A model generated the notes under the pieces. The model was not told the origin of the DNA. It searched no databases and worked only from the letters and a program-made list of their open reading frames with translations. A DNA stretch of 64,000 nt from positions 608,001 to 672,000 of the forward strand of contig OY969926.1 of NCBI GenBank assembly GCA_963704645.1, given 5' to 3'. Positions 1 to 64,000 of this stretch are shown here, one piece after another (position 1 is the first letter of the stretch; the number at the start of each line of letters is the position of its first letter). The DNA comes from an uncultured bacterium (GTDB lineage Bacteria > Patescibacteriota > JACMRA01). Position numbers and translations under genes: made by a program.

Positions 1-363
1 TTAAGCAAGAAAATTGCTCCTGTGGAAATTTCTGAACAATTGCAAAATCAACCTAAAGATGGTATGAACATGCCAATTAATGATTTACTACTAATCATCG
101 CTCAGGCTTTGAAAACTGCTCCAGCTAGTGCCGAACAAATTAATAGTAATATTTTAACTGAAATTGTTCCTGAAAAAATTATGCAGGCTATCACTGAAAA
201 AGCCGAAGATAAGGCTCCACAATCTAATCCAAAGTCAAACGGCGTTGAACAACCTGCACCTTCCGAAAAACCTGCAGGAAACGATGAAAATAAGGCTTCC
301 AATGACAAAAAAGAAGAACCTAAAAATGTCTTCTTCGGTGGCTTCGGTGGAAGAAAAGAATAG
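1..363 (+). CDS. Hypothetical protein, 3' part (open from window start), low-complexity charged C-terminus
   Basis: Frame is open from base 1 to TAG at 361-363 and is followed by a terminator. Confidence 0.6.
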   Translation, partial: LSKKIAPVEISEQLQNQPKDGMNMPINDLLLIIAQALKTAPASAEQINSNILTEIVPEKIMQAITEKAEDKAPQSNPKSNGVEQPAPSEKPAGNDENKASNDKKEEPKNVFFGGFGGRKE

Positions 364-394
364 TTGAAATTGCTACAACAGTTTGAAAATTATA

Positions 395-422
395 AAAAGG
401 CCGCAAGGCCTTCTGTTTTTTT
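395..422 (+). terminator. Rho-independent terminator
   Basis: aaggcc-gcaa-ggcctt hairpin followed by a T tract. Confidence 0.7.
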
Positions 423-469
423 ATTTAAGTTTTAAGATAATTGTTTTTGAGTTAATAACCAAAAACTAA

Positions 470-905
470 GGCATGAAACTGTCATTTTCTAACTTTTTAC
501 ACACTTTAAATTACACAATAAATTGGTGAGTAGCTTATTCCTTCCCATCCCTTCCCATCCCCTGTGTCTTCTATTTAAATCTTTTAATTCCTTTATCAAT
601 ATGATTAGTTGTATTAGGAATATTAAGTTCTGAATATTCTTGAAAAGTAAATAATTTTCATATTTCTTTTAAATATTTTTAAAGCTGTAACTATTCTACT
701 GTGTAGGTATTGTCCTTGTTTATTTCTCTGACTTAGAAAGTATTGGTTTCTTTTTATGTACAGTGCTAATGTTCTACCTAATTCTTGTTCAGTTAATTTA
801 TTTTTAACGAATAAGCTATTTATCTGATTTAGTTCTTTTCCTTACTCTGTTCTAGGATTCTTTGTAATTAAGGTGCTTATTCTTTTTTTGTATATTAAAC
901 TGTCA
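470..905 (-). pseudogene. Degraded transposase remnant (IS256-like variant)
   Basis: Minus-strand fragments LITKNPRTE*GKEL, LFTFQEYSELNIPNTTNHID and KELKDLNRRHRG, broken by stops and frameshifts; resembles the C-terminal half of IS256-variant transposases. Confidence 0.6.
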
Positions 906-1041
906 TATCTATTTAATAAAAAGAAGTTGGGTTTTTAAGTGATAGTTTTGGTTATTAACTCAATTTTTTAATTAGAATAATCTTAATTTTTAACAACTTT
1001 TTCACTCATTTTTTTTGAAGCGTAGAAATATGGACTGTAAA

Positions 1042-4000
1042 TCACATACCCATAACCACCACAGGTACATTGTGCTTTATGGCAAATTCCAATTCTTTTT
1101 GATGATTTGTTTTAATATCTTCATCTGTCATGCCTGGCTTTACTCGAATTAAAAGACCTGCCACTTCGTTTCTGATACTATTTAACTCATTAATTTCACC
1201 AGGAAAAGATATCTGTTCTGCTTTCTCTGGTTCATATCCATCTTTCTCCATTTTTTCTTGGTTGTTATAACTAATCAGCAGATTAGATAATCTTTCAATT
1301 ACACCTGTTAAATCTATATCATCTTTTGGGGATAAGGATTCAGGAAACTTGGAGTATTTTTGATAATAATTCAAGGCAATATTAAATTCTTCTATTTTAT
1401 CTGCAACTTCTAAAAACTTTTCTTTATCCACACCATCTGGTAAATCACCATCATGAAAATATTTTACAAGGTCTCTAGAACTCACTTCTTCTGCATTTGA
1501 TCCAAAAAACTCTGATTGGAGTATCTTAAATTTATGATATGCCATAACCTTTATTTTATTTTGTATCTGTTTTTCATTTGCAATTGTAGATAGAGTTTTT
1601 CCAGAAGCTGAAAAAGTGTCTTCTAAATCCACATTTACTGGAGTTGCTCGTAGTATCAAAGCATTTTGATTATTGCTAAATATTCTCATCCTAGAAGGAT
1701 CTGTAGAAGCATAAGTAGTGCAGAGCAATGAATCTACTTCTACTGCTCCTCTATCAAGTTTTGGTGATTTAGATGGATTATAATCTGCCCTCAATTCATT
1801 AGTAACGTGTAAATTTACACGGTAGCTACCACCTTCTCTTAAATCAATAAGTTGAACAGTTGACTGTTTTGATGTTCCATCAGGATTATTACCTTGATCT
1901 ACAGATAACTGTCTTTGGTTTGGATGCCTTAGAAGCTGGTCTACTTCGCTGATAACAGGGTAATTTAGATTTTCATAATATCGTATTATTGGTTTCAGTC
2001 CTTCAACTAGAGCTTCTCGATTTGGTTTATAGGAATCTATATACTGAAAGCTATCTTTGACTCTAAAACTATCCATTTCACCAAGTTTCATAGTCATATC
2101 TAGAAACTTTTCACTTCCAAGCCTAATTGCTAACTCATGTAGTTTCTCTTCATCCGGAAGTTTAAAATTAATGACTTCAGTTAACTTTGCAATTTCTTCT
2201 TTTAGATCTACCATATTTGGTATTTCTGCTTTCATTGAATAAGGTAAATTCAACCTATCACCGATTTGATAAGCCAACTTTACAGACTTGTATCCGTGAG
2301 AATCATCAGCTTGAGCTTCTCCCCTTTTTTGTGTTGTAGGTTTACCTAGGTCATGACTAAGGGCAGCAAGTGTCATTATAATTTTTTCCTCTTGACTGGC
2401 TTTTTGATAAATATTAGATCCTTGAACTGATTCTACAACTTTTAAGGTGTGTTGGAGTAAATTTTGATACTTATGATAATCATGCTGATATGGACCTGAT
2501 GGAGTTAGTTTTGTGTAAGGCGAGTTTTCAGGAAGATCATATTTACCAGCAGATACGGTGTTTTCAGGCGCGAAATTAAGTAACTCTGGAAGTAAAATAC
2601 TCAATTCACTGTTTGGGTTCATGAGCTGTTTTGGCAATTCCTTGGGATCTTGTAAAATATCCAAAACTTTTTTTGTCGTGTTTGGAAGGTGCTGGAAAGC
2701 CATTGTTTGCATTCCTCCCTCAATGGGGATTCCAATAGGTTTATCGTCTAATGGATTAAAAGATTCCTCTACTCTTCCGATCGATAGCTCAGAACCAAAT
2801 CCTGGAATTCTAAGTACCGCTTTGACACGTTGCCAAGTCTGATTATTCATCGTTGAAAAATGAGCATCCATTTTGTTTAACACCTCTTGAGTTGCTTCAG
2901 GGTCAGCTCTCAAAGACTCCATTATTATATTTTTGATTCCATCTTGACCCTGAAATGAGTCAAAATGTTCACTACTATCTATTTTTGAAAATATATTGTC
3001 GACATAGTTTATAAAATCATCCTTAGCCGGTATACTTATTGTATACTTGTAACCGTAATTGTTTAAGACTGTTCCATTAAAATCAACAGCGAAATCTGGT
3101 GACAATGTTTTTAATAAATCAAGTTTCTGATTATAATTCATCCAGTTTTTCTCAGCAGCTATTTTTAAAAACGCAGATTGTAACTCTACTTTTTTGTTTT
3201 TCAACAAATCTAGAATAACCTCAGGATACTCTTGAAATACTAAGTGGACAATATCATGTATTTGCGAATCCGAAAATGCATAAATAGTGTCAACTAAGGC
3301 GTTCTCAACGTCATCTTTTTTATTTTTGAAGAAGTCTGTTTTGAATTCAGATGTTAGAGTGTTGAGGAAATCCATTAGGTTGCCTGGGCTCTTTGAAATC
3401 TTGTTAATCAATGCTTTTCCAACCTCGTCACTTTTATTGTTAAAGAAATTTACACTAAATTCAGAGTCTATTTTTGAAATATTTCTTAGCGATGAAGTAA
3501 AACTATTTCCATTTTCTGAAATCAGAGAAGCTATTTCGCTCTCCACAAAAGACCTTTTTTCTGTTAAAATATTTTGAATAATATTAGGAATTAAACCATA
3601 AAGACCGTTAATCAAATCAGAATTAGATAAATTGTCAATAATTTTTTTGGTAATTACTTCCTTGTTGCTCTCAAAAAGTTGTATAACGTAATCTGGATAA
3701 AGATTGTTAATACAATCTAGCATAACATTCTTTACTTCAGTCTTCTGAAATAATTTATCAATTAATTGCTTTTCATTATTAATTAATAAATTTTGTACAA
3801 ATTTAGGATTAGCTTTATTGAAAACCGCTAAAATATTTTTTGATGTATCGATTCTTAATAATATTAACCTTTCAAGTTCCACACGATTATCATTAATTAA
3901 TTCTTTTAGAATTGTAGGATTGCTGTGCTCCATCTTTTCGAAAAAACTATCTAGTGATTTAGGATTCTTTACTAATATATCTTTAAGGTTGGTGTAAATA

Positions 4001-5235
4001 TCTTCTTTGTTATCCATTAAATCAGATCCAAAATCAGGATCGATACTATTCAATATACTGATAAAATTTTTATAATCCCTACTATCATCACTAATTAATC
4101 TTTTTAAAATATCAGATAATTGCTTTTTTCGTTCGTAAACAAATTTTGTAGCATTTTCAGGATTAGCAAATTTGATAACTCTTAACAAAGGTATAATTTT
4201 TTTTAGACCTCGTTCCCCTCGATTAATAAATCCATCTAATTTTACAAATAGATCTGAAGAAATTTGATCTATGATTAACTTTGCATTTTCAGGAAGTGTT
4301 TTTTTTAAAAACCCGATCTTATCTAAAAAAAGACCTAGATTTTTATCTAATGATTCAACTAGATAATTTTTCAACTCCCCATCCCCCTCCTTCAAAAACC
4401 TATCTACAATCTCAGGATCAATTTCCCTACACAGATCAAATATTTTTGATGGGTCTGCGCTACCTTCCTTAAACGCCTGCATCATCACATCCATCATCTC
4501 TCGATCTGCAGATTCAGGATCTAAAGCACGCATATCTTCAAACATTTTGGATAGTTGAAGCCTTGCTGCTTCAAATTCGGTTTTTAGTTGCTTGACTTTG
4601 TTTATCAGATTTCCTATTTCTGTTGTTTTGCTTTCAGATTCAATACTTTCTTTGACACCCTCATTATTGTTTTCTGCTTGTTGAGGATTTTGTCTTTTTT
4701 CCAAGTCTTTACTTAGCTTTTCTAACTCTCCAAGATATTCCTCAAAGACAAGATCTAGCTTTTTTAAGAAATCATATTCTCCTATTTGACCTACTACTTC
4801 TTGTTTTTTGTCATTGTTATTTTCAATATGATTCGAAATTATTTTAAAGTCTAAACCATTAGTTTTTGAAATTATAATTAGATCTTTATATCCTTCTATT
4901 TTTAAATTATCCCCTAAGTTTTTTTTCACTTTACCATACCCTGACTCATTAAAATCATTTGAGATATTATCCAGTACGAATATTGCGTCTCGGATATATA
5001 AATCTAGCTTAGCTAAATGGTTTTCTACTTCTTCAGAGTTTTCTGATTTTAGAGATTCATCTGCGAATTCAATTTCTTCTGCATTTACAATCATTGCCAA
5101 TACCGAATCTTGATCTAATAATTCTTTTGTAGAATGTTTTTTTTCAGCTATATTCAAATTCTTTCCAATCTCTATTTTGGGTATTTGCAATTTACTAGAC
5201 TGGCTTAATAGTTGACTTTTAAAATCAGCGGTCAT
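1042..5235 (-). CDS. 1397-aa protein: coiled-coil/alpha-helical repeat N-terminal region, HD-domain hydrolase, uncharacterised C-terminal domain
   Basis: HTLKV...LAALSHDLGKP...HGYKS HD signature; recurring 'I(D/N)P(E/D)F' helical units. Confidence 0.75.
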   Translation of the reverse strand: MTADFKSQLLSQSSKLQIPKIEIGKNLNIAEKKHSTKELLDQDSVLAMIVNAEEIEFADESLKSENSEEVENHLAKLDLYIRDAIFVLDNISNDFNESGYGKVKKNLGDNLKIEGYKDLIIISKTNGLDFKIISNHIENNNDKKQEVVGQIGEYDFLKKLDLVFEEYLGELEKLSKDLEKRQNPQQAENNNEGVKESIESESKTTEIGNLINKVKQLKTEFEAARLQLSKMFEDMRALDPESADREMMDVMMQAFKEGSADPSKIFDLCREIDPEIVDRFLKEGDGELKNYLVESLDKNLGLFLDKIGFLKKTLPENAKLIIDQISSDLFVKLDGFINRGERGLKKIIPLLRVIKFANPENATKFVYERKKQLSDILKRLISDDSRDYKNFISILNSIDPDFGSDLMDNKEDIYTNLKDILVKNPKSLDSFFEKMEHSNPTILKELINDNRVELERLILLRIDTSKNILAVFNKANPKFVQNLLINNEKQLIDKLFQKTEVKNVMLDCINNLYPDYVIQLFESNKEVITKKIIDNLSNSDLINGLYGLIPNIIQNILTEKRSFVESEIASLISENGNSFTSSLRNISKIDSEFSVNFFNNKSDEVGKALINKISKSPGNLMDFLNTLTSEFKTDFFKNKKDDVENALVDTIYAFSDSQIHDIVHLVFQEYPEVILDLLKNKKVELQSAFLKIAAEKNWMNYNQKLDLLKTLSPDFAVDFNGTVLNNYGYKYTISIPAKDDFINYVDNIFSKIDSSEHFDSFQGQDGIKNIIMESLRADPEATQEVLNKMDAHFSTMNNQTWQRVKAVLRIPGFGSELSIGRVEESFNPLDDKPIGIPIEGGMQTMAFQHLPNTTKKVLDILQDPKELPKQLMNPNSELSILLPELLNFAPENTVSAGKYDLPENSPYTKLTPSGPYQHDYHKYQNLLQHTLKVVESVQGSNIYQKASQEEKIIMTLAALSHDLGKPTTQKRGEAQADDSHGYKSVKLAYQIGDRLNLPYSMKAEIPNMVDLKEEIAKLTEVINFKLPDEEKLHELAIRLGSEKFLDMTMKLGEMDSFRVKDSFQYIDSYKPNREALVEGLKPIIRYYENLNYPVISEVDQLLRHPNQRQLSVDQGNNPDGTSKQSTVQLIDLREGGSYRVNLHVTNELRADYNPSKSPKLDRGAVEVDSLLCTTYASTDPSRMRIFSNNQNALILRATPVNVDLEDTFSASGKTLSTIANEKQIQNKIKVMAYHKFKILQSEFFGSNAEEVSSRDLVKYFHDGDLPDGVDKEKFLEVADKIEEFNIALNYYQKYSKFPESLSPKDDIDLTGVIERLSNLLISYNNQEKMEKDGYEPEKAEQISFPGEINELNSIRNEVAGLLIRVKPGMTDEDIKTNHQKELEFAIKHNVPVVVMGM

Positions 5236-5377
5236 TAATTTTTTGTTTTGTGTTTACTACATTTTATCATCAAAGACTAATATAGTCTAATTCTTTGAAC
5301 AAGCCCAAGCAGATATCATGTTAAGGGTAATGAATATTGTTTATTAAGAGTTAATAAAATAATTTTTACTTATTTTT

Positions 5378-5408
5378 ACACTTAGACCCTGAAACAAGTT
5401 CAGGGTGA
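5378..5408 (+). repeat. REP-like palindrome, family A, copy 1
   Basis: acacttagaccctgaaacaagttcagggtga; near-identical copies at 19038 and 41491 (inverted). Confidence 0.85.
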
Positions 5409-5520
5409 TAGGGCTTATCGTCTAGTGTAGTATGCTTGTAGACAGTCTGGTTGGCCAGTAGTCCAACTTTAATACTTAGAAACTTAGAGTAAGACAGATT
5501 TGTTGATCTGAGATATTAAT

Positions 5521-6138
5521 TTAATATCCAATGTTTTGGTTAACTAAAATAATATGGAATCTGCCTGGGTTTACTTCTCTGTTTACAATCAATACTTTGT
5601 TAATTGCACTTCCTGGAACGCCGTAAGCTTTTCTAGCTCTTTCACTTTCAAGAGGTAAAGTATATTGTTCCAACCTTTCCATTCCTTCAATTAAATCTTT
5701 TGTAATTTTTTGAACACCTGCTACAACAATCATTGTTTCTGCTCCGTAAGCTTGTCCTGGAAGTTGGCTTCCTGTGGCTGAAGCTGTAATTAATTGTCCT
5801 GCTTCGGTAATTGCGTGCACACTTCCAATACCATATTCTGGAACGCTGCCTAAGGCTCGCATTTCTTGGCCATGGGTTTCCTTGTTTAAAGAATATAGTT
5901 TGTCACGGTTAGGCTTATAATCACCAGATTCATTAATATGGGTAGAAATACCAGCTTCGTCTAAAGTAACAGAAGTATAAGTCATAACCTCACTTTGTTC
6001 TGGAATTAGTTCTAATACTTTGGCTTTAGCTTCTTCAAGATTTTCAACAAAACTAACTGTAAAACCGTTACCTTGTAAGTTTACTATTGTTTGGTTTATT
6101 GTTTCTTGGTTTGGGATTGTGTTAAAAGTTTTACTCAT
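5521..6138 (-). CDS. LUD (lactate utilization C/YkgG-like) domain protein
   Basis: SVHAITEAGQL...TGSQL...VVAGVQKI LUD motifs. Confidence 0.8.
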   Translation of the reverse strand: MSKTFNTIPNQETINQTIVNLQGNGFTVSFVENLEEAKAKVLELIPEQSEVMTYTSVTLDEAGISTHINESGDYKPNRDKLYSLNKETHGQEMRALGSVPEYGIGSVHAITEAGQLITASATGSQLPGQAYGAETMIVVAGVQKITKDLIEGMERLEQYTLPLESERARKAYGVPGSAINKVLIVNREVNPGRFHIILVNQNIGY

Positions 6139-6205
6139 AATAAGTAATCAAAAACTCTGTATTGACATTTAGTCAAGTACTATGGTAAAAGTAAGTATAT
6201 AAAGT

Positions 6206-6547
6206 ATGAAACAATGCACATCCTCAGACCCAGTAAATATTACCTTAAAAGTAATAGGTGGAAAATGGAAGCCCGTAATTTTGTGGTATTTGAAAGACGA
6301 AATTAAGAGATTCAACCAGCTATCTAAAGAAATAACTGGAATTACCCAAAAAATGTTAATTCAACAACTGCGTGAATTAGAACAAGACGGAATAATTAAA
6401 CGGAAAGTTATGCCAGTTATTCCCCCGCATGTAGAATATTCCATTACAAGTTATGGTCAAAGTCTCCAACCAATTCTAATTTCAATGGCAGAATGGGGTG
6501 AAGGGCATACAATTAAATTGGGCAAAAGAAAAACCAATATAAAATAA
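6206..6547 (+). CDS. HxlR-family winged-helix transcriptional regulator
   Basis: [10 protein letters not shown]...[15 protein letters not shown]...PPHVEYS; divergent from the LUD gene. Confidence 0.92.
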
Positions 6548-6616
6548 TTACTTTTGTAAGTTAGGACTTACATATTTGACCAGATAACTATTTCAGCTCA
6601 TTAAATATACATTAAT

Positions 6617-8449
6617 ATGGCATGGTATAACCAATATAGACCCACAAATTTCCAGCAGGTAATAGGACAAGAAACTGTAAAAAATGTTTTAATTAATAGT
6701 TTGGCTAATAATAAAATTAAACATGCATATTTATTTAACGGTCCAAAAGGTGTTGGTAAAACAACCCTGGCCAGAATATTTGCAAGTGAATTAAACAGTT
6801 TAGAAAACTATCCAGACGCAACTATTGATATTGTAGAACTTGATGCTGCCAGCAATTCTGGGGTGGATAATATAAGAGAATTGATTGAATCAGCTAAAAA
6901 TCCACCGTTAATTGGAAAGTTTAAAATTTATATTATTGATGAAGTTCATATGCTGTCTAAATCGGCTATGAATGCTTTGCTAAAAATTTTGGAAGAGCCT
7001 CCAACTTATTTAGTATTTCTACTGGCTACAACCAACCCTGAAAAGCTGCTTCCTACAGTTTTATCAAGATTAACCAAATTAAATTTAAGCAATCACACAA
7101 CCTTAGATTTGGTAAAAAACTTAGACTTTATAGCAAGACAAGAAGGAATGAAAGTAGATGATGCGGTTTTAGAAATGCTATCTAAGCGGGCTGATGGAAG
7201 CCAAAGAGATGCAATTAATTTACTAGAAACTTTGTGTAGTTTTAACTTACCAAACTATAATTTGCTTGAGTCTAGTAATTTATTGGGCATGCTTCCAGAT
7301 TCTATATTTGCTGAATTTACTAAGCAATTTACAGAAGATAAGCTTCTCACTAAAAGTCTTTTAATTGAAATTAATAATATTGGTTTAGACGGTGAAAGTT
7401 TCTTAATTCAGCTGTTTTCATTTTTACTAGATCAAGTTTTTGAAGGTGCTAAAATTAGTAAGGAATTTGTGAAAACTGTATCTATTGTTTTAGATTTGCA
7501 ATTACCTTCAACAACAATCTTGCAATCTATTGCCTTGCTACAATCATTTTCTACTGATGAAGTTAAAGTTGAAACTACCCCAAAAAGTGAATCCAATAAT
7601 CCAACAAAAAATGACGTAAAGGTTACTGAAGAGACTTCAAATTTTAATCAAAATTCTTTAGAAAGTAGTAATCTTAAAGTAGTTAATGAGGGCGAGTTTG
7701 GGACTGCTCCTATTAAAACAAATACTTTGCTAGACCAAGAAATTGTAAGTTTAGGCGACGCTTTTTTGGAAGGTTTTTATGACAATTTAAGTCTTGAAAT
7801 ATCCCCACAAATTTCACAGAATATGAATGTGGAAACAGAAGCTAAGCCAGAAGAAAATTACCCAAGGCCAAGCGTTGTAGAAGAATTAGAACAAACTAAA
7901 AATCAAGTTCAAACAGAAAACTCTACTTCAACCGAGAGTGATCCACAAAATGTATCTATTGAATTATTGCAAAAATTGTTGATCTTTTTGTCTGCTAGTA
8001 AAGATATTCCGCCAATGCTTAAAATGGTTATAAATAATGTGAAAGTAGATGAATTTGAAAACGGTGTTCTTAAACTTTCGGCTAGTAGCGGTTTAATATT
8101 GGCTCAGTTAAATAACCCAAATAATTTAAGTTGGTTGCTTCAAAAAGCCAAAGAAAATTACCCACAAATTCAGAAAATTGTTGCAGGCCAGGAAGTTAAA
8201 AGTAATGTTATTCCTACAAAAAATATTACTCCAGAAATCACCCCACAAAATATTAGTAGCAAGCCAAGTCAGCCTACAATTGAAGAAAAGCCTACTGAAA
8301 AAAGTGAGTATTTCTATGAAGTTTATGGTCAATTACCTGAAGAAATGGAGGAAAACAGTTTACCAGTTTTTAAAGGCGAAATTAGTAAGCCGCAAAAAAC
8401 TAAATCTTGGGATGACCATGCCAGTGAATTGTTCGATTTTGAAAGTTAA
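6617..8449 (+). CDS. dnaX: DNA polymerase III subunit gamma/tau
   Basis: YRP..F..VIGQ, GPKGVGKTT, ELDAASN, IIDEVHMLS, LLKILEEPP. Confidence 0.95.
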   Translation: MAWYNQYRPTNFQQVIGQETVKNVLINSLANNKIKHAYLFNGPKGVGKTTLARIFASELNSLENYPDATIDIVELDAASNSGVDNIRELIESAKNPPLIGKFKIYIIDEVHMLSKSAMNALLKILEEPPTYLVFLLATTNPEKLLPTVLSRLTKLNLSNHTTLDLVKNLDFIARQEGMKVDDAVLEMLSKRADGSQRDAINLLETLCSFNLPNYNLLESSNLLGMLPDSIFAEFTKQFTEDKLLTKSLLIEINNIGLDGESFLIQLFSFLLDQVFEGAKISKEFVKTVSIVLDLQLPSTTILQSIALLQSFSTDEVKVETTPKSESNNPTKNDVKVTEETSNFNQNSLESSNLKVVNEGEFGTAPIKTNTLLDQEIVSLGDAFLEGFYDNLSLEISPQISQNMNVETEAKPEENYPRPSVVEELEQTKNQVQTENSTSTESDPQNVSIELLQKLLIFLSASKDIPPMLKMVINNVKVDEFENGVLKLSASSGLILAQLNNPNNLSWLLQKAKENYPQIQKIVAGQEVKSNVIPTKNITPEITPQNISSKPSQPTIEEKPTEKSEYFYEVYGQLPEEMEENSLPVFKGEISKPQKTKSWDDHASELFDFES

Positions 8450-8472
8450 TTTACTGGGTATTTATTGGAATT

Positions 8473-9348
8473 ATGCATTATAAAATTTTTAGTTTGTATC
8501 CACAAATTTTTGAATCTTTTTGGCAAAATAGCTTAATTGCTAGGGCGGTTTCTAAAAATATAATTAGCTATCAAAATATTAATTGGAAGGATGAATTTGG
8601 AGCTGGAAATTACAAACAAGTAGACGATAGGCTGTTTGGTGGAGGAACAGGAATGGTTTTAAAGCCAGAACCAATTTACAACGCTTTGCAAAAATATGAA
8701 GCCCTAAGCCCGTTGTTCCAAACTCCAAAAACTACTCAAGTTTTTAATAAAGTTCTTCCTCCTAATTCTAATTTCTATAATTATTGGCTGGCTAATAAAC
8801 CTTCTAAAGTTACTGTTTCTTTAACTCCACGTGGTTTTCCTTTAAATCAAAATATTGTTGAATGGCTGCAAAACTTTTCGGAAATTTCAATTTTATGTGG
8901 AAGATTTGAAGGATTTGATGCCAGAGTTTCGCCTATGGTAGATTTGGAAATTTCAATTGGAAACTTTGTTACTAACGGCGGTGAAGTTCCCGCCATGGCT
9001 TTGATTGAGGCAGTATCTAGGTTTGTGCCAGGTTTTATTACTAAATCACCTTCAGTACTACACGATTCTTTTTCTGGGGAGAATAACCAATATTCAGAAT
9101 TTAATTCCGTGTTAAAAAAAGGAGAGGATATGAACTCAGCTGATTTGTTGAAGCAGCATCTCGATAACCGAGTTTCTACAAAAAATTTGTTTGATGATGA
9201 AATGTGGAAAGCTAAAATTTTACCTTTTATTGAACATCCACAATTTACAAGGCCAGAAGAATTTATGAACATGGCAATTCCAGAAGTCTTGAAAAACGGA
9301 GACCATAAACAAATTGCCCGGTGGAGGGAGTTGGGCTGGAAGGGGTAG
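8473..9348 (+). CDS. trmD: tRNA (guanine37-N1)-methyltransferase, with two insertions
   Basis: VDDRLFGGGTGMVLKPEP, LCGRFEGFDARV, EHPQFTRP. Confidence 0.95.
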   Translation: MHYKIFSLYPQIFESFWQNSLIARAVSKNIISYQNINWKDEFGAGNYKQVDDRLFGGGTGMVLKPEPIYNALQKYEALSPLFQTPKTTQVFNKVLPPNSNFYNYWLANKPSKVTVSLTPRGFPLNQNIVEWLQNFSEISILCGRFEGFDARVSPMVDLEISIGNFVTNGGEVPAMALIEAVSRFVPGFITKSPSVLHDSFSGENNQYSEFNSVLKKGEDMNSADLLKQHLDNRVSTKNLFDDEMWKAKILPFIEHPQFTRPEEFMNMAIPEVLKNGDHKQIARWRELGWKG

Positions 9349-9418
9349 CTGCAATTGCCCAAAAAAATATCACAATCTAAAAAATAAGACTGTGATAAAG
9401 TATTTTATTAAAAATTGA

Positions 9419-9790
9419 CTACATATCCAAACTGTCTGAAGCACAAAGCAAAACTATAAATTTTGCAAATTGACGAGTGGGATAAATCCAACCGTTTTCA
9501 CGCATTTCAATATAATTAAACTCCGCATTAAGTTGCTCAAGTTGTTTTACCAAATTTTCTTGTTTAAGAAAAGGAAGATTGTGATACTCAGCTGGGTAAT
9601 CTTGAATATTAGTGCTGATCCCAAGCCAGGTTTTGTATTCATCTTTAGCAGACCATTCACAGATAAAGCAAATTACGTCGCTAAAAATATTTCTAGACCT
9701 TAAACGTTTTGAAACAGACAATGCATTGGGAATACTTAAATTTTCTAGCTCGATAGATTTCCTTAAAAAAGGTTCCATTTTAGTCGGCAT
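9419..9790 (-). CDS. Hypothetical protein in a stand-alone promoter-gene-terminator unit
   Basis: 123-aa ORF; upstream CTTGCC-N13-TATG promoter (9841-9863); downstream hairpin plus T tract (~9360-9398). Confidence 0.6.
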   Translation of the reverse strand: MPTKMEPFLRKSIELENLSIPNALSVSKRLRSRNIFSDVICFICEWSAKDEYKTWLGISTNIQDYPAEYHNLPFLKQENLVKQLEQLNAEFNYIEMRENGWIYPTRQFAKFIVLLCASDSLDM

Positions 9791-9864
9791 GATTTTCCAT
9801 CCAATAAATTTTTAACAAGCAGTACCTAACTTATATTAATCATAATCCTAATGAAAAGGCAAGA

Positions 9865-10938
9865 TTAAATCTGTTCGGCTAAATTACTTAGGTTGTTTTC
9901 AGCTTCAATACGGCGAATGTCTTCTACAATTGGTAAAAGTTTGCCGGCCATAATTGTGTCTAGTTGGGTGTAGTTTAAGTTATAGCGGTGGTCTGTTAAC
10001 CTGTCTTGTGGGAAGTTATAAGTTCGAATTTTTTCGCTTCTGTCTGCAGTTCCAACTTGTTCCTTACGTTCAGCTGATTCTTTTTCACGTCTTTTATTCT
10101 CTAGAAAATCGTATACACGACTGGTTAAAACTTGCAGGGCTTTTTCACGGTTTTGTAGCTGGTTACGTTCATCTTGGCTTTGGGCTTCCATACCTGTTGG
10201 AACGTGCTTCATGCGCACAGCAGAGTAGGTTGTGTTAACGCTTTGCCCACCGTTACCTGAACTGGTAGATAAAATAATTTCAATGTCTTTCATGTCTAGC
10301 TTAAAGCTGCTATCTTTTTCTATTAAAGGCATAATTGCCACAGAAACAGTGGAGGTGTGAATTCTACCCTGTTTTTCTGTAGCTGGAACACGTTGTACAC
10401 GGTGAACTCCACCTTCGTATTTAAACCAAGCAAAAGCCATGTCTCCTTTTACCTCGGCTATTGCTTCTTTATAGCCACCTAGTGGGTTCATACTGGTTGT
10501 AACTAACTTAAAGTTTAAACCTAAGTTAGCACTAAAAATTGAATACATTTTAATCATTTCGGCTGCGAATAAAGCACTTTCATCTCCACCAGCACCAGCT
10601 CTAATTTCTAGTAAAATATTGTTATCATCCCTTGCATCTGCCGGGCTTAGTAAAATTAAAAGCTTTTTCTCTTCTTCTAAAATTTGTTCTTCTTGTTCTG
10701 CAATTTCCATTCTAATCATTTCAGAAAGTTCGTCACCAGAATTTAATTCAGACATACTTTGCCTGTTTTGTTCTAAACTTTTTTCTAATTTATCTATTTT
10801 TTCAGCAATTTCAGCCTGATTTCCAACCCGTTTGTGCTTTTTACCAAGCTCCATCATTTGATCTGGAGTTGAAGTGGATATTTGCTGGCTAAGCTCCTGA
10901 TATCTATTTAAAATTTGCTGTATAGGCAATTTGGACAT
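9865..10938 (-). CDS. prfA: Peptide chain release factor 1
   Basis: EIRAGAGGDE, HRVQRVPATE (PxT motif), GGQ, RSEKIRTYNFPQ. Confidence 0.96.
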   Translation of the reverse strand: MSKLPIQQILNRYQELSQQISTSTPDQMMELGKKHKRVGNQAEIAEKIDKLEKSLEQNRQSMSELNSGDELSEMIRMEIAEQEEQILEEEKKLLILLSPADARDDNNILLEIRAGAGGDESALFAAEMIKMYSIFSANLGLNFKLVTTSMNPLGGYKEAIAEVKGDMAFAWFKYEGGVHRVQRVPATEKQGRIHTSTVSVAIMPLIEKDSSFKLDMKDIEIILSTSSGNGGQSVNTTYSAVRMKHVPTGMEAQSQDERNQLQNREKALQVLTSRVYDFLENKRREKESAERKEQVGTADRSEKIRTYNFPQDRLTDHRYNLNYTQLDTIMAGKLLPIVEDIRRIEAENNLSNLAEQI

Positions 10939-11233
10939 ATGTTTATTAATTTAGCCTGAAGTGGTGTAGAAAGTCAAACGTGGGTGAAAGGGTGGTGTTA
11001 AAAATAAAAAATAGACCCTGCTTTAAGGGGTGTTACGTATTTGCTAATTGCTTAAGAGTTGGAGATCTGTAATTTATTTTCATAGAAGTATCATTGTTTT
11101 TGTGTTTGAGAATACCTGCAGGTAATGTGAGGGTGCGTGAGATCGAAATTGTATCTATTGTTTAGTGGTAGAGTATTTTTGACATAACTTTTAAAATTAG
11201 TTAGATTAATTTTTAAAGTTTAACTTTTTTCAT

Positions 11234-11512
11234 ATGTCTACTTTTGTTCTTCCTGTTACAAAAAAAGGAACAGTTACTATTCCAAAGAAAATTAGAGAGT
11301 TTTTGGGTGTTTTTGCTAATGATTCTAATTCTAAAGTGATTATTGTTCTAGATGAAGATGAAAAAACTGTAAGTATAACAAAGCCAGTCATGTCTATTCA
11401 AGAGCTTACTAAATCAATAAAACCTCGCAAACCAGCCGTTCCAGAACATCTTCAGAAAATTGCTTTAGATGAAGAAAGGGCAGAGAAATATTTTAAATTT
11501 AAAGATGTATGA
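11234..11512 (+). CDS. AbrB/MazE-like antitoxin
   Basis: VTKKGTVTIPKKIRE motif; overlaps the PIN gene (ATGA). Confidence 0.85.
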   Translation: MSTFVLPVTKKGTVTIPKKIREFLGVFANDSNSKVIIVLDEDEKTVSITKPVMSIQELTKSIKPRKPAVPEHLQKIALDEERAEKYFKFKDV

Positions 11513-11922
11513 ACTTATTAGATGCTAACGTCTGCATTCGCTATCTTACTAGGGATGATGAAAGAAAGTTTCAAGATTGTGCCAAATTTTTTGAGCTAGT
11601 TCAATCTAAACAAATCTCCGTAATTTTATTGGAATCTATTTTGGCGGAAGTGGTATATGTTTTATCTTCAACAAAAATTCAATACAATTTTACTAGGTCA
11701 GAAATTAAAAGTTGCTTAAGTAGTATAATTTTACTTGATGGGTTGGAAACTTTGAACACGCCTAAAAAAGTTTATTTGGAAGCTTTAGATTTATTTGAGA
11801 AAAGTAATTTAGATTTTGAGGATTGTCTTTTAATAGCTAACTTAAATACTGTTGATGATAAAATATATAGTTACGACAGAGGAATGGACAAATTTTTGAC
11901 CAAGAGAAGGATTGAGCCTTAG
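11509..11922 (+). CDS. PIN-domain (VapC-like) toxin
   Basis: LLDANV..RYL, LAEVVYVL, DFEDCLL, YSYD. Confidence 0.88.
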   Translation: MNLLDANVCIRYLTRDDERKFQDCAKFFELVQSKQISVILLESILAEVVYVLSSTKIQYNFTRSEIKSCLSSIILLDGLETLNTPKKVYLEALDLFEKSNLDFEDCLLIANLNTVDDKIYSYDRGMDKFLTKRRIEP

Positions 11923-11924
11923 CC

Positions 11925-12767
11925 TTAGGCTCCTAAAATATAAAACAAATACCCTGCAAAACTTGTAATAGTAATTATGGTAATTATACTGTAAACTGCA
12001 ATCACTGCTTTATTGTTTTTATATAACCAGAGTAGGGGAAGATACACTAAAATTATTGTAAAAATACTGAATTTCAAAAATTCTACTTCCTGAAAGTTTA
12101 TAAAACCAAGCGGTAAAATAGCCAGTAAACCTAGAATGGCAGTCATTTGTTTTCCTAGAAAAACTGAAGTGGTAGTTTGTCCAATTTGTTCGTCAAAATC
12201 AAAATCGGCCAGTCCTGCTAGCAAGCTTGCCATAACTAAAGCCAAAATAATTCCAATTATTCTTTCTAGTGGAATGTTTTGAAGGAAAATATCTAAACTT
12301 CCAAAGCTTAGACCTAAGCCAGCAATACTTCCTAGTCCAAAAATATTACTAAAAATATCTCCAAGTGGTAATTTTTTAAGTTGTATTGGTGGGGTGGAAT
12401 AAGTCCAAGCAACAGCTATAGCAACACTCATGAAAACTAAATTGTATAAATTAAAAGTAAAAATACTTGATAATATTAATAAAATTGAGACTATTACAGA
12501 TGCAAAAATTACTGTTTTATGATTTCTTTTTGAATCCAGCTCGTCCACAAACTTATTTGCCTTTCTTGGGTTAAGTTTATCAGTTTCATAATCAAATACA
12601 TCGTTAACACCAAACACTAAAATTGGTGCCAAAAAGGTTAAAAACAAAATTTGAATCACAGCTGGTGCAGACAATATTCCATTAGATAAAATAAAACCAA
12701 GAGAAAAAATTATTGGTGGAACAACTAATAAAATTGGGCGGTAGATGTTTAGAAAAGCAGAGAACAT
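11925..12767 (-). CDS. UbiA-family prenyltransferase (copy 1)
   Basis: GVNDVFDYETDKLNPRK, YSTPPIQLK, ADFDFDEQIG; multi-TM. Confidence 0.88.
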   Translation of the reverse strand: MFSAFLNIYRPILLVVPPIIFSLGFILSNGILSAPAVIQILFLTFLAPILVFGVNDVFDYETDKLNPRKANKFVDELDSKRNHKTVIFASVIVSILLILSSIFTFNLYNLVFMSVAIAVAWTYSTPPIQLKKLPLGDIFSNIFGLGSIAGLGLSFGSLDIFLQNIPLERIIGIILALVMASLLAGLADFDFDEQIGQTTTSVFLGKQMTAILGLLAILPLGFINFQEVEFLKFSIFTIILVYLPLLWLYKNNKAVIAVYSIITIITITSFAGYLFYILGA

Positions 12768-13649
12768 TTAGAACTTAAATACTGTGGCTAAAAATATGGC
12801 TATACCTCCAAAAGAAGCTAAGCTGTACAGTGTAATTTTAATCATATTCTGGGTAGGCTTCCACTTTAAATAAATAATTAAAACCACCGAAAAAATTAAA
12901 TATAATAAGCTGACTAAACTAACAAAAGGCCTTAAAATTAAAACTATTAAATAACAAATTAATACTAAATTCAAAGTAAACTTTTCTCCATACTTAGTTG
13001 CAATAGTTTTTTGTTTAGCCTTTAAATCTGAGGCGTAATCTGCTAAAAAGGCTAGGCTACCAAGGGCAATAATTAATAAACTTAAAACCCATGGTTTAAT
13101 TCCTGCCTGTAATGTAGAATAAAACATTGTAAATCCCATAAAGTAGGCACCTAGAAACCCAAAACCATAAGCTGACAAACTTAAAAGTGGTCTTTCTTTC
13201 AATCTTACTGGTGGTAGCGAATAAATTAATCCAAATAATAAACCAATACTAGCCCAAATAATATTTTCTAATTTCAAAGTGCTTATAGCAATAGCTAAAA
13301 CAATAACAAAACCTAATACAGCCCCAATTATTGCCTTTTTAATGTCTTTATTTTGAAGTGGTTTGCCAAGCCAAAAACTATTTTTTCTGGGGTTGTTTAA
13401 ATCTGTTTCCTGGTCAAATATATCGTTTAAACTGTTCAAATAAAGTTCCAAAGGAAAACTTAAAGCAAAAACTTGTAACCAAATTTGTAAATTGTAATAA
13501 CCTCTGGCGTCAGATAAGCCAAGTAAAAAAATTAAAGGCAAAATTGGCCAGTGTGCAGGCCTGCTAATTTGAATGTAAAACCAAATTAAATTTACTGTAT
13601 TTTTAAATAGTGTTAAAATGGCTTTCATAGTATTGGTTTTACTTACCAA
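12768..13649 (-). CDS. UbiA-family prenyltransferase (copy 2)
   Basis: SRP..W, LNDIFDQETDLNNPRK, YSLPPVRLKERP, ADYASDLKA. Confidence 0.88.
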   Translation of the reverse strand: MVSKTNTMKAILTLFKNTVNLIWFYIQISRPAHWPILPLIFLLGLSDARGYYNLQIWLQVFALSFPLELYLNSLNDIFDQETDLNNPRKNSFWLGKPLQNKDIKKAIIGAVLGFVIVLAIAISTLKLENIIWASIGLLFGLIYSLPPVRLKERPLLSLSAYGFGFLGAYFMGFTMFYSTLQAGIKPWVLSLLIIALGSLAFLADYASDLKAKQKTIATKYGEKFTLNLVLICYLIVLILRPFVSLVSLLYLIFSVVLIIYLKWKPTQNMIKITLYSLASFGGIAIFLATVFKF

Positions 13650-14298
13650 ACTTACGCTCTTGATTTTTGTAAAACTCTAGGGCTTTTTGTAATTCTGTTT
13701 CATTGAAGTCGGGCCACAAGGTGTCTGTAAAATAAAGCTCAGTGTATGCCGATTGCCACAATAAAAAGTTAGAAAGTCTTTTGTGCCCACCAGGTCTAAT
13801 TATTAAATCTGGTTCCAAATTAGAATCTAAATTTTTGGCAATATTTTCCTCAGTTATGCTTTCGCCATTGTCTAAGGTTTTTTGAACAGATCTAATAATT
13901 TCGCTTCTACTTCCATAATTTATACAAAGTTGTAGCAAGCTTTGGGAACAGTTATTAGTTGCGTCAACCAAGGAAGATAGCGAACTTTTTAATTTATCTG
14001 GAATCTTATTCAACTCACCTAAAACTTTAACTTTAACGTTTTTTCCAACAAGCTTCTCTTTGTAATCTATCGCTGCAGAGCTAATTATATTAACTAAATT
14101 ATCTATTTCTAAACCAGTTCTTTTGGCAAAGTTTTCTGTAGATAAGGCGTAAACAGTAATTGTATCAATATTGTATTTGGGGCAAATTTCTAATAAATTA
14201 TCTAGTGTGTTTACGCCATTTTTATGGCCAAACAAAGTTTCTAAAGCATGAGCCTTAGCCCATCTTCTGTTGCCATCCATAATTATTCCAAGGTGCAT
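13639..14298 (-). CDS. uppS: Undecaprenyl diphosphate synthase (cis-prenyltransferase)
   Basis: HLGIIMDGNRRWA, YALSTEN, RLSNFLLWQSAYTEL, LWPDF. Confidence 0.95.
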   Translation of the reverse strand: MHLGIIMDGNRRWAKAHALETLFGHKNGVNTLDNLLEICPKYNIDTITVYALSTENFAKRTGLEIDNLVNIISSAAIDYKEKLVGKNVKVKVLGELNKIPDKLKSSLSSLVDATNNCSQSLLQLCINYGSRSEIIRSVQKTLDNGESITEENIAKNLDSNLEPDLIIRPGGHKRLSNFLLWQSAYTELYFTDTLWPDFNETELQKALEFYKNQERKFGK

Positions 14299-14327
14299 GT
14301 TAATTATTTTTTATTATCATTGTGGAA

Positions 14328-14888
14328 CTATTTTTCGCGCTCTACGTATTCATCTTCTACAGTGTTAATTATTACTTTTTCACCTGCTTCAATAAAAGCT
14401 GGAACGCGCACAACTTTTCCTGTTTCAATTGTGGCTTCTTTCATAATGCTTGAAACTGTATTACCTTTTACGGCTGGAGCAGTTGAAGTGACTAAATAAG
14501 AAATTTTAACTGGTAAATCTATACTTATAGGGTTTTCATTGAAATATAAAATAATAACTTCTAAACCTTCTTTTAAATATTCAGCTTTTTCATCTAATAA
14601 ACTTTTTGGAAGATCAATAGTTTCATAACTGGCAGACAGCATAAAAGTCATATTTTCACCTGTAATGTACATGAAACTTGCTGGCTCTCTTTTTAGTTCG
14701 GCTTCTTCTATAGATTCGCCGCTTTTAAAGGAATACTCCTGATTTGCTCCGGTAATAATGTTTTTCATGTTACACTTTTTTACTGGTTTTCTTTGCTGCA
14801 TTCTAAGAAAGTCGCACTTAGTAATTATTGAAGGGGCATTGTTGAATACAACCACGCTACCAAGTTTAATCTGAGAAAAGTCTAACAT
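14328..14888 (-). CDS. efp: Elongation factor P (start probably ATG 14888)
   Basis: VKGNTVS..MKEATIETG..V.VPAFIE.GE; upstream TTGTCA/TAAAAT promoter. Confidence 0.93.
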   Translation of the reverse strand: MLDFSQIKLGSVVVFNNAPSIITKCDFLRMQQRKPVKKCNMKNIITGANQEYSFKSGESIEEAELKREPASFMYITGENMTFMLSASYETIDLPKSLLDEKAEYLKEGLEVIILYFNENPISIDLPVKISYLVTSTAPAVKGNTVSSIMKEATIETGKVVRVPAFIEAGEKVIINTVEDEYVEREK

Positions 14889-14961
14889 AAAATATATTTT
14901 AAACCAATTGTTGCTGGTTTGACAAGCCAAAAATAGGTGGGTATTCCGATTTAGTCAAGCT

Positions 14962-15345
14962 ATGAACACAGTGGAATATACTTTAGCTATTCAAAAACTT
15001 TTTGCGGTTTTAGCTGGTTTAAGTTTTGTGGCTATTTCAGCAATTTTAGTTTTCTTAGATCCTACAATAAATAATTTGTATGTTTGGGGTTTGTTGTTAT
15101 CGGCGCTAATTTTTCTAACAAGCTTTTTATCATTGTTTGCTTTTTGGTGGTTTTTTTCAGTGAAGAAAGAGATTTTAAGTATCGTTCAAGTTAACCATTT
15201 AATTTACCAAAGTTTAGTTTCAAGCTGCATACCAATACTTTTGATAGTGATGAATCAAACTGGCCAGCTAAATTTTTGGAGTGTAGTGTTGGTTTTCGTG
15301 GCTTACATTATATATTTTTTGTGGGCTAACTCAGAGCTTTCCTAA
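14962..15345 (+). CDS. Small 4-TM membrane protein
   Basis: Four hydrophobic segments. Confidence 0.7.
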   Translation: MNTVEYTLAIQKLFAVLAGLSFVAISAILVFLDPTINNLYVWGLLLSALIFLTSFLSLFAFWWFFSVKKEILSIVQVNHLIYQSLVSSCIPILLIVMNQTGQLNFWSVVLVFVAYIIYFLWANSELS

Positions 15346-15378
15346 AACTTAATCTTCTACTATAATTTAATGTAATAT

Positions 15379-16077
15379 ATGGATCCAAACGCCAACTTGT
15401 ACCAAAGCCAGTATAGTAACTATCAAAGTGCCAACCAAAGCAGTGGTAATTTACTAGATCAAATTAGATATTCTAAAAGGTTGAATGGCCTAGAAATAAT
15501 TACAATTTTAACATCGGTTATTTTGTTAATAATAGTTTTCGTTTTTGGTTTTGTTAACGGTCAACAAAGCAATGAAGATGCTCAGCGACTGGCCCATATC
15601 AGGCAAGTAACCTCAGCACTAACAGAGTTTTATAACAATAGTAGTGCAGTGCCAAGCCAAAGAAGCTACCCAATTGCTTTATGTTCAGCAGACGCAAATG
15701 AAGTAGATTTTGAGCTTACTTTAAGGTTGTCTTTAACAGGTCAAATTAAAGAAAAAGATATTCATGCTTATATTCAACCTGATAATTTTCCTACAGATCC
15801 AAGCGGAGTTTACAGTAAATCTTTAGGCAAAAGAACTGTACCATACAGATGTCCTTCAATTCTGCCTGCAAGTGCAACTTCAAACCAAAGTAGTAATATA
15901 TATTCAGACGGATGGGATAGCTGTAATTTTAATAAAACAAGAAATCCAAAGTGCTATTTATATGCTAGCAGCAATAATGGTGACACTTTTACTGTTGGTT
16001 ATTACAGCCAACTTAATAACAAATTTGTTTTATTTACAAAGTTTAGAGATCAGGAACCTGTAAGAAGTTTGTCTTAA
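15379..16077 (+). CDS. Type IV pilin/GspG-like protein with a non-canonical cleavage site
   Basis: KRLNGLEII + TM + DAQRLAHIRQVTSALTEFYN...YP; several Cys in the C-terminal half. Confidence 0.65.
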   Translation: MDPNANLYQSQYSNYQSANQSSGNLLDQIRYSKRLNGLEIITILTSVILLIIVFVFGFVNGQQSNEDAQRLAHIRQVTSALTEFYNNSSAVPSQRSYPIALCSADANEVDFELTLRLSLTGQIKEKDIHAYIQPDNFPTDPSGVYSKSLGKRTVPYRCPSILPASATSNQSSNIYSDGWDSCNFNKTRNPKCYLYASSNNGDTFTVGYYSQLNNKFVLFTKFRDQEPVRSLS

Positions 16078-16289
16078 GTTTTGAATTTTTTTTGTTGATT
16101 AAGCTTTAGAATAGGCTGTTTGTTTTCTCAATAAATATTTATGATTTAATAATTAAATCGGGGATACTAACTTTTACGAAAAAATTTTTGGATTGTGTCG
16201 CAACATTAAAAACCTATAATTACTGTTGTTTTGACGAATATAGAATACTAGCTCATAATTAAAAAGGTTTTCTAATTTAGAACAAATTT

Positions 16290-16952
16290 ATGCAGGTACA
16301 GTTACAAAAAATATTTTCTAAAGATCATATAATTAAAAAATGTGTAGGTTTAGTCATGGTGATCTTAACAATTTTTATTGGATATAATTATGTTGTACAT
16401 TTGTCCTTGCAAAATTCTCTAAAAGTTCAATTAATTTCAGGCGCCGGGTCAATTATTACACCAACTGGAGGTCAAACAATTCTCAGTCAGGATGAAAGTC
16501 ATTTGTTTAAAAAGAATGATACTCTTTCCACCGAAGATAACTCTATAGCTTTAGTTATATTTAATAATGGCAAAATTCAAACCTTTTCTGGTTCGATAAA
16601 TTTAGTTTTTGAAGATGCAGTGAAAGAAGATAATGCAATTAAATATTCATTTCAGAATAAAGCTAGCGGGGAAAAATTATTCTACACTCAAAACTACGGA
16701 TTAACAGAATCTACAGCTACAGTGTTAGGATTTTTAAGTAATTCAAACAATAATAATTCAAAAAATAAAATTGGTAATGTTTTAGGTGCTTCTGAAACTT
16801 CAGCTCTTTCAGACAGTGAAAAGCAAGAAAAATTTAATAAATTACATCAATGTTTAGATTTAAGTAAAGATAAACAAGACTTTAATTACTCAAAGCAATT
16901 AAGCACTTGCTTAACAGAATTAGGGCTTAAAAATTTAAATCAACTAAAATAG
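16290..16952 (+). CDS. Membrane-anchored FecR-like domain protein
   Basis: N-terminal TM, 'NDTLSTEDNSIALVIFNNG' FecR-like motif; abuts the CHASE2 cyclase. Confidence 0.5.
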   Translation: MQVQLQKIFSKDHIIKKCVGLVMVILTIFIGYNYVVHLSLQNSLKVQLISGAGSIITPTGGQTILSQDESHLFKKNDTLSTEDNSIALVIFNNGKIQTFSGSINLVFEDAVKEDNAIKYSFQNKASGEKLFYTQNYGLTESTATVLGFLSNSNNNNSKNKIGNVLGASETSALSDSEKQEKFNKLHQCLDLSKDKQDFNYSKQLSTCLTELGLKNLNQLK

Positions 16953-18851
16953 ATGTTCTTAAATATAAAAAGGGATATGCCTAAAAATTATAAGTTCGCT
17001 GGTGTATATATAGTTTTAGTAATTCTAATTTATTCTATTTTAGGCCTTGTCTTTTTTGAAAGAAATAATAGGCATAAGTTAATGCCAACTATACCAACCT
17101 CAAGCAATATTGTGGTAGTAGCTATAGACGAAAAAAGTTTAGAAAAATATGGAAACTGGCCATGGCAAAGAGACACAATTGCAGAATCGATTCAATTAAT
17201 TTTAGATTATAATCCAGAAGTTTTAGGCGTAGATATTCTATTTCAAAAAAATGGTTATAATTCTGAAAAATTAAATAAGGTTCTGCAAGACCCTAAAGTA
17301 GTAGTTGCTGAGCAAATTTCTTTAACCAACGATAGTTTAATTACAAGCTCTGAAAATTTAGGAGGTCGCACTGGCTATATAAATTTTCCTGTAGATTCTG
17401 ATGGTGTAGTAAGGCAGGCAGTTACTAAAAATAATAATAATATTAGTTTATCCAGAAAGGTTTATGGTAATGACCCGGTGCCAGATACTTTCTTGCTTAA
17501 TCCAAATAGCAATTTATCCCAAACAATTTCCCTGACAGACTTAAGTGATAAACCAGATCTAGGTAAATTTTTAAGTGGCAAAAAAGTACTTCTAGGTTCT
17601 ACTGTGTTAGCTTTAGGTGATGCACACACCCTCCCAAAATATGGTTCTGTGCCCGGAATCTTTATTCATGCTATTGCTTTAAATCAAATGCTGATTGGTA
17701 ATTATCCAGTTTCACCTAAATTTAATAATTTAGAAGAATTTACAGTCATTATTGCTTTGGCTTTGGTTTTGGCTTATAAAGATATTTTCACGAAATATAA
17801 TAATTTTATTCTTTGCATTATTTTATGCATTATTTTTGTAGGAATTACAATTTGGCTAAATACTAGCCCATTGTTTAGCCTAGAGTTTTTAGTCTCCAAT
17901 ATATTCTCCTTAACTTTTTCAAGTATTATTTTATATACTTTAGAAAATTATAGAGAAAGGAACAAGCTTCAAAAAACCTTAGGTCTTTATGTTCCAGATA
18001 AAGTTTTGCAAATGATTTATAAAAACCCTAATATTATTAATCTTGGTGGCGAGCTGAAGAATATTACACTGCTTTTTACAGACATTAGAAATTTTACTAA
18101 AATGACTGAAAAGTTTGGTAAAACTACTGAATTTGGTATATTTCTAAATAAAATTTTAGATTTACAAACTGTGATAATACAAAAAAATGAAGGTGTAATA
18201 GACAAATTTATTGGTGACGCTGTTATGGCTTTTTGGGGAGCTCCTGTTTCTACCAATCAAGACGCTTTTTTAGCTATTCAAAGCGCTTGTCAAATTACTT
18301 TAGGCTTGCAGAAATTTAATTTAGAAAACAATTCAGATTTAAAAATTGGCATTGGGGTTAGTTCTGGACAGGCTATTGTAGGTAATTTCGGCTCTAGTAA
18401 AAGGTTTAATTACACTGCTATAGGTGATAGCGTTAACACAACGGCCAGACTTGAAAGTTTAAATAAAATATACGGAACAGAAATTCTAATAGGAAAGCCA
18501 GCAATAGATGCATTAAGCGAGGAACAGAAAAGACATTTTAAGTTTATTGAAATAGATACTGTTTGCCCCAAAGGTAAAGATAATAGTGTAGTTTTATATC
18601 AAGTATTGGCTTTTAAAACTAGTTTAAATATGGATTGGGTTAATTTACACACTAATATTAGTTTTGAAGAAGATTATAAAATGGCTTTAAATCTTTACTA
18701 TAAGGGGGAATTCATTAAAGCCAAAACAATTTTTGATAGCATTAATTTTAGTGTTGCCAAGTTACTTTCTGAAAGATGTACTTTTTTACTTTCCCAGTCT
18801 GAAGAATTTAGAAAAGAGTGGAATGGAATTTGGATTCATGGAAAAAAATAG
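16953..18851 (+). CDS. CHASE2-domain class III adenylate/guanylate cyclase
   Basis: IDEKSL..YGNWPWQR (CHASE2), 3 TM, LFTDIRNFT, DKFIGDAVMA, YTAIGDSVN..ARLE. Confidence 0.93.
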   Translation: MFLNIKRDMPKNYKFAGVYIVLVILIYSILGLVFFERNNRHKLMPTIPTSSNIVVVAIDEKSLEKYGNWPWQRDTIAESIQLILDYNPEVLGVDILFQKNGYNSEKLNKVLQDPKVVVAEQISLTNDSLITSSENLGGRTGYINFPVDSDGVVRQAVTKNNNNISLSRKVYGNDPVPDTFLLNPNSNLSQTISLTDLSDKPDLGKFLSGKKVLLGSTVLALGDAHTLPKYGSVPGIFIHAIALNQMLIGNYPVSPKFNNLEEFTVIIALALVLAYKDIFTKYNNFILCIILCIIFVGITIWLNTSPLFSLEFLVSNIFSLTFSSIILYTLENYRERNKLQKTLGLYVPDKVLQMIYKNPNIINLGGELKNITLLFTDIRNFTKMTEKFGKTTEFGIFLNKILDLQTVIIQKNEGVIDKFIGDAVMAFWGAPVSTNQDAFLAIQSACQITLGLQKFNLENNSDLKIGIGVSSGQAIVGNFGSSKRFNYTAIGDSVNTTARLESLNKIYGTEILIGKPAIDALSEEQKRHFKFIEIDTVCPKGKDNSVVLYQVLAFKTSLNMDWVNLHTNISFEEDYKMALNLYYKGEFIKAKTIFDSINFSVAKLLSERCTFLLSQSEEFRKEWNGIWIHGKK

Positions 18852-19037
18852 TTTTTACAATCAAATTCTACTCAGTGTACTGAGTTACGACAAGCATTTC
18901 TTAATTCAATGTATGTGTCAGAAGCTGTAATCTGGAAGGTACTTTTGAAGAAATAATTGGTGTTAACTATCATTTCTTTTCTCACCGTATCTACCAAAAT
19001 GTAACCCCCCCATCCTCTCTGTCTTAGTGTTTTAATT

Positions 19038-19068
19038 CACTTAGACCCTGAAACAAGTTAAGGGTGAC
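19038..19068 (+). repeat. REP-like palindrome, family A, copy 2
   Basis: cacttagaccctgaaacaagttaagggtgac. Confidence 0.85.
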
Positions 19069-19127
19069 AGCTCTTACTAAAGCGCTCGGTGCATTCCCAA
19101 ATAACTACTCAAACCTCATTCCAAATA

Positions 19128-19814
19128 CTAGATATAATACATTCCAATTGGTTGGTCTAAAGCTACTTTTCCTTTTTGCAAAGTTATAACTCTTTTTTTC
19201 AGTTTATCTACTACATCTTGGTCGTGGGTAACAAGTAAAACTGTCGTTCCAGAATTGTTAATTTTTAACAACAATGTCATTATTTCATAACTATTTGGCT
19301 TGTCTAAATTACCTGTTGGCTCGTCTGCAATTAATAAAATTGGGTTGTGGCTTAATGCTCGGGCAATAGATACTCTTTGTCTTTCTCCTCCACTTAATTC
19401 TTTAGGATAATTACCAGATTTATGTGCAATTCCAACCAATTCTAGCAACTTTGGCACATCTCTTGCAATCTCCATTTTGGTAGCTCCAGCAACTTCCATA
19501 GCCAAGCTTACATTTTCAAAAACTGTTCTAGTGTTTAACAATTTGTAATCTTGAAAAATTACCCCAATTCTTCTTCTTAAATATGGTAAAAATTCTGGTT
19601 TAACTCTATCTACTCTAATGTCTTCAATCCAAACTTCACCACCTTTTTCTGGTTTTTCTTCACCTGTTAACATTCTAATTAAAGTGCTTTTTCCAGCTCC
19701 AGACTGTCCTACTAAAGATACAAATTCCCCAGATTTAATTTCTAAATTAACATTTTCCAAAGAAGGGTCTTGTTTGTTTGAATATTTTTTATTAACTTTT
19801 ACAAAGCGGATCAC
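19128..19814 (-). CDS. ftsE: Cell division ABC ATPase FtsE
   Basis: [40 protein letters not shown]. Confidence 0.88.
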
Positions 19815-19899
19815 AATCTAAACTTAAAATAAGCCAAAGTACTTGTCAACAATTCGTAATTTAATTTTTCTCCGCTTATTATAAATAATTTACACCCAT

Positions 19900-20682
19900 A
19901 TGTTTAAAAATAAATTAGTTCTTGTCGCAACAATAATAGCAATAGTTGCATCTGTATTCTTAATTATTGGTGTTGGGGCAGGGGTTTGGTGGCTGTGGGA
20001 TAAAAACTTACCAGTTTCAGTTTTATCGGTTCAAGGGGAATCTTCTAAAAAAGTAAAATACGATAAAGTTACAATTAATTTAACAATAAGCTTAATTGGT
20101 AAAGATGTATCAGTTTTAAATTCAGAAATAGACACCAAAACTAGTAAAATTATTGATTATTTAAAATCTCAAAATATCTCTGAAGATCAAATTCAAACCA
20201 ATAAATCTTCTTATCCTGATTACGAAATGGGCTATATTTATTCGGCTCCAGATGTAAGTCCTAAAGAAAGACAAACCAGAGTAGAAAATAATTTTATAGT
20301 TACTTTTACAGACTTTGGTTCAGATAACACTAAGCCAAATAAAGTAATTGCAGAGGTAACAAAGCTTGGTGTTAACAGATTTGGCAGTTTTAATTACGAT
20401 TTCAACGACAATAAAAAAGTGTGCAGCGATTTAGAAAACATGGCAATTGAAGATGCTTACAACAAAGCTCAAGATAGAGTAAAAGCTTTAGGCGGTGGCA
20501 GAATAGTTAAGAAAACTACAAACTTACTTTCTGGTTGTGGAGGTGTAAACAACTACCCAATGATGTATGCAACCAAAGCAGATGTAGCAGCATCTGGGCC
20601 TAGCCAAGAAATTCCTCCGTCAGTTTTAGGTGGCGAACAGGAAATTACAAGTACAATTGAACTTACTGTAGAGTATAAATAA
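19900..20682 (+). CDS. SIMPL (DUF541) domain protein
   Basis: TM, then LSVQGES..KV..D...I.L and AIEDA..KA; C-terminal GEQEIT..I..T..Y. Confidence 0.8.
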   Translation: MFKNKLVLVATIIAIVASVFLIIGVGAGVWWLWDKNLPVSVLSVQGESSKKVKYDKVTINLTISLIGKDVSVLNSEIDTKTSKIIDYLKSQNISEDQIQTNKSSYPDYEMGYIYSAPDVSPKERQTRVENNFIVTFTDFGSDNTKPNKVIAEVTKLGVNRFGSFNYDFNDNKKVCSDLENMAIEDAYNKAQDRVKALGGGRIVKKTTNLLSGCGGVNNYPMMYATKADVAASGPSQEIPPSVLGGEQEITSTIELTVEYK

Positions 20683-20728
20683 TATTTACGAATAAATTAT
20701 TAGACGCCCCAACTTGGGGATTTAACTT

Positions 20729-20757
20729 TTGCCCAAACCTAAAAAATAAAATACAAT
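20729..20757 (+). promoter_or_regulatory. Sigma70-type promoter TTGCCC-17-TACAAT
   Basis: Near-identical to the promoter at 25747-25775 upstream of the paralogous adhesin gene. Confidence 0.7.
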
Positions 20758-20779
20758 AGAATAAAACCAAAACAAAAAT

Positions 20780-22738
20780 ATGAATCAAAAATCATCTTCA
20801 AGTAGTGACAGTAATAGTAACAATTCTAAATTTGGAAATAAATTTAGTTTAAATAAATTTTTAAAATCTAAAAAAGGACAATATTCTTTATTCTCTTTAT
20901 TAACCCTTTCTGTATTATTAATATCTGGATTATTTACTTTCTCTTTATTACAAAATACTGACACAGCATTAGCTGCTTTAAATTGTCCTGCTGGTTCTTC
21001 TTCAAATGGAAGTCAATGTATCTCTAATACTCCTAGTAGCTACACTTGTCCTGCTGGATATCCTTTTAATAACAATAATGGAACATGTGGAAGGGATGTT
21101 CTTCTTAAAAAATACCTAGTTTTAAAAACATATGGAAATGTACTTCCTTCTGCTAACGATCCTTGTGTAGTAGCAGTTGATCCACGTTTAATTTATATGA
21201 GTGAAACACCAGAAAGTGCATTTGATTCAGCTAGAAATTGTGCAACCACAATTAGCTTTGATGTTACGTCTGCAGCTTTTTTACAAGTTAATTCTTATAA
21301 TTATATTTTGCCGGGTGCAAATGAACCTTGTGCAATGGTATTAGATAGTAGGGTGACATACTTAACTAATGGAAATGCGCCAGCAAGTGGTGGATGTGCT
21401 TCAACAGTATTAGATTTATCTCAAAATTATATAGTTTTCAAATCCTACAACATAATAAATCAGGGAGCAAATGAACCCTGCGCTGCAGTACCTACACCCT
21501 CTATAATGTATGTAAGTTCTGCGCCTGAAAATTTTATGAACGGTTGTGGCGGTGGACAAGGTGGCAATTCAGTGTCTGTTAATTTGAAAGAATTTACCCG
21601 AATTAATGATGGAACAGCTACCCCAGTCTACGGAACAGCAGTAACCCCAACTTCCTACACTGTTGAAGATGTTAACGTTTCAACAGGTACTTGCACTTCC
21701 AATTTAGGAACTAACACAGTAGTAATAGGTCAAACTATGAATTGTACTTTCCCTCTTACGGGTAGCCCAGCTGGAGTACCATACATCCTACCACCTGAAG
21801 GTTTGTATGCAGGATTATGGGATACCCCGACTAATTCTAATAGCTTCTTAGGTAATAGTGGGCTATGTACTATCTCGGCTAATAGCATGACTTGCAACAA
21901 TGTACCTACTACTGGCGGTACCCCAGGCCCAGCTGAATTAGTTATTCACAGGCCAGGAGTTGCTTGGTATCCTAATAAGGGAAGTATTGAGTTAGTTGCC
22001 TCTTCCTCCCCCCTAACAACAGCAGACATCCCTTCCCTTACAGTAACATGTGGAGTAGGAGGAACTCCTGGAACAGTAAGAGTAAACACTACAACAACTT
22101 GTACCTTCACTCTTCCTACAAACAAAACATTACCAAATAACTTCAAACTAGGAATAGGAAATGCAACCCCTGCAGGAACTTGTACTGTAGGAGCAAACAA
22201 TCTTGTAACTTGTATTAATGTACCAACAGGAACACTTCTTGGAACACAACCTATCAACGGACAAATTGGAACTGAAACAATAACACCTACAGGAGAAACA
22301 GTAAATGTAATAGATTCACTATGTTCCACAACTAACCCATGTGCCCTATTCGAAACAGCACTAACCTACAGTCCAACCCAAGCCCTAGCCAAAAGATATG
22401 GAGCTTCTGGTTCTACAAACTCAGATAACCTAATACTAACTCTAAAAGATACAAGATTAGAACAATCTGGATTTACTACAACATGTTCCATAAAATATAA
22501 ATTCAGAACAGATACAAGCTACAGAATATTAACAACAAACTCTACATACAATAATACTACAGGATGTACAGGAAACCTTCTTAAAGCAAATCAACTATTA
22601 TTCAATGTAGACTTTGAAATAACTGCAATAACAACAAATACAACTACAAACACTACAAAGAACTATCTAATCTATTCCAACTACGATTTCAAAGCTGGTT
22701 CTATTGGAGTTACTTCTATTGGTGGAAGTGGGTTGTAA
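20780..22738 (+). CDS. Secreted/anchored Cys- and Thr-rich adhesin-like protein (652 aa)
   Basis: N-terminal TM/signal (A-x-A), three Cys-pair repeats (ANDPC/ANEPC), Ig-like Thr-rich domains; C-terminal ~134 aa identical to the 1354-aa protein. Confidence 0.8.
   Translation: MNQKSSSSSDSNSNNSKFGNKFSLNKFLKSKKGQYSLFSLLTLSVLLISGLFTFSLLQNTDTALAALNCPAGSSSNGSQCISNTPSSYTCPAGYPFNNNNGTCGRDVLLKKYLVLKTYGNVLPSANDPCVVAVDPRLIYMSETPESAFDSARNCATTISFDVTSAAFLQVNSYNYILPGANEPCAMVLDSRVTYLTNGNAPASGGCASTVLDLSQNYIVFKSYNIINQGANEPCAAVPTPSIMYVSSAPENFMNGCGGGQGGNSVSVNLKEFTRINDGTATPVYGTAVTPTSYTVEDVNVSTGTCTSNLGTNTVVIGQTMNCTFPLTGSPAGVPYILPPEGLYAGLWDTPTNSNSFLGNSGLCTISANSMTCNNVPTTGGTPGPAELVIHRPGVAWYPNKGSIELVASSSPLTTADIPSLTVTCGVGGTPGTVRVNTTTTCTFTLPTNKTLPNNFKLGIGNATPAGTCTVGANNLVTCINVPTGTLLGTQPINGQIGTETITPTGETVNVIDSLCSTTNPCALFETALTYSPTQALAKRYGASGSTNSDNLILTLKDTRLEQSGFTTTCSIKYKFRTDTSYRILTTNSTYNNTTGCTGNLLKANQLLFNVDFEITAITTNTTTNTTKNYLIYSNYDFKAGSIGVTSIGGSGL
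22335..22738 (+). repeat. ~404-bp direct repeat, copy 1 (copy 2 at 29599-30002)
   Basis: Identical by eye except two synonymous changes and TAA/TAG. Confidence 0.95.
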
Positions 22739-22785
22739 TGTCAGGGTTGACAAATTTTCGCAAGCATGGCATTTAGTTGCTAAGT

Positions 22786-23907
22786 ATGTCGGCAGATTTT
22801 TACCAAATTTTAGGCGTTTCTAAAACCGCCACTCAAGATGAAATTAAAAAAGCTTACCGCAAATTAGCCCATCAATATCATCCAGATAAAACCCAAGGCG
22901 ACAAAGCTAGTGAGGCTAAGTTTAAAGAAGTAAATAATGCCTATGAAGTTTTGGGTGACCAAAAAAAGCGTGATAATTATGACAGATTCGGTTCTAATTA
23001 TGATAAGGTTAATAATGCCGGGCAAGGTTTTGGGTATGGTGGAGTAAGTTTTGATTTTGGGGAAATGGGCGGGCAAGCTCCTTTTGGAGACTTAAATGAT
23101 GTGTTTGAAACTTTCTTTGGTTCTGGCTTTGGTTCTTCTACCAACAGACGTAATAAAACCAAACCAACCAGCAGATCTAAGGGTGTAGATATTGAGATGG
23201 GTATTAGTTTAACTTTAGAAGAAATTGCTATGGGAAGCAAAAAAACTTTTGGCTTGAAGCATAACATTAGTTGTGTTAATTGCTCTGGCAAGGGTTTTGA
23301 ACCGGGCTCTAAAGTTTCTACTTGTCCTACTTGTAAAGGTAATGGTAGAGTTTATCAACGGGTTGAAACCATTTTTGGAATTATCCAGCAAGAAACAAAC
23401 TGCCCAACTTGTGAAGGAGGGGGTAAAGTTTTTGAGAACGCTTGTAAGTTTTGCTCTGGGAAAGGTTATAACCAAGAAACAGAACAGCTTGAAGTTGAAA
23501 TACCATTCGGTGTAGACAACGGTGATAGAATAAGAATACAAGGCAAAGGTGAAGCTGGATATAGAGGCTCTGAACCGGGAGATTTGTATTTGCAAGTTCA
23601 AGTTCAACAACACAAGCTTCTACAAAGAGACAAATTAGATATTAATTCTACAATTGAAGTTGGCTATTTTGATGTATTATTAGGTTCTAAAATTGATGTT
23701 TATACTGTTTGGGGTGAGGTTGAAGTACAAATTCCTGCTTTAACAAATCCAGATGGAAAATTGCGTTTGAAAGGCCAAGGAATGCCCAAGTTAAATAATT
23801 CAGGTCAGAAAGGTGATCATTTCCTAAAGTTAAAAATTAAAATGCCAAGTAAGTTAACAACAGAGCAAAGCGAAGTGCTTAGAAAAATAAGAGAAGAATC
23901 TGAGTAG
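22786..23907 (+). CDS. dnaJ: Chaperone DnaJ
   Basis: HPD J-domain, G/F region, four CxxCxGxG motifs. Confidence 0.97.
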   Translation: MSADFYQILGVSKTATQDEIKKAYRKLAHQYHPDKTQGDKASEAKFKEVNNAYEVLGDQKKRDNYDRFGSNYDKVNNAGQGFGYGGVSFDFGEMGGQAPFGDLNDVFETFFGSGFGSSTNRRNKTKPTSRSKGVDIEMGISLTLEEIAMGSKKTFGLKHNISCVNCSGKGFEPGSKVSTCPTCKGNGRVYQRVETIFGIIQQETNCPTCEGGGKVFENACKFCSGKGYNQETEQLEVEIPFGVDNGDRIRIQGKGEAGYRGSEPGDLYLQVQVQQHKLLQRDKLDINSTIEVGYFDVLLGSKIDVYTVWGEVEVQIPALTNPDGKLRLKGQGMPKLNNSGQKGDHFLKLKIKMPSKLTTEQSEVLRKIREESE

Positions 23908-23981
23908 GTTTGTATTATTTTTCGCCGATCTTTAAGTTTGAAATTATTGCCTGAAACTTAATTTTAGATTAACATTATAAA

Positions 23982-24428
23982 GTGAACAAATTAACATTAA
24001 TATTTAAACAAAGTTGGTTCTGGCAAAGTTTAATTTTAAGCTGCGTTATACTTTTAAACGTTTTACTTTCTTTCGCGGTTAGAAACTTAGGTTTATATTA
24101 TATTCCAAACCAACAACCTTTTGGTTTTAGTTTAGGTATTTTTTCTTCTGCTATAATATTATTATTTGTAAGCTGGGGTGTTTTTGCTTTAAAGTTGTTC
24201 GAAAAATCGCCAGTATTTAGTTTGTTAATACTAGGTGGGGCATGGAGCAACTTTATTGAAAGAATAATTTTTGGTTCGGCAACAGATTATATTATATTTT
24301 TCTTCAGTTACATTAATTTAGCTGATATTCAAATTTGGTTAGGCTTAATTTTATTAAATATACAAATGTGGTTCGGCAAGCAAGTGCAAGTTGTTAAATC
24401 CACTGAAAAAGATAAAATACCGGAATAA
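23982..24428 (+). CDS. lspA: Signal peptidase II-like protein
   Basis: LILGGAWSNFIERI..G...DYI...NLADI. Confidence 0.75.
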   Translation: MNKLTLIFKQSWFWQSLILSCVILLNVLLSFAVRNLGLYYIPNQQPFGFSLGIFSSAIILLFVSWGVFALKLFEKSPVFSLLILGGAWSNFIERIIFGSATDYIIFFFSYINLADIQIWLGLILLNIQMWFGKQVQVVKSTEKDKIPE

Positions 24429-24481
24429 CTAATTTCTAATTGCTAGCTTATAAAAAGTAGGGTATAATTAGTGTGTAATAT

Positions 24482-25720
24482 ATGCAGAGTGGTCAAAAGA
24501 TTAGTTCAGAATGGCAAAATGTATTAGATAATTATTTAAATTTAGATGAAAGCTGGAAAAAGGAAATCTTTTTAAAAAGCATGAGTTCTAAACAAAAAGA
24601 TTATTTATTACAAATTGTGCAAGATGCTATAGATAGTAAAATGGCAGAAAATCTTGTTCCTACAAAAAATATTTATAGCCACACCAGCCCTAGTTTCCAA
24701 CAAAATGTTTCTAATATAAATTTACATCCCAACGGTTCTAATAGTTTACAGTATTTAGCATCAAATAAAGATGAACATTTACTAAGTCACAAAGATTATA
24801 AAACTAGTAAAAGAAAGTGGTGGGCTACACTGTTACCTGTTTTTTTAATTGCTACGGTAATTAGTGGCCTTTCGGGTTTAGTTTTTTTTGCTTGGATAGG
24901 CGGTGGAATTCCAAAATTATCTTTCCTAAACAATATACCTGGAAATAAGGCTAAGGCGGATGAAATTACTTATGTGCAGTGGATAGAACAATTCGATACA
25001 ATAAAAGATACACGCGAAACACTAGATTTTGATGCAGACGGAATAAGTAATTTTGAAGAATTCCAGTTAGGGCTGAACCCTGTAAAGTTTGATGAAAACA
25101 ACAATTCTACAGTTGATGGACTAGACTATATTAATAAAGATATCTCTTTACTAAAAAATGTTGGTGAGCAGTCAAAAATGTGGCAACTGGTTGAAAGTCA
25201 AAGTATTTTTCTAAGACTTCAAAAAGCAACTTTATTAAAATTGGGGTTGCAAAATTCTGGAGAGAGTTTGTTGAAATTAACTAAAATTGTTATTCCAAAA
25301 CTGGATAATTTAGAAGTTTTAGCTTTACCTGAAAATACAGATTTACAAGATTCCTCTAGTACTTTAAAAAAGCAGGCAGCCTTAGTTCATTACTTAGGTA
25401 CAAATTGGGCAGGTGAAAATTTAAGTGTTTGGTTTAGTAATCAAGGTAAAATTGAACAAATGATGCCAGGTGATAAAATGGAAGCATACTTGCAAGACGA
25501 CCAAGAAAATAGCTGGTATCAAATTTATCAACTGCAAGCTGCAAATTCTTTTAGTGCAGACAGCCAAGATATATTTAAAAATGAAAGTAATATTCCTAAT
25601 TTAAAAATTGTTTTATGCCAGCCAGAAAATGGTTGTAACAAAGCTTTAGTTCTAACTTTTGAAATTAAAGAAACTAAACAAATTACCTTTGATAACCAAA
25701 TTAGCTCGCTAGAGTTTTAA
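24482..25720 (+). CDS. Membrane-anchored protein with a DxDxDG Ca-binding motif and a degenerate sortase-like domain
   Basis: TM, DFDADGISNFEEF.LG.NP, IVIPKLD...PGD...LKIVLC. Confidence 0.55.
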   Translation: MQSGQKISSEWQNVLDNYLNLDESWKKEIFLKSMSSKQKDYLLQIVQDAIDSKMAENLVPTKNIYSHTSPSFQQNVSNINLHPNGSNSLQYLASNKDEHLLSHKDYKTSKRKWWATLLPVFLIATVISGLSGLVFFAWIGGGIPKLSFLNNIPGNKAKADEITYVQWIEQFDTIKDTRETLDFDADGISNFEEFQLGLNPVKFDENNNSTVDGLDYINKDISLLKNVGEQSKMWQLVESQSIFLRLQKATLLKLGLQNSGESLLKLTKIVIPKLDNLEVLALPENTDLQDSSSTLKKQAALVHYLGTNWAGENLSVWFSNQGKIEQMMPGDKMEAYLQDDQENSWYQIYQLQAANSFSADSQDIFKNESNIPNLKIVLCQPENGCNKALVLTFEIKETKQITFDNQISSLEF

Positions 25721-25746
25721 AAATTTCAATAAAATCAAACAGGTTT

Positions 25747-25775
25747 TTGCCCAAACCAAAAAAACAAAATACACT
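25747..25775 (+). promoter_or_regulatory. Sigma70-type promoter TTGCCC-17-TACACT
   Basis: Matches 20729-20757. Confidence 0.7.
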
Positions 25776-25937
25776 ACAACACATAAGCAGAAATTCCATT
25801 CTGTCTGTAGTTTAAAGTATATTAAAAATTAATGGTGTAACCATTAAAAACAAAACAAATTGTAGAGGCGAGCCTGTCTCGCCATTAAACGTTAAAATCA
25901 GGAATAACAAATTCCAAAAAAACAAAAACTAAAAATT

Positions 25938-28900
25938 ATGTCCAAACCAGGTCAAATTAATAATTCTAAAATAAAAAAAGAAGAATCTAAATTAGATAAC
26001 TCTAAATCAAATCTATCTAATACAGATAACCATCAAATAGTTAAAAATACTAAACCTACTATAGCACAGTTCCTCCAATCTAAAAAAGGAAAATATTCTT
26101 TAATCTCTCTTCTAGTTCTTTCTGTACTTCTTATCTCAGGATTATTTACATATAACCTATTAAAACAAGATTCTGATACAGCCAAAGCAGCAAATACAAC
26201 AGCAACAGCTTTTAACCCTTCAGACTGTGCAACTTATGCATCTAATGGAGGAACAAATACAGCAGGAGTATGTTTTGTAAAAATGTATGAAAAGAACGGA
26301 CAATTATATAGAAGTTTAGATATTGCTCCAGGAGAATTAGTTAATGTAAGAAACTATTATAATAATACAACCACAGCATCTGTAACAGCAGCTAACATTA
26401 CAGATAGTATGCCAGCCAACTTCACAAGAGTAGGAGCAGTAACAAATAGTTATGTAGATGCAACTCCTGTAACCTTAAACAATAATGTATTTACAGGACA
26501 GAACCTTTCAGTTGCTCCAGGTGCTGGTTACTTTGGTTATGCTGCAGACAATACTCTTACTTCTTCTAATTTGGAGTTGGGGAAGAAGAGGTATCTAGAC
26601 TTCATTAGATGTACTTTGCTTACAGGAAGTGGTGGTAACACAATTAGCCCATTACCTTTTACAAATACAAACAACAACGGCGTTGCAACTACTCAAGCTG
26701 AGTGTGATTCAACTATTGGTTGGAGTTCCATACCTTCCCTTAATAGCGGTAGTTACAAAGGAATAGATACATTAGGGAAAAGATATGCCGACTTTTTACG
26801 ATGCCAGGCTACATATGCAGGAAGTACTGGAAATATTGTTCAATTACTTAGTTACACCAATACAGATAATAACGGTGTTGCAACTACTCAGGCTCAATGC
26901 GATGGTAGTATTGGTTGGAGTTCAGTACCAGCAAGTAACTCAGGTAGTCTTAAAGGCTTTGATTCCTTAGGTAAAAGATATTTTGATTATCACAGATGTT
27001 TAAGTTCTGGAGGTGGAATAATTGTTAGCCCTGTTGGCTATACAAATACAAACAACAACGGTGTTGCCACAACCCAAGCCGAGTGTGACTCAACTATTGG
27101 TTGGAATTCTACCCCAGCAAACAACTCTGGAAGTCTTAAAGGCTTTGATACCCTAGACACCACCAGAGGCTACGGCTACATCTCATACTCCATGCAAGCT
27201 CCAACAACAGGACTTACCAACGGACAACAGGTTGGCACAACGGGGACTCTAACAGCATCAGGAGCTAAAACATCAGGAACAGCATCTTCTTTAACAATAA
27301 CCAACGTATCCACTCCAAACATAACCTACACAAAACTATACTCTGTAGACGGAGGAAGTACATGGAGCCCTACAGTATCTGCTAATCCAGGACAAAGTGT
27401 TCTAGTAAGATTATGGAATGAAAACACAGGAGGATTATCTTCAACAAGTGCTAACATTAAAGACAGCCTTCCAAATACATTTACCTATGTAGCAGGATCT
27501 GCTAAAAACTGTTTAAATCCAAGTACTACAACAATTACTTCTCCAGATAACACAGAACTAGTTTGTGATAGTGGAACTTCTACTCAGAAAGATTCTTTAT
27601 TCTCTACTCTTACAAATGCCAGTGGAGTTTCTCCAAGTGCAGGACTTTATGATGCTGCTGGAACTACTGTTGCTTCTGGTGGAACTGCTTTTAATGCCAT
27701 ATCAGGAACTAAGGATATTGGGAAGATGAGGTATGTTCAACAACAAGTTTGTAATTATGTAAGAACCACCGAGCAAGCAGTAGTGTTTGATAGAATTCTT
27801 ATTCAAGCGAATAATATTCCAAACTTTACGGTAACCCCAGTAACTACTCTTTGCCCACTTACTAACACCAACCCAAGCTATCAATTAGGCACAATTCAAG
27901 GAGATTCAGCAGTAAATACTGTAGATACATTGGGTGATAGATATTCTCACCAGCAAGTTTGTAACTATATAAGACAATCTGATCAGGCCGTAGTGTTTGA
28001 TAGATATTTAGTTCAAGCAAATAACAATCCTATTCTTTCAATTACTCCAGTAACTACACTTTGCCCACTTACTAACACCAACCCAAGTTACCAATTAGGT
28101 AGTGTGCCTGGAGATTCATCTATCAATACAATTGACACGCTAGGTGACAGATATGTTCACCAACAAGTTTGTAATTATGTAAGAACTAGTGACCAAGCTG
28201 TACTGTTTGATAGAATACTTATTGAAGCAAATAATAATCCAAACTTCACAGTAACCCCAGTAACTACTCTTTGCCCATTTACCAATACCAACCCAAGTTA
28301 TCAATTAGTAGACTCAGCCATCAATACAGTTGATACCCTAGACGCCACCCGCTCCAAATCATACATCCAATACGAAATGATTATCCCAGCAGGAACAGCA
28401 GGAGGAAACTATGGAACACAATCTACAATAGCTTCTACAGCAACAACCCCAGAATTTACATCAGTAAACAGTGGAACTAATGGAAGTGGAATTACAGTTG
28501 CAGGAGATCCAGCCTTTAGTGTAAAGAAACTTCTTGCTTTACCAACTTCAGGAACAGGAGCAAGTGCAGTATGTCCAACATCTACTTCAAGCTACTCAAC
28601 AACATTATCTAATACACCAGCAGGTTCTACAGTATGTGTAAGACTAGCTTACCAGAATAAAACTAGTGGAGCAGTAAGTAATGCTAGAATAAGGGATGAA
28701 ATTAATAATTCCCCAAGTGGCTTTACCCGAGTAGCAGGATCAACTCTTAACTGTTTAACTCCAGCTACAGGAAGTGAAATATGTAATACCTCTGCAGGTA
28801 TGGGAGGAGCTATTGATGAAAATTCTGTTTGGGTTACTAGAGTAGCTGATCCAGCTCCGGGACAAGGTGGAGGTAGTACCGATAATCAACTAGATATTAC

Positions 28901-30002
28901 ACCACATGCAGGCTTTTACGGAATCTCTTCTAATTCAATTACAGGTGTTATGGAAATGGGTAAAAAAAGATATGCAGACAGAATCAGCTGTGTAGCTTTA
29001 TCTGGAAGTGCACAAGAAACATATATCCAAAAATTCTCCAACTTAAATTCAACTAGCCCAGATGGTGATTGTGGAGGGCCAAGTAATGTTGCTTCAATAA
29101 CTCAAATTGATACTTTTGCACAAAGGTACGCCCATAGAATTAGTTGTACTGCTTACAGCGGTGATGCTCAAGAAGTGTACATCCAAAGATACGTTAATAC
29201 TACAACAATAAACAATGGTGGCGATTGTACTCCAACCGGTGTGGCATCTATAATTGCCATTGATACACTTGGTTTAAGATATGCTCACAGAGTAAGCTGT
29301 AATGCTTTAGCTGGTAAACCTCAAGAATTGTACATTCAATTGTTCTCTAACATTCTAACAACAAACAATGGTGGCGATTGTTCAACTGCTGGCGTAGCAT
29401 CTATTAATGTATTTGACCTCCTAGACCCAGCCAACGGAACAGGCTACATCCAATACAAGATGTTAACCCCAACCAATCCAACAAGCACTAGTATTACATT
29501 ACCAAACGTAACCCTAGCAGGAGACAACCAAACAACATCAACTTCACCTGCTACAATTAACTTTACAAATATTCCAGAAGTAGGATGCTCAACCACAGAC
29601 CCATGTGCCCTATTCGAAACAGCACTAACCTACAGTCCAACCCAAGCCCTAGCCAAAAGATATGGAGCTTCTGGTTCTACAAACTCAGATAACCTAATAC
29701 TAACTCTAAAAGATACAAGATTAGAACAATCTGGATTTACTACAACATGTTCCATAAAATATAAATTCAGAACAGATACAAGCTACAGAATATTAACAAC
29801 AAACTCTACATACAATAATACTACAGGATGTACAGGAAACCTTCTTAAAGCAAATCAACTATTATTCAATGTAGACTTTGAAATAACTGCAATAACAACA
29901 AATACAACTACAAACACTACAAAGAACTATCTAATCTATTCCAACTATGATTTCAAAGCTGGTTCTATTGGAGTTACGTCTATTGGTGGAAGTGGGTTGT
30001 AG
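25938..30002 (+). CDS. Large secreted adhesin-like protein (1354 aa): three DUF11/Ig-like modules, each with three Cys-pair repeats
   Basis: Leader similar to the 652-aa protein; (N/T)PG..V.VR..Y.N..ITD.(M/L)P..FT.V.G scaffold x3; GK.RY...DT(L)G repeats. Confidence 0.85.
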   Translation: MSKPGQINNSKIKKEESKLDNSKSNLSNTDNHQIVKNTKPTIAQFLQSKKGKYSLISLLVLSVLLISGLFTYNLLKQDSDTAKAANTTATAFNPSDCATYASNGGTNTAGVCFVKMYEKNGQLYRSLDIAPGELVNVRNYYNNTTTASVTAANITDSMPANFTRVGAVTNSYVDATPVTLNNNVFTGQNLSVAPGAGYFGYAADNTLTSSNLELGKKRYLDFIRCTLLTGSGGNTISPLPFTNTNNNGVATTQAECDSTIGWSSIPSLNSGSYKGIDTLGKRYADFLRCQATYAGSTGNIVQLLSYTNTDNNGVATTQAQCDGSIGWSSVPASNSGSLKGFDSLGKRYFDYHRCLSSGGGIIVSPVGYTNTNNNGVATTQAECDSTIGWNSTPANNSGSLKGFDTLDTTRGYGYISYSMQAPTTGLTNGQQVGTTGTLTASGAKTSGTASSLTITNVSTPNITYTKLYSVDGGSTWSPTVSANPGQSVLVRLWNENTGGLSSTSANIKDSLPNTFTYVAGSAKNCLNPSTTTITSPDNTELVCDSGTSTQKDSLFSTLTNASGVSPSAGLYDAAGTTVASGGTAFNAISGTKDIGKMRYVQQQVCNYVRTTEQAVVFDRILIQANNIPNFTVTPVTTLCPLTNTNPSYQLGTIQGDSAVNTVDTLGDRYSHQQVCNYIRQSDQAVVFDRYLVQANNNPILSITPVTTLCPLTNTNPSYQLGSVPGDSSINTIDTLGDRYVHQQVCNYVRTSDQAVLFDRILIEANNNPNFTVTPVTTLCPFTNTNPSYQLVDSAINTVDTLDATRSKSYIQYEMIIPAGTAGGNYGTQSTIASTATTPEFTSVNSGTNGSGITVAGDPAFSVKKLLALPTSGTGASAVCPTSTSSYSTTLSNTPAGSTVCVRLAYQNKTSGAVSNARIRDEINNSPSGFTRVAGSTLNCLTPATGSEICNTSAGMGGAIDENSVWVTRVADPAPGQGGGSTDNQLDITPHAGFYGISSNSITGVMEMGKKRYADRISCVALSGSAQETYIQKFSNLNSTSPDGDCGGPSNVASITQIDTFAQRYAHRISCTAYSGDAQEVYIQRYVNTTTINNGGDCTPTGVASIIAIDTLGLRYAHRVSCNALAGKPQELYIQLFSNILTTNNGGDCSTAGVASINVFDLLDPANGTGYIQYKMLTPTNPTSTSITLPNVTLAGDNQTTSTSPATINFTNIPEVGCSTTDPCALFETALTYSPTQALAKRYGASGSTNSDNLILTLKDTRLEQSGFTTTCSIKYKFRTDTSYRILTTNSTYNNTTGCTGNLLKANQLLFNVDFEITAITTNTTTNTTKNYLIYSNYDFKAGSIGVTSIGGSGL
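29599..30002 (+). repeat. ~404-bp direct repeat, copy 2
   Basis: See 22335-22738. Confidence 0.95.
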
Positions 30003-30031
30003 GGGTTAATCATTGAAATTCACAACACTCT

Positions 30032-30056
30032 GTAGGGGAGATATTTACTATCTCCC
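30032..30056 (+). repeat. GTAG-type REP-like palindrome
   Basis: gtag-gggagata-tttac-tatctccc; similar units at 25862-25883 and ~31869-31917. Confidence 0.6.
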
Positions 30057-30133
30057 GGGGTAAACGAAGGGAAATGGAGAAGAAACTACGAACCGTAACT
30101 TCCTCGTTTCCTCAAACTCCACGCGCACCCAAA

Positions 30134-30174
30134 CTACCCCCAAGCCTTTGGCTTGACCCCTTACCAGGGGTACT
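30134..30174 (+). repeat. REP-like palindrome, family B, intergenic copy
   Basis: ctacccccaagcctttggcttgaccccttaccaggggtact; related copies at 47945, 49485 (inverted) and 50330. Confidence 0.85.
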
Positions 30175-30375
30175 TTTTATTTTGCGGATTTTTTTTCCAA
30201 TTGCATTGCTTGTTTATAAATATACTGCCCCCATTTTTGGTAGTTTGTTGCCTTATTCTTAAGATTATTTATTGGAATTACAAATACTGAATGATATTTT
30301 ATGGGAAATAAATGCCGTTTTCCTAGAAGCAAATAATTTTGACATATAACTAATGAAAAGCTATCCTGTAGGCAC

Positions 30376-31872
30376 ATGCTTTCTGTTACCTTTTGTGGAG
30401 CTACACGCACAGTTACGGGTTCTCAATATTTTTTGGAATACGCAGCTCCAGATGGTAGTAAATTTAATTTTTGTCTAGATTCGGGAATGTTCCAAGTGGG
30501 GCAAAAAGTGAATTTGTACAAGCTTAATTCTTATTTGGTTTTCGACCCGAAAAAACTTGATTGTATTGTTTTAACCCATGCTCATTTAGACCACTGCGGA
30601 CGTATTCCATATTTAATTAAAATGGGTTTTGGAGGAAAAATTTATTCTACATTAGCCACAAAACAAATTGCAGAAGTGGTAATGCGAGATTCAGCAAGGC
30701 ACAATTCAGAAGGATATTTGGCCCCAGATTTTGGTGGATTGGTTGATAGCCCTAATAACTCATCTGATGGAAATTTGAACAGTGTAAGTGATTCCAAAAA
30801 CAGCTCTAGAAATATATTGCCAGCATTGTACACTGAAGTAGAAGTAGACTCTGCTATGGGTAGATTTAAAACCTATGAATATTTAGAAAAGTTTAGAATT
30901 CACCCAAATTTAGAAGTAGAGTTTCACGATGCTGGTCATATTTTAGGTTCGGCTTTTGCAATTTTTACAGAAATTAGTTCCGGTAAACAAGTAGTTTTTT
31001 CTGGTGATTTAGGTAACGAACATAAGCCAATTATTAAAGACCCGGAAATGCCAGATACACCACCTGGGCTAACACACATTTTCACAGAAACCACCTATGG
31101 TAATAGGGTTCACCCTAAAGTAGATACCAAGCAGCATTTACGTGAAATTGCTAAGAAAACTTTACGTAGAGGAGGAAAATTAATTATTCCATCTTTTTCT
31201 GTGGAGCGTGCACAAGAGGTAATTTATTATTTGGTTGAATTAATGCGGGAAGGCAAAATAGACCAAGTTCCAATTTTCCTAGATTCGCCAATGGCTTCAA
31301 AAGTGTTGGAAATTTGTTTAAACCACCCTGAACTTTACGACAAAGATATTAAACAAAAAATTGCCGACGGAGCTAATCCGCTTCAGTATAAAAACTTGAA
31401 AATTTTGGAAAGTGTGCATCAGTCTAAAACTGTAAATGAAAACCATAAACCATGTATTTTAATTGCAGGAAGTGGAATGTTGAACGGTGGAAGAATTTTG
31501 AAACATTTGCAATTTCATTTGAATAACCCTTTAAATACGCTTTTGTTTGTTGGCTACCAAGCCGAAGGAACACTTGGAAGAAAAATTTTAGAAGGTGCTG
31601 AAGAGGTGGAAATTGAAGAAAAAATGGTGGAAGTTTTGGCGCAACTAGAAACTATGAACGAATTTTCGGCTCATGCAGATAGCAGAATTTTGAAAAACTG
31701 GGTATTAAGTTTAATGCGAGATTTACCAGATGATAAAGTTCCAACTGTATTTTTAATGCATGGTGAAAAAGAAGCTTCTTTAACTTTTGGGAAGGAACTG
31801 GAAAATAGTTTCATGTCTAAAATTAAAACCTACTGGCCAAGATTTTCAGAACGAGTAGTTATGTGGGAGTAG
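30376..31872 (+). CDS. MBL-fold beta-CASP ribonuclease
   Basis: THAHLDHCGR, AGHILGSA, FSGDLG, ETTYG, FSAHAD, HGE. Confidence 0.93.
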   Translation: MLSVTFCGATRTVTGSQYFLEYAAPDGSKFNFCLDSGMFQVGQKVNLYKLNSYLVFDPKKLDCIVLTHAHLDHCGRIPYLIKMGFGGKIYSTLATKQIAEVVMRDSARHNSEGYLAPDFGGLVDSPNNSSDGNLNSVSDSKNSSRNILPALYTEVEVDSAMGRFKTYEYLEKFRIHPNLEVEFHDAGHILGSAFAIFTEISSGKQVVFSGDLGNEHKPIIKDPEMPDTPPGLTHIFTETTYGNRVHPKVDTKQHLREIAKKTLRRGGKLIIPSFSVERAQEVIYYLVELMREGKIDQVPIFLDSPMASKVLEICLNHPELYDKDIKQKIADGANPLQYKNLKILESVHQSKTVNENHKPCILIAGSGMLNGGRILKHLQFHLNNPLNTLLFVGYQAEGTLGRKILEGAEEVEIEEKMVEVLAQLETMNEFSAHADSRILKNWVLSLMRDLPDDKVPTVFLMHGEKEASLTFGKELENSFMSKIKTYWPRFSERVVMWE

Positions 31873-32086
31873 GGGGAAGATAAATATTTTTCCGTAGGGG
31901 CTATGTTCACCATCGCCTGTTTTATTTTGTGCTAGAATTTAATTTGTGAAGCATGTTCTATCAATTTATTTTAGCCAGCAGGAATAAATTGAACTTGGTT
32001 TATATACTTTTAGGGTAAAAAAGAAAAAAAGGGATAAGATAGACAATTAATATTCCCAATCTCACATAGCACTCGACCTAGCAAAA

Positions 32087-33859
32087 CTACCTATTAGATT
32101 CTTGATACTTAATTATCAAAATAGAGTTCTTTCCAGATTGTTTCAAAGAGCTTGGATAGTCTAAATTTAAGCTTTCTATTTTGTTATTATTGCCCATTTC
32201 AATATATCCAGAATTAACACTTACTTTGTTCATAACGTTTTGGCTGTCCATTTTTATAGTGCCAGAGCTAACCGAAGTTTCTCCATTAATTGTTACACTA
32301 TTTCCAACTTTTAAACTTCCTCCATTAATTATAATATCGCCGGAAATTGTAGCTCCATCTTCTATAACAAGTTGGCTAGATTGAAGTTTCACGCTGCCTT
32401 GAATTATTGCATTTTTCCCAATTGTGAAGCTGCCTACACTGTCTAAATCTATATTTCCTTTTACTATTAATCCGTCTGGAATTGTCCTAATGTTTTTGCC
32501 AATGTTTGTACCCCCTTTATAAGTAATATTTCCAATATATTCAGTTTGGTTTGGTTCTAAATCTAAGCTTTTTAAATCTTGAATTTTATTGTAATCAGAT
32601 CTTTTAATATCCATAATTTTAGACTGCTCAGAGTTTATGGCGTTTAAAGATTGGCTGCCATAATCTTCCCAACCAAGAGTTTTTAATTCTATTATGCTAT
32701 CTGGGACAAGTAAGTTTGGTAAGTTTTCTTGAGTAGTTGCAAGCCAATCTCCATTGCTCTGTTTTTTGAACATTAGCATTTTATAACAAGAATTTTGAGT
32801 AAGCCTTGAAATATAGCTGTCTTTACTTTGATCTGGCTTACACTGGCTAAGATCTCTAAAAAATAAATTTACTTCATCTCCAGTATCGCTCAAATTTATG
32901 TCTGCTAAATATACATCAAAGTTTTTCCACAAATCCCATTGCCATTCTATTTTGTATAAAAATTGGCTGATGAAAGCTTCATAACTAGAGCTAGCAGTGT
33001 AGGTTGGCTTATAATTCTCTTCATATCGTGCTGTAGTTTCGGAAACAACATTTTCTACTACTTTAGGGTTTTTTATAGACTGTGTTTTAATTTTTTTGAA
33101 ATCTATTTTAACCCAATTTTGGTTGTTTTGTATTGCTAAAATGTCTTGATCTGGTTTTTTATTAATATTAATATCAGTTCTCTCAACGTAATTTTTGTCT
33201 GTTACACTACTCTTGTTTCCGCTAATTCTATTTTTAGCTATATTTATTTTGCTATTTGTGTAACGCAATGCAACTATGCCATCATTTTTAATGGCTACTA
33301 AAACTTTGGTTTCTAAAGATAAATCTGGATTGTATTTTTTACTAGAGCCATTCGGGTTATTTATCTTTTCTATTTCTATTTCATCAACTTGACTGCCGTT
33401 TACTTCAATTACGGTTTTTACAATTTGGTTTTGCCCCTTACAGAAATTATTACTACTCCAAGGTGTAAACGAGCTTTGGGAATTTGAACTATAATTATTT
33501 CTAATTACGTAATTTATAACTTTTGCTTTGCTGGTTGGGAATGTATATAAATCTGTAATTATTTCATAATTGTTATTATTAACTTGGCATAGGCCGGCAC
33601 TATATTCTTCATAAAAGTAACTTTGAGCAAATGCCGGACGGCCACTTACTTGAAATGCGTCAGCTTGATCTGTTCTGTAAGAATATTTATACTCAATTTC
33701 ATTTTCTTTTTTTTCGGCCTTGCTCCAATCTATATTTTCCATGGCTTCGCTTTCACCCTTTAACTTTGGATTGTTATTGTTCAGTAAGCTATAAGTAGTA
33801 AAGCCAGTTACAACAATAACAGTAATCACCCATAAATATATAAAATTGTTTTTTTGCAT
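32087..33859 (-). CDS. Exported hypothetical protein with C-terminal beta-helix-like repeats (start probably 33859)
   Basis: N-terminal TM; repeated I.G....I.G.(V/I) units. Confidence 0.65.
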   Translation of the reverse strand: MQKNNFIYLWVITVIVVTGFTTYSLLNNNNPKLKGESEAMENIDWSKAEKKENEIEYKYSYRTDQADAFQVSGRPAFAQSYFYEEYSAGLCQVNNNNYEIITDLYTFPTSKAKVINYVIRNNYSSNSQSSFTPWSSNNFCKGQNQIVKTVIEVNGSQVDEIEIEKINNPNGSSKKYNPDLSLETKVLVAIKNDGIVALRYTNSKINIAKNRISGNKSSVTDKNYVERTDININKKPDQDILAIQNNQNWVKIDFKKIKTQSIKNPKVVENVVSETTARYEENYKPTYTASSSYEAFISQFLYKIEWQWDLWKNFDVYLADINLSDTGDEVNLFFRDLSQCKPDQSKDSYISRLTQNSCYKMLMFKKQSNGDWLATTQENLPNLLVPDSIIELKTLGWEDYGSQSLNAINSEQSKIMDIKRSDYNKIQDLKSLDLEPNQTEYIGNITYKGGTNIGKNIRTIPDGLIVKGNIDLDSVGSFTIGKNAIIQGSVKLQSSQLVIEDGATISGDIIINGGSLKVGNSVTINGETSVSSGTIKMDSQNVMNKVSVNSGYIEMGNNNKIESLNLDYPSSLKQSGKNSILIIKYQESNR

Positions 33860-34197
33860 AGCAAATTGTTTCCTAAAAGAATGTAATTTTAACATTTTCC
33901 ACTTCTTGGGTTTAGTCAATCTACTATCTGCGCACTTCATATTTTCGGTAATTATCCCATGACAACATGTGCCAGATTAGAAGTGTCTATTCAATAAAAT
34001 AATATAGCTCCCAACTTGCTAAGGAGGGATACTCACCATATTTTCAATAGTAGCTACACAAGTATATTTGTATATTAGTTCCGATACTTAATGATTCTGA
34101 GGTTTAGACTGAAGTTAAGCGTACCCCCCCCCTTTTTTTTGGAACTAGTTAATAGTTGTATATGCCAACTTATTCAGTGACAGATTTAACTGTAGTT

Positions 34198-35598
34198 TTA
34201 TGCCATCTTCGATTCTTTAATACTAACTTCCTTATAATCTTTCCTAATAAACCATAGTTGAACTGCTGTTAAAACTATGAAGTTTATTACCAAACCTAAA
34301 GACACGGCCACCCCAGAATCTATTTTATTAAATATTAAACCGTAGGTTACTATAATTTGTATTAACAAAGCAGAAACAGCAAATAAAACTGGTTGCCAAG
34401 CTCTTTCTTTCACGTAAAAGTACTTTCCTAATATTTCTGATACGGCTTGAAAAACAAAACCTAATGTGCAAATTTGTGCTAGGTAAGCAATATAGTTTCC
34501 GTTATCTTGGCCTTTGCCGAATAAACTAAAAATTAGCACAAAAATTGGAGCTAAAATAAAGGTTGCTACACCCCCAACTAAAGCAATTATGGCAGTATTT
34601 TCTGTGTATTTTTGAAGCTTATTCCAGAAAATATTAGGATTTATTAATTTATCGTTAAAGACTTTGGCCAAGTCTGGGTAAAATACAGTAGAAATTGAGC
34701 TAATTATGGTGAAAAATGCTGCTTGAACAGAAAGTGAAATGTCGAAGGCTGTAATTTGTCCGTTTTCTGTGGCTACAAGTTTAATAATTCTGTTGGCGGC
34801 TACAGCACCGGAAATTAGAAATATTCTTGGTAGAAATAATACCCAAGTTTGAATCCAGAAAGTTTTTAACTCTAAAAAAATGTTCTTTGTGTTTGGAACA
34901 AATTTTCCAAAATTAGCTAGGCCAAATCTTCTACATTCAATAATGTATATTAAAACAGTCAGTAAACTTCCTAAAGTCATGCCAATTGCTGCAGAATAAT
35001 AATCGTTTTTACCTCCTAGAAGTAAACCTAAAATCATTCCTAAATTTGTAACTACTCCCGCCAAAGAGAAAACTAAGAAGCGCCTTTTTAAGTTTAAAAA
35101 CACTCCAAAAATACTTTGTAAGGAAAGTAGTAATGGGGTTACAGCTAAAATTCTGGTTATGTTAACGAAATCGTCTAGTAAGCCTTGATTAACAAAGTTG
35201 TTGAAAATCTCGCTACTAATTGTGAACTCTAAAATTGGCTTGGTAAAAATAATTACTAACAGGCAAATTGCAGCAATTAATCCTGAAATACTAATTAACA
35301 TCAAATACAAGTATTTATCCATTTTCTGTTTGGCCTCATTTTCTAATCTGCTGGCAATTGGTAAAACCGCATTAAATATTGTTGCCATTACTAACAAACT
35401 GGTAATATCGTCAGACAAACTAGACGCAGTTAGTAGCAAATCAGAACTAATTCTATCCATCTTCTGATAAATAATTATTTGCCTAAGCAAGCCTAAAACC
35501 TTTGAAAACAAAAGAAAAAATGTAATAATTGCTACAGAACGCAAGGCAGGCTTGCTCCACATATCTTTAATTTTGCTAATTAGGCTAGATAAATTCAT
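34198..35598 (-). CDS. murJ: MurJ/MviN-like lipid II flippase
   Basis: FSKVLGLLRQ, ISTVFYPDL, many TMs. Confidence 0.8.
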   Translation of the reverse strand: MNLSSLISKIKDMWSKPALRSVAIITFFLLFSKVLGLLRQIIIYQKMDRISSDLLLTASSLSDDITSLLVMATIFNAVLPIASRLENEAKQKMDKYLYLMLISISGLIAAICLLVIIFTKPILEFTISSEIFNNFVNQGLLDDFVNITRILAVTPLLLSLQSIFGVFLNLKRRFLVFSLAGVVTNLGMILGLLLGGKNDYYSAAIGMTLGSLLTVLIYIIECRRFGLANFGKFVPNTKNIFLELKTFWIQTWVLFLPRIFLISGAVAANRIIKLVATENGQITAFDISLSVQAAFFTIISSISTVFYPDLAKVFNDKLINPNIFWNKLQKYTENTAIIALVGGVATFILAPIFVLIFSLFGKGQDNGNYIAYLAQICTLGFVFQAVSEILGKYFYVKERAWQPVLFAVSALLIQIIVTYGLIFNKIDSGVAVSLGLVINFIVLTAVQLWFIRKDYKEVSIKESKMA

Positions 35599-35830
35599 TG
35601 TATTCACTTCAATTATGTCTAAATGCAAAACTGTACTAGGTCAATGCCAATTCTTTGGCTTAATCTCAATATATATTTAAGCCAATCTATGGATTTAAAC
35701 TCTGGTCATGTTTTGTTATTGTAACTAAAGCGTATTATTAGCTCTACTTTCTCAGACTGATAAAAGCAAATCTGACCCTCTTATCACATCTAAAATTTGT
35801 GACTCAGTAAAATAATTGATATGTATTTTT

Positions 35831-37333
35831 CTACAAAGATGGCTTTTCCACAACTTCCTCTGCAAATTCTAAATCAGTTTGTTTATCTAGCTGCCAATAG
35901 ATAAAAATTAAAGTCCAGATAAAAGCAACTGTTTGGTTTTCTAGAATGTGTAAAAATAATGTTCCAACAAAAATACCAAAGAAGCTTAATGAAAACAATA
36001 CTTTCCTCCAGTTAACCTTGTTTAAAGAGAAAACTTTTCTTATTTCCCAAATTGGAATTAAAAATAAACACAAATATGCAATTAAATAAAAAATTCCGCC
36101 ATTTAACCAAACTTGTAAAAACCAGTTTTCGGGAACTACTAAATCGGCGTTAGTAATAAAATATTTTTGAGCTGAGGGGTAATAATATTTAACAATTGGG
36201 CTGTTGTTTAAATTACCATATTCTTCCTTTGCTCCCGGGCCAGAACTTCCCAATCCAAGACCTACTAAATAGTTGCTTGGTTTAGCTGTTAAAACATCAA
36301 CCGATGCTAAAAAGTGTCTACGGTGTAATTCTGTTGAATTAGGTTTGGCAATTGAGGTTGGAATAAAACTGTATTTATTTAGGTCTAAATTAATTACAAT
36401 AAGACCAACAAAAATTGGAAAAATTAGAATTAAACTAATTATTGCAAAGTTTATTGTACGAATTATATTTTGAGCAGCTTGGGAAATTCCTAATTTACTA
36501 ATCTCGTTTAGCTTTTTAAGACTGAAATCTCTAAACTTCAACCAAATAATTATAGCGAAAATACATACTGCAGCCAGTAAAGCAAAGCGTGAATAGGTGA
36601 GATAAATAAAAATTAAATTTAATATAGATAATAATGTGAAAACACTTTTAGTAACTTTGTTTTTAGATTGAAGAGTGAAGTTAATTAGAAATCCAAGAAT
36701 CAATAGTAAATATCCAGCATAATGGTTGGGTGTAGAGAACGGTCCAGACAAACGCAAGCTTTCGTTTCCAAAATCAAGAATGTGCCCAGCAGGGGAAGAA
36801 GAAACATAGCCGCTTGCTTCTTTCCCGTATCCTACAAAATTTAAGAACTCAGCTTGGCCAATAACTAAACTGGAAATGCTGAACAAAGAGCTTAAAACAA
36901 ACCCAGATATTATTCCCCATTTTAAAATGTTTTTCAGCCAATTTTTGTATTCTAAATTTTGTTTAGTTAAAATTGTGTTTGCCCAAACTGCAGAAAGTGC
37001 AAAAAAACCAAGCCAAAAAAGTTCGAATCTAAAACCAAGTAACCATAAGGGTAGGGGAATTCTAATTAAATCTGTTAAGGCTAAGATAATTAAGCCTGTG
37101 TAAACTAAAAGAGGCCACAGCTTCTTCAGTTCAAACTTAATTTCTTTTAAACGCAAAGCTTTACCTATTTGAAACAAAAATATGGCTGAAAGAATTACTA
37201 CTAAAATTTCCTTCCAAAAAGATAAGTTAGAGCTTAGACTTAATCTGTTAGTTGTAAATAAAATTAAGGCTCCTTGAATAGGCAAAAGTATATTTAAAAT
37301 AAAACAGATGTAACCAATAGTTTTTTTCATCAT
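35831..37333 (-). CDS. O-antigen ligase/Wzy-like membrane protein
   Basis: RLSGPFSTPNHYAGYL, TYSR, GLGLGSSG, PENWFLQV. Confidence 0.85.
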   Translation of the reverse strand: MMKKTIGYICFILNILLPIQGALILFTTNRLSLSSNLSFWKEILVVILSAIFLFQIGKALRLKEIKFELKKLWPLLVYTGLIILALTDLIRIPLPLWLLGFRFELFWLGFFALSAVWANTILTKQNLEYKNWLKNILKWGIISGFVLSSLFSISSLVIGQAEFLNFVGYGKEASGYVSSSPAGHILDFGNESLRLSGPFSTPNHYAGYLLLILGFLINFTLQSKNKVTKSVFTLLSILNLIFIYLTYSRFALLAAVCIFAIIIWLKFRDFSLKKLNEISKLGISQAAQNIIRTINFAIISLILIFPIFVGLIVINLDLNKYSFIPTSIAKPNSTELHRRHFLASVDVLTAKPSNYLVGLGLGSSGPGAKEEYGNLNNSPIVKYYYPSAQKYFITNADLVVPENWFLQVWLNGGIFYLIAYLCLFLIPIWEIRKVFSLNKVNWRKVLFSLSFFGIFVGTLFLHILENQTVAFIWTLIFIYWQLDKQTDLEFAEEVVEKPSL

Positions 37334-37414
37334 AGCAATGTTTTATGGTTAAAAAGTTGTTTCGTCAAGTTGCCTAACTATAAGCCAAATGCCTGTTGAC
37401 TGTTTAAAACTAAG

Positions 37415-37423
37415 TTATCCACA
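37415..37423 (+). promoter_or_regulatory. Perfect DnaA box
   Basis: TTATCCACA; a one-mismatch box TTTTCCACA at 37910-37918. Confidence 0.5.
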
Positions 37424-37499
37424 AGTAAAAAGTGAATTATTAATTTAAGTTAAAAAAGCACGCTTTTATCAGGAAAAGTGGTTTGCCAGAAGACAGTTC

Positions 37500-37528
37500 T
37501 TGACGCAAGTTAATTTTTTCACTATAAT
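37500..37528 (+). promoter_or_regulatory. Near-consensus sigma70 promoter TTGACG-17-TATAAT
   Basis: Direct motif match; no long ORF follows. Confidence 0.75.
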
Positions 37529-37840
37529 TGTAATATCAGAAAAGAAAAACATCTCTTCTAAAAAATTTACAGCTTACGACATTTCCACATATAGAATAGT
37601 TTATAAATCTTCAACAATTTGTTAATTATTCTATTCACCTTTTTTCTCAATGCTAACGACACCGATTCTCTTAGCAAAAACAAAAATAAAAACTAAAGCA
37701 AAAATAAATAAAATAAAAATAACTTTAAAAAAAGGGTGAAGAATTTGGACGTGTCGGTTCCAGAACAGGTTAAAATTTACTAATACCCGTTGTCTATAAT
37801 CCTCTTAGAGCTTTATGAACAGCCAGTAAATCTACCTAAC

Positions 37841-37900
37841 AAGAGGGCCATCAACCCAAGTTTTATCACTTTTAGGGGTATGATGCCCTCTTTTCTCTTT
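37841..37900 (+). terminator. Terminator-like hairpin
   Basis: gagggccatcaaccc...ggggtatgatgccctc followed by ttttctcttt. Confidence 0.55.
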
Positions 37901-37958
37901 ACAGAATTTTTTTCCACAGCCTTTTGACATTGTATTAATAGGCTGTTTTTGTTTGGGT

Positions 37959-38765
37959 ATGAAGTTCTTTCTAACACATCTTTACCCTAAAGAAATGAAC
38001 ATTTACGGCGATATGGGGAACATTATTGCAATAACACACCGATTAAATAAAATGGGCTATGAAGTGGTTTACCAAAGTTTAAATCAAAATTCCGAATTAC
38101 CCAATCAAACCGACTTTTATTTTATAGGAGGTGGGCAAGATAAAGAACAGGAAGTTATTTACAAAGATCTTTTAAATCATAAGTTACAATTAGAAAGTGA
38201 TATTGTACGTGGGGTAGGGTTGCTGGCTATTTGCGGAGGCTATCAGCTTTTGGGGAAAAGCTTTATTACCGGAAACAATAAAGTTGTGGAAGGTTTGAAT
38301 ATTTTTCCTGTAGAAACAAAATCGCCAGATGCAAGTGTAAAATCTAGATGCATTGGCAATTTGATTGTAGAATGCAGTATTCCTGAAATTAAAAATACTA
38401 AAATTGTTGGTTTTGAAAACCACGGCGGACAAACTTATTTTATTCCTAAAAACTTGCAAACCGAATTTCAACAAACTGCTTACACTTTAGGAAAAGTATT
38501 GTTAGGTTTTGGTAATAATTCTGTAGAAAAATTGGAAGGTTGTGTTCTAAAAAATTCTATAGGAACCTATTTACATGGGTCTTGTCTTCCTAAAAATCCA
38601 CAGCTAGCTGGTTGGTTAATTTATAGTTCACTTTTAGCCAAAGCTAGGATGGAAAATTGGCCAGAGGAAAGCAAGTTGCAGATTATCAACACTTCTAAAA
38701 TAGATGACACAATTAGTTTGGCTGTTCAGAATACTTTGGTTGAAAGGTTTTTAAAGGGTAATTAA
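37959..38765 (+). CDS. gatD: GatD/CobQ-like glutamine amidotransferase
   Basis: HLYP..MNIYGD.GN, GGGQD, AICGGYQLLG, GFENHGG, TYLHGS.LPKNP. Confidence 0.9.
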   Translation: MKFFLTHLYPKEMNIYGDMGNIIAITHRLNKMGYEVVYQSLNQNSELPNQTDFYFIGGGQDKEQEVIYKDLLNHKLQLESDIVRGVGLLAICGGYQLLGKSFITGNNKVVEGLNIFPVETKSPDASVKSRCIGNLIVECSIPEIKNTKIVGFENHGGQTYFIPKNLQTEFQQTAYTLGKVLLGFGNNSVEKLEGCVLKNSIGTYLHGSCLPKNPQLAGWLIYSSLLAKARMENWPEESKLQIINTSKIDDTISLAVQNTLVERFLKGN

Positions 38766-38951
38766 TGAAAGACAGCCGGAGTGCAGAGCTGTGCTCGGAT
38801 TATTAAAATTTTTCAAGAATACTAATTCAAAGTTAGCACATCAAATTATATTGGGGCGTTTTTAAATAAAGCTTGTAAAAAAGTCATCGGTCCAACATTT
38901 GAACGTAGTTTTTTATTTACAGTGCTTTTTAAATAAACTCTAACTAAAAAT

Positions 38952-39320
38952 ATGCAAAATTATGTTTTAGGGCGAAGTGGGGAAAGTTTGGCTAAGGAAT
39001 ACCTTGAAAATAATGGTTTTAAAATTTTAGCTCAAAATTTTCAGTTTTACAGAATTGGCGTGCAGGGTAGGTTGGCAGAAATAGACATTATAGCTTTCAA
39101 AGAAAATATTATTCATTTGTGTGAAGTTAAAACCAGAAGTGGCAATAAATTTGGCTCTCCGTTTGAACAAATTACCAGAAAGCAAATTCAAAACATTCAG
39201 TACGCCTACCATTATTTTCTTTCGAAGAATCCTATTTATAGAAAGTGTAAAGCCCAGTTTAACGCCATTGCCGTGGTGAGGCAGAAAGTAGAAATTATTT
39301 GGAATGCTGTTAGTTTTTAG
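38952..39320 (+). CDS. yraN: YraN (UPF0102) PD-(D/E)xK family protein
   Basis: LG..GE.LA..YL, EIDIIA, EVKTR. Confidence 0.9.
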   Translation: MQNYVLGRSGESLAKEYLENNGFKILAQNFQFYRIGVQGRLAEIDIIAFKENIIHLCEVKTRSGNKFGSPFEQITRKQIQNIQYAYHYFLSKNPIYRKCKAQFNAIAVVRQKVEIIWNAVSF

Positions 39321-39437
39321 GATTTCAGCTAAAATTATTGTTTTCTATTTACCAAGCTAAGGAATAATTTAATCTGTAAAATTAGATATTAATCTTTTTC
39401 ATGCAATTTTGATGTGTCTTAAGTATCTAATTTTGTT

Positions 39438-39467
39438 AATAAAAAGCACCCCCTTTCGGGGGAATAC
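39438..39467 (-). terminator. Rho-independent terminator
   Basis: ccccc-gaaa-ggggg followed by gctttttatt on the minus strand. Confidence 0.7.
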
Positions 39468-40065
39468 TCGGTACAGACTATTTTGCAAGCCAAAGATGTT
39501 ATCAACTGTGGTGAGAGCTATATATTTATGCCCCCTACTTGCAACACTTTTAAAATTTTATTAATACTATCACTCTTCTGATATTGAATACTAACTTCTA
39601 ACAACTACTTCATTCAATATTTTTTGCTTGATTTTACCAAGCCATCTTTCAAAACTTTTTTTTCGCATTTTGTCAAGGGTATACCTCATCTTAATATTTG
39701 GATTGTCTAAGAAAGCCAGTTGTAAAAGCTTATTTTGAAATACTGGCAGAACCTGTCGCCAATCTTTTTTATTACGCTAAAATTTAAAGAATTAATAGTT
39801 GAATGAGGAAAGTTAAATCTAAATAGACTTGAACTATCAGTCATAATTTTTAATAAAAAGTCATATTAAGGTTTACTTTCATAATGATGAAGAAAAGTGG
39901 CTTTGAGATTGGCGACAGATCCAATAATTTTTTCATAAAAAACCACTCAGACACAATTTCCTAGGCTGAATATAAAACTCTTCAATATAAATTTGGTTGG
40001 GCTTAAAACGTATAGTTTAAAAAATATAACTTGACAATATTTACCTATAGTTACTTGAAGTATTT

Positions 40066-40872
40066 ATGGACGAAGATAATACAAAACCTGCTAAAAAGAT
40101 AATTAAAAATAAGATTATTTATTATATAGTATTCATGATATTTGTGGTGATTGGGGCTACTGCTTACGTTTATACAAGGTAATTCATTAGGAATATACCA
40201 AATACTATAGAAGAAGTTGCTATTGCCCAGTTAAAACCAATTAAATTATCTGAAGCTTTAAACAAGGCTCAAACAGTTGCTAAAGATAAAACAGCCAATT
40301 CTAGTTTAATTTTGGTTGCAGACGATGAAGGTGATAGTATTTTGTATTTTACAATTGGTTTAAGCAGCGAGAAAAAAATTACTACGGAAAATACAGATGG
40401 TGTTTCTAAACAGTGGCTTTTTGGATATTTAAAAGATAAAACCAAGGAATATAAACCTAAAGCTGGTAATAGTTATAATATACCAAAGGCAGATATATTT
40501 ATGGTTAAGGTAAATTCTAACGAATCGGTTGTTCATGCCGAGCAAGCTTATGGCGATATTCCACTTTCAACGCTTTCAGATTTAGCTCCTGTTTTGCAAG
40601 ATCAAAATTTAGATGAAGCAATTCTTAAAATTCAAGAGAATTTTGCTGCAGATATAAAGAAATATAATTACACTTCAACCGATTTTAAAGGTTTAGATTT
40701 TCTTATTTTTAATAAACAATACACCGTGTTTTTAGGTAAGTTTGTGCCAGAACCTGTTTATACAATTAAGCTAAGATATGAAAAAGACACCTTAAAAAGA
40801 GAATTTACAGCCGACTACATGTTTAATACTAAAGAAATTAACTCTAAGCGTATTTACCCAGAAGATAAGTAG
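40066..40872 (+). pseudogene. Membrane-anchored protein interrupted by an in-frame TAA at 40180-40182
   Basis: ATG 40066 is in frame with ORF 40312-40872; the TM segment precedes the stop; TTGACA lies 35 nt upstream. Confidence 0.7.
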
Positions 40873-40873
40873 C

Positions 40874-41392
40874 TTAAGCCAGATATTCTTTAATAATTTT
40901 AATTATCAGGCTGTTGGTTTCTCCCCATTTTAAATATTTATCTATTTCTTCAAGTTTAATCCATTTAACTTCGGTCATACTTCCACCTGGATCTGAAATG
41001 AATTTGTCTATTCTGCCTGCCCTAGCAATGTATCTTACTTGCAAAGCCTCAAATTTTTCCTCCAACACCTCATCTTTATTTTGAATTTCGTAAACATTCT
41101 GGTAAAAGGCTGGCTTAATTGTTTGTGAATCTACAACTACGGCAGATTCTTCGTAAACTTCTCTTATTAACGTATCAATTGTTGTTTCACCAGCTTCAAC
41201 AGTTCCGCCGGGTAAAATCCAAAAACCAGAATCTGAATTGTAGCACAGCAGCAACTCATTTTCCTTGTTTAAAATAATCCCGTAACTTTGTGTAGCCTGA
41301 TTTAAATTAACTTCATCAAAACTGCCTGTGTAAACATCAATTCTATAATGATGAGTGTTTTTATAGCTGTAATTAGTGGAAAACTGGAACAT
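40874..41392 (-). CDS. NUDIX hydrolase
   Basis: LPGGTVEAGETTIDTLIREVYEESA Nudix box. Confidence 0.92.
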   Translation of the reverse strand: MFQFSTNYSYKNTHHYRIDVYTGSFDEVNLNQATQSYGIILNKENELLLCYNSDSGFWILPGGTVEAGETTIDTLIREVYEESAVVVDSQTIKPAFYQNVYEIQNKDEVLEEKFEALQVRYIARAGRIDKFISDPGGSMTEVKWIKLEEIDKYLKWGETNSLIIKIIKEYLA

Positions 41393-41490
41393 GCTTAAAT
41401 AGAATTCGTTTCAGTATTTTAAGTCAATTTTAGGCAGGATATAATGTAGTAAATAGTTTTAAGGCTGTTACTGAATAAGTTGACATATAC

Positions 41491-41520
41491 AACCCTGAAC
41501 TTGTTTCAGGGTCTAAGTGT
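41491..41520 (-). repeat. REP-like palindrome, family A, copy 3
   Basis: Reverse complement acacttagaccctgaaacaagttcagggtt. Confidence 0.85.
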
Positions 41521-41650
41521 GGAAAACAGATATTATAGTTTTCTGGAAAGAGTTTTCTCTAATCTGGCTATATTTGTTTAAAAATAGACTTTACTTTATC
41601 TAAGTTGAAATAAACTTGCTGAAAAATAAACTAAAACATTAACTACTTTC

Positions 41651-41998
41651 ATGACTAAAAACTTGAACATTTGCTTATATTCTTTCCTCTCTGTCTTAGG
41701 GTTTATTGTACCAAATTACATTGTTTTTCAAACTATTATAAAATATGGAACTTACGACTTTGCAAAATTATTTTCCGATATGAACTACAGTTTGTATACT
41801 CAATTTATTGGCGCAGATTTAGGTATAGCAGCCCTTGTTTTTATTGTCTTTTACATTTTAGAAACTAGAAAAAATAAAATTAAATACGCCTGGTTAAGTT
41901 TGCTAGGATGCTTTCTTGTAGGTTTTAGCTTTGGCTTTCCACTATTTTTGTTAATTAGGGAAGTTAGTTTGGGTAAGGGTAAGGGAGGAGCTTTATAG
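41651..41998 (+). CDS. DUF2834-like small membrane protein
   Basis: LG..VP.Y...D..I.A..F...E......VG.SFG.PLFL..RE. Confidence 0.7.
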   Translation: MTKNLNICLYSFLSVLGFIVPNYIVFQTIIKYGTYDFAKLFSDMNYSLYTQFIGADLGIAALVFIVFYILETRKNKIKYAWLSLLGCFLVGFSFGFPLFLLIREVSLGKGKGGAL

Positions 41999-42000
41999 TT

Positions 42001-42048
42001 TTTGGGCAATAAAAAAGCACCCAAACCGTAGAATTAGGTTGGGGCTTT
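42001..42048 (-). repeat. Cassette junction R0 (terminator half only)
   Basis: tttgggcaataaaaaagcaccc plus bulged hairpin. Confidence 0.85.
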
Positions 42049-42054
42049 AAGGTT

Positions 42055-42561
42055 TTATCCAAATTTGAGTCTAATTACGGGTGTAACCCATTTTTCGCTC
42101 CAGTACCAACCAGATTGCGATCGGCACAAAATATTATTGTAACGATTCCTGAAGAAGATTCCATTTGCAGGTTCGTCTTCATGTATGGTTGTTTTTGGAA
42201 ACGAAACAGCCCTTCGTAATTTACACTCAGGCTCAACTTCAATAAATTCAAGTTCTTCACCTTGATTTAACAACCAATTTGTGAAAGGCCCTATTCCATT
42301 GTTTTCAAGTCCGAGAAGCTCCAAAATCTTGTTTTGATCAGAGCTGTTTAAGTCTTCAAAACGCACTTCGCCATTAGAATCTTCTGACCACACAACTTGA
42401 ATTTCTTCAGCATTTGGGTCAAGGCAAAGTTGATGCTCATTATACTGCTCGCCTGGAACATTCGGCTTCCAGTATGGTATAGCACCGCACTGAAAATAAA
42501 TTTGTTTTAAGCAAGTCACTTTATTTTTCGCGACAGGCTGACCTTCGATTGGTTTAATCAA
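42055..42561 (-). CDS. Cassette gene 1, unknown ~175-aa paralogue family (start probably TTG 42561 after AAGGAG)
   Basis: IEGQPV...LC...W...F.DL...QNKIL.LLG...LEF...LCR...W. Confidence 0.75.
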   Translation of the reverse strand: MIKPIEGQPVAKNKVTCLKQIYFQCGAIPYWKPNVPGEQYNEHQLCLDPNAEEIQVVWSEDSNGEVRFEDLNSSDQNKILELLGLENNGIGPFTNWLLNQGEELEFIEVEPECKLRRAVSFPKTTIHEDEPANGIFFRNRYNNILCRSQSGWYWSEKWVTPVIRLKFG

Positions 42562-42610
42562 AATCTTTTCTCCTTCCAAAAATATAAATGTTGTTTTGAT
42601 TAAGCTAGTC

Positions 42611-42701
42611 TAATCTTCAAAAGCAAAGCATAAAAATTGGGGTTGGGCAAGGGTTTTGGGCAGTAAAAAAGCACCACATCATAGAATAGATGGGTACTTT
42701 T
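42611..42701 (-). repeat. Cassette junction R1 (terminator + promoter)
   Basis: gcataaaaattggggttgggcaagggttttgggcagtaaaaaagcacc plus hairpin. Confidence 0.9.
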
Positions 42702-42704
42702 GAT

Positions 42705-43253
42705 TTAAACACAATTTATATCTTTTACTTCAATAATACTAGGACTTTTTTTAGACATGAAAACAAAATTTTGAATAGTTGGAGTTATCAACAGATCTGT
42801 CTTCCAAGATAAAAAGTAGTCCGTCCAGCCTGTAAACCCTATATACTGTCTACGGTCTGGTTTAGAAATTATTCTCTCAACCCTGGTTTCAGACATTAGA
42901 GTTGGAAACTCATTTACAACTTCTCTTACGACTGCTTCTCCAGTGAGAATTTTCACAAATAGTGAATGGACAGGAATATCAAGAAGATTTAAAACCTTAT
43001 TTTTTCCATCATCCGAAAGGTTGTTGAAATGTGTCGAATTTTGTTCGGTATTAACACAATCTAATTTAGACCATGCAATTTCGCCTGACTCAGCTTCAAT
43101 ACACAAGGAGTATTTAACTTGGGTAGAAACATTGTACTCTGGGTGAATTGAACTTTCTTCACTGCCAAAACAAATAAACAACAAAGAATTTTGTTTATCA
43201 TCATTTTCAATAAAAACAGGTAAACCGTTTTGATAATTAACTTCATACCCCAT
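42705..43253 (-). CDS. Cassette gene 2, same family (start ATG 43253 after AGGAG)
   Basis: GLPV...LFICFG...LC...W...FNNL...NKVLNLL. Confidence 0.75.
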   Translation of the reverse strand: MGYEVNYQNGLPVFIENDDKQNSLLFICFGSEESSIHPEYNVSTQVKYSLCIEAESGEIAWSKLDCVNTEQNSTHFNNLSDDGKNKVLNLLDIPVHSLFVKILTGEAVVREVVNEFPTLMSETRVERIISKPDRRQYIGFTGWTDYFLSWKTDLLITPTIQNFVFMSKKSPSIIEVKDINCV

Positions 43254-43293
43254 TATCGATCTCCTAATTAATTTTGCAAGCCGTATATACATT

Positions 43294-43367
43294 ACATAAA
43301 AATTGGGTTTTGGCAAGGGGCTTTGGGCAATAAAAAAGCACCTCACCATTAAAATTGGATTGGTGCT
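43294..43367 (-). repeat. Cassette junction R2
   Basis: acataaaaattgggttttggcaaggggctttgggcaataaaaaagcacc plus hairpin. Confidence 0.9.
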
Positions 43368-43396
43368 TAAACTTTTTGCCTAAAAAGCGTGCTTGC

Positions 43397-43987
43397 TTAT
43401 TTCCTTAAAACCAATCCCAGATCTGTGATATCTGCTCTTTGGTTAAAAGCAAAAGCTAAAGCTGGTTCGGCTTTTATTTCTGCAAATGCCACACTTTTTT
43501 GTCCTTTTTGTATAAAGTCACTTGTTCCCAATCCTCTGCCCTTGCTATCTACAAGTAGCAATACAGTTGAGGGAATTGGTTCAGCTGTTTCTTCAGGAAT
43601 TTCCAGCCAGTAAATGTTAGCTTTTCTGGTGCGTGGAATGCTGAGTACATCTTTAGTATCTAAGGTAAAACCGCCGATATACTTGTGTTCACCAGTACTT
43701 TCAAAGTATAAAACCTTGAAGTTGTTTTCCGTTAAGGTGGATGCAATTACTACAGAACCAAACTTTCTTTTGTGTAGTGAAAAATATTCTACACCTTTGT
43801 ATTCTTCCGCAATAAGAAAAGTATCCTGATTGTTTTCTGACTTGATACTCAATGTGTTTTGAATATGCTGAATCTGTGCATTGAGTGATGTGGCTTTAAA
43901 ACCAAAAAACTCTTGAACGGGGTGCAAGCTTAGAGTAATTGCTAAAATTACTGCTACAAAAAATAACTTCCAAAAATTCTTCGGCAT
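43397..43987 (-). CDS. Cassette gene 3, exported hypothetical protein (ATG after GGAGGT)
   Basis: N-terminal signal/TM; strong SD. Confidence 0.7.
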   Translation of the reverse strand: MPKNFWKLFFVAVILAITLSLHPVQEFFGFKATSLNAQIQHIQNTLSIKSENNQDTFLIAEEYKGVEYFSLHKRKFGSVVIASTLTENNFKVLYFESTGEHKYIGGFTLDTKDVLSIPRTRKANIYWLEIPEETAEPIPSTVLLLVDSKGRGLGTSDFIQKGQKSVAFAEIKAEPALAFAFNQRADITDLGLVLRK

Positions 43988-44068
43988 GCTAGAAACCTCC
44001 AATAGTAAATTTTTTCAAAAAAACTAGCTTTTTGTTTATTACACAAAATTGTTTGTAAGGCAAGTGGT

Positions 44069-45207
44069 TGTACCCGTTCACTACATATGATACTTAGGAT
44101 GGTATTGTTGTAGGTATTTCATTGGTGGTATAAATTGTCCAATATCTCTTTTTAAACCCAGATGTGGTCTTTGGTTATTGTAGAAGTCTAGGTACATGAT
44201 TAATTTTAGATTAAAAGCTTGTATATCATCTCTTAGTATCCATAGATTATAATTAGCAAACTCTTCTTCCACACTTCTATTGAATCTTTCTATGTAAGCA
44301 TTCATTTTAGGAGATTTAGGATAGTTCCAGAAATGAGTAATATCTTTAAATTTTAACAGTTCATCAAAGTTCTTATGATTTTCTTGTCCATTGTCTGTCT
44401 GAACTCTTTTAATCTGGTAAGGGAATACATCTTGCATTCTTAAGAAGAAGTCTTTTGTACTATTACTACTTAATGTTTTGTAAGCATATACGAAAGAATA
44501 TCTACTAACTAGATCTACAGCACAGATTAAATATCTTTTTACTCCATTAAGATAAAAGGTTATTGCGTCTAATTGAATTAGATCTCCTGGGCTATTAGGC
44601 TGGTATTCTTTTCTTCTGGTTTTAACTTGCTTCCTAGGTTTTAGTAGTCTTTGTTTAATACTTCCTGTTCTACCGTCTAAATAGACTTGCTTTGAGTATT
44701 TGTAGACTGGTATTATTCTTTGATCTTTAAAAGTAGATATTATTCTGCCGATAGTTGAAATTGAAATAGTTTTTAGTGTTTTACTTGTTTCTTTTAGATT
44801 TTGTTCTGCACAGTAATCATCTAACAATACTTTAAGTTTGTCTTTACCTAGATTAGGATATTGCAATCTAGTTTGTTGAATAAACTCAAGTATTCTCCCT
44901 TGTACATTTGACTGTCTAAATTTATTAGGTCTTTTGCTTTTATCCTTTAAATCGTATTTGTTACCAGCTCCATAATTAAGTTCACAACTTTTTCTCCATT
45001 TCTTCCTCCACCTAATTAAAGTTATTCTGGAAAGTTTACGATTTGAATCTAGAGATAATGCTTCTAATGTAGAATTAATACCATGCTTAAATGAGTATTC
45101 AATTATTTTAAATTTATCTTCCAAAGTGTAAGACATGATCATATGATAGTAGATTTAGGATTATTAATCTACCACCCTTTGGTATCATATGTGTTTGGAC
45201 TTGTTCA
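44069..45207 (-). mobile_element. IS481-like insertion sequence inside junction R3
   Basis: Imperfect terminal IRs (tg...acatatgatac), direct repeat gtggt at 44064-44068 and 45208-45212, single rve transposase. Confidence 0.88.
44081..45142 (-). CDS. IS481-family (rve integrase core) transposase
   Basis: PGDLIQLD, VDLVSR, QTDNG, PKMNAYIERFNRS..EE, YNNQRPH. Confidence 0.92.
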   Translation of the reverse strand: MIMSYTLEDKFKIIEYSFKHGINSTLEALSLDSNRKLSRITLIRWRKKWRKSCELNYGAGNKYDLKDKSKRPNKFRQSNVQGRILEFIQQTRLQYPNLGKDKLKVLLDDYCAEQNLKETSKTLKTISISTIGRIISTFKDQRIIPVYKYSKQVYLDGRTGSIKQRLLKPRKQVKTRRKEYQPNSPGDLIQLDAITFYLNGVKRYLICAVDLVSRYSFVYAYKTLSSNSTKDFFLRMQDVFPYQIKRVQTDNGQENHKNFDELLKFKDITHFWNYPKSPKMNAYIERFNRSVEEEFANYNLWILRDDIQAFNLKLIMYLDFYNNQRPHLGLKRDIGQFIPPMKYLQQYHPKYHM

Positions 45208-45212
45208 GTGGT

Positions 45213-45265
45213 ATTGTTTTAGGGCAATAAAAAAGCACCGCTCCTTAAGTTAGGTTTACGGTGCA
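45213..45265 (-). repeat. Cassette junction R3, terminator half (promoter half at 44041-44064)
   Basis: ttttagggcaataaaaaagcaccg plus hairpin; reconstitutes with 44041-44068 when the IS is removed. Confidence 0.85.
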
Positions 45266-45299
45266 TTACTATGTGTTGAATTAAATTGAGGAAAAAGAT

Positions 45300-45809
45300 C
45301 TACCCCATATTCTCAACACGACTAATGGTATAATCTTTAGCAATATGGTAAGGCAAAAACTCCCATACATCTGTGGCTTTATACCGGCAGAGAAGTTTGT
45401 CTGGTTTTCCTTTTTTAATCGATCGGATTTGAATTGGGTTGTTCATTTCGTTACTTACAAAACTGCCAACACGCGTTGGTTCATTGCAATGCATCGAAAG
45501 TTCTAAACCTTTTCCTGTTTTAAGGAATTCAACAATTGGTTGGTATTGCCACATTCCAACAGAATCTAAAACATTTTCTTGAGTGCTGCAATCTAAAGTC
45601 CGAAATATTAGTTGCGTTTGAGGTACGTGGTGTTTGTTAATCCAAACTAACTCTCTGTTAGTTCTGCACAAAACCATTGTTTCGCCAACCTCAAGCGGTA
45701 TCCAGGTGAGTAAAAATTGCATATTTGAATTTCCACCAAACACCAAAACCTCGTCAGCAGTGTTCTGCTCGTCAACAGGTTGACCTTCAATAGTTTTTCG
45801 TATAGGCAT
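45300..45809 (-). CDS. Cassette gene 4, same family (ATG 45809 after GGAG)
   Basis: IEGQPV...VFG...LCR...W...F.TL...QENVL..VG...G.GLEL...LLCR...W. Confidence 0.78.
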   Translation of the reverse strand: MPIRKTIEGQPVDEQNTADEVLVFGGNSNMQFLLTWIPLEVGETMVLCRTNRELVWINKHHVPQTQLIFRTLDCSTQENVLDSVGMWQYQPIVEFLKTGKGLELSMHCNEPTRVGSFVSNEMNNPIQIRSIKKGKPDKLLCRYKATDVWEFLPYHIAKDYTISRVENMG

Positions 45810-45855
45810 AGCCGTCTCCACTGTTCCAAAATAAAAAATTACAATTAAGTTTCCC

Positions 45856-45947
45856 TAATCTTTCAAAGAAAAGCATAGAAATTGGCTTTAGGCAAGAAAG
45901 TGTTGCAATAAAAAAGCACCGTTCCTGAAAGGCAGGTTTACGGCGCT
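45856..45947 (-). repeat. Cassette junction R4
   Basis: gcatagaaattggctttaggcaag...gcaataaaaaagcaccg plus hairpin. Confidence 0.9.
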
Positions 45948-46001
45948 GAATTTGATTTTAAATTTGATGAAAATGAAGAAATTAGTTTTGAAAGCTAATT
46001 G

Positions 46002-46526
46002 TTAATTGTCACTAACATTCCAAATTTGTCCTGGGTCGTGGGCATAAAATTGCCATTTGTTAGTTTTATAGAGTCGACAAAGCCATTCTGGTCCAAGATT
46101 TGTGGTTCTATACACAATTGGGTAAGTTACTGCCTCATGGTCATTTTTTGGTCTGGTCCCTGCTTTGTGCAAATCATTACCTTGCAATGCTTCATCTGAA
46201 AATTCCAAACCATTTCCATTCACTAAATAGTGAAAAAATAATTCGCTTCCTCCAAGTTTGGACACAATTTCATCTTGCGATTGTTTTCCAAGCTCAGATA
46301 TGTGCAAACAGCTGTTTTCGGTTTCTCGTGAAAGTTCGTCTACACTTACCCAGCCAAAGTTGACCAGGTTTCCATCCAAAACCCTACACAGAAACATAGG
46401 TGTATCTTGTAGTGGAATCTTCCACATTGCAATAATCGGTTTAGTTGCATCTCCAAAACAAATTAGAGTAGCATTTTCACCAGCACCAGAAATTACTAGC
46501 TGTTCTTCCACTAGTTTTGTTTTCAT
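46002..46526 (-). CDS. Cassette gene 5, same family
   Basis: EQLV...LICFG...LCR...W...L...QDEIV..LG...G.GLEF...WLCR...W. Confidence 0.78.
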   Translation of the reverse strand: MKTKLVEEQLVISGAGENATLICFGDATKPIIAMWKIPLQDTPMFLCRVLDGNLVNFGWVSVDELSRETENSCLHISELGKQSQDEIVSKLGGSELFFHYLVNGNGLEFSDEALQGNDLHKAGTRPKNDHEAVTYPIVYRTTNLGPEWLCRLYKTNKWQFYAHDPGQIWNVSDN

Positions 46527-46578
46527 CTTCTTTTTCCCCTTTTTAAATTGTAAATTGATTTGCGGTTAAGTTTTCCTC

Positions 46579-46658
46579 AATCTTTTAAATTAGAGCATAG
46601 AAATTAAGGTTGTGCAAGGGTTATAGTCCAATAAAAAACCCTCTGTGTTGCAGAAGGT
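46579..46658 (-). repeat. Cassette junction R5
   Basis: gcatagaaattaaggttgtgcaaggg...caataaaaaaccc plus hairpin; minus strand reads TTGCAC-17-TCTAAT. Confidence 0.85.
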
Positions 46659-46692
46659 AGTGATTTATTTTAACCTATAATTTCTTTAAATA

Positions 46693-47208
46693 TTACATTA
46701 TAGTTGGTTCTACTTTTTTATTGTAGAATATATAAAATAATCCTAAATAAATTAGAGATGTAGCTATGCAAATCTCATTGGCATAAACAGTGGCGTAATT
46801 AAAACCTCCTGGCCACAATCCAAAGAAGTTAAAATTAGAAAGTCCAGCAAATATTAATATTAAAAGACTTGCACCGCTCTGTAAATAGGCATACCCCGTC
46901 TTTAAGTCTGTTAAATAAATTAGCAACTCTGCTAAGCTAACTGCTGACGAAATTGTCATTGATAGTGCCATGAAATAAAATAAACCTTGTGGGCTTAATA
47001 AATTGTAAGCACAGGTAGCGAAAATACCTAAGAAAAACAAGCTTACACTTTTCATGCCATTGTACTTTCCGCTGACGAAAAAATGATGAGTACAATATAT
47101 GTTTACTAATATGAAGGAAGCTACGCAGAACCATGAAATTGGCGATGTGCTTAGTACTATTAGCCAAAGATTATTTAGTTGTGCTGAATAGTTTAAACCA
47201 ACTGTCAT
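46693..47208 (-). CDS. Cassette gene 6, multi-TM membrane protein
   Basis: About five hydrophobic segments; ATG 47208 preceded by AGGA. Confidence 0.65.
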   Translation of the reverse strand: MTVGLNYSAQLNNLWLIVLSTSPISWFCVASFILVNIYCTHHFFVSGKYNGMKSVSLFFLGIFATCAYNLLSPQGLFYFMALSMTISSAVSLAELLIYLTDLKTGYAYLQSGASLLILIFAGLSNFNFFGLWPGGFNYATVYANEICIATSLIYLGLFYIFYNKKVEPTIM

Positions 47209-47369
47209 TTGTTTTGTCCTAAAATAGGTTAACTTCCTTTTTAAATCATAGAAAAGGGCTAATGTCAAAAATCTATTTCGTTTAATTAAATAACTAAAAA
47301 CAGCTTTATGAAACTTTGTTAGTTAATTAGAATTATCTTAATTATTTGCACAAGATTCTAGTAATAATA

Positions 47370-47445
47370 TTAAAAATTATACATGTGCAAGGGTTTTTGG
47401 ACAATAAAAAAAGCACCCTAACCATCGAACTAGGTTGGGTGTTTT
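47370..47445 (-). repeat. Cassette junction R6
   Basis: taaaaattatacatgtgcaagggtttttggacaataaaaaaagcaccc plus hairpin. Confidence 0.88.
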
Positions 47446-47452
47446 CTGGAGC

Positions 47453-47677
47453 TTAGTCCATTCCAATGAAATCTTTAACTCTCTGTGTCATTGCGTGATC
47501 AAGACTGGTTAGTTCGATTTCACCATCAACCTTTGCTGCTTCGCAATGAAACACAAGTTGACTTTCAGAACTGACTGATACTACAGTTCCAGCAGTAAGT
47601 GAAACACGTTCTCCACCTACTAGAACTGCATTTACAGTTTCTGTCATTCCAATATTTACTGCTTCTATAACTTGCAT
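47453..47677 (-). CDS. Cassette gene 7, 74-aa hypothetical protein
   Basis: ORF with GGAG SD, bounded by junctions R6 and R7. Confidence 0.65.
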   Translation of the reverse strand: MQVIEAVNIGMTETVNAVLVGGERVSLTAGTVVSVSSESQLVFHCEAAKVDGEIELTSLDHAMTQRVKDFIGMD

Positions 47678-47737
47678 AATAAACTTCTCTCCAACGTAAA
47701 TGTGTATGATGGTATTATACCGATCCTTGTAAGATAA

Positions 47738-47793
47738 ACAGAAAAGTTTAAACTAGGCAAGTAACTGAATAAACAAAGGTAATAAAAACCCTT
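47738..47793 (-). repeat. Cassette junction R7 (promoter half, degenerate terminator part)
   Basis: acagaaaagtttaaactaggcaag...taataaaaaccc. Confidence 0.6.
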
Positions 47794-47838
47794 TAATACT
47801 TGACTAAACTTACCACTAAAATCACTTTTAGGTTAATT

Positions 47839-50328
47839 ATGCCTTTGCCTTCTGCGTACAATCCTAAGGAATATGAATACCAAATTTACCAGGAATGGTT
47901 GAAGTTAAAGCTTGGATCTCCAGAGGTGCAGGAGGAAATTCAGGCTACCCCGAAACCTTTGGTTTCACCCCTTACCAGGGGTACTGGTGAGCTGGATTAT
48001 AACGATGTTGGTAATGCCAACAATGGCGGTGTGGTCGCCTCATCTACGGATACATACTCTGTTGTGGTGCCTCCGCCAAATCTGACTGGGGATTTGCATA
48101 TGGGACATGCTTTTGAGCATTATTTAATGGATACTTTGGTTCGAATTGCCCGTCAGGAAGGTAAAACAACTTTATATTACCCAGGGGTTGATCACGCTGG
48201 AATTCAGCTGGAAGGTGTTATAAATAAGTTGATAAATAAAGGTGAGTTTGATGAGCAAATTAAACAATTAGATAATCTTACTAGTAACCAAACCAATGCT
48301 AAAGTTTCTGACTTTTTTAATTTTGATACTGCAGATAGAGCTAACTTTTTAAAACAAAATTTTCCTGAAACTTGGCTACAATTTGCTTGGTCAAAAGTGC
48401 GTGTTTGGCGTGGTAACCAACTAAAACAAGCTGAAAAACTTGGCGATTCACCCGATTTTGACCGTTTACTTTTCACCCTAGATCCAAGAGCTGTGGATAT
48501 GGTAAACTATGCTTTTATTAAGTACTGGCAAGACGGTTTAATTCACAAAGGTTCCTATTTAATTAACTGGTCGGTAGCTTTGCAAACTGCTTTGTCTGAC
48601 GTTCCCGAAGATATTTCCCACGAAGAAAGGAAGGATCCGTTTGTTACTTTTGAGTATGTTAATCAAGGGTCTGTTGTTACATGGGTAGAAAACTCATCAA
48701 AGTTTAATGATGACAATAAAATTCGCATAATGAACAATGCAATAATGAGAATTAAGGTGGCAACAGTTAGGCCTGAAACTGTATTTGGGGATGTTGCTTT
48801 GGCTGTAAACAAGAATATCTTTAGAAATAAATTGCTAAGTTATGAAGACTCATCTTTTGGCAGATTAACTTCTCAAGATGTTGAAAATATTATCTATGAT
48901 ATTGAAAATGGTTATATAAAAATTAAATACATGATCAAAGGCTTGATCTCTAATATTAAATTAATTTTAGGAGAAGACGACGAAGTTGATCCAAACTTTG
49001 GAACGGGGGCTTTAAAAATTACGCCTGCTTCAGATATTGTAGATTATAATATTGCTGTTAAACATGGAATTTCCCATTTACCTCAGTCTGTTGGTAGAGA
49101 TGGAAAACTTACAGAAATCTGCGGCGAGTTTGCAGGTTTAACTGTAGAGCATGGTAGAATGGCAGTTATTAAAAGGTTAATTGAAGATGGTCATGTACCA
49201 ACAGTTGAAGGTTTTGAAGAAAACAGGGAAAGTGTGCAGAATAAACCTTCCGTAGAAAAATTATCTGACCCTGAATTTAGAAGTTTAAGCCTTGAAAAAC
49301 AGAAAGAATATTTGCAGAAAAACTATCCTCAATATCAAGTTGATTGGAATTATGTTCACAATGTTACAATTTGCGAACGCAGCAAGACAGTTGTAGAACC
49401 ATTAATTAGTGAAGAGTTTTTTGTAGATTATTACGCCAAGTTTAAATTTAACCCAAAGATTAATTCAAAAAATCAAAACACCAAAGTACCCCTGGTAAGG
49501 GGTGAAACCGTAGGTTTCGGGGTAGCAATTGGCCAGGAAACAAGCCTACAACAATTGGCTATTGCTGGAATTCATAAGACAAATTTCTTTCCTGAAGATT
49601 ATAAGGAAAGGGCTTTGAATTATTTTGAGACTATTAAAAATTGGTGTATTTCCCGTGATTTAATTTGGGGACATAATATGCCGGTTTGGTATAATTTAGA
49701 TGTGAATCCAGAGCGCAGGTTTTATTCGTTTAAGGAAATACAAACTCAAAATGGAAATGGAGACCAGGAGGTCTCCGCTACGGATCGATTCAAAATTCAG
49801 GTTGAAAAACCTGCTGAGCCTGGAAATTGGGTTCAAGAAACTAAAATTTTAGACACTTGGTTTAGTTCAACACTGTGGCCGCTTACAACGCTTAACTTTT
49901 TAGATTTTGCCAATGGTAAACAAGGAACTGATTTTGAAAAGTTTTACCCAACCCAAACTATGACTACTGCTAAGGAAATTTTCTATGCCTGGATTGTACG
50001 TATGATTATGACTGGAATGTACTTTGCTGGACAAACTCCGTTTGAAAATTATTTGGCTCACGCTTGGGTGTTAGACGATAAAGGTAAAAAAATGAGTAAA
50101 AGTTTAGGAAATGTAATTGATGTTGCCGATCAAATTGAAAAATATTCATCCGATGCTGTTCGTTTGGGTATGTTAGAAAAAAGTATTCCTGGAAGAAATA
50201 TTAGATTCGGTGGAAAATTAGGTGATGCAGCCAGCGAAAAATATCGTAATTTTGGGAATAAATTATGGAACGTAGCTAGGTTTTTGGAAGGGAAGGAAGG
50301 GGATATTGTAGGCAATACTATTATCTAG
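47839..50328 (+). CDS. valS: Valyl-tRNA synthetase, N-terminal/catalytic part (split gene)
   Basis: PPPNLTGDLHMGHA, DHAGI, ATVRPET, WCISR, DTWFSS, KMSKS; ends just after NKLWNVARF. Confidence 0.93.
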   Translation: MPLPSAYNPKEYEYQIYQEWLKLKLGSPEVQEEIQATPKPLVSPLTRGTGELDYNDVGNANNGGVVASSTDTYSVVVPPPNLTGDLHMGHAFEHYLMDTLVRIARQEGKTTLYYPGVDHAGIQLEGVINKLINKGEFDEQIKQLDNLTSNQTNAKVSDFFNFDTADRANFLKQNFPETWLQFAWSKVRVWRGNQLKQAEKLGDSPDFDRLLFTLDPRAVDMVNYAFIKYWQDGLIHKGSYLINWSVALQTALSDVPEDISHEERKDPFVTFEYVNQGSVVTWVENSSKFNDDNKIRIMNNAIMRIKVATVRPETVFGDVALAVNKNIFRNKLLSYEDSSFGRLTSQDVENIIYDIENGYIKIKYMIKGLISNIKLILGEDDEVDPNFGTGALKITPASDIVDYNIAVKHGISHLPQSVGRDGKLTEICGEFAGLTVEHGRMAVIKRLIEDGHVPTVEGFEENRESVQNKPSVEKLSDPEFRSLSLEKQKEYLQKNYPQYQVDWNYVHNVTICERSKTVVEPLISEEFFVDYYAKFKFNPKINSKNQNTKVPLVRGETVGFGVAIGQETSLQQLAIAGIHKTNFFPEDYKERALNYFETIKNWCISRDLIWGHNMPVWYNLDVNPERRFYSFKEIQTQNGNGDQEVSATDRFKIQVEKPAEPGNWVQETKILDTWFSSTLWPLTTLNFLDFANGKQGTDFEKFYPTQTMTTAKEIFYAWIVRMIMTGMYFAGQTPFENYLAHAWVLDDKGKKMSKSLGNVIDVADQIEKYSSDAVRLGMLEKSIPGRNIRFGGKLGDAASEKYRNFGNKLWNVARFLEGKEGDIVGNTII
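47945..47985 (+). repeat. REP-like family B copy, in frame inside valS
   Basis: ctaccccgaaacctttggtttcaccccttaccaggggtact (encodes TPKPLVSPLTRGT). Confidence 0.88.
49485..49525 (-). repeat. REP-like family B copy, inverted, in frame inside valS
   Basis: agtacccctggtaaggggtgaaaccgtaggtttcggggtag (encodes VPLVRGETVGFGV). Confidence 0.88.
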
Positions 50329-50329
50329 A

Positions 50330-50370
50330 CTACCCCCAAGCCTTTGGTTTGAGCCCTAAATAGGGGTGCT
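50330..50370 (+). repeat. REP-like family B copy immediately after the valS-N stop
   Basis: ctacccccaagcctttggtttgagccctaaataggggtgct. Confidence 0.8.
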
Positions 50371-50513
50371 GTTAAAATAAATCTATTATCTCTGCTTACA
50401 AAACCACATCACAATGCTGCAAGATGTTCAGCCCTCTTTAGAGGGTAACTCTCTGGAGAAATTATGCCTAAAGTAATTTTAAGATAAAACAAAAACTTCA
50501 ATTCATTTCTAGT

Positions 50514-51059
50514 ATGATTCAACCTCACAAAATAATTTATTCTTCCAGAAGAACTTTGGCCTTAGAAGTAAAATCTACAGGACAGGTTATTGTGCGCTCT
50601 CCAAAACGAGTAGGGCTAGATTATATTCAAAAATTTGTAGCTGGTAGGCAAGATTGGCTTTCAAAAGTAATAGAAAAAATGTCTGCAAGAAAAGTTGTGT
50701 TAAAACCTTGGTCTAATTTTTCTGGGGCAGAATTACAACAAGCTAAGAAACAAGCAAAAGCTTTATTTGAAGAGGAGTTAAGGCAATATTCAAACCAAAT
50801 GGGTTGTGCTTATACGAAGTTAAGATTGTCTTCTGCTAAAACCAGATGGGGTTCTTGTTCTTCCAATGGAACAATTTCTATTAATTTTGCATTGTATTTT
50901 GCCCCAGTAGAGATTAGACATTATGTAATTATTCACGAACTGGCTCATGTGAAACACCCAAACCACAGTAGTAGGTTTTGGAATTTTGTGTATCAATTCG
51001 ACCCAATTTGGAAGACACATCGAGGTTGGTTGAAACAGCATGGCAGTTGGTTGGGGTAG
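50514..51059 (+). CDS. YgjP/SprT-like (DUF45) zinc metalloprotease-fold protein
   Basis: KTRWGSCS, YVIIHELAH..HPNHS..FW. Confidence 0.9.
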   Translation: MIQPHKIIYSSRRTLALEVKSTGQVIVRSPKRVGLDYIQKFVAGRQDWLSKVIEKMSARKVVLKPWSNFSGAELQQAKKQAKALFEEELRQYSNQMGCAYTKLRLSSAKTRWGSCSSNGTISINFALYFAPVEIRHYVIIHELAHVKHPNHSSRFWNFVYQFDPIWKTHRGWLKQHGSWLG

Positions 51060-51100
51060 AAATAGTTGTTTGAATGCAACACTTGTGATACACTGACGAT

Positions 51101-52441
51101 ATGGGACAAGAAATGCTTTCTGGAAAAGAAGCGGACTATAAAAACTATGATCCAATAAAAATTCAGCATTGGGTGGGCAATTACATTAAAGATCATTCTC
51201 AATTTTATGTGCCAGATTTAGGTGATGATACTGAGATTTTAAACATGTTTTCTTCTGCTAAAAAAGAACTAAGTTTAGAAGAAAAAAACTATGTACTTCA
51301 AATTCTAGATCCCTACTGTAACAGCGTTGACAGTAGAGTAAACCAATTTGATGCTGCCAGTAAATCTTTTACAACAGAGTACATAAATGGATTTGCAAAG
51401 CCTTTGGATACATTCAGAAGTTTTTATAATGAAGCAAGAAATAATCGTTTACTTTCTTCTCAAGATTTGTCCGAAATATTTAGTTTAGTTTCACCATATT
51501 TTTTAAAGGAAGCTTATGGAACTGTAAATTTATCCGACATAGATAAAGAAAAAATTGTTAGTGGGGCAGAATTTGTAGAATCTGGGAGGTTAAAAGAATT
51601 TTTAGATTCCAGTGCTAGAGAAAAAATTTTAGAAATAGTATTAAATAAAATTCCTGCAACGCACTGTATGAATAGCCAAAAACCCTTTAAATTGGTTAAT
51701 AATGGTCTTCATGAATTTCAAAATTTATCTGAAAAATATTCACTAGCCATTCCATCTTACGCAGATTATGAAACTTTGGGAAGACATAGACCCATGTTTA
51801 GTGATGGTATAAGATCGTCAGTGCATTGTTCACCATGCCCTGTTCCCAGCCATTTTGATGGTGATTGGACTAGGCCAGCTAAAATGGTAGTTGCTTCAAT
51901 GTTAGATCTCTATAAATGTAATCGTGAAAATTCAGAGTTAAGAAGCTTAAATGGGGTAGATATACAATTTGTTGTGTCAGAGACAGGTTTAAAAATCCCG
52001 TCAGGTTCTACTATCTATTTGTTTGGTTCAGATCAGACTTTAACTAATAGACAGCAAGCTTTAGCAGACAAAATTGGGCTTAATGTTATACAAATAAATC
52101 TTAATAATTATTCGGAAGAGGAGATTCAGCATGGTAAACCAAGGCAAGATGCTTACGAAAACAGTGTGGGAAAGGATGTTGCTAATAATATAAGGCGAGC
52201 TATTCCAGATTCCAAATGGGGTTGGGATTCTACTTTTGGATCTGACTTAGCTTTTTTAACAGGGGTGTCAACGGCTTCACATACTTCCTCACAACCTGAA
52301 AAATTTGATGAATTTGCAAACAAAATTCTTGAAGGTGGAGACATTGTTAATCAAGAGTTAGGTGCTTATCTTATGGCCAGTCCTATTCAGCTGGAGTGGT
52401 TGAACAAAGTTATTAATCATGTGGATAGATTAAAAAGTTAA
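51101..52441 (+). CDS. Hypothetical soluble protein
   Basis: 446-aa ORF with an R.SVH...V.SH..G.W motif. Confidence 0.7.
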   Translation: MGQEMLSGKEADYKNYDPIKIQHWVGNYIKDHSQFYVPDLGDDTEILNMFSSAKKELSLEEKNYVLQILDPYCNSVDSRVNQFDAASKSFTTEYINGFAKPLDTFRSFYNEARNNRLLSSQDLSEIFSLVSPYFLKEAYGTVNLSDIDKEKIVSGAEFVESGRLKEFLDSSAREKILEIVLNKIPATHCMNSQKPFKLVNNGLHEFQNLSEKYSLAIPSYADYETLGRHRPMFSDGIRSSVHCSPCPVPSHFDGDWTRPAKMVVASMLDLYKCNRENSELRSLNGVDIQFVVSETGLKIPSGSTIYLFGSDQTLTNRQQALADKIGLNVIQINLNNYSEEEIQHGKPRQDAYENSVGKDVANNIRRAIPDSKWGWDSTFGSDLAFLTGVSTASHTSSQPEKFDEFANKILEGGDIVNQELGAYLMASPIQLEWLNKVINHVDRLKS

Positions 52442-52543
52442 GATCAGATAAGTTTTAAATTTAGGCTGTTCCAACTTAAGAGTGTAGATAATTAAAATTT
52501 GACCTACTTTATAAATAGAATAACTAAACATCCACAATTAAAA

Positions 52544-53029
52544 ATGTCTCAACCTATAACATATCAAAATTTTTACACACAAGATATAAATCATTTAACT
52601 CTTGCCGATGCTTTAGAGCTTCACTATAAACTAAACCCTCAATTTACTAGGTGGAATAAATATGATGATGAATTACTTCAAAAAACTATGAAATCTCATG
52701 ATGTTTGCCATGTTGTTTTTGGTTGTAATACAAAATTATTAGGCGAATTTAGAGTAGAATTATTTACAGCCTTTGGCACTAATTTAACTAAAAGCGAATA
52801 CAGAAAGCTTGTTTCTAACCCAAAAATTTTAGGCGAACCACTGGCTATTGCTAAGCGTGTGGGCTATTTTAAGGTTATTACACTTATGCTTTTAAATTGG
52901 TATGAATTGTTTAGAATACCATATATTTCAAGTAAGATGAAGAAAAAATGGGCTGTATTTTCTGAAGATGATTATATGGATAAAACCCTTGGCGAAATTA
53001 GAGAAGAATTTGGTTTTAGATTAATATAG
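52544..53029 (+). CDS. Coq4-like HDxxH protein
   Basis: SHDVCHVVFGC.T...GE; C-terminal L.EIREEFG. Confidence 0.6.
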   Translation: MSQPITYQNFYTQDINHLTLADALELHYKLNPQFTRWNKYDDELLQKTMKSHDVCHVVFGCNTKLLGEFRVELFTAFGTNLTKSEYRKLVSNPKILGEPLAIAKRVGYFKVITLMLLNWYELFRIPYISSKMKKKWAVFSEDDYMDKTLGEIREEFGFRLI

Positions 53030-53139
53030 GTTAAATTTAGTTTGGGCTGTATTCTGCTTTTGAAATAATAAACTAAAATACTTTTCATCAAAAAATTGAT
53101 CCCACGTAGTTTGTGGGATTTTAAACTTGTATTAATTAT

Positions 53140-53334
53140 TTAGTTAGGAGGCTCATACAAAATCCAACCTGCGTATTTCCCTCCCCAAAAAATCCGATTT
53201 ACACATATGCACTTATAATATCTCTCATCATCGAATTTTTTAACCATATTTATATCATCAAATTCTTTAGTCAATAGCCAAGTTACGTTGCCATCTATGA
53301 ATTTTAATATTGCTTGCTCTACCTGTTCAACCAT
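53140..53334 (-). CDS. Small hypothetical protein
   Basis: 64-aa ORF followed by a hairpin (53099-53119) and T tract. Confidence 0.35.
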   Translation of the reverse strand: MVEQVEQAILKFIDGNVTWLLTKEFDDINMVKKFDDERYYKCICVNRIFWGGKYAGWILYEPPN

Positions 53335-53399
53335 CTTTGTTAAAACCTTTTTGTTTCAAATTTAGGCGTGCTTTTATAATAACATGTAAAATTCAGCAA

Positions 53400-55190
53400 A
53401 TGTCAAAAGTTGTTTTGTTTTCCAGTCCAATATTATATTTCATATTTGTACTCGTTTTTGTTATTCTATTAAGTAATAGTGCTTACTTCGTAAATCTTTT
53501 ATCTATAATTATACAACTTAAGAAAATAGACAATATTGTTAATTCATGCAACGATATGGGAATTATGTTGTTTTGGTTGAAAAAGCTTACACACTTTATT
53601 TCTATAAAAAGTAATCAAATAAAGTTACAGGTTTTAAATGCAGGAAAAGTTTTTGTTAAGTTTTACAAAAAAAGATTGGCTTTATCAATATTTTTAACAG
53701 TTTTAATAAGTTTTATACTTCTAACGCTTGTGTATTTGTTTGCCTTGCCAGCACCTTTACGCAATATTGAAAATTCAGAAACTGTGTCTTTAGAGCAATG
53801 CGGAATTTCAATAAAATATCCAAAATCTTCAGGATCTAGGGCAATAATTGCTTATAATCCATCCGATCTAGCCGAGTTTAACAAATCATATTTTTTTCCT
53901 AAAAATTATACACAGGCTATAATAATTGGTAACCCGCATGCTTTTCCAAGTTGGGCTAACAAAAAGCGAATTAGCAACATTTCTATTTATTGTTACAATG
54001 ATTATGGCTTAAACTTTATTAATAATTTTGCTAAAGATAGGGTAAGTCTAAGTTCCTCAGAGTTTAAAGAAATAACCAATTGGAGCATTTCTAACCAGAT
54101 TTTTAACGTCACGGAAGATATTTATCAGTCTGCCTCAAAATCTAGAACCACTCAAAAAATACATGAGGAGGAAAAATACAATTTTTCGTATAAAGGCAAA
54201 ACTTTCAATGTTCAAATTAATTACATAAATCCATCGGTTCAACAAAGAAGTTCTATTGAACCAGAGGGTTTGTTTGCTAGTCAAATAGATATTGGCTCTC
54301 TTCAAAAATCTACAGGCAACACAATAGATACTAAAACTTGGTTGGAAGAAGGTATTTCTCTTTCTAAAAAAGAATATAAGTACAATTTAGGTTTCTCTAA
54401 TAACAAAGCAGTGGATTATACCGAAACAATTTACGAAAAAAAAATTACAGATTGCAAATATAAAAGTGAAACTGATTGTAATTTAGAAGACCCAACCTAC
54501 ACTTTAAATGCTGTAGCAAGTTTTGATGGTAAACAGATTTTTTCTTTTAATAAATACTTTAGTAGTACTTATAGTTTTCTAAATAAAACTCCTGAATTAA
54601 ATTCTTATTTTAATTACAAATTAATTAACAGTAATAATTTTTATGCAATTCACCAAATTAATGAGAGTGGTTACAGTCAAAATAGGGCGGAAAAAACCCC
54701 AGGAGTATTCACTTACGCCGGGCAAACTTGGACAAGCTTCAACGATGGGAAAACTTGGATTAATAAACCAATTACTTTAGATGATAAGTATGCTACTGAC
54801 GATGTTGAAGATTCCCAAAAAGTATGCTTATCTAGGCTTGGAATAAATTTGTTTAATCAGGCAAATTCAGATCATTATAATTTTTGCAGCATTATGTACG
54901 GCTACTTCTTAAATTTAACCATCTATAATCAAGTAAAAAACAACATGCCTGTATTTTTAAGTGAAGCTGTGATTAATTCTAGACAGGATGATAATAGTAT
55001 TAATTTAGAATTAAAAGATGTATGTAATGCCAAGGGTGCGGGTGCAAACCCAATTAACAATGAAAAGACTGTAGATATGATGCAAAGATCGGACGTTGTG
55101 CAACATATGATTAACTACACCAAAGCAGAAAACAATAAAGACAAGCCATATAAAGGGGGGGGTTGTATGTTTAAAAAATTTGAAATATGA
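53400..55190 (+). CDS. Membrane-anchored exported hypothetical protein (start uncertain)
   Basis: Long ORF, N-terminal TMs, one Asp-box-like SFNDGKTW. Confidence 0.7.
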   Translation: MSKVVLFSSPILYFIFVLVFVILLSNSAYFVNLLSIIIQLKKIDNIVNSCNDMGIMLFWLKKLTHFISIKSNQIKLQVLNAGKVFVKFYKKRLALSIFLTVLISFILLTLVYLFALPAPLRNIENSETVSLEQCGISIKYPKSSGSRAIIAYNPSDLAEFNKSYFFPKNYTQAIIIGNPHAFPSWANKKRISNISIYCYNDYGLNFINNFAKDRVSLSSSEFKEITNWSISNQIFNVTEDIYQSASKSRTTQKIHEEEKYNFSYKGKTFNVQINYINPSVQQRSSIEPEGLFASQIDIGSLQKSTGNTIDTKTWLEEGISLSKKEYKYNLGFSNNKAVDYTETIYEKKITDCKYKSETDCNLEDPTYTLNAVASFDGKQIFSFNKYFSSTYSFLNKTPELNSYFNYKLINSNNFYAIHQINESGYSQNRAEKTPGVFTYAGQTWTSFNDGKTWINKPITLDDKYATDDVEDSQKVCLSRLGINLFNQANSDHYNFCSIMYGYFLNLTIYNQVKNNMPVFLSEAVINSRQDDNSINLELKDVCNAKGAGANPINNEKTVDMMQRSDVVQHMINYTKAENNKDKPYKGGGCMFKKFEI

Positions 55191-55357
55191 AAATAATGGT
55201 AAGTGGGAGATAGACTTCAAAGAAACATTTAATTCTTTTAAAGCTGATAATAATTTATAGCAGCTAGAAAAAGTTATTTGGGAAGAATATTTACAAACCG
55301 CAAAAAGTGTGATTTGAATTAAGAGCATAGTTTATTTTAAAGAAAAGGAGAAAGAAA

Positions 55358-55492
55358 ATGGAAAAGATAATTTGGACATTAGTGGCAATAACACTTATAG
55401 CATTTGGTGGGTTTGCTGTTTACCAGCAACTAAATTCGGGAGGCGTAAAAACAGATAATTCTGCCGCTTCTAAACTAATTTTTATAAAGTAG
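55358..55492 (+). CDS. 44-aa single-TM peptide (Flp-pilin-like size), not in the ORF track
   Basis: AAGGAG SD; MEKIIWTLVAITLIAFGGFAVYQQL...; terminator at 55502-55535. Confidence 0.65.
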   Translation: MEKIIWTLVAITLIAFGGFAVYQQLNSGGVKTDNSAASKLIFIK

Positions 55493-55569
55493 TGCAAGAC
55501 AAGTCCTAGCTATTTCCCATGCTAGGCTTTTTATTTGACCGAAAAGTCTTACTCAATCAAGAATAAAGT

Positions 55570-56376
55570 ATGAATTCTAATTTGCTATCTGCTCCTTCTA
55601 TATGGATTTTGAAGAAATTTATTGTTCTTCAGGCTAATTTAAAAAACAGCATTGCTGAATATGACATTGCCCATGCCATAGATGATTTGTATAAATTTTT
55701 ATGGAACGATTATGCCGATTGGTATGTGGAATATTTGAAGACAGATGCAACAGATTTGCTTTTTGCTAAAAACCTTTATCGACAATATGTGGTTCTGCTT
55801 TCTCCATATTCACCGTTTGAAACAGAAGCATTATGGTCAGACTTTTTTCAGGAAAAGAATTTAATAGCATTTGAAACTGTAGACGAAAATTGGCCTATAG
55901 AAATTCTTAGTAATCAAGATAATTTTGAAGCAAAGTTTGCGGAGTTTGAAAGTGTAGTAAATTTCATTCAAAGCATTCGTTCCCAAAAAGGTTTGTTTGG
56001 TTTAGACCCTGCTACCCAAATTGAAGTTTATTCTGTCTCGGAAATTCTTTCTAAATACCAAGACTTAATTTTTAAAATGGCTAAGGCAAAAATTTTAAAT
56101 GAAGAAAAAATGGCTTTGTACAATGTAAAATTAGACGCTTTTGAGTATGGTTTAGATATAAATGTACTTGTTAAAGATAAACCAGCTGAAATTGCCAGAA
56201 CCGAAAAGATTATCTTAGATTTGCAAAAACAAGCTTCTCAATTACAAATTCAATTAAACAATCAAGGCTTTTTAGTTTCAGCAGAAGAGGAAGTAATTTT
56301 AGAGAAAAAAGATCAAATCAAAAAACGCACTGAGGAAATAAAAGTTCAACAGGACAAGCTGCAATTTTTGAAGTAG
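55570..56376 (+). CDS. valS: Valyl-tRNA synthetase, C-terminal part (anticodon-binding + coiled-coil arm)
   Basis: WIL...LYKFLWNDYADWYVEYLK, LLSPYSPFETEALW, EIAR...L.N..F...A..EVI..K. Confidence 0.88.
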   Translation: MNSNLLSAPSIWILKKFIVLQANLKNSIAEYDIAHAIDDLYKFLWNDYADWYVEYLKTDATDLLFAKNLYRQYVVLLSPYSPFETEALWSDFFQEKNLIAFETVDENWPIEILSNQDNFEAKFAEFESVVNFIQSIRSQKGLFGLDPATQIEVYSVSEILSKYQDLIFKMAKAKILNEEKMALYNVKLDAFEYGLDINVLVKDKPAEIARTEKIILDLQKQASQLQIQLNNQGFLVSAEEEVILEKKDQIKKRTEEIKVQQDKLQFLK

Positions 56377-56421
56377 CTTGGAAATTGTTACTCCAAGACA
56401 GAACTTAAAAAATTCAAAATA

Positions 56422-56526
56422 CTATTTCATCCATCCTTTTTTTAGGAAATAATACCACATCAAGGCGTTAATTACTATTAAAAATATAAAGGTAACAACA
56501 AGTGAAATGGCAATGTCTAAAGTCAT
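56422..56526 (-). CDS. 34-aa single-TM peptide, not in the ORF track
   Basis: MTLDIAISLVVTFIFLIVINALMWYYFLKKGWMK; TTGACA upstream (56594-56589). Confidence 0.45.
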   Translation of the reverse strand: MTLDIAISLVVTFIFLIVINALMWYYFLKKGWMK

Positions 56527-56622
56527 GGTAGTTTTGATTGGGCTTTGAAATAAAGTTTATAATACACTAAAGCTTATGAAACTGTGCTTGTCAAAACTGC
56601 TTTTTTCGTGAATCTTTAGCTA

Positions 56623-57789
56623 ATGGTTTCGTATTTGCAATCTGTAGAAAAGTTGGTGGATAAGTCAATTTATGGTAGAGGTGTAAAAACTTTCTTGGAA
56701 GGTGGTGTTGTTGGTTTCACAAATTTAACCCTCGATTCTTGGCGTAAATATTCTGTGAAAGATTTAGAAACAGAAACAGTTTTAATTCCGCTTTTACACT
56801 TGGCTTTAAGTACAGCAAAATGGGATAAAGCAGAACTTGCAATAAAGGAAAGTGCAGGATGTTCTTGTAGATATTTTGAAGAATTTGGGACATGCAAACA
56901 TATAGTGGCGGTGTGCGCCGCTTTAGAACAAGAGTTCATTCGTCCAAACAAAATTGGATCTAAAAAGCAAGAAATTCAAAGTAGTTTAGACACCTTATTT
57001 CAGTTTAATAATAATCAGGAGCAGCGAGAATGGCTTAATAAAATTTATCAATATTTTGAAAGAAATAGGTCTAGTTTATTCCCCTGGATTAGCCAAATTG
57101 TTAAAGCAACCAGCACCGAAAACACTCCATTCAACAGTAGTGATAGTGTAAATAACATCGAAAATAGATACCAAGAATTTTGGGAAGGCTTAAAGCAAAT
57201 GTGCCAAAAAGCTACTGAAGACTTTGATCAAGAAAAGAAATTGTGTGGTTTAATTGCAGATTCTTTAATTACGGGAAGTGTGGTTTGGTGGAACTTTTGG
57301 TTAGATATTTTACCAAGTTTGCACCCAACAAATTTAATAAAAGTACTTACGGAACTTTGGTTTCAGGGTTACACTTTGCAGCATTTATTTCAGCCAGAAT
57401 TAAACCAATATATTCAAGATAAACCAGCTTTAGCCAATCAAATTTTAGAGAAATTACAGCAATACCCTAATTCAGAAAAGTTGCAAGTTCAGTTTGCTTT
57501 GCAAATTAAAATGAGAGATTGGTTGGAAAAAAACATTGTTAATTTAGACCCACAATCATTAATACAAATGGCCGTTGCTTTCCCCGATTTACTTGAACAA
57601 ATTGAACTTGTTTTGTTTAATAACTTAAAAATATGGGCAGACTTTTTAAACCCAACTGGAACGGAAGAGTTGAAAAAGATTATGCAAAGCTGGCGAACTA
57701 ACATTGGTGATACTATGGAATATCAAAATTTAAAAACTTATTTAAAACAAAATTACCCAAAAAGAAAAAGCCTATGGAGCGATTTATAA
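56623..57789 (+). CDS. SWIM zinc-finger protein
   Basis: CSC.YF...GTCKHIVAV. Confidence 0.8.
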   Translation: MVSYLQSVEKLVDKSIYGRGVKTFLEGGVVGFTNLTLDSWRKYSVKDLETETVLIPLLHLALSTAKWDKAELAIKESAGCSCRYFEEFGTCKHIVAVCAALEQEFIRPNKIGSKKQEIQSSLDTLFQFNNNQEQREWLNKIYQYFERNRSSLFPWISQIVKATSTENTPFNSSDSVNNIENRYQEFWEGLKQMCQKATEDFDQEKKLCGLIADSLITGSVVWWNFWLDILPSLHPTNLIKVLTELWFQGYTLQHLFQPELNQYIQDKPALANQILEKLQQYPNSEKLQVQFALQIKMRDWLEKNIVNLDPQSLIQMAVAFPDLLEQIELVLFNNLKIWADFLNPTGTEELKKIMQSWRTNIGDTMEYQNLKTYLKQNYPKRKSLWSDL

Positions 57790-57824
57790 GCTTACAAGAA
57801 TAATCAGTCCAACTTTTTAATATT

Positions 57825-58748
57825 ATGAATAACTCCGACAATCTAAATAATAATCTATACGACACCCACGCACACCTCGATATGCTTCTAAAGAACGAAG
57901 GTTTTTGGCCTAAACTAAGGGAAGATGATGAACAATTAATAGAAATTAGCCAAACAATTAACCCAAATTATTTTGAAGATTTAGGCTTAAATTATTCCCC
58001 TGAAGTTAATATTTATCTTGAAGAAAAACTTACTAAACATAGCTGGGTAATTCAACCTACAGTTTCTACTTTTAACTTTTTGCAATCTCAAAATTTAATT
58101 TTAAATTCAAAAATATTCATGTTATTGGGAAGTCATCCAGAAATTGTTCAGCCTAATTTTAAACTTAAAAACTATTTAGATTTTCAAGAAACTGCTGTTC
58201 AATATATTCAGGCTAGGCCAAATTTGCAAGCAAAATTAGTTGGTGTGGGGGAGTGCGGTTTAGACTATTTTTATTCTCAAGATGTTGAAATAATTGCCAC
58301 ACAGAAAGCTTTGTTCAGAAGCCAAATTCAGTTGGCGATAAAATTAAACTTACCCTTAATTATTCATTGTAGAAATGCTTTCTCAGACTTGTTTGAAATT
58401 TTGTCTGAATATCCTGCTATCCATAATAATTTTTTAATTCACTGCTTTACTGGTACAATTGATGAAGCTAAAAGTGTTGTAAAATTAGGTGGAAAAATGG
58501 CAGTTGGTGGAATTCTAACTTTTAACTCTGCAAAACAATTACAAGAAGCTGTGTCTGGCTTAGATTTAGAACATTTTATGTTAGAAACAGATCTTCCATT
58601 CTTGGCTCCAAACCCATTTCGAGGTAAAACCTGCGTACCAGAAATGATAGAACTTTCCATGCAAAAACTAGCCGAATTAAAAGATGAAAGTGTAGAAAAT
58701 GTTTTAGAAAATACCAAATTAAATGCCCAAAAGTTCTTTAAAATCTGA
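57825..58748 (+). CDS. tatD: TatD-family nuclease
   Basis: DTHAHLD, GECGLDY, IIHCR, IHCFTG, LETDLPFLAP. Confidence 0.93.
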   Translation: MNNSDNLNNNLYDTHAHLDMLLKNEGFWPKLREDDEQLIEISQTINPNYFEDLGLNYSPEVNIYLEEKLTKHSWVIQPTVSTFNFLQSQNLILNSKIFMLLGSHPEIVQPNFKLKNYLDFQETAVQYIQARPNLQAKLVGVGECGLDYFYSQDVEIIATQKALFRSQIQLAIKLNLPLIIHCRNAFSDLFEILSEYPAIHNNFLIHCFTGTIDEAKSVVKLGGKMAVGGILTFNSAKQLQEAVSGLDLEHFMLETDLPFLAPNPFRGKTCVPEMIELSMQKLAELKDESVENVLENTKLNAQKFFKI

Positions 58749-59592
58749 TTGGTTACTTAGTCTTATAAAAGCAGTAATATTTTTATTAGCAGCTGTTTTA
58801 GCATCAAGTTTGGTAACTGTGTATATGCCAATATTATCTTTTGTATTTTTAGATTATTTTTGGATTCAGCTTCTGCCTATAATAATTTTACATATATTTT
58901 TATGCATAGCTATGGCATTTGTTTTCCCAATTAAAATTAATGATGTGATAAATAATTTAAGAAGTTTTTGGGCTTTAAGCATTGCCTCTGCTGTACTTTT
59001 ATTGTTAGGGCTGATCTTATTTTATTTTTTAAACGAAGCATTTAGCACTTCGCCCCTTAAAGATATTTTTAATTACAATTTTGTATTACAGCTGGGTAGT
59101 TTGTCTTTTTCAGAAACTCAAATTATTGGAATTGTATTGCTTCTGCTAGTTCAAACTTTATTTGAAGAATGGTTTTTCCGAGGATGGTTGTTAGGTTTTT
59201 TAAGTAATTTTATTCCTGCTAAACATACACAATATTCTGAAATTATAGTTGTTGTAATTGGTGCTTTTTTGTTTGCTTTGCTTCACATTATTAGCTCTAA
59301 TTTTGCTATAGCCAGTTTTATTTTAAGCCTAATGTTTGGTATAATTTGGGGTTACATTTCTGTTCAAACTAAAGTTTTTATTACCACTTGGCCGTTGCAT
59401 TTTATTAACAATTTATTCTTTACTTTTGCTGTAGGCTATAATCAATTTTTCTTTACAGAATCGTCTTTTTTCCAAATGGATAATTTACCTAACAATGTTT
59501 TATGGCAAATTATTTATATTAGTTTGAACTTAGTTTTATTATGGTTTTTCGTAAAAAGTAAGGCTAAAAAATTGAGACTCGCTGAAATTTAA
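58723..59592 (+). CDS. CPBP (CAAX/Abi) intramembrane metalloprotease
   Basis: EEWFFRG, FALLH, HFINN. Confidence 0.88.
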   Translation: MPKSSLKSDWLLSLIKAVIFLLAAVLASSLVTVYMPILSFVFLDYFWIQLLPIIILHIFLCIAMAFVFPIKINDVINNLRSFWALSIASAVLLLLGLILFYFLNEAFSTSPLKDIFNYNFVLQLGSLSFSETQIIGIVLLLLVQTLFEEWFFRGWLLGFLSNFIPAKHTQYSEIIVVVIGAFLFALLHIISSNFAIASFILSLMFGIIWGYISVQTKVFITTWPLHFINNLFFTFAVGYNQFFFTESSFFQMDNLPNNVLWQIIYISLNLVLLWFFVKSKAKKLRLAEI

Positions 59593-59880
59593 TTTCTGCC
59601 TGATTTAAAATTAAGATAAAAATTATACTAAGAAATCAACAATTTGCATTTTGATATTGGTAAATCAACACTTCCAAGCTTCTCATTAATATTACTTCAA
59701 GAACACACGAAAAAACTATTTGTTTCATTTTAATTCATTCACCACTTAAACCCTCGGGCCGAAACTGACGCTGAGCCAAGCCCAGCTCGCACCAGCTTTT
59801 CTGAAATAAATTCAGAGTGATATTTTACTATGGTACAACGGTATAATTACCTATTTTTTCCTAATTCCCGGTAAAATAAG

Positions 59881-60681
59881 TTACAAATTTCCAATTTCAA
59901 ACATCAGTTTTTTGAACTGTAATATTGGTGGAATTTTAGACCTGGTTTTCATTTCTAAATCGGTCTTAATAATTAGTTGTAAAATATCTTTTCGACCAAG
60001 TTTTTCTGCTTTGCCCCATAAAATACTTAGCGCAAATTGGGTGTCATCATCTGGTACAGAATCTACCCAAAGTTTAGTGTCTGCAGCTAAATTATTTAAT
60101 CTAAATGGAAGTCTGAATAGTTCAGTTGCAGCTTCTGGTTCAAACCAAGTTAGCAATTCTTCAGGGTTATTTGAAACGCTTAGAAGATCTAACTTATCAA
60201 CTAATTCTTGGTAATTAGAACAACTATTTATTAGCTTTTCTGTTTGATAGTTTGTAAGTTTAAAATTATTTTGTCCATTATTCTCTACTAAATATTGATT
60301 TACCAAATTTTTAAAAGTATCTTTATTTGGTGCTAATTTAACATATTTTGCCCCGCTAGATGTCCATATTTTTTGCAGCGGTGCTAACCAATTTTTTTCG
60401 GTGGAAGACCAAAATAGTATGCTAGAATTTTCGTTTAAATTAAACAAGCTTTCTAAACCTAAAATTGGTTGTAGGTCTTGAACATCCACTAAAATTAATG
60501 TTAATTCTTCGGAAAAAATGCCAGCTGAATTAGTAAAACTTCCAACTTCCTGCCAACTATCTATTTTAGTTCGCTCTAGGTTTAAGCTTCTTCCACCCAA
60601 TACTTCCAACAAATTCTGGCCATTAATAGCACAAACGTATTCTTGAATTAAACTAATATGTGCAGCTTCCAAAAAGGTCAT
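59881..60681 (-). CDS. Divergent DNA polymerase III delta (HolA)-like protein
   Basis: S.GIF.E..L; 'ELVDKLDL'; C-terminal 'TDLEMKT'; size. Confidence 0.5.
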   Translation of the reverse strand: MTFLEAAHISLIQEYVCAINGQNLLEVLGGRSLNLERTKIDSWQEVGSFTNSAGIFSEELTLILVDVQDLQPILGLESLFNLNENSSILFWSSTEKNWLAPLQKIWTSSGAKYVKLAPNKDTFKNLVNQYLVENNGQNNFKLTNYQTEKLINSCSNYQELVDKLDLLSVSNNPEELLTWFEPEAATELFRLPFRLNNLAADTKLWVDSVPDDDTQFALSILWGKAEKLGRKDILQLIIKTDLEMKTRSKIPPILQFKKLMFEIGNL

Positions 60682-60769
60682 GCCTAACTATTGTTTTACT
60701 GGGAACAAAATGTCAAAAAGTAAACAACCAGTGTTAATTGACATTTAAAAGTCTGCACATAAAGCTAGA

Positions 60770-61693
60770 ATGGTGAATCAAGATAATTTTCTAACTCATC
60801 AGGACGAGCTTAATTTTTTACAGGCTCAGGGTTTTCCAATAAACCCCTATAACAGTGTTCAAAATAGTTTAGAAAATATTTGGGAAATTGCAACCAAACT
60901 GCAGCAAGATAGAAATTCATTGCCTTATCCTATAGACGGACTGGTGGTGAAGCTGGATGATAATAAAATTGTAGAACAAGTTGGCGTTGTTGGTAAAACA
61001 CCCAGGGCTTGGTGTGCTATTAAATTCCCCCCAGAGGAAATTGCAACCAAACTAGAAGACGTTATTTGGCAGGTTGGTAGAACAGGTAAAGTTACTCCTG
61101 TGGCTAGTTTGCAACCAATAAATTTAATGGGAACGGTGGTAAAAAAAGCCAGTTTGCACAATTTTAAAGAAGTTAACGAATTACAATTACATTATCATGA
61201 CACAGTGGTTGTAAGAAAAGCTGGTGATATTATTCCTGAGGTGGTTGATATTCTAGTTAATTTAAGGCTGCCTGAATCCAAGTTAATTTCCATCCCACAA
61301 TTTTGCCCGTCTTGTAATTCCCAATTAAGTAAAACCGCTACAGAGGTAGATTTAATTTGTTTAAATTCGGTTAATTGTAAAGATCAAATAGTTGGCAGAC
61401 TTAGTTATTATTGCCAGCGTAATTTAGGTAATATTACTGGTTTGTCTGAAAAACAAATTGAAAAGTTTATGAATGAATTTGGGGTTAAAGATATTCCCGA
61501 TTTATATAATTTACCATGGGAAAAAATAGAAGTTTTAGAAGGTTTTGGAAAAAAATCTGTAGAAAATTTACAAAAATCTGTAGAAAACAGCCGAAGCATT
61601 GCAGACTATAAGTTTTTAGCTGGTCTGGGAATTGAAGGTGTGGGTGTGGAAATTGCTAAATTAATAGCAGAACAAATAAACAATTATGACTAA
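60770..61693 (+). CDS. ligA: NAD-dependent DNA ligase, internal fragment (end of adenylation domain, OB fold, Zn finger, HhH)
   Basis: YPIDGLVVK, PRAW.AIKF, QVGRTGKVTPVA, ASLHN, KAGDIIPEV, CPSC...C....C; no N-terminal catalytic KxDG motif and no BRCT. Confidence 0.88.
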   Translation: MVNQDNFLTHQDELNFLQAQGFPINPYNSVQNSLENIWEIATKLQQDRNSLPYPIDGLVVKLDDNKIVEQVGVVGKTPRAWCAIKFPPEEIATKLEDVIWQVGRTGKVTPVASLQPINLMGTVVKKASLHNFKEVNELQLHYHDTVVVRKAGDIIPEVVDILVNLRLPESKLISIPQFCPSCNSQLSKTATEVDLICLNSVNCKDQIVGRLSYYCQRNLGNITGLSEKQIEKFMNEFGVKDIPDLYNLPWEKIEVLEGFGKKSVENLQKSVENSRSIADYKFLAGLGIEGVGVEIAKLIAEQINNYD

Positions 61694-62687
61694 CAAAATT
61701 AGACTACACAAATACGTAAACGAATATTTACACAAAAATAACCTAGATTATACAAACGGAGATGTTCAAAAAAACATTCAAAAACACGGTGTTTTAATTA
61801 ATCAGGAATTAATGTACAACAGGCTAGAATGGATTTTTACAGGAGAAAAAATTGATATTTCGCATTGGCCACAAAGAGATCACGGTTCTTTTGATAAAAT
61901 TAAAGTGCTACTCTATAACAGTAATTTTTTGCTGGTTTATAAGCCAGCTGGAGTAGTTACCGAAGCAGGGGCAGGGCATAAAGAGCAAAATTTAATTAAC
62001 TTCCTGCAGCTAACCTATGGCAAGAAACAAGAAACATTTTTGCCAGTTCACAGGTTAGACAAAGATACTCAAGGGATAATTATTGTAGCTAAAAATGAAG
62101 AATCTCATACTTTTTTGCAAGATCAATTTAGGAATAGAACTGTATCTAAAAAATACTTAACTGTTTTAGATGGAGTGCTAGACAAAGCTGTTCAAGTAAA
62201 AGCTTGGCAGAGCAGAAATTTACACAACCCATTGAAGCAAATTATGTTTTGGGATGAATCATCAGCTAAGGAATATTCTGAATTATCTAGAAACACTGAA
62301 TCGGTATTTACACCTTTGGTAATTTGCCAAGAAACCAATCAAACCTTGGTAGAAGTAGAAATCAGAACTGGCAGAATGCACCAAATTAGATTGCAGGCGG
62401 AGGCTATTGGTTTGCCCGTAAAAAATGATAAAGTATATAACAACAAACACGGACAAGATAAAACCGATAAAGTAACTTTAGTGGAATATTTAAAACCTAA
62501 ATTAGTTTCTGCTAGTCAAATGGAAGAGTTGGAAAAACATATTTTTGAAGAATCTGGTAGCTTTTTGGCTTGTAACTATCTTCAATTTACAGACACAAAT
62601 TTAGGTCGAATTACTTATGAAGTTAAGAATGTTTTTATGGAAAATAAAGGTGAGCAGGTTTTAACATCAGAGTTAGAATCAAATTAA
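61686..62687 (+). CDS. RluA-family pseudouridine synthase
   Basis: YKPAG, VHRLDKDTQG, TGRMHQIR. Confidence 0.9.
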   Translation: MTNKIRLHKYVNEYLHKNNLDYTNGDVQKNIQKHGVLINQELMYNRLEWIFTGEKIDISHWPQRDHGSFDKIKVLLYNSNFLLVYKPAGVVTEAGAGHKEQNLINFLQLTYGKKQETFLPVHRLDKDTQGIIIVAKNEESHTFLQDQFRNRTVSKKYLTVLDGVLDKAVQVKAWQSRNLHNPLKQIMFWDESSAKEYSELSRNTESVFTPLVICQETNQTLVEVEIRTGRMHQIRLQAEAIGLPVKNDKVYNNKHGQDKTDKVTLVEYLKPKLVSASQMEELEKHIFEESGSFLACNYLQFTDTNLGRITYEVKNVFMENKGEQVLTSELESN

Positions 62688-62769
62688 GGACTCGCCCTAA
62701 ACAGCTCAAAATAGTTTTTGTTACAAGGGCTTTGACCAAATTTACTATAAAAGGTACTCTGTGTACATC

Positions 62770-64000
62770 ATGACAGTTGTATTAAATAGCAATGCAAACA
62801 AAAAAATTGGTGGCAATTTATCTAGTAATTTATCCACCTTACCATCCACCAGGATGAGAAGAAGTTTACGTGTGAAGGAAGATTTAGATAAGTATTTTTT
62901 TGAAGAACAAGCCAAACTAAAAGCAGAGTCTTTAGGGCTTGGTTTTATAGATTTATACGGTTTCCCTATTGAATATACTGTTTTAACCCAAATTCCTTTA
63001 GAGTTGGTTATTAAATATAAATTAGGAATTTTTTCCTTTAACAATCAGGCTTTATATATTGCAACCCCAGATCCTTACACACCAGGTCAAAGAGAGTTCT
63101 TAGAAGAATTTGGTAGGTCTAAAAAATATAAATTATTTATTTGTTCGGAAATGAGTTATAAAAAACTTATTAACAGCTTCTCTTCCATTATAAAAAATAA
63201 AGAAACAGACGATAATATTAGTATTAGTCAAGACAAAATGGCTGATGAAGCTAATTTAAAACTTACCTTAACTCAACTAAATGAAGTTCTGTCTCACACT
63301 TCTACTTCAGACACAATAGAAACTGTTTTAATTGCAGCTTTGCAGAACGGGGCAAGCGACATTCACTTTGAGCCAGAGAAAGAAGTATACAATTTAAGGC
63401 TGCGTTTAGATGGAGTTTTGCATACTTTTGCCGAGCTACCCAAACTAAATCAAAAATCTATAGAAAGTAGAATTAAAGTTATCTCTGGTTTAAAAATTAA
63501 TGTTGATAATATTCCTCAAGATGGACGTTTTACTTTCAAAGCATCTGAAAAAGATGTAGATGTTCGTGTTTCAATGCTTCCTTCTAGTTATGGCTATTCA
63601 ATAGTAATGAGATTGTTAGGAACTGGTAGTTTAGGCCTAGATTTAGATCTTTTGGGTTTTACTGGGTCAGCAAGAGAAAGAGTGGAAGCAGCAATTCAAA
63701 AGCCTCAGGGTTTAATTTTAACTACTGGTCCAACCGGTTCTGGAAAAACAACAACGTTGTACTCTTTCTTAAAAACTTTGAACGATGGAGAAAGTAAAAT
63801 TATTACTTTAGAAGATCCTGTTGAATACAAATTAGAGGGAATTTCCCAAACCCAAATTGATGCAGCGGCTGGCTACACTTTTTCAGCTGGTTTAAGATCT
63901 ATTTTAAGACAAGATCCTGACGTAGTTCTAGTAGGAGAAATTAGAGATAAAGAAACTGCAGAAATTGCTGTACAAGCGTCTTTAACAGGACATCAAGTTT
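62770..64000 (+). CDS. pilB: GspE/PilB-family type IV pilus assembly ATPase, runs off the window end (not in the ORF track)
   Basis: ASDIHFEP, PQDGRF, TGPTGSGKTTTLY, TLEDPVEY, LRQDPDVVLVGEIRD.ETA. Confidence 0.92.
   Translation, partial: MTVVLNSNANKKIGGNLSSNLSTLPSTRMRRSLRVKEDLDKYFFEEQAKLKAESLGLGFIDLYGFPIEYTVLTQIPLELVIKYKLGIFSFNNQALYIATPDPYTPGQREFLEEFGRSKKYKLFICSEMSYKKLINSFSSIIKNKETDDNISISQDKMADEANLKLTLTQLNEVLSHTSTSDTIETVLIAALQNGASDIHFEPEKEVYNLRLRLDGVLHTFAELPKLNQKSIESRIKVISGLKINVDNIPQDGRFTFKASEKDVDVRVSMLPSSYGYSIVMRLLGTGSLGLDLDLLGFTGSARERVEAAIQKPQGLILTTGPTGSGKTTTLYSFLKTLNDGESKIITLEDPVEYKLEGISQTQIDAAAGYTFSAGLRSILRQDPDVVLVGEIRDKETAEIAVQASLTGHQV

What the first reader, a model, noticed from the sequence alone, without database searches (positions are those of the whole stretch)
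42001..47793. Array of self-contained gene cassettes joined by a conserved terminator+promoter junction repeat
Seen: seven short minus-strand genes are each separated by a related 60-90 bp junction (R0-R7). On the coding strand it reads: bulged hairpin, GGTGCTTTTTTATTGCCC-like terminator tail, short spacer, CTTGC(C/A)-N13-T(A/G/C)TG, then a -10-like hexamer. The N13 spacing holds in R1-R5 and R7; R0 has only the terminator half. Each gene is thus a promoter-SD-ORF-terminator unit. No attC RYYYAAC/GTTRRRY boxes and no tyrosine integrase are in the window. Known analogues are integron arrays and the PeSL promoter-stem-loop cassettes of T4-type phages. Inference: an integrase-less expression-cassette array in which the regulatory junction serves as the homology for gene gain, loss and shuffling; I do not know of this being described on a CPR-like chromosome.
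Basis: partly seen in the sequence, partly recalled or inferred. Interest (0 to 1): 0.85.

Follow-up and report, generated by a model that had tools for sequence, protein, structure and literature searches.

The report
Gene array with repeated terminator-promoter junctions
A small-genome bacterium carries a row of short, fast-evolving genes of unknown function, each with its own predicted start and stop signals fused into a repeated junction, and close relatives hold different genes between the same junctions, much as known from T4-like phages.

Summary
Between a DUF2834 gene and valS lie seven short minus-strand genes plus one IS481-like insertion. They are separated by a related junction: a bulged GC-rich hairpin, a GGTGCTTTTTTATTGCCC tail, then CTTGCC-N13-TRTG. 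Both motifs are far above chance, and the full junction occurs nowhere else in the 1.27-Mb genome.

Four of the seven genes are ~23%-identical paralogues of a genus-restricted orphan family. Its predicted structure is confident but matches no known fold. The array therefore grew largely by tandem duplication of a promoter-gene-terminator unit, not by capture of unrelated cassettes. The promoter half follows this organism's ordinary promoter geometry.

The junction is also better conserved between species (86-88%) than the housekeeping genes beside it. Two ~95%-identical relatives carry different, non-homologous ORFs between the same junction elements, with only two cassettes against seven here. 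A second array elsewhere in the genome has the same build and the same junction-bounded copy-number difference (4 versus 1).

No integrase or attC sites are present. The closest analogue is the PeSL terminator/promoter motif of T4-like phages. Recombination at the junctions is inferred from end products only; no circles or deletion reads were seen. The proteins' function is unknown.

The parts
41998..42054 (-). J0: terminator half only (hairpin + GGTGCTTTTTTATTGCCC), between convergent g1 and the DUF2834 gene
   Evidence: profile hit E=9.7e-5 and 2.5e-3
42055..42564 (-). g1, orphan-family member (169 aa from the TTG at 42564; ORF open from 42579)
   Evidence: Orthologue in L026 58-59% aa; start inferred from the L026 alignment
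42565..42704 (-). J1: full junction (hairpin, T-run tail, CTTGCC-N13-TATG, conserved leader, SD)
   Evidence: E=1.9e-24 with the foreign-only profile
42705..43253 (-). g2, most divergent orphan-family member (182 aa)
   Evidence: (P0003)
43254..43396 (-). J2: full junction core, without the conserved leader
43397..43987 (-). g3, non-family gene with a hydrophobic N-terminus (196 aa)
   Evidence: one homologue, 66% identity; not found in G001
43988..44068 (-). J3b: promoter half of junction J3 (CTTGCC-N13-TGTG-TAATAA), cut off from its terminator half by the IS
   Evidence: (E=0.027)
44069..45207 (-). IS481-like insertion sequence, 1,139 bp, TG...CA ends, 5-bp target duplication ACCAC, transposase ORF 44081-45142
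   Evidence: (4 identical copies in the genome). Ends confirmed by contigs from other runs
45208..45299 (-). J3a: terminator half of junction J3
45300..45809 (-). g4, orphan-family member (169 aa)
   Evidence: (P0002; P0005 is 54% identical)
45810..46001 (-). J4: full junction with conserved leader
46002..46526 (-). g5, orphan-family member (174 aa); the protein modelled
   Evidence: (pLDDT 87.8)
46527..46692 (-). J5: full junction with conserved leader; most divergent tail (GGGTTTTTTATTGGAC)
46693..47208 (-). g6, non-family predicted membrane protein (171 aa)
   Evidence: A 31% homologue in G001 sits at a junction-free locus
47209..47452 (-). J6: junction with hairpin, tail and CTTGCA box but no TVTG at N13
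   Evidence: E=2.6e-4
47453..47677 (-). g7, 74-aa ORF; relation to the family unresolved
   Evidence: not found in G001
47678..47799 (-). J7: promoter half only (CTTGCC-N13-TCTG at 47739-47761), in the divergent region shared with valS

Best explanation
This is a hypervariable, genus-specific tandem array of monocistronic units on a bacterial chromosome.

Each unit has a sigma-70-type promoter in the organism's usual geometry: a CTTGCC -35 box, 13 nt, a TRTG motif, then a weak T-rich -10. Family genes also have a conserved ~60-nt leader. Then come an SD, a short ORF and a bulged GC-rich hairpin with a T-run. The 3' half of one unit's terminator and the next unit's promoter are fused into one ~55-110-nt junction.

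The array arose mainly by tandem duplication of such a unit. Four of the seven ORFs are old paralogues of one orphan family. The proteins have diverged to ~23% identity while the junction has been held by purifying selection on its regulatory role. Because the junction copies are direct repeats, they bound the later gains, losses and replacements of ORFs, by unequal or homologous recombination or by deletion between copies.

Shown:
- the repeat and its locus specificity;
- the paralogy;
- higher conservation of the junction than of the flanking genes;
- different ORFs between conserved junction elements in close relatives;
- a second array with the same behaviour.

Inferred:
- promoter and terminator activity;
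- that recombination happens in the junctions;
- that the T-run/AAAA stretch upstream of -35 acts like an UP element (consensus recalled, not tested);
- that the proteins serve a strain-variable conflict or host-interaction role.
For: - Repeat statistics. The non-circular profile gives 7 of 7 hits at E<0.01 inside the array.
- Hairpins fold.
- Paralogy: g4-g5 E=1.3e-5 over 174 aa, g1-g2 E=5e-4. The profile search of 1.84 billion representatives returned 10 proteins. Four are the window's own, five are relatives and one is an FN3-repeat false positive. The tree shows paralogue clades that each include sequences from other organisms.
- Restriction to the genus: 2 of 26 family genomes and 2 of 401 phylum genomes carry the protein family.
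- Junction conservation: 85% between G000 and G001 over 107 nt, against 72-80% for NUDIX, DUF2834 and valS. No other intergenic DNA aligned. J1 is 86-88% identical to the junctions of L026 and G001.
- ORF turnover: L026 and G001 are 95.6% identical over 5,743 nt, starting exactly at the J0 hairpin, and 93-95% over most of valS. The small gene and the family gene between show no blastn similarity and belong to different clades.
- The junction type is positional. G001's junction precedes a g4/g5-clade gene but is 88% identical to J1, against 73% and 71% to J4 and J5 (Fisher p=0.016 and 0.007).
- A non-family gene lives in the array: g6 has only a 31% homologue in G001, at a junction-free locus.
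- Second array at genome 809.3-811.5 kb: four ORFs, ~130-nt junctions 74-89% identical, same hairpin/T-run and TTTGCA-N13-TGTG build. G001 has one cassette and one junction that is K1-like at its 5' side and K4-like at its 3' side.
Against: - No transcript data exist. No RNA run holds the locus, so promoter and terminator function are predictions. The -10 hexamers after TRTG (TTTGCT, TTTTCT, TCTAAT) lack the usual A at position 2.
- The simple consensus scans did not single the junctions out: 21 promoter-like sites against 23.8 expected, and 1 junction hairpin caught.
- Only three genomes of the genus were available, and two are MAG or metagenome assemblies. G001's array is at a contig end, so 'two cassettes' there rests on reading a 23-nt inverted repeat as an IS that broke the assembly.
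- No junction-to-junction joints or circles were seen, although the runs hold the locus only as low-depth contigs.
- Differential loss, gain and replacement cannot be told apart.
- Exactly identical stretches between junction copies are short, about 21 nt at most. That is little for RecA-dependent exchange (requirement recalled).
- g3, g6 and g7 show no supported homology to the family, so their origin in the array is unexplained.
- The leader has no supported RNA structure: -2.7 kcal/mol, 1 of 18 pairs covarying.
Confidence: 0.6

Rival explanations
1. Plain duplicate-and-diverge gene family. The junction is repeated only because it was copied with the gene, and it is conserved only because it is a shared regulatory site, possibly an operator for one regulator. 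It plays no special part in recombination. Differences between relatives come from ordinary deletions or from allelic replacement through the housekeeping flanks.
For: - Four of seven genes are paralogues.
- The promoter geometry is generic.
- The leader holds an invariant AGATTAG-N4/5-CTTAATC inverted repeat that could be an operator.
- Junction copies within one genome are less alike (56-74%) than junctions across species (86-88%), so there is no sign of within-genome homogenisation.
- No joints were seen.
Against: - Breakpoints in two independent loci fall at junction elements.
- The junction type does not follow the clade of the gene behind it.
- Both flanks of L026 and G001 are 93-96% identical right up to the array, so there is no large imported tract.
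- Non-family genes g3 and g6 sit between the same junctions.
Confidence: 0.25
2. A true PeSL-like mobile-cassette system on a chromosome. ORF plus junction modules are excised as circles by recombination between flanking junctions. They are re-inserted at other junctions or moved between strains, so the array captures unrelated genes.
For: - The architecture and evolutionary signature match those described for PeSLs.
- Unrelated genes g3 and g6 are framed by the junction.
- Close relatives hold different ORFs between the junctions.
- A second array has its own junction family.
Against: - There is no circle or joint evidence.
- All family members found are confined to one genus.
- The junction gave 0 hits in viral contigs, and among 185,579 species representatives only the congener was hit.
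- Each junction family stays at its own locus.
Confidence: 0.1
3. A degenerate integron or a recombinase-associated array (rAID-like) whose recombinase lies elsewhere or was lost.
For: It is an array of short same-strand genes with repetitive intergenic DNA, the feature that the rAID-1 preprint calls reminiscent of integrons.
Against: - The only tyrosine recombinase is about 230 kb away.
- No attC-like boxes occur in any junction: one match at chance level, inside the IS.
- Every cassette has its own promoter-like site.
- No immunity-family, defence or phage hits were found.
Confidence: 0.03

Closest known systems
PeSL (promoter-early stem-loop) composite terminator/promoter motifs of T4-like phages (Arbiol et al. 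2010, PMC2839356: abstract and sections 13 and 16 read; Comeau et al. 2014, PMC4122927: abstract read)
   Same: A conserved ~100-bp intergenic motif joins a sigma-70-like promoter to a stem-loop terminator. It flanks ORFans of unknown function. Insertions, deletions and replacements between close relatives map to the motifs. Each swapped ORF brings its own start and stop signals.
   Different: - Here it lies on a cellular chromosome, at a fixed site between valS and DUF2834/NUDIX in three genomes.
- There are two loci with 4-8 copies each and a locus-specific junction, against about 50 dispersed PeSLs per phage.
- The stem-loop always lies upstream of the promoter. PeSLs have five layouts, mostly within or overlapping the promoter.
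- Most ORFs here are paralogues.
- Promoter and terminator activity and mini-circles were shown experimentally for PeSLs, not here.
- Supplementary figures of these papers could not be seen.
Tandem arrays of paralogous genes evolving by birth and death through unequal crossing-over (general principle; recalled examples are the mycoplasma vlp/vsp/vpma surface-protein arrays with conserved 5' regions)
   Same: Adjacent fast-diverging paralogues have conserved upstream regions, and copy number differs between relatives.
   Different: - The proteins here have no signal peptide or lipobox by eye.
- Each gene has its own promoter and terminator rather than sharing one switchable promoter.
- Non-family genes are embedded in the array.
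- No site-specific recombinase is present.
rAID-1 recombinase-associated orphan-immunity arrays of Bacteroidales (Ross et al., bioRxiv 10.1101/471110: passages read)
   Same: Arrays of small, rapidly diverging genes with repetitive intergenic sequences and variable content.
   Different: There is no XerD-family recombinase at the array, no match to known immunity families and no sign of a mobile-element context.
Integron cassette arrays
   Same: A one-directional row of short cassettes separated by a repeated structured element.
   Different: There is no IntI, no attC boxes and no common Pc promoter. Cassettes here carry their own promoter-like sites.

Membership tests
PeSL (T4-like phage) | One conserved intergenic motif combining a sigma-70-like promoter with a stem-loop terminator | tested here: met
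   By sequence and folding only. Activity was not measured.
PeSL (T4-like phage) | Located in hyperplastic regions of a T4-like phage genome | tested here: not met
   Chromosomal site conserved in three bacterial genomes. Junction pattern gave 0 hits in viral contigs. No supported PHROG hits.
PeSL (T4-like phage) | Flanks ORFans; differences between close relatives map to the motifs | tested here: met
   Orphan family. Breakpoints at junction elements in two loci.
PeSL (T4-like phage) | Recombination between motifs yields mini-circles | not testable with these tools
   Only low-depth contigs of public runs hold the locus, and no joints were listed.
Integron | IntI tyrosine recombinase next to the array | tested here: not met
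   The single PF00589 match is at genome 883.7-884.4 kb; the array is at 650-656 kb.
Integron | attC sites with RYYYAAC / GTTRRRY boxes between cassettes | tested here: not met
   One palindromic match, inside the IS and in none of the junctions; shuffles give a mean of 1.3. No attC covariance model was available.
Integron | Promoterless cassettes read from a common Pc | tested here: not met
   6 of 7 genes are preceded by CTTGCM-N13-TVTG. This is a prediction only.
rAID-1 | XerD-family recombinase heading the array | tested here: not met
rAID-1 | Genes related to interbacterial immunity families | tested here: inconclusive
   No Pfam, NCBIfam or PADLOC family at the thresholds used. Fast-evolving immunity proteins can escape such searches.
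Tandem paralogue array | Neighbouring genes are homologous | tested here: met
   g1, g2, g4 and g5 are homologous. g3 and g6 are not. g7 is unresolved.
IS481 family (the inserted element) | Single DDE (rve) transposase, terminal inverted repeats, short target duplication | tested here: met
   rve and rve_3 domains. Best NCBIfam model is IS481 at E=1.3e-37, but below its curated cut-off. TG...CA ends and 5-bp duplications at all 4 copies.

The most novel reading that the evidence does not exclude
Reduced-genome bacteria of this genus use locus-specific composite terminator-promoter junctions as portable recombination modules, a chromosomal counterpart of phage PeSL shuffling. ORFan cassettes are excised, lost, duplicated and exchanged between strains at the junctions. 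This gives each strain its own set of a fast-evolving orphan protein family with a new fold, which acts in conflict with hosts, phages or competitors.
Probability: 0.2. Interest if true: 0.75.

Novelty: new variant of a known kind. Interest (0 to 1): 0.5.

Why it matters
If junction-bounded turnover is real, it gives a simple route by which very small genomes can keep a few loci highly plastic while the rest stays compact. It needs no recombinase and no mobile element. It would also extend a mechanism so far described for T4-like phages to cellular chromosomes. In the searchable library the term PeSLs occurs in 12 papers, none with a title about a bacterial chromosome.

The finding also flags a genus-restricted orphan protein family with a confident model and no detectable fold relative. 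It offers compact natural terminator-promoter parts from an uncultured lineage.

If the junctions turn out to play no part in recombination, what remains is an ordinary tandem gene family with a well-conserved regulatory region.

Tried and rejected
**Searches that found nothing**
- Fold and family searches for the orphan family found nothing. Foldseek on PDB gave a best E of 0.17. VIA-align wide gave one chain at Z 2.3. BFVD gave a best E of 0.091. The PDB sequence profile gave E 0.6. The ESM Atlas gave no usable hit. Pfam, PADLOC, PHROGs and NCBIfam gave nothing supported.
- Rfam on 41500-48200 returned only a sub-threshold RAGATH-23 match at E 0.15.
- The leader RNA structure is not supported.
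- Small ORFs (g7, G001-small, L026-small) as N-terminal-half family members: hhalign probabilities 6%, 0.2%, 10% and 1.6%. This stays unresolved.

**Ideas dropped**
- Origin or terminus location. The genome-wide skew extremes are at 240 and 890 kb and dnaA is at 857 kb, so the array is at neither.
- Import of a large foreign tract between L026 and G001. Both flanks are 93-96% identical. The 86.6% average for valS came from indels and its 5' end.

**Comparisons that gave no information**
- Synteny in other genera. The DUF2834 gene is not next to valS or NUDIX in the four loci fetched, so they are uninformative.
- The loose junction pattern with 2 mismatches in 41 relatives returned noise.
- Public runs list no RNA holder. 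The four DNA runs laid gave no joints. They held only low-depth identical fragments, plus IS and 41-nt-repeat copies in other contexts.
- My first pairwise identities for coding DNA were inflated by cheap gaps and are not used. tblastn, blastn and MAFFT figures are used instead.
- Hairpin sequence types hint at mosaicism, but the differences are small and I do not lean on them.

Full report
**What is there.** The window is bases 608,001-672,000 of a single-contig, 1.27-Mb, 33% GC genome. Between a convergent DUF2834 gene (41651-41998, Pfam E=7e-25) and the divergently transcribed valS lie seven short minus-strand ORFs (g1-g7) and one transposase ORF. It consists of a bulged GC-rich hairpin and the tail GGTGCTTTTTTATTGCCC. 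About 7-10 nt further on comes CTTGCC, then 13 nt, then T(A/G/C)TG.

- J1, J2, J4, J5 and J6 are full junctions.
- J0 has only the terminator half, and J7 only the promoter half.
- J3 is split by a 1,139-bp element with TG...CA ends and a 5-bp target duplication. That element has four identical copies in the genome and an rve-type transposase closest to the IS481 model. Its ends, 44069 and 45207, are independently marked by contigs from other sequencing runs.

**More than chance, and locus-specific.** The tail motif gives 5 matches in the window against 0.11 expected. The N13 motif gives 7 against 0.58, with 6 in the array. Genome-wide, the strict tail occurs 3 times, all here. The combined loose pattern occurs 9 times, 5 of them here. 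A profile built from the array finds nothing else at E<0.05, but that test is circular. A profile built only from the junctions of two other genomes finds 7 sites at E<0.01. All 7 are in the array (J1 1.9e-24, J5 7e-15, J4 5e-13, J2 2e-10, J6, J0, J3a), and the next hit has E=0.068. The hairpins fold with z-scores of -1.9 to -4.8. A crude consensus scan caught only one of them and found no excess of canonical promoters.

**The promoter half is ordinary; the rest is not.** tRNA genes of this genome share a strong cTTGACAaa box. Several unrelated genes carry CTTGCa-N13-T(A/G)TG-CTTATAT. So the N13 spacing is this organism's normal -35 / TRTG / -10 geometry (the TRTG '-16' motif is recalled from Gram-positive promoters). 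Three things are special to the array:
- the conserved sequence around that geometry, ATTGCCCAAAACCC upstream of -35 and AACCCCAATTTT in the spacer;
- the fixed fusion to the preceding terminator;
- a conserved ~60-nt leader in front of the family genes, GCTTT.GAAGATTAG..AACTTAATC...CAATTTACATTTT..AGGAG.

That leader has no supported RNA fold and no Rfam match. Its invariant inverted repeat could be a DNA operator, but that is speculation. The T-run at about -55 to -47 and the AAAA at about -42 to -39 sit where UP elements sit (consensus recalled). So one stretch of T may serve both as terminator tail and as upstream promoter element. This is inference.

**The genes.** g1, g2, g4 and g5 (169-182 aa) are weak but consistent paralogues. 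BLASTP gives g4-g5 E=1.3e-5 over the full length at 24% identity, and g1-g2 E=5e-4.

- g5 finds only itself in the word-indexed 5.8-billion-protein set.
- A profile of the four, scored against 1.84 billion representatives, finds 10 proteins. Four are the window's own. Five are relatives of 168-191 aa. One is an FN3-repeat protein that I regard as a false positive.
- The family occurs in 2 of 26 genomes of the taxonomic family and 2 of 401 of the phylum sampled. Both carriers are in this genus.
- The tree groups g1 with L026 and P0006, and g4 with P0005. g5 groups loosely with P0007 and P0009. g2 groups with P0010, though both of those are long branches. The paralogues therefore predate the splits between these organisms.
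- An AlphaFold2 model of g5 with nine sequences is confident (pLDDT 87.8, pTM 0.86). No library gave a fold match, and no family library gave a name.
- g3, with a hydrophobic N-terminus, has one 66% homologue. g6, a predicted membrane protein, has none in that set, but it has a 31% homologue in the congener at an ordinary, junction-free locus.
- g7 and the small ORFs of the relatives are not supported as family members.

**Comparison with relatives: the decisive part.** G001 belongs to the same genus. Its record title reads 'Bdellovibrionales bacterium' MAG. It has NUDIX and DUF2834 followed by one family gene (P0007) and a small ORF, joined by the same junction. Against G000 the junction is 85% identical over 107 nt. 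NUDIX, DUF2834 and valS are 72-80% identical, and no other non-coding DNA aligned. G001's contig ends just beyond. The two contig ends carry a 23-nt sequence in inverted orientation, which I read as a multicopy IS that broke the assembly.

A 40-kb metagenome contig, L026, has valS, an 86-aa ORF, the junction, a g1 orthologue (58-59% aa), the terminator half, DUF2834 and NUDIX. That is two cassettes where G000 has seven.

L026 and G001 are very close. They are 95.6% identical over 5,743 nt on the DUF2834 side, starting exactly at the J0 hairpin. They are 93-95% identical over most of valS and 95.5% further on. Yet their small ORFs and family genes show no nucleotide similarity, and the family genes fall in different clades. 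Only the junction between them aligns, at 86%.

The junction type also does not follow the gene behind it. G001's junction precedes a g4/g5-clade gene but is 88% identical to J1 (which precedes g1), against 73% and 71% to J4 and J5 (p=0.016 and 0.007). Junctions across species (86-88%) are more alike than junction copies within G000 (56-74%). Conservation therefore reflects constraint rather than within-genome homogenisation.

**A second array.** A genome self-comparison showed about 11% of the genome in long repeats. It also showed another local repeat family at genome 809.3-811.5 kb, outside the window. There, four small plus-strand ORFs (103-128 aa, two of them 33% paralogues) are each followed by a ~130-nt junction that is 74-89% identical between copies. 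That junction has a hairpin, a T-run and, further on, TTTGCA-N13-TGTG. In G001 the locus has only the first ORF (88% nt identity) and a single junction. That junction matches K1 on its 5' side and K4 on its 3' side, then runs into the downstream flank. This is the product expected of a K1 x K4 deletion, or the ancestral state before expansion. Either way the event is bounded by junction repeats.

**Interpretation.** The simplest account is a tandemly duplicated promoter-gene-terminator unit. Its proteins evolve fast while its regulatory junction is held constant. The repeated junctions then bound later deletions, duplications and replacements. It changes the emphasis: most cassettes are relatives of one another, nothing shows capture of foreign genes, and the recombination itself has not been observed. 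The rivals are a plain gene family in which the junctions play no recombinational part, a fully PeSL-like mobile-cassette system, and a degenerate integron or rAID-like array. The last is close to excluded.

**Comparison with the literature.** PeSLs are described as composite sigma-70 promoter plus stem-loop terminator motifs conserved over about 100 bp. They lie next to ORFans in the hyperplastic regions of T4-like phages, and indels and replacements between 96%-identical phages map to them. Promoter, terminator and mini-circle evidence was obtained experimentally (PMC2839356, abstract and sections 13 and 16; PMC4122927, abstract). rAID-1 arrays have a XerD-family recombinase and repetitive intergenic sequences (bioRxiv 10.1101/471110, passages). 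In the library searched, 'PeSLs' occurs in 12 papers. By their titles none concerns a bacterial chromosome, and I did not read those other papers.

**Limits.**
- There are three genomes, two of them metagenome-derived, and no expression data.
- Function is unknown.
- Taxonomy is unsettled. L30 and COX1 were not found in the closed genome.

**Verdict.** This is a new variant of a known kind, of moderate interest.

Noticed in passing
L040:2793-5000 (genome 809,292-811,500; outside the window): A second array: four small plus-strand ORFs, each followed by a ~130-nt conserved junction (hairpin, T-run, a conserved ~90-nt stretch, then TTTGCA-N13-TGTG). G001 has one cassette and a K1/K4-type junction.
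   Followed up: yes
window 47944-47985: A 41-nt repeat sits inside the N-terminal coding part of valS. It gave 11 blastn hits in this genome and about 20 matches in G001, and it lies in many contexts in metagenome contigs. It looks like a miniature mobile repeat that can sit in frame.
   Followed up: partly
window 47839-50328 and 55570-56376: valS appears split. The anticodon-binding domain and C-terminal arm (Pfam Anticodon_1, Val_tRNA-synt_C) lie in a separate 268-aa ORF about 5 kb downstream. A YgjP-like peptidase gene and three unannotated ORFs lie between. The likely valS start is the ATG at 47839, and the TTGACT at 47800 looks like its -35 box.
   Followed up: no
window 44069-45207 and genome 464, 817 and 865 kb: There are four identical copies of the IS481-like element. 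In at least three of them the target lies just upstream of a -35-like box, which suggests a preference for promoter-proximal sites.
   Followed up: partly
whole genome: About 137 kb (11%) of this 1.27-Mb genome lies in long repeats. This includes a second rve-type element with 8 copies and a repeated CTTGCAGATTAGGTATTAGTATG word. That is an unusually high IS load for so small a genome.
   Followed up: no
L016 tail and L012:80-105 (G001 contig ends): A 23-nt sequence occurs in inverted orientation at the ends of contigs C12 and C26, between valS and the array. It is probably the ends of a multicopy element that broke the assembly.
   Followed up: partly
genome-wide tRNA upstream regions: tRNA promoters share a very strong cTTGACAaa -35 box but have weak, T-rich -10 regions. 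The information profile downstream of CTTGACA is faint.
   Followed up: partly
genome 1,070,427-1,072,180 (outside the window): A third local repeat family has 3 copies of 77-137 nt at 80-84% identity. One copy lies inside an ORF. It was not examined further.
   Followed up: no
whole genome / L027 record title: The labels conflict. The same-genus MAG is titled 'Bdellovibrionales bacterium', yet ribosomal protein L30 and cytochrome oxidase subunit 1 were not found in this closed 1.27-Mb genome.
   Followed up: partly

What the first reader, a model, noticed from the sequence alone, without database searches (positions are those of the whole stretch)
47839..56376. Valyl-tRNA synthetase split into two separately promoted genes
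Seen: valS-N stops just after NKLWNVARF; the continuation (WIL...YADWYVE...coiled-coil arm) is a separate ORF 5.2 kb downstream, with about six unrelated ORFs between. valS-C has TTGACC exactly 35 nt before its ATG, like other leaderless genes here, and a terminator upstream. A family B palindrome starts 1 bp after the valS-N stop. Established: bacterial ValRS is normally one chain; split synthetases are known for Aquifex LeuRS and Nanoarchaeum AlaRS. Inference: a functional heterodimeric ValRS, possibly created by repeat insertion in a surface loop followed by recombination.
Basis: partly seen in the sequence, partly recalled or inferred. Interest (0 to 1): 0.75.

Follow-up and report, generated by a model that had tools for sequence, protein, structure and literature searches.

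The report
Valyl-tRNA synthetase encoded as two genes
In this small-genome uncultured bacterium and many of its relatives, the essential enzyme that loads valine onto tRNA is encoded as two separate, conserved genes that probably reassemble into one working enzyme, a natural split apparently not described before for this synthetase.

Summary
valS-N (47839-50328, 829 aa) holds the catalytic core and the editing domain. It stops 12 residues after NKLWNVARFLE. valS-C (55570-56376, 268 aa) holds the rest of the anticodon-binding bundle and the coiled-coil arm, 5241 nt downstream on the same strand.

The closed 1.27 Mb genome has no other valS. Misassembly is very unlikely. The C part is its own 265-329 aa frame in 16 of 26 species genomes of the family, always broken in the same loop. 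In 12 of these, the N frame also ends at a stop inside a contig.

Both halves are under purifying selection (dN/dS 0.15 and 0.11). All ValRS motifs are intact. valS-C carries the genome-wide leaderless promoter signature. A complex prediction docks the last N-chain helix into the C-chain bundle (0.79 against 0.00 for controls). That pass may reflect memory of solved single-chain ValRS.

The best reading is a functional two-chain ValRS.

Relatives also split ValRS at three other sites (up to four pieces), and they split LeuRS. Split and fused states changed at least 3-4 times.

The parts
47800..47805 (+). TTGACT, a -35-like box 39 nt before the valS-N ATG
   Evidence: Read directly. Distances 35-41 from TTGAC to an ATG are enriched for long ORFs genome-wide. 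This is a consensus match only.
47839..50328 (+). valS-N, 829 aa: Rossmann catalytic core (HIGH and KMSKS motifs), CP1 editing domain, and the first helix of the anticodon-binding bundle. Stop codon is TAG.
   Evidence: It aligns to residues 1-589 of T. thermophilus ValRS (1GAX). The PPPNxTGxLHMGH, TVRPETVF, GTGALKxTPAxD and KMSKS motifs are all present.
47945..47985 (+). In-frame copy of the genome's palindromic repeat inside valS-N; it encodes residues 36-49
49479..49503 (-). Partial reverse copy of the repeat's second hairpin inside valS-N; it encodes KVPLVRG on the + strand
   Evidence: Terminator-like hits, compared by eye with the repeat copies
50329..50367 (+). 39-nt double-hairpin repeat element immediately after the valS-N stop codon
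   Evidence: The same element sits at the same place in the same-genus genome G001 (92% identity).
50514..51059 (+). YgjP-like metallopeptidase gene (181 aa), the conserved downstream neighbour of valS-N
   Evidence: Pfam PF01863, E 1.7e-45. It lies directly after valS-N in G001, G002 and G019, and in the spacer of G013. dN/dS is 0.07.
51101..55190 (+). Three spacer ORFs: 446 aa (51101-52441), 176 aa (52499-53029) and 626 aa (53310-55190). No confident family, and none has a homologue in the G001 spacer.
55359..55493 (+). Small 44-aa ORF with an AAAGGAG ribosome-binding site upstream
   Evidence: Read directly
55505..55534 (+). Hairpin plus T-run, terminator-like, upstream of the valS-C promoter
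   Evidence: weak: z -1.5
55535..55564 (+). Promoter-like site: TTGACC, 18-nt spacer, AAGAAT, ending 5 nt before the ATG (leaderless layout)
   Evidence: 9 of 12 consensus positions; genome-wide peak at distance 35. The same TTGAC at -35 is seen in G001 and G002.
55570..56376 (+). valS-C, 268 aa: the remaining helices of the anticodon-binding bundle, the anticodon-stem-binding region and the C-terminal coiled-coil arm
   Evidence: residues 31-258 align to 1GAX residues 628-852. dN/dS is 0.11.

Best explanation
The only valyl-tRNA synthetase of this bacterium is made from two separately transcribed genes. ValS-N carries amino-acid activation, transfer and editing. ValS-C carries anticodon reading and the coiled-coil tRNA arm.

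The break lies in the loop after the first helix of the anticodon-binding helical bundle, at about residue 590-600 of T. thermophilus ValRS. That helix (N-chain residues about 802-823) stays on ValS-N. It is inferred to insert into the bundle formed by ValS-C residues about 30-92. This would rebuild the normal fold non-covalently as an alpha-beta heterodimer that charges tRNA-Val like a one-chain enzyme.

Shown: gene anatomy, uniqueness in the genome, conservation across species, purifying selection, and independent start and promoter signals. Inferred: assembly of the two chains and enzymatic activity.

The arrangement is old. It is shared by 16 of 26 species of the family. Its state (split or fused) changed at least 3-4 times.
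For: (1) Anatomy. The two ORFs tile the valS model without overlap: 26-580 and 592-857 of 860 positions. They match 1GAX residues 1-589 and 628-852. The HIGH, KMSKS and editing motifs are intact.

(2) No alternative enzyme. The valS family and both halves match nothing else in the one-contig genome except ORFs of 1227, 1053 and 537 aa open frame. The first two score as IleRS (625.6 bits, cut-off 621.4) and LeuRS (875.9 bits, cut-off 548.4). The 537-aa one matches only weakly (E 9e-13) and was not named by a family scan.

(3) Not an assembly artefact.
- In the order's 27 species genomes, the C part lies in its own 265-329 aa open frame in 16, all in family f1.
- In 12 of these, the N frame also ends at a stop inside a contig at the same reference position, 953-959.
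- In the other 4 (G005, G016, G020, G041), the N end is cut by a contig end or was not found.
- Every break maps to one loop.
- RpoB is a single 1133-1164 aa frame in 24 of the 27 genomes, so these MAGs are not generally fragmented. It is cut in G004, G015 and G016.

(4) Selection. G000 against G001 gives dN/dS 0.15 for valS-N (809 codons, dS 0.95) and 0.11 for valS-C (267 codons, dS 1.40).

(5) Expression signals. valS-C has TTGACC at -35 from its ATG, which is the genome-wide leaderless signature. All 15 split C-halves examined have an ATG 4-15 codons before the conserved S.AS.WI motif. Seven of the 15 have TTGAC at -35 to -40.

(6) Gene calls elsewhere. The 5.8-billion-protein collection holds 25 stand-alone C-half proteins of 233-298 aa, several named valyl-tRNA synthetase by their source.

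(7) Complex prediction.
- Score 0.79, best of 3 controls 0.00.
- The mark was reached by 58 of 80 solved complexes and 2 of 110 mismatched pairs. These counts hold only roughly because my own alignments were used.
- The runs agree in at least 96% of contacts, and the partner's pLDDT is at least 86.
- The interface is chain-1 residues 237-258, the NKLWNVARF helix, on C-half residues 30-92.
Against: - No biochemical or expression data exist. No RNA run holding this DNA was listed.
- The complex pass can come from the model's memory of solved one-chain ValRS (1GAX). It shows likeness, not binding.
- dS is near saturation (0.95-1.4), so the dN/dS values are approximate.
- Each half scores below the curated valS cut-off on its own: 468.7 and 104.3 bits against 704.
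- Promoter-like hexamers are no more frequent in the region than in shuffles: 37 against 37.7.
- The upstream hairpin is weak, z -1.5.
- Genome completeness is estimated at 87% although the genome is a single contig. A missing replicon carrying an intact valS cannot be formally excluded.
Confidence: 0.85

Rival explanations
1. Decaying gene. The split valS is a pseudogene pair, and valine charging is supplied by a host, a partner, or another enzyme.
For: The genome is small (1.27 Mb). Its relatives also have 0.8-1.6 Mb genomes, which fits a dependent lifestyle. Each half is below the curated valS cut-off.
Against: - Both halves have no internal stops and keep all motifs.
- dN/dS is 0.11-0.15.
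- Both halves are kept in every genome of the order that was searched: C part in 27 of 27, and an N part matched in all 25 of the order's genomes included.
- The same break is conserved across at least 10 genera.
Confidence: 0.04
2. The halves are rejoined before use. Possible routes are excision of the intervening DNA (a skin-element-like rearrangement), RNA trans-splicing, or protein trans-splicing by a split intein.
For: In G000, G001, G009 and G013 the halves lie on one strand in the right order, 1.7-5.2 kb apart.
Against: - No recombinase, intein or endonuclease domain was found in the four large same-strand spacer ORFs scanned or the 64-aa antisense ORF; the 44-aa ORF was not scanned.
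- No Rfam family, including introns, matches 47000-57000 at E up to 0.1.
- The N tail after the last conserved helix is 12 residues with no Cys. The C head before the conserved motif is about 9 residues. Both are too short for intein halves (read directly).
- In 12 of the 16 split genomes the halves are on different contigs.
- valS-C has its own ATG and promoter signature.
Confidence: 0.03
3. Loose division of labour. ValS-N is the working synthetase on its own, and ValS-C acts in trans as a free tRNA-binding cofactor without forming a stable heterodimer.
For: Stand-alone tRNA-binding helpers of synthetases exist (Trbp111, Arc1p; these are titles in the reference list of PMC8887476). ValS-N holds all the catalytic and editing motifs.
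Against: ValS-N keeps one helix of the bundle that has no partner without ValS-C. The predicted interface is that helix packed into the C-chain bundle, with 81-82 contacts. It is established (recalled) knowledge that the anticodon is a major identity element for ValRS, which favours a fixed geometry.
Confidence: 0.07

Closest known systems
Aquifex aeolicus LeuRS alpha-beta heterodimer
   Same: It is a natural class Ia synthetase encoded by two genes whose products form an active heterodimer. The tRNA-binding part sits on the smaller chain. I read passages of PMC2377443, which cite Xu et al. 2002 J Biol Chem 277:41590.
   Different: It is a different enzyme. From recall, not from any call, the Aquifex break lies inside the catalytic body so that KMSKS is on the beta chain. 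Here KMSKS and one bundle helix stay on the large chain, and the break is in the anticodon-binding bundle. The split here is found across a whole family of uncultured bacteria and is polymorphic (split or fused) among genera.
Nanoarchaeum equitans split AlaRS
   Same: It is a natural split of a synthetase into two genes in a tiny-genome symbiont. [quoted passage not shown]
   Different: It is a class II enzyme in an archaeon, with a different domain boundary.
Artificially split class I synthetases (E. coli MetRS and IleRS; Schimmel laboratory, early 1990s)
   Same: Fragments cut in surface loops or at domain boundaries reassemble non-covalently into active enzyme. The present case, and the 3-4 piece forms in relatives, look like natural counterparts.
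   Different: Those are laboratory constructs.
One-chain bacterial ValRS (T. thermophilus, PDB 1GAX/1IVS)
   Same: The same domains in the same order, and the same motifs.
   Different: Here there are two polypeptides. The N chain also carries large insertions relative to 1GAX, at query residues about 24-71, 135-176, 263-304, 327-378 and 455-581.
Genes in pieces made by insertion of a free-standing gene (phage nrdA split by a homing endonuclease gene)
   Same: A coding sequence is interrupted by another gene, and the pieces stay collinear and functional.
   Different: No endonuclease was found here. The gene at the break is a YgjP-like metallopeptidase. This comparison is recalled, not read.

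Membership tests
Valyl-tRNA synthetase (class Ia) | Best family match is valS rather than ileS or leuS | tested here: met
   N half: valS models score 468.7 and 432.8 bits against 197 for ileS. C half: valS 104.3 bits against 20.2 for ileS.
Valyl-tRNA synthetase (class Ia) | HIGH and KMSKS signature motifs of the Rossmann core | tested here: met
   PPPNLTGDLHMGH and KMSKSLGN align to the same motifs of 1GAX.
Valyl-tRNA synthetase (class Ia) | CP1 editing domain with its conserved motifs | tested here: met
   ATVRPETVFGD and FGTGALKITPASDIVDY align to 1GAX residues 210-231 and 256-280. Which residues are catalytic is recalled, not tested.
Valyl-tRNA synthetase (class Ia) | Anticodon-binding helical domain and C-terminal coiled-coil arm | tested here: met
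   PF08264 (E 1.2e-18) and PF10458 (E 3.2e-07), both on valS-C.
Valyl-tRNA synthetase (class Ia) | Single polypeptide, and a score above the curated full-length cut-off | tested here: not met
   There are two ORFs 5241 nt apart. Each is under the 704-bit cut-off.
Valyl-tRNA synthetase (class Ia) | Charges tRNA-Val with valine | not testable with these tools
   This needs an aminoacylation assay.
Naturally heterodimeric (split) class I synthetase, Aquifex LeuRS type | Two separate genes that together cover one enzyme, with no intact copy elsewhere | tested here: met
Naturally heterodimeric (split) class I synthetase, Aquifex LeuRS type | The chains associate into an active complex | tested here: inconclusive
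   Prediction only. Score 0.79 against a best control of 0.00. The mark was reached by 58 of 80 solved complexes and 2 of 110 mismatched pairs. The pass may be memory of one-chain ValRS.
Split-intein trans-spliced protein | An N-intein of about 100 aa starting with Cys/Ser after the N-extein, and a C-intein of about 35 aa ending HN followed by Cys/Ser/Thr | tested here: not met
   The N tail is 12 residues without Cys. The C head is about 9 residues. No intein domain was found in Pfam.
Gene interrupted by an excisable element (skin-like) | A recombinase inside the element, with the halves always adjacent | tested here: not met
   No recombinase family was found in the four large same-strand spacer ORFs scanned or the 64-aa antisense ORF; the 44-aa ORF was not scanned. 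The halves are on different contigs in 12 of the 16 split genomes.
Intron-interrupted or trans-spliced gene | Group I or group II intron RNA structure at the break | tested here: not met
   No Rfam match in 47000-57000 at E up to 0.1.

The most novel reading that the evidence does not exclude
In this order of small-genome bacteria, class Ia synthetases are true 'genes in pieces'.

- ValRS is assembled from 2, 3 or even 4 separately encoded modules. They are cut at four recurrent domain-boundary loops, at about G000 residues 143-163, 456-480, 690-696 and 823.
- LeuRS is cut in several genera as well.
- The N|C break of ValRS has been made and undone repeatedly. The conserved order valS-N, then a YgjP-like gene, then valS-C in three clades points to one old insertion into the loop, followed by re-fusions by deletion or by replacement with fused copies.

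This would be a natural, evolving counterpart of the laboratory finding that class I synthetases reassemble from fragments. It would also be a rare case of reversible gene fission in an essential enzyme.
Probability: 0.5. Interest if true: 0.78.

Novelty: new variant of a known kind. Interest (0 to 1): 0.66.

Why it matters
Naturally split synthetases are rare and have served as models for how these modular enzymes were built. The textbook cases are Aquifex LeuRS and Nanoarchaeum AlaRS. I found no report of a split ValRS in three full-text searches.

This split is not a single oddity. It is conserved under selection across many genera, with fused relatives available as built-in controls. It also comes with further natural break points in ValRS and LeuRS. 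Three questions become directly testable:
- Which domain boundaries of a class Ia synthetase tolerate fission?
- How does a single helix left on one chain drive reassembly?
- Can gene fission in an essential gene be reversed?

There is a practical consequence as well. Each half falls below curated full-length cut-offs, so automatic annotation and marker-based completeness estimates may miss or mislabel valS in this lineage.

Tried and rejected
Read support. The look-up of sequencing runs listed one DNA run with a 0.13 share of the words and no RNA holder. Read laying on it placed seven contigs of about 200 nt (six of them at least 99% alike). None bridges the valS-N stop, the spacer junctions or the valS-C start. 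This says nothing on assembly or expression.

Alternative genetic code. The genome gives 83% coding in ORFs of at least 100 aa under table 11, and RpoB is one frame, so no recoding is needed.

Mobile or defence origin of the spacer. PADLOC and NCBIfam gave nothing for the four large same-strand spacer ORFs (YgjP-like, 446, 176, 626 aa) or the downstream SWIM protein. Pfam gave only YgjP-like, a weak Coq4 hit and SWIM.

Synteny. Of 11 G000 ORFs around the locus, only the YgjP-like gene has a homologue in any fetched valS locus of relatives.

Census by length. In the 1.84-billion-protein library, many hits of 250-400 aa turned out to start at the M of KMSKS or at odd places. They cannot be told apart from fragments of cut genes, so I drew no count from them. 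A few (P0073, P0075, P0079, P0092, P0101) start in the same loop as valS-C but belong to distant lineages.

Apparent breaks that are only contig ends. These were not counted as splits: G004 and G011 near residue 456, the N ends of G016 and G020, and the partial N parts of G005 and G041.

One origin of the split. Holding the 15 split genomes together as one clade on the RpoB tree is rejected (log-likelihood 218.7 lower, p-AU 0.0003). The group was named after the tree had been seen.

Taxon name. The only named close record (L042, 76% identical C half) is labelled 'MAG: Bdellovibrionales bacterium'. The tool's phylum holds genomes of 0.4-2.1 Mb, which looks more like a candidate-phyla-radiation group. 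I did not settle this.

Supplementary files of papers were not consulted.

Full report
WHAT IS THERE. The window is positions 608001-672000 of a one-contig genome of 1,272,640 bases with 33% G+C. On the + strand, an ORF runs from the ATG at 47839 to the TAG at 50326-50328 (829 aa). It ends 12 residues after NKLWNVARFLE. A second + strand ORF, 55570-56376 (268 aa), starts 5241 nt further on. Pfam calls the first tRNA-synt_1. It calls the second Anticodon_1 plus the ValRS tRNA-binding arm. In NCBIfam both match valS models best, and they tile the 860-position model end to end (26-580 and 592-857). Each is below the full-length cut-off.

Against T. thermophilus ValRS (1GAX), the N chain aligns to residues 1-589. 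The HIGH, KMSKS and editing motifs are in place, and there are several large insertions. The C chain aligns from its residue 31 to residues 628-852. The break therefore lies at about residue 590-600 of that enzyme, in the loop after the first helix of the anticodon-binding bundle.

IS IT REAL? Both halves and the valS family model match nothing else in the genome except three other class I enzymes. Two of these score as IleRS and LeuRS above their curated cut-offs, each in one chain.

The order to which the genome belongs holds 27 species genomes in the collection, 26 of them in one family. The C part was found in all 27. It lies in an open frame of only 265-329 aa in 16 genomes, all in the family. 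It lies in a longer frame in 11.

I fetched the loci and mapped every stop-to-stop frame on a fused relative. In 12 of the 16 split genomes, the N frame also ends at a stop inside a contig at the same reference position (953-959). In the other four, the N end is cut by a contig end or was not found. An alignment shows that every break falls in the same loop, between ...ARF(L/F)E... and ...S.AS.WI....

In G001 (same genus), G009 and G013, the halves lie on one contig in the same order and strand, 1740, 3349 and 3015 nt apart. In the rest they are on different contigs. As a control for MAG quality, RpoB is one frame of 1133-1164 aa in 24 of the 27 genomes. In a sample of 301 genomes of the phylum, all but three of the roughly 130 listed matches from outside the order lie in frames of 699-1358 aa. 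The split is therefore a trait of this family.

IS IT USED? Between G000 and G001, dN/dS is 0.15 for valS-N and 0.11 for valS-C, with dS near saturation. valS-C has TTGACC exactly 35 nt before its ATG and an AAGAAT box ending 5 nt before it. Across the genome, TTGAC at that exact distance from an ATG occurs 80 times, and 64 of these ATGs open long ORFs. This is far above neighbouring distances, so it is the organism's leaderless promoter layout. valS-N has TTGACT 39 nt before its ATG, inside the enriched range. All 15 split C-halves examined have an ATG 4-15 codons before the conserved motif, and seven have TTGAC at -35 to -40. The large protein collection holds 25 stand-alone C-half proteins of 233-298 aa.

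HOW IT PROBABLY WORKS. I folded N-chain residues 566-829 together with the C chain, each with a 19-row alignment. The score was 0.79, with 0.00 as the best of three controls. This mark was reached by 58 of 80 solved complexes and 2 of 110 mismatched pairs. The runs agree in at least 96% of contacts, and the partner's pLDDT is at least 86. The interface is the last N-chain helix (residues about 802-823) packed against C-chain residues 30-92. This amounts to completing the helical bundle across two chains. Because one-chain ValRS structures are solved, the pass may be memory and shows likeness only. The inferred mechanism is a non-covalent alpha-beta ValRS. No intein, intron or recombinase signal supports rejoining.

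HOW IT AROSE. The repeat is real. It is a 39-nt double hairpin directly after the stop, with 18 copies of its core in the genome, 15 of them intergenic. It also occurs in frame inside valS-N at 47945-47985, and partly at 49479-49503. G001 has an extra in-frame copy that G000 lacks. This resembles the Rickettsia palindromic elements (recalled). Among all fetched loci, however, the repeat was found only in this genus, while the split spans at least 10 genera.

What the split loci do share is a YgjP-like metallopeptidase gene. It lies directly after valS-N in G000, G001, G002 and G019, and inside the spacer in G013. In all fused genomes and in the other split ones, the single YgjP-like gene lies on another contig. 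No other flanking gene is shared.

On a ValRS tree, the split state needs at least 3 changes. On an RpoB tree it needs at least 4. A single split clade is rejected (p-AU 0.0003). So there are two possibilities. The loop may have been cut several times. Or, as the shared YgjP neighbour suggests, it was cut once and later re-fused or replaced in several lines. Fused G007 and G021 carry an insertion of about 80 residues in exactly this loop. I cannot polarise the events.

WIDER PATTERN. Relatives cut ValRS elsewhere too.
- After the HIGH segment: G009 and G014.
- After the editing domain: G006, G012 and G025.
- Before the KMSKS half: G012 and G025.
G012 has four pieces on four contigs. G025 has three collinear pieces on one contig, with NUDIX, HAD and Ham1-like genes between them. 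None of these five genomes has an intact valS. LeuRS, which is one chain in G000 and G001, is in two pieces on one contig in G002 and G019, and it appears to be in pieces in G005, G009, G014 and G025.

LITERATURE. Three full-text searches found no split ValRS. For the known natural splits I read passages on Aquifex LeuRS (PMC2377443) and on N. equitans AlaRS (PMC8887476).

VERDICT. The proposed origin is not supported. This is a new variant of a known kind, with a broader genes-in-pieces pattern that deserves follow-up.

Noticed in passing
Relatives: L091 and L039 (G009); L077 and L078 (G014); L065 and L066 (G006); L093, L074, L075 and L076 (G012); L041 (G025): ValRS is cut at three further sites in relatives, at about G000 residues 143-163, 456-480 and 690-696. 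G012 has four stop-bounded pieces on four contigs. G025 has three collinear pieces on one 49-kb contig with ordinary genes between them. No intact valS was found in these five genomes.
   Followed up: partly
G002:C1:53011-57522; G019:C9:119259-124791; also G005, G009, G014 and G025: LeuRS is one chain in G000 and G001. In G002 and G019 it is in two open frames about 1.6 kb apart on one contig, with the break near residue 650. It appears to be in 2-3 pieces in G005, G009, G014 and G025; those were not checked against contig ends. IleRS looks whole: 1225 aa in G000, and frames of 1221-1266 aa in four relatives that were taken to be IleRS from their size and match pattern, not from a family scan.
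   Followed up: partly
window 47945-47985 and 49479-49503; L038 7847-7885: Copies of the genome's palindromic repeat lie in frame inside valS-N and add short peptides (ATPKPLVSPLTRGT, KVPLVRG). G001 has an extra in-frame copy that is absent from G000. The element has therefore inserted into this coding sequence recently, as Rickettsia palindromic elements do (that comparison is recalled).
   Followed up: partly
whole genome (G000): There is a sharp genome-wide signature of leaderless genes. TTGAC exactly 35 nt before an ATG occurs 80 times, and 64 of those open ORFs of at least 100 aa. Other distances show about 12-30 sites. Genes led by a Shine-Dalgarno sequence also exist, for example AAAGGAG before the small ORF at 55359.
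   Followed up: yes
window 50514-51059; L059 4160-4708; L084 978-1535; L040 5274-5897: A single-copy YgjP-like metallopeptidase gene sits directly after valS-N in G000, G001, G002 and G019, and in the spacer of G013. These represent three clades. It lies elsewhere in the other genomes where it was found, and no other synteny is kept. The reason for this linkage is unknown.
   Followed up: partly
L080 (G015:C49), frames 1452-2808 and 2811-4410: In G015, valS is two abutting frames separated by a single in-frame TAG. This could be a sequencing error, a real break or read-through.
   Followed up: no
L087 (G022:C8:2419-2622): A 74-aa fragment similar to residues 5-72 of the C half (46% identity, one internal TAA) lies apart from the real valS-C of G022. 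It is a possible relic of a duplicated copy.
   Followed up: no
window 51101-52441 and 53310-55190: Two large spacer ORFs (446 and 626 aa) have no family in Pfam, NCBIfam or PADLOC, and no homologue in the G001 spacer. The space between the halves gains and loses genes.
   Followed up: partly
L067 (G007) and L086 (G021), alignment columns 2140-2240: The fused ValRS of G007 and G021 carries an insertion of about 80 residues in exactly the loop where other genera are split. It may be a trace of a former spacer or a precursor of a break.
   Followed up: no
proteins P0073, P0075, P0079, P0092 and P0101: Distantly related proteins of 258-289 aa in the metagenome library begin in the same loop as valS-C. 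They may be independent splits in other lineages or fragments of cut genes. Their context could not be fetched.
   Followed up: no
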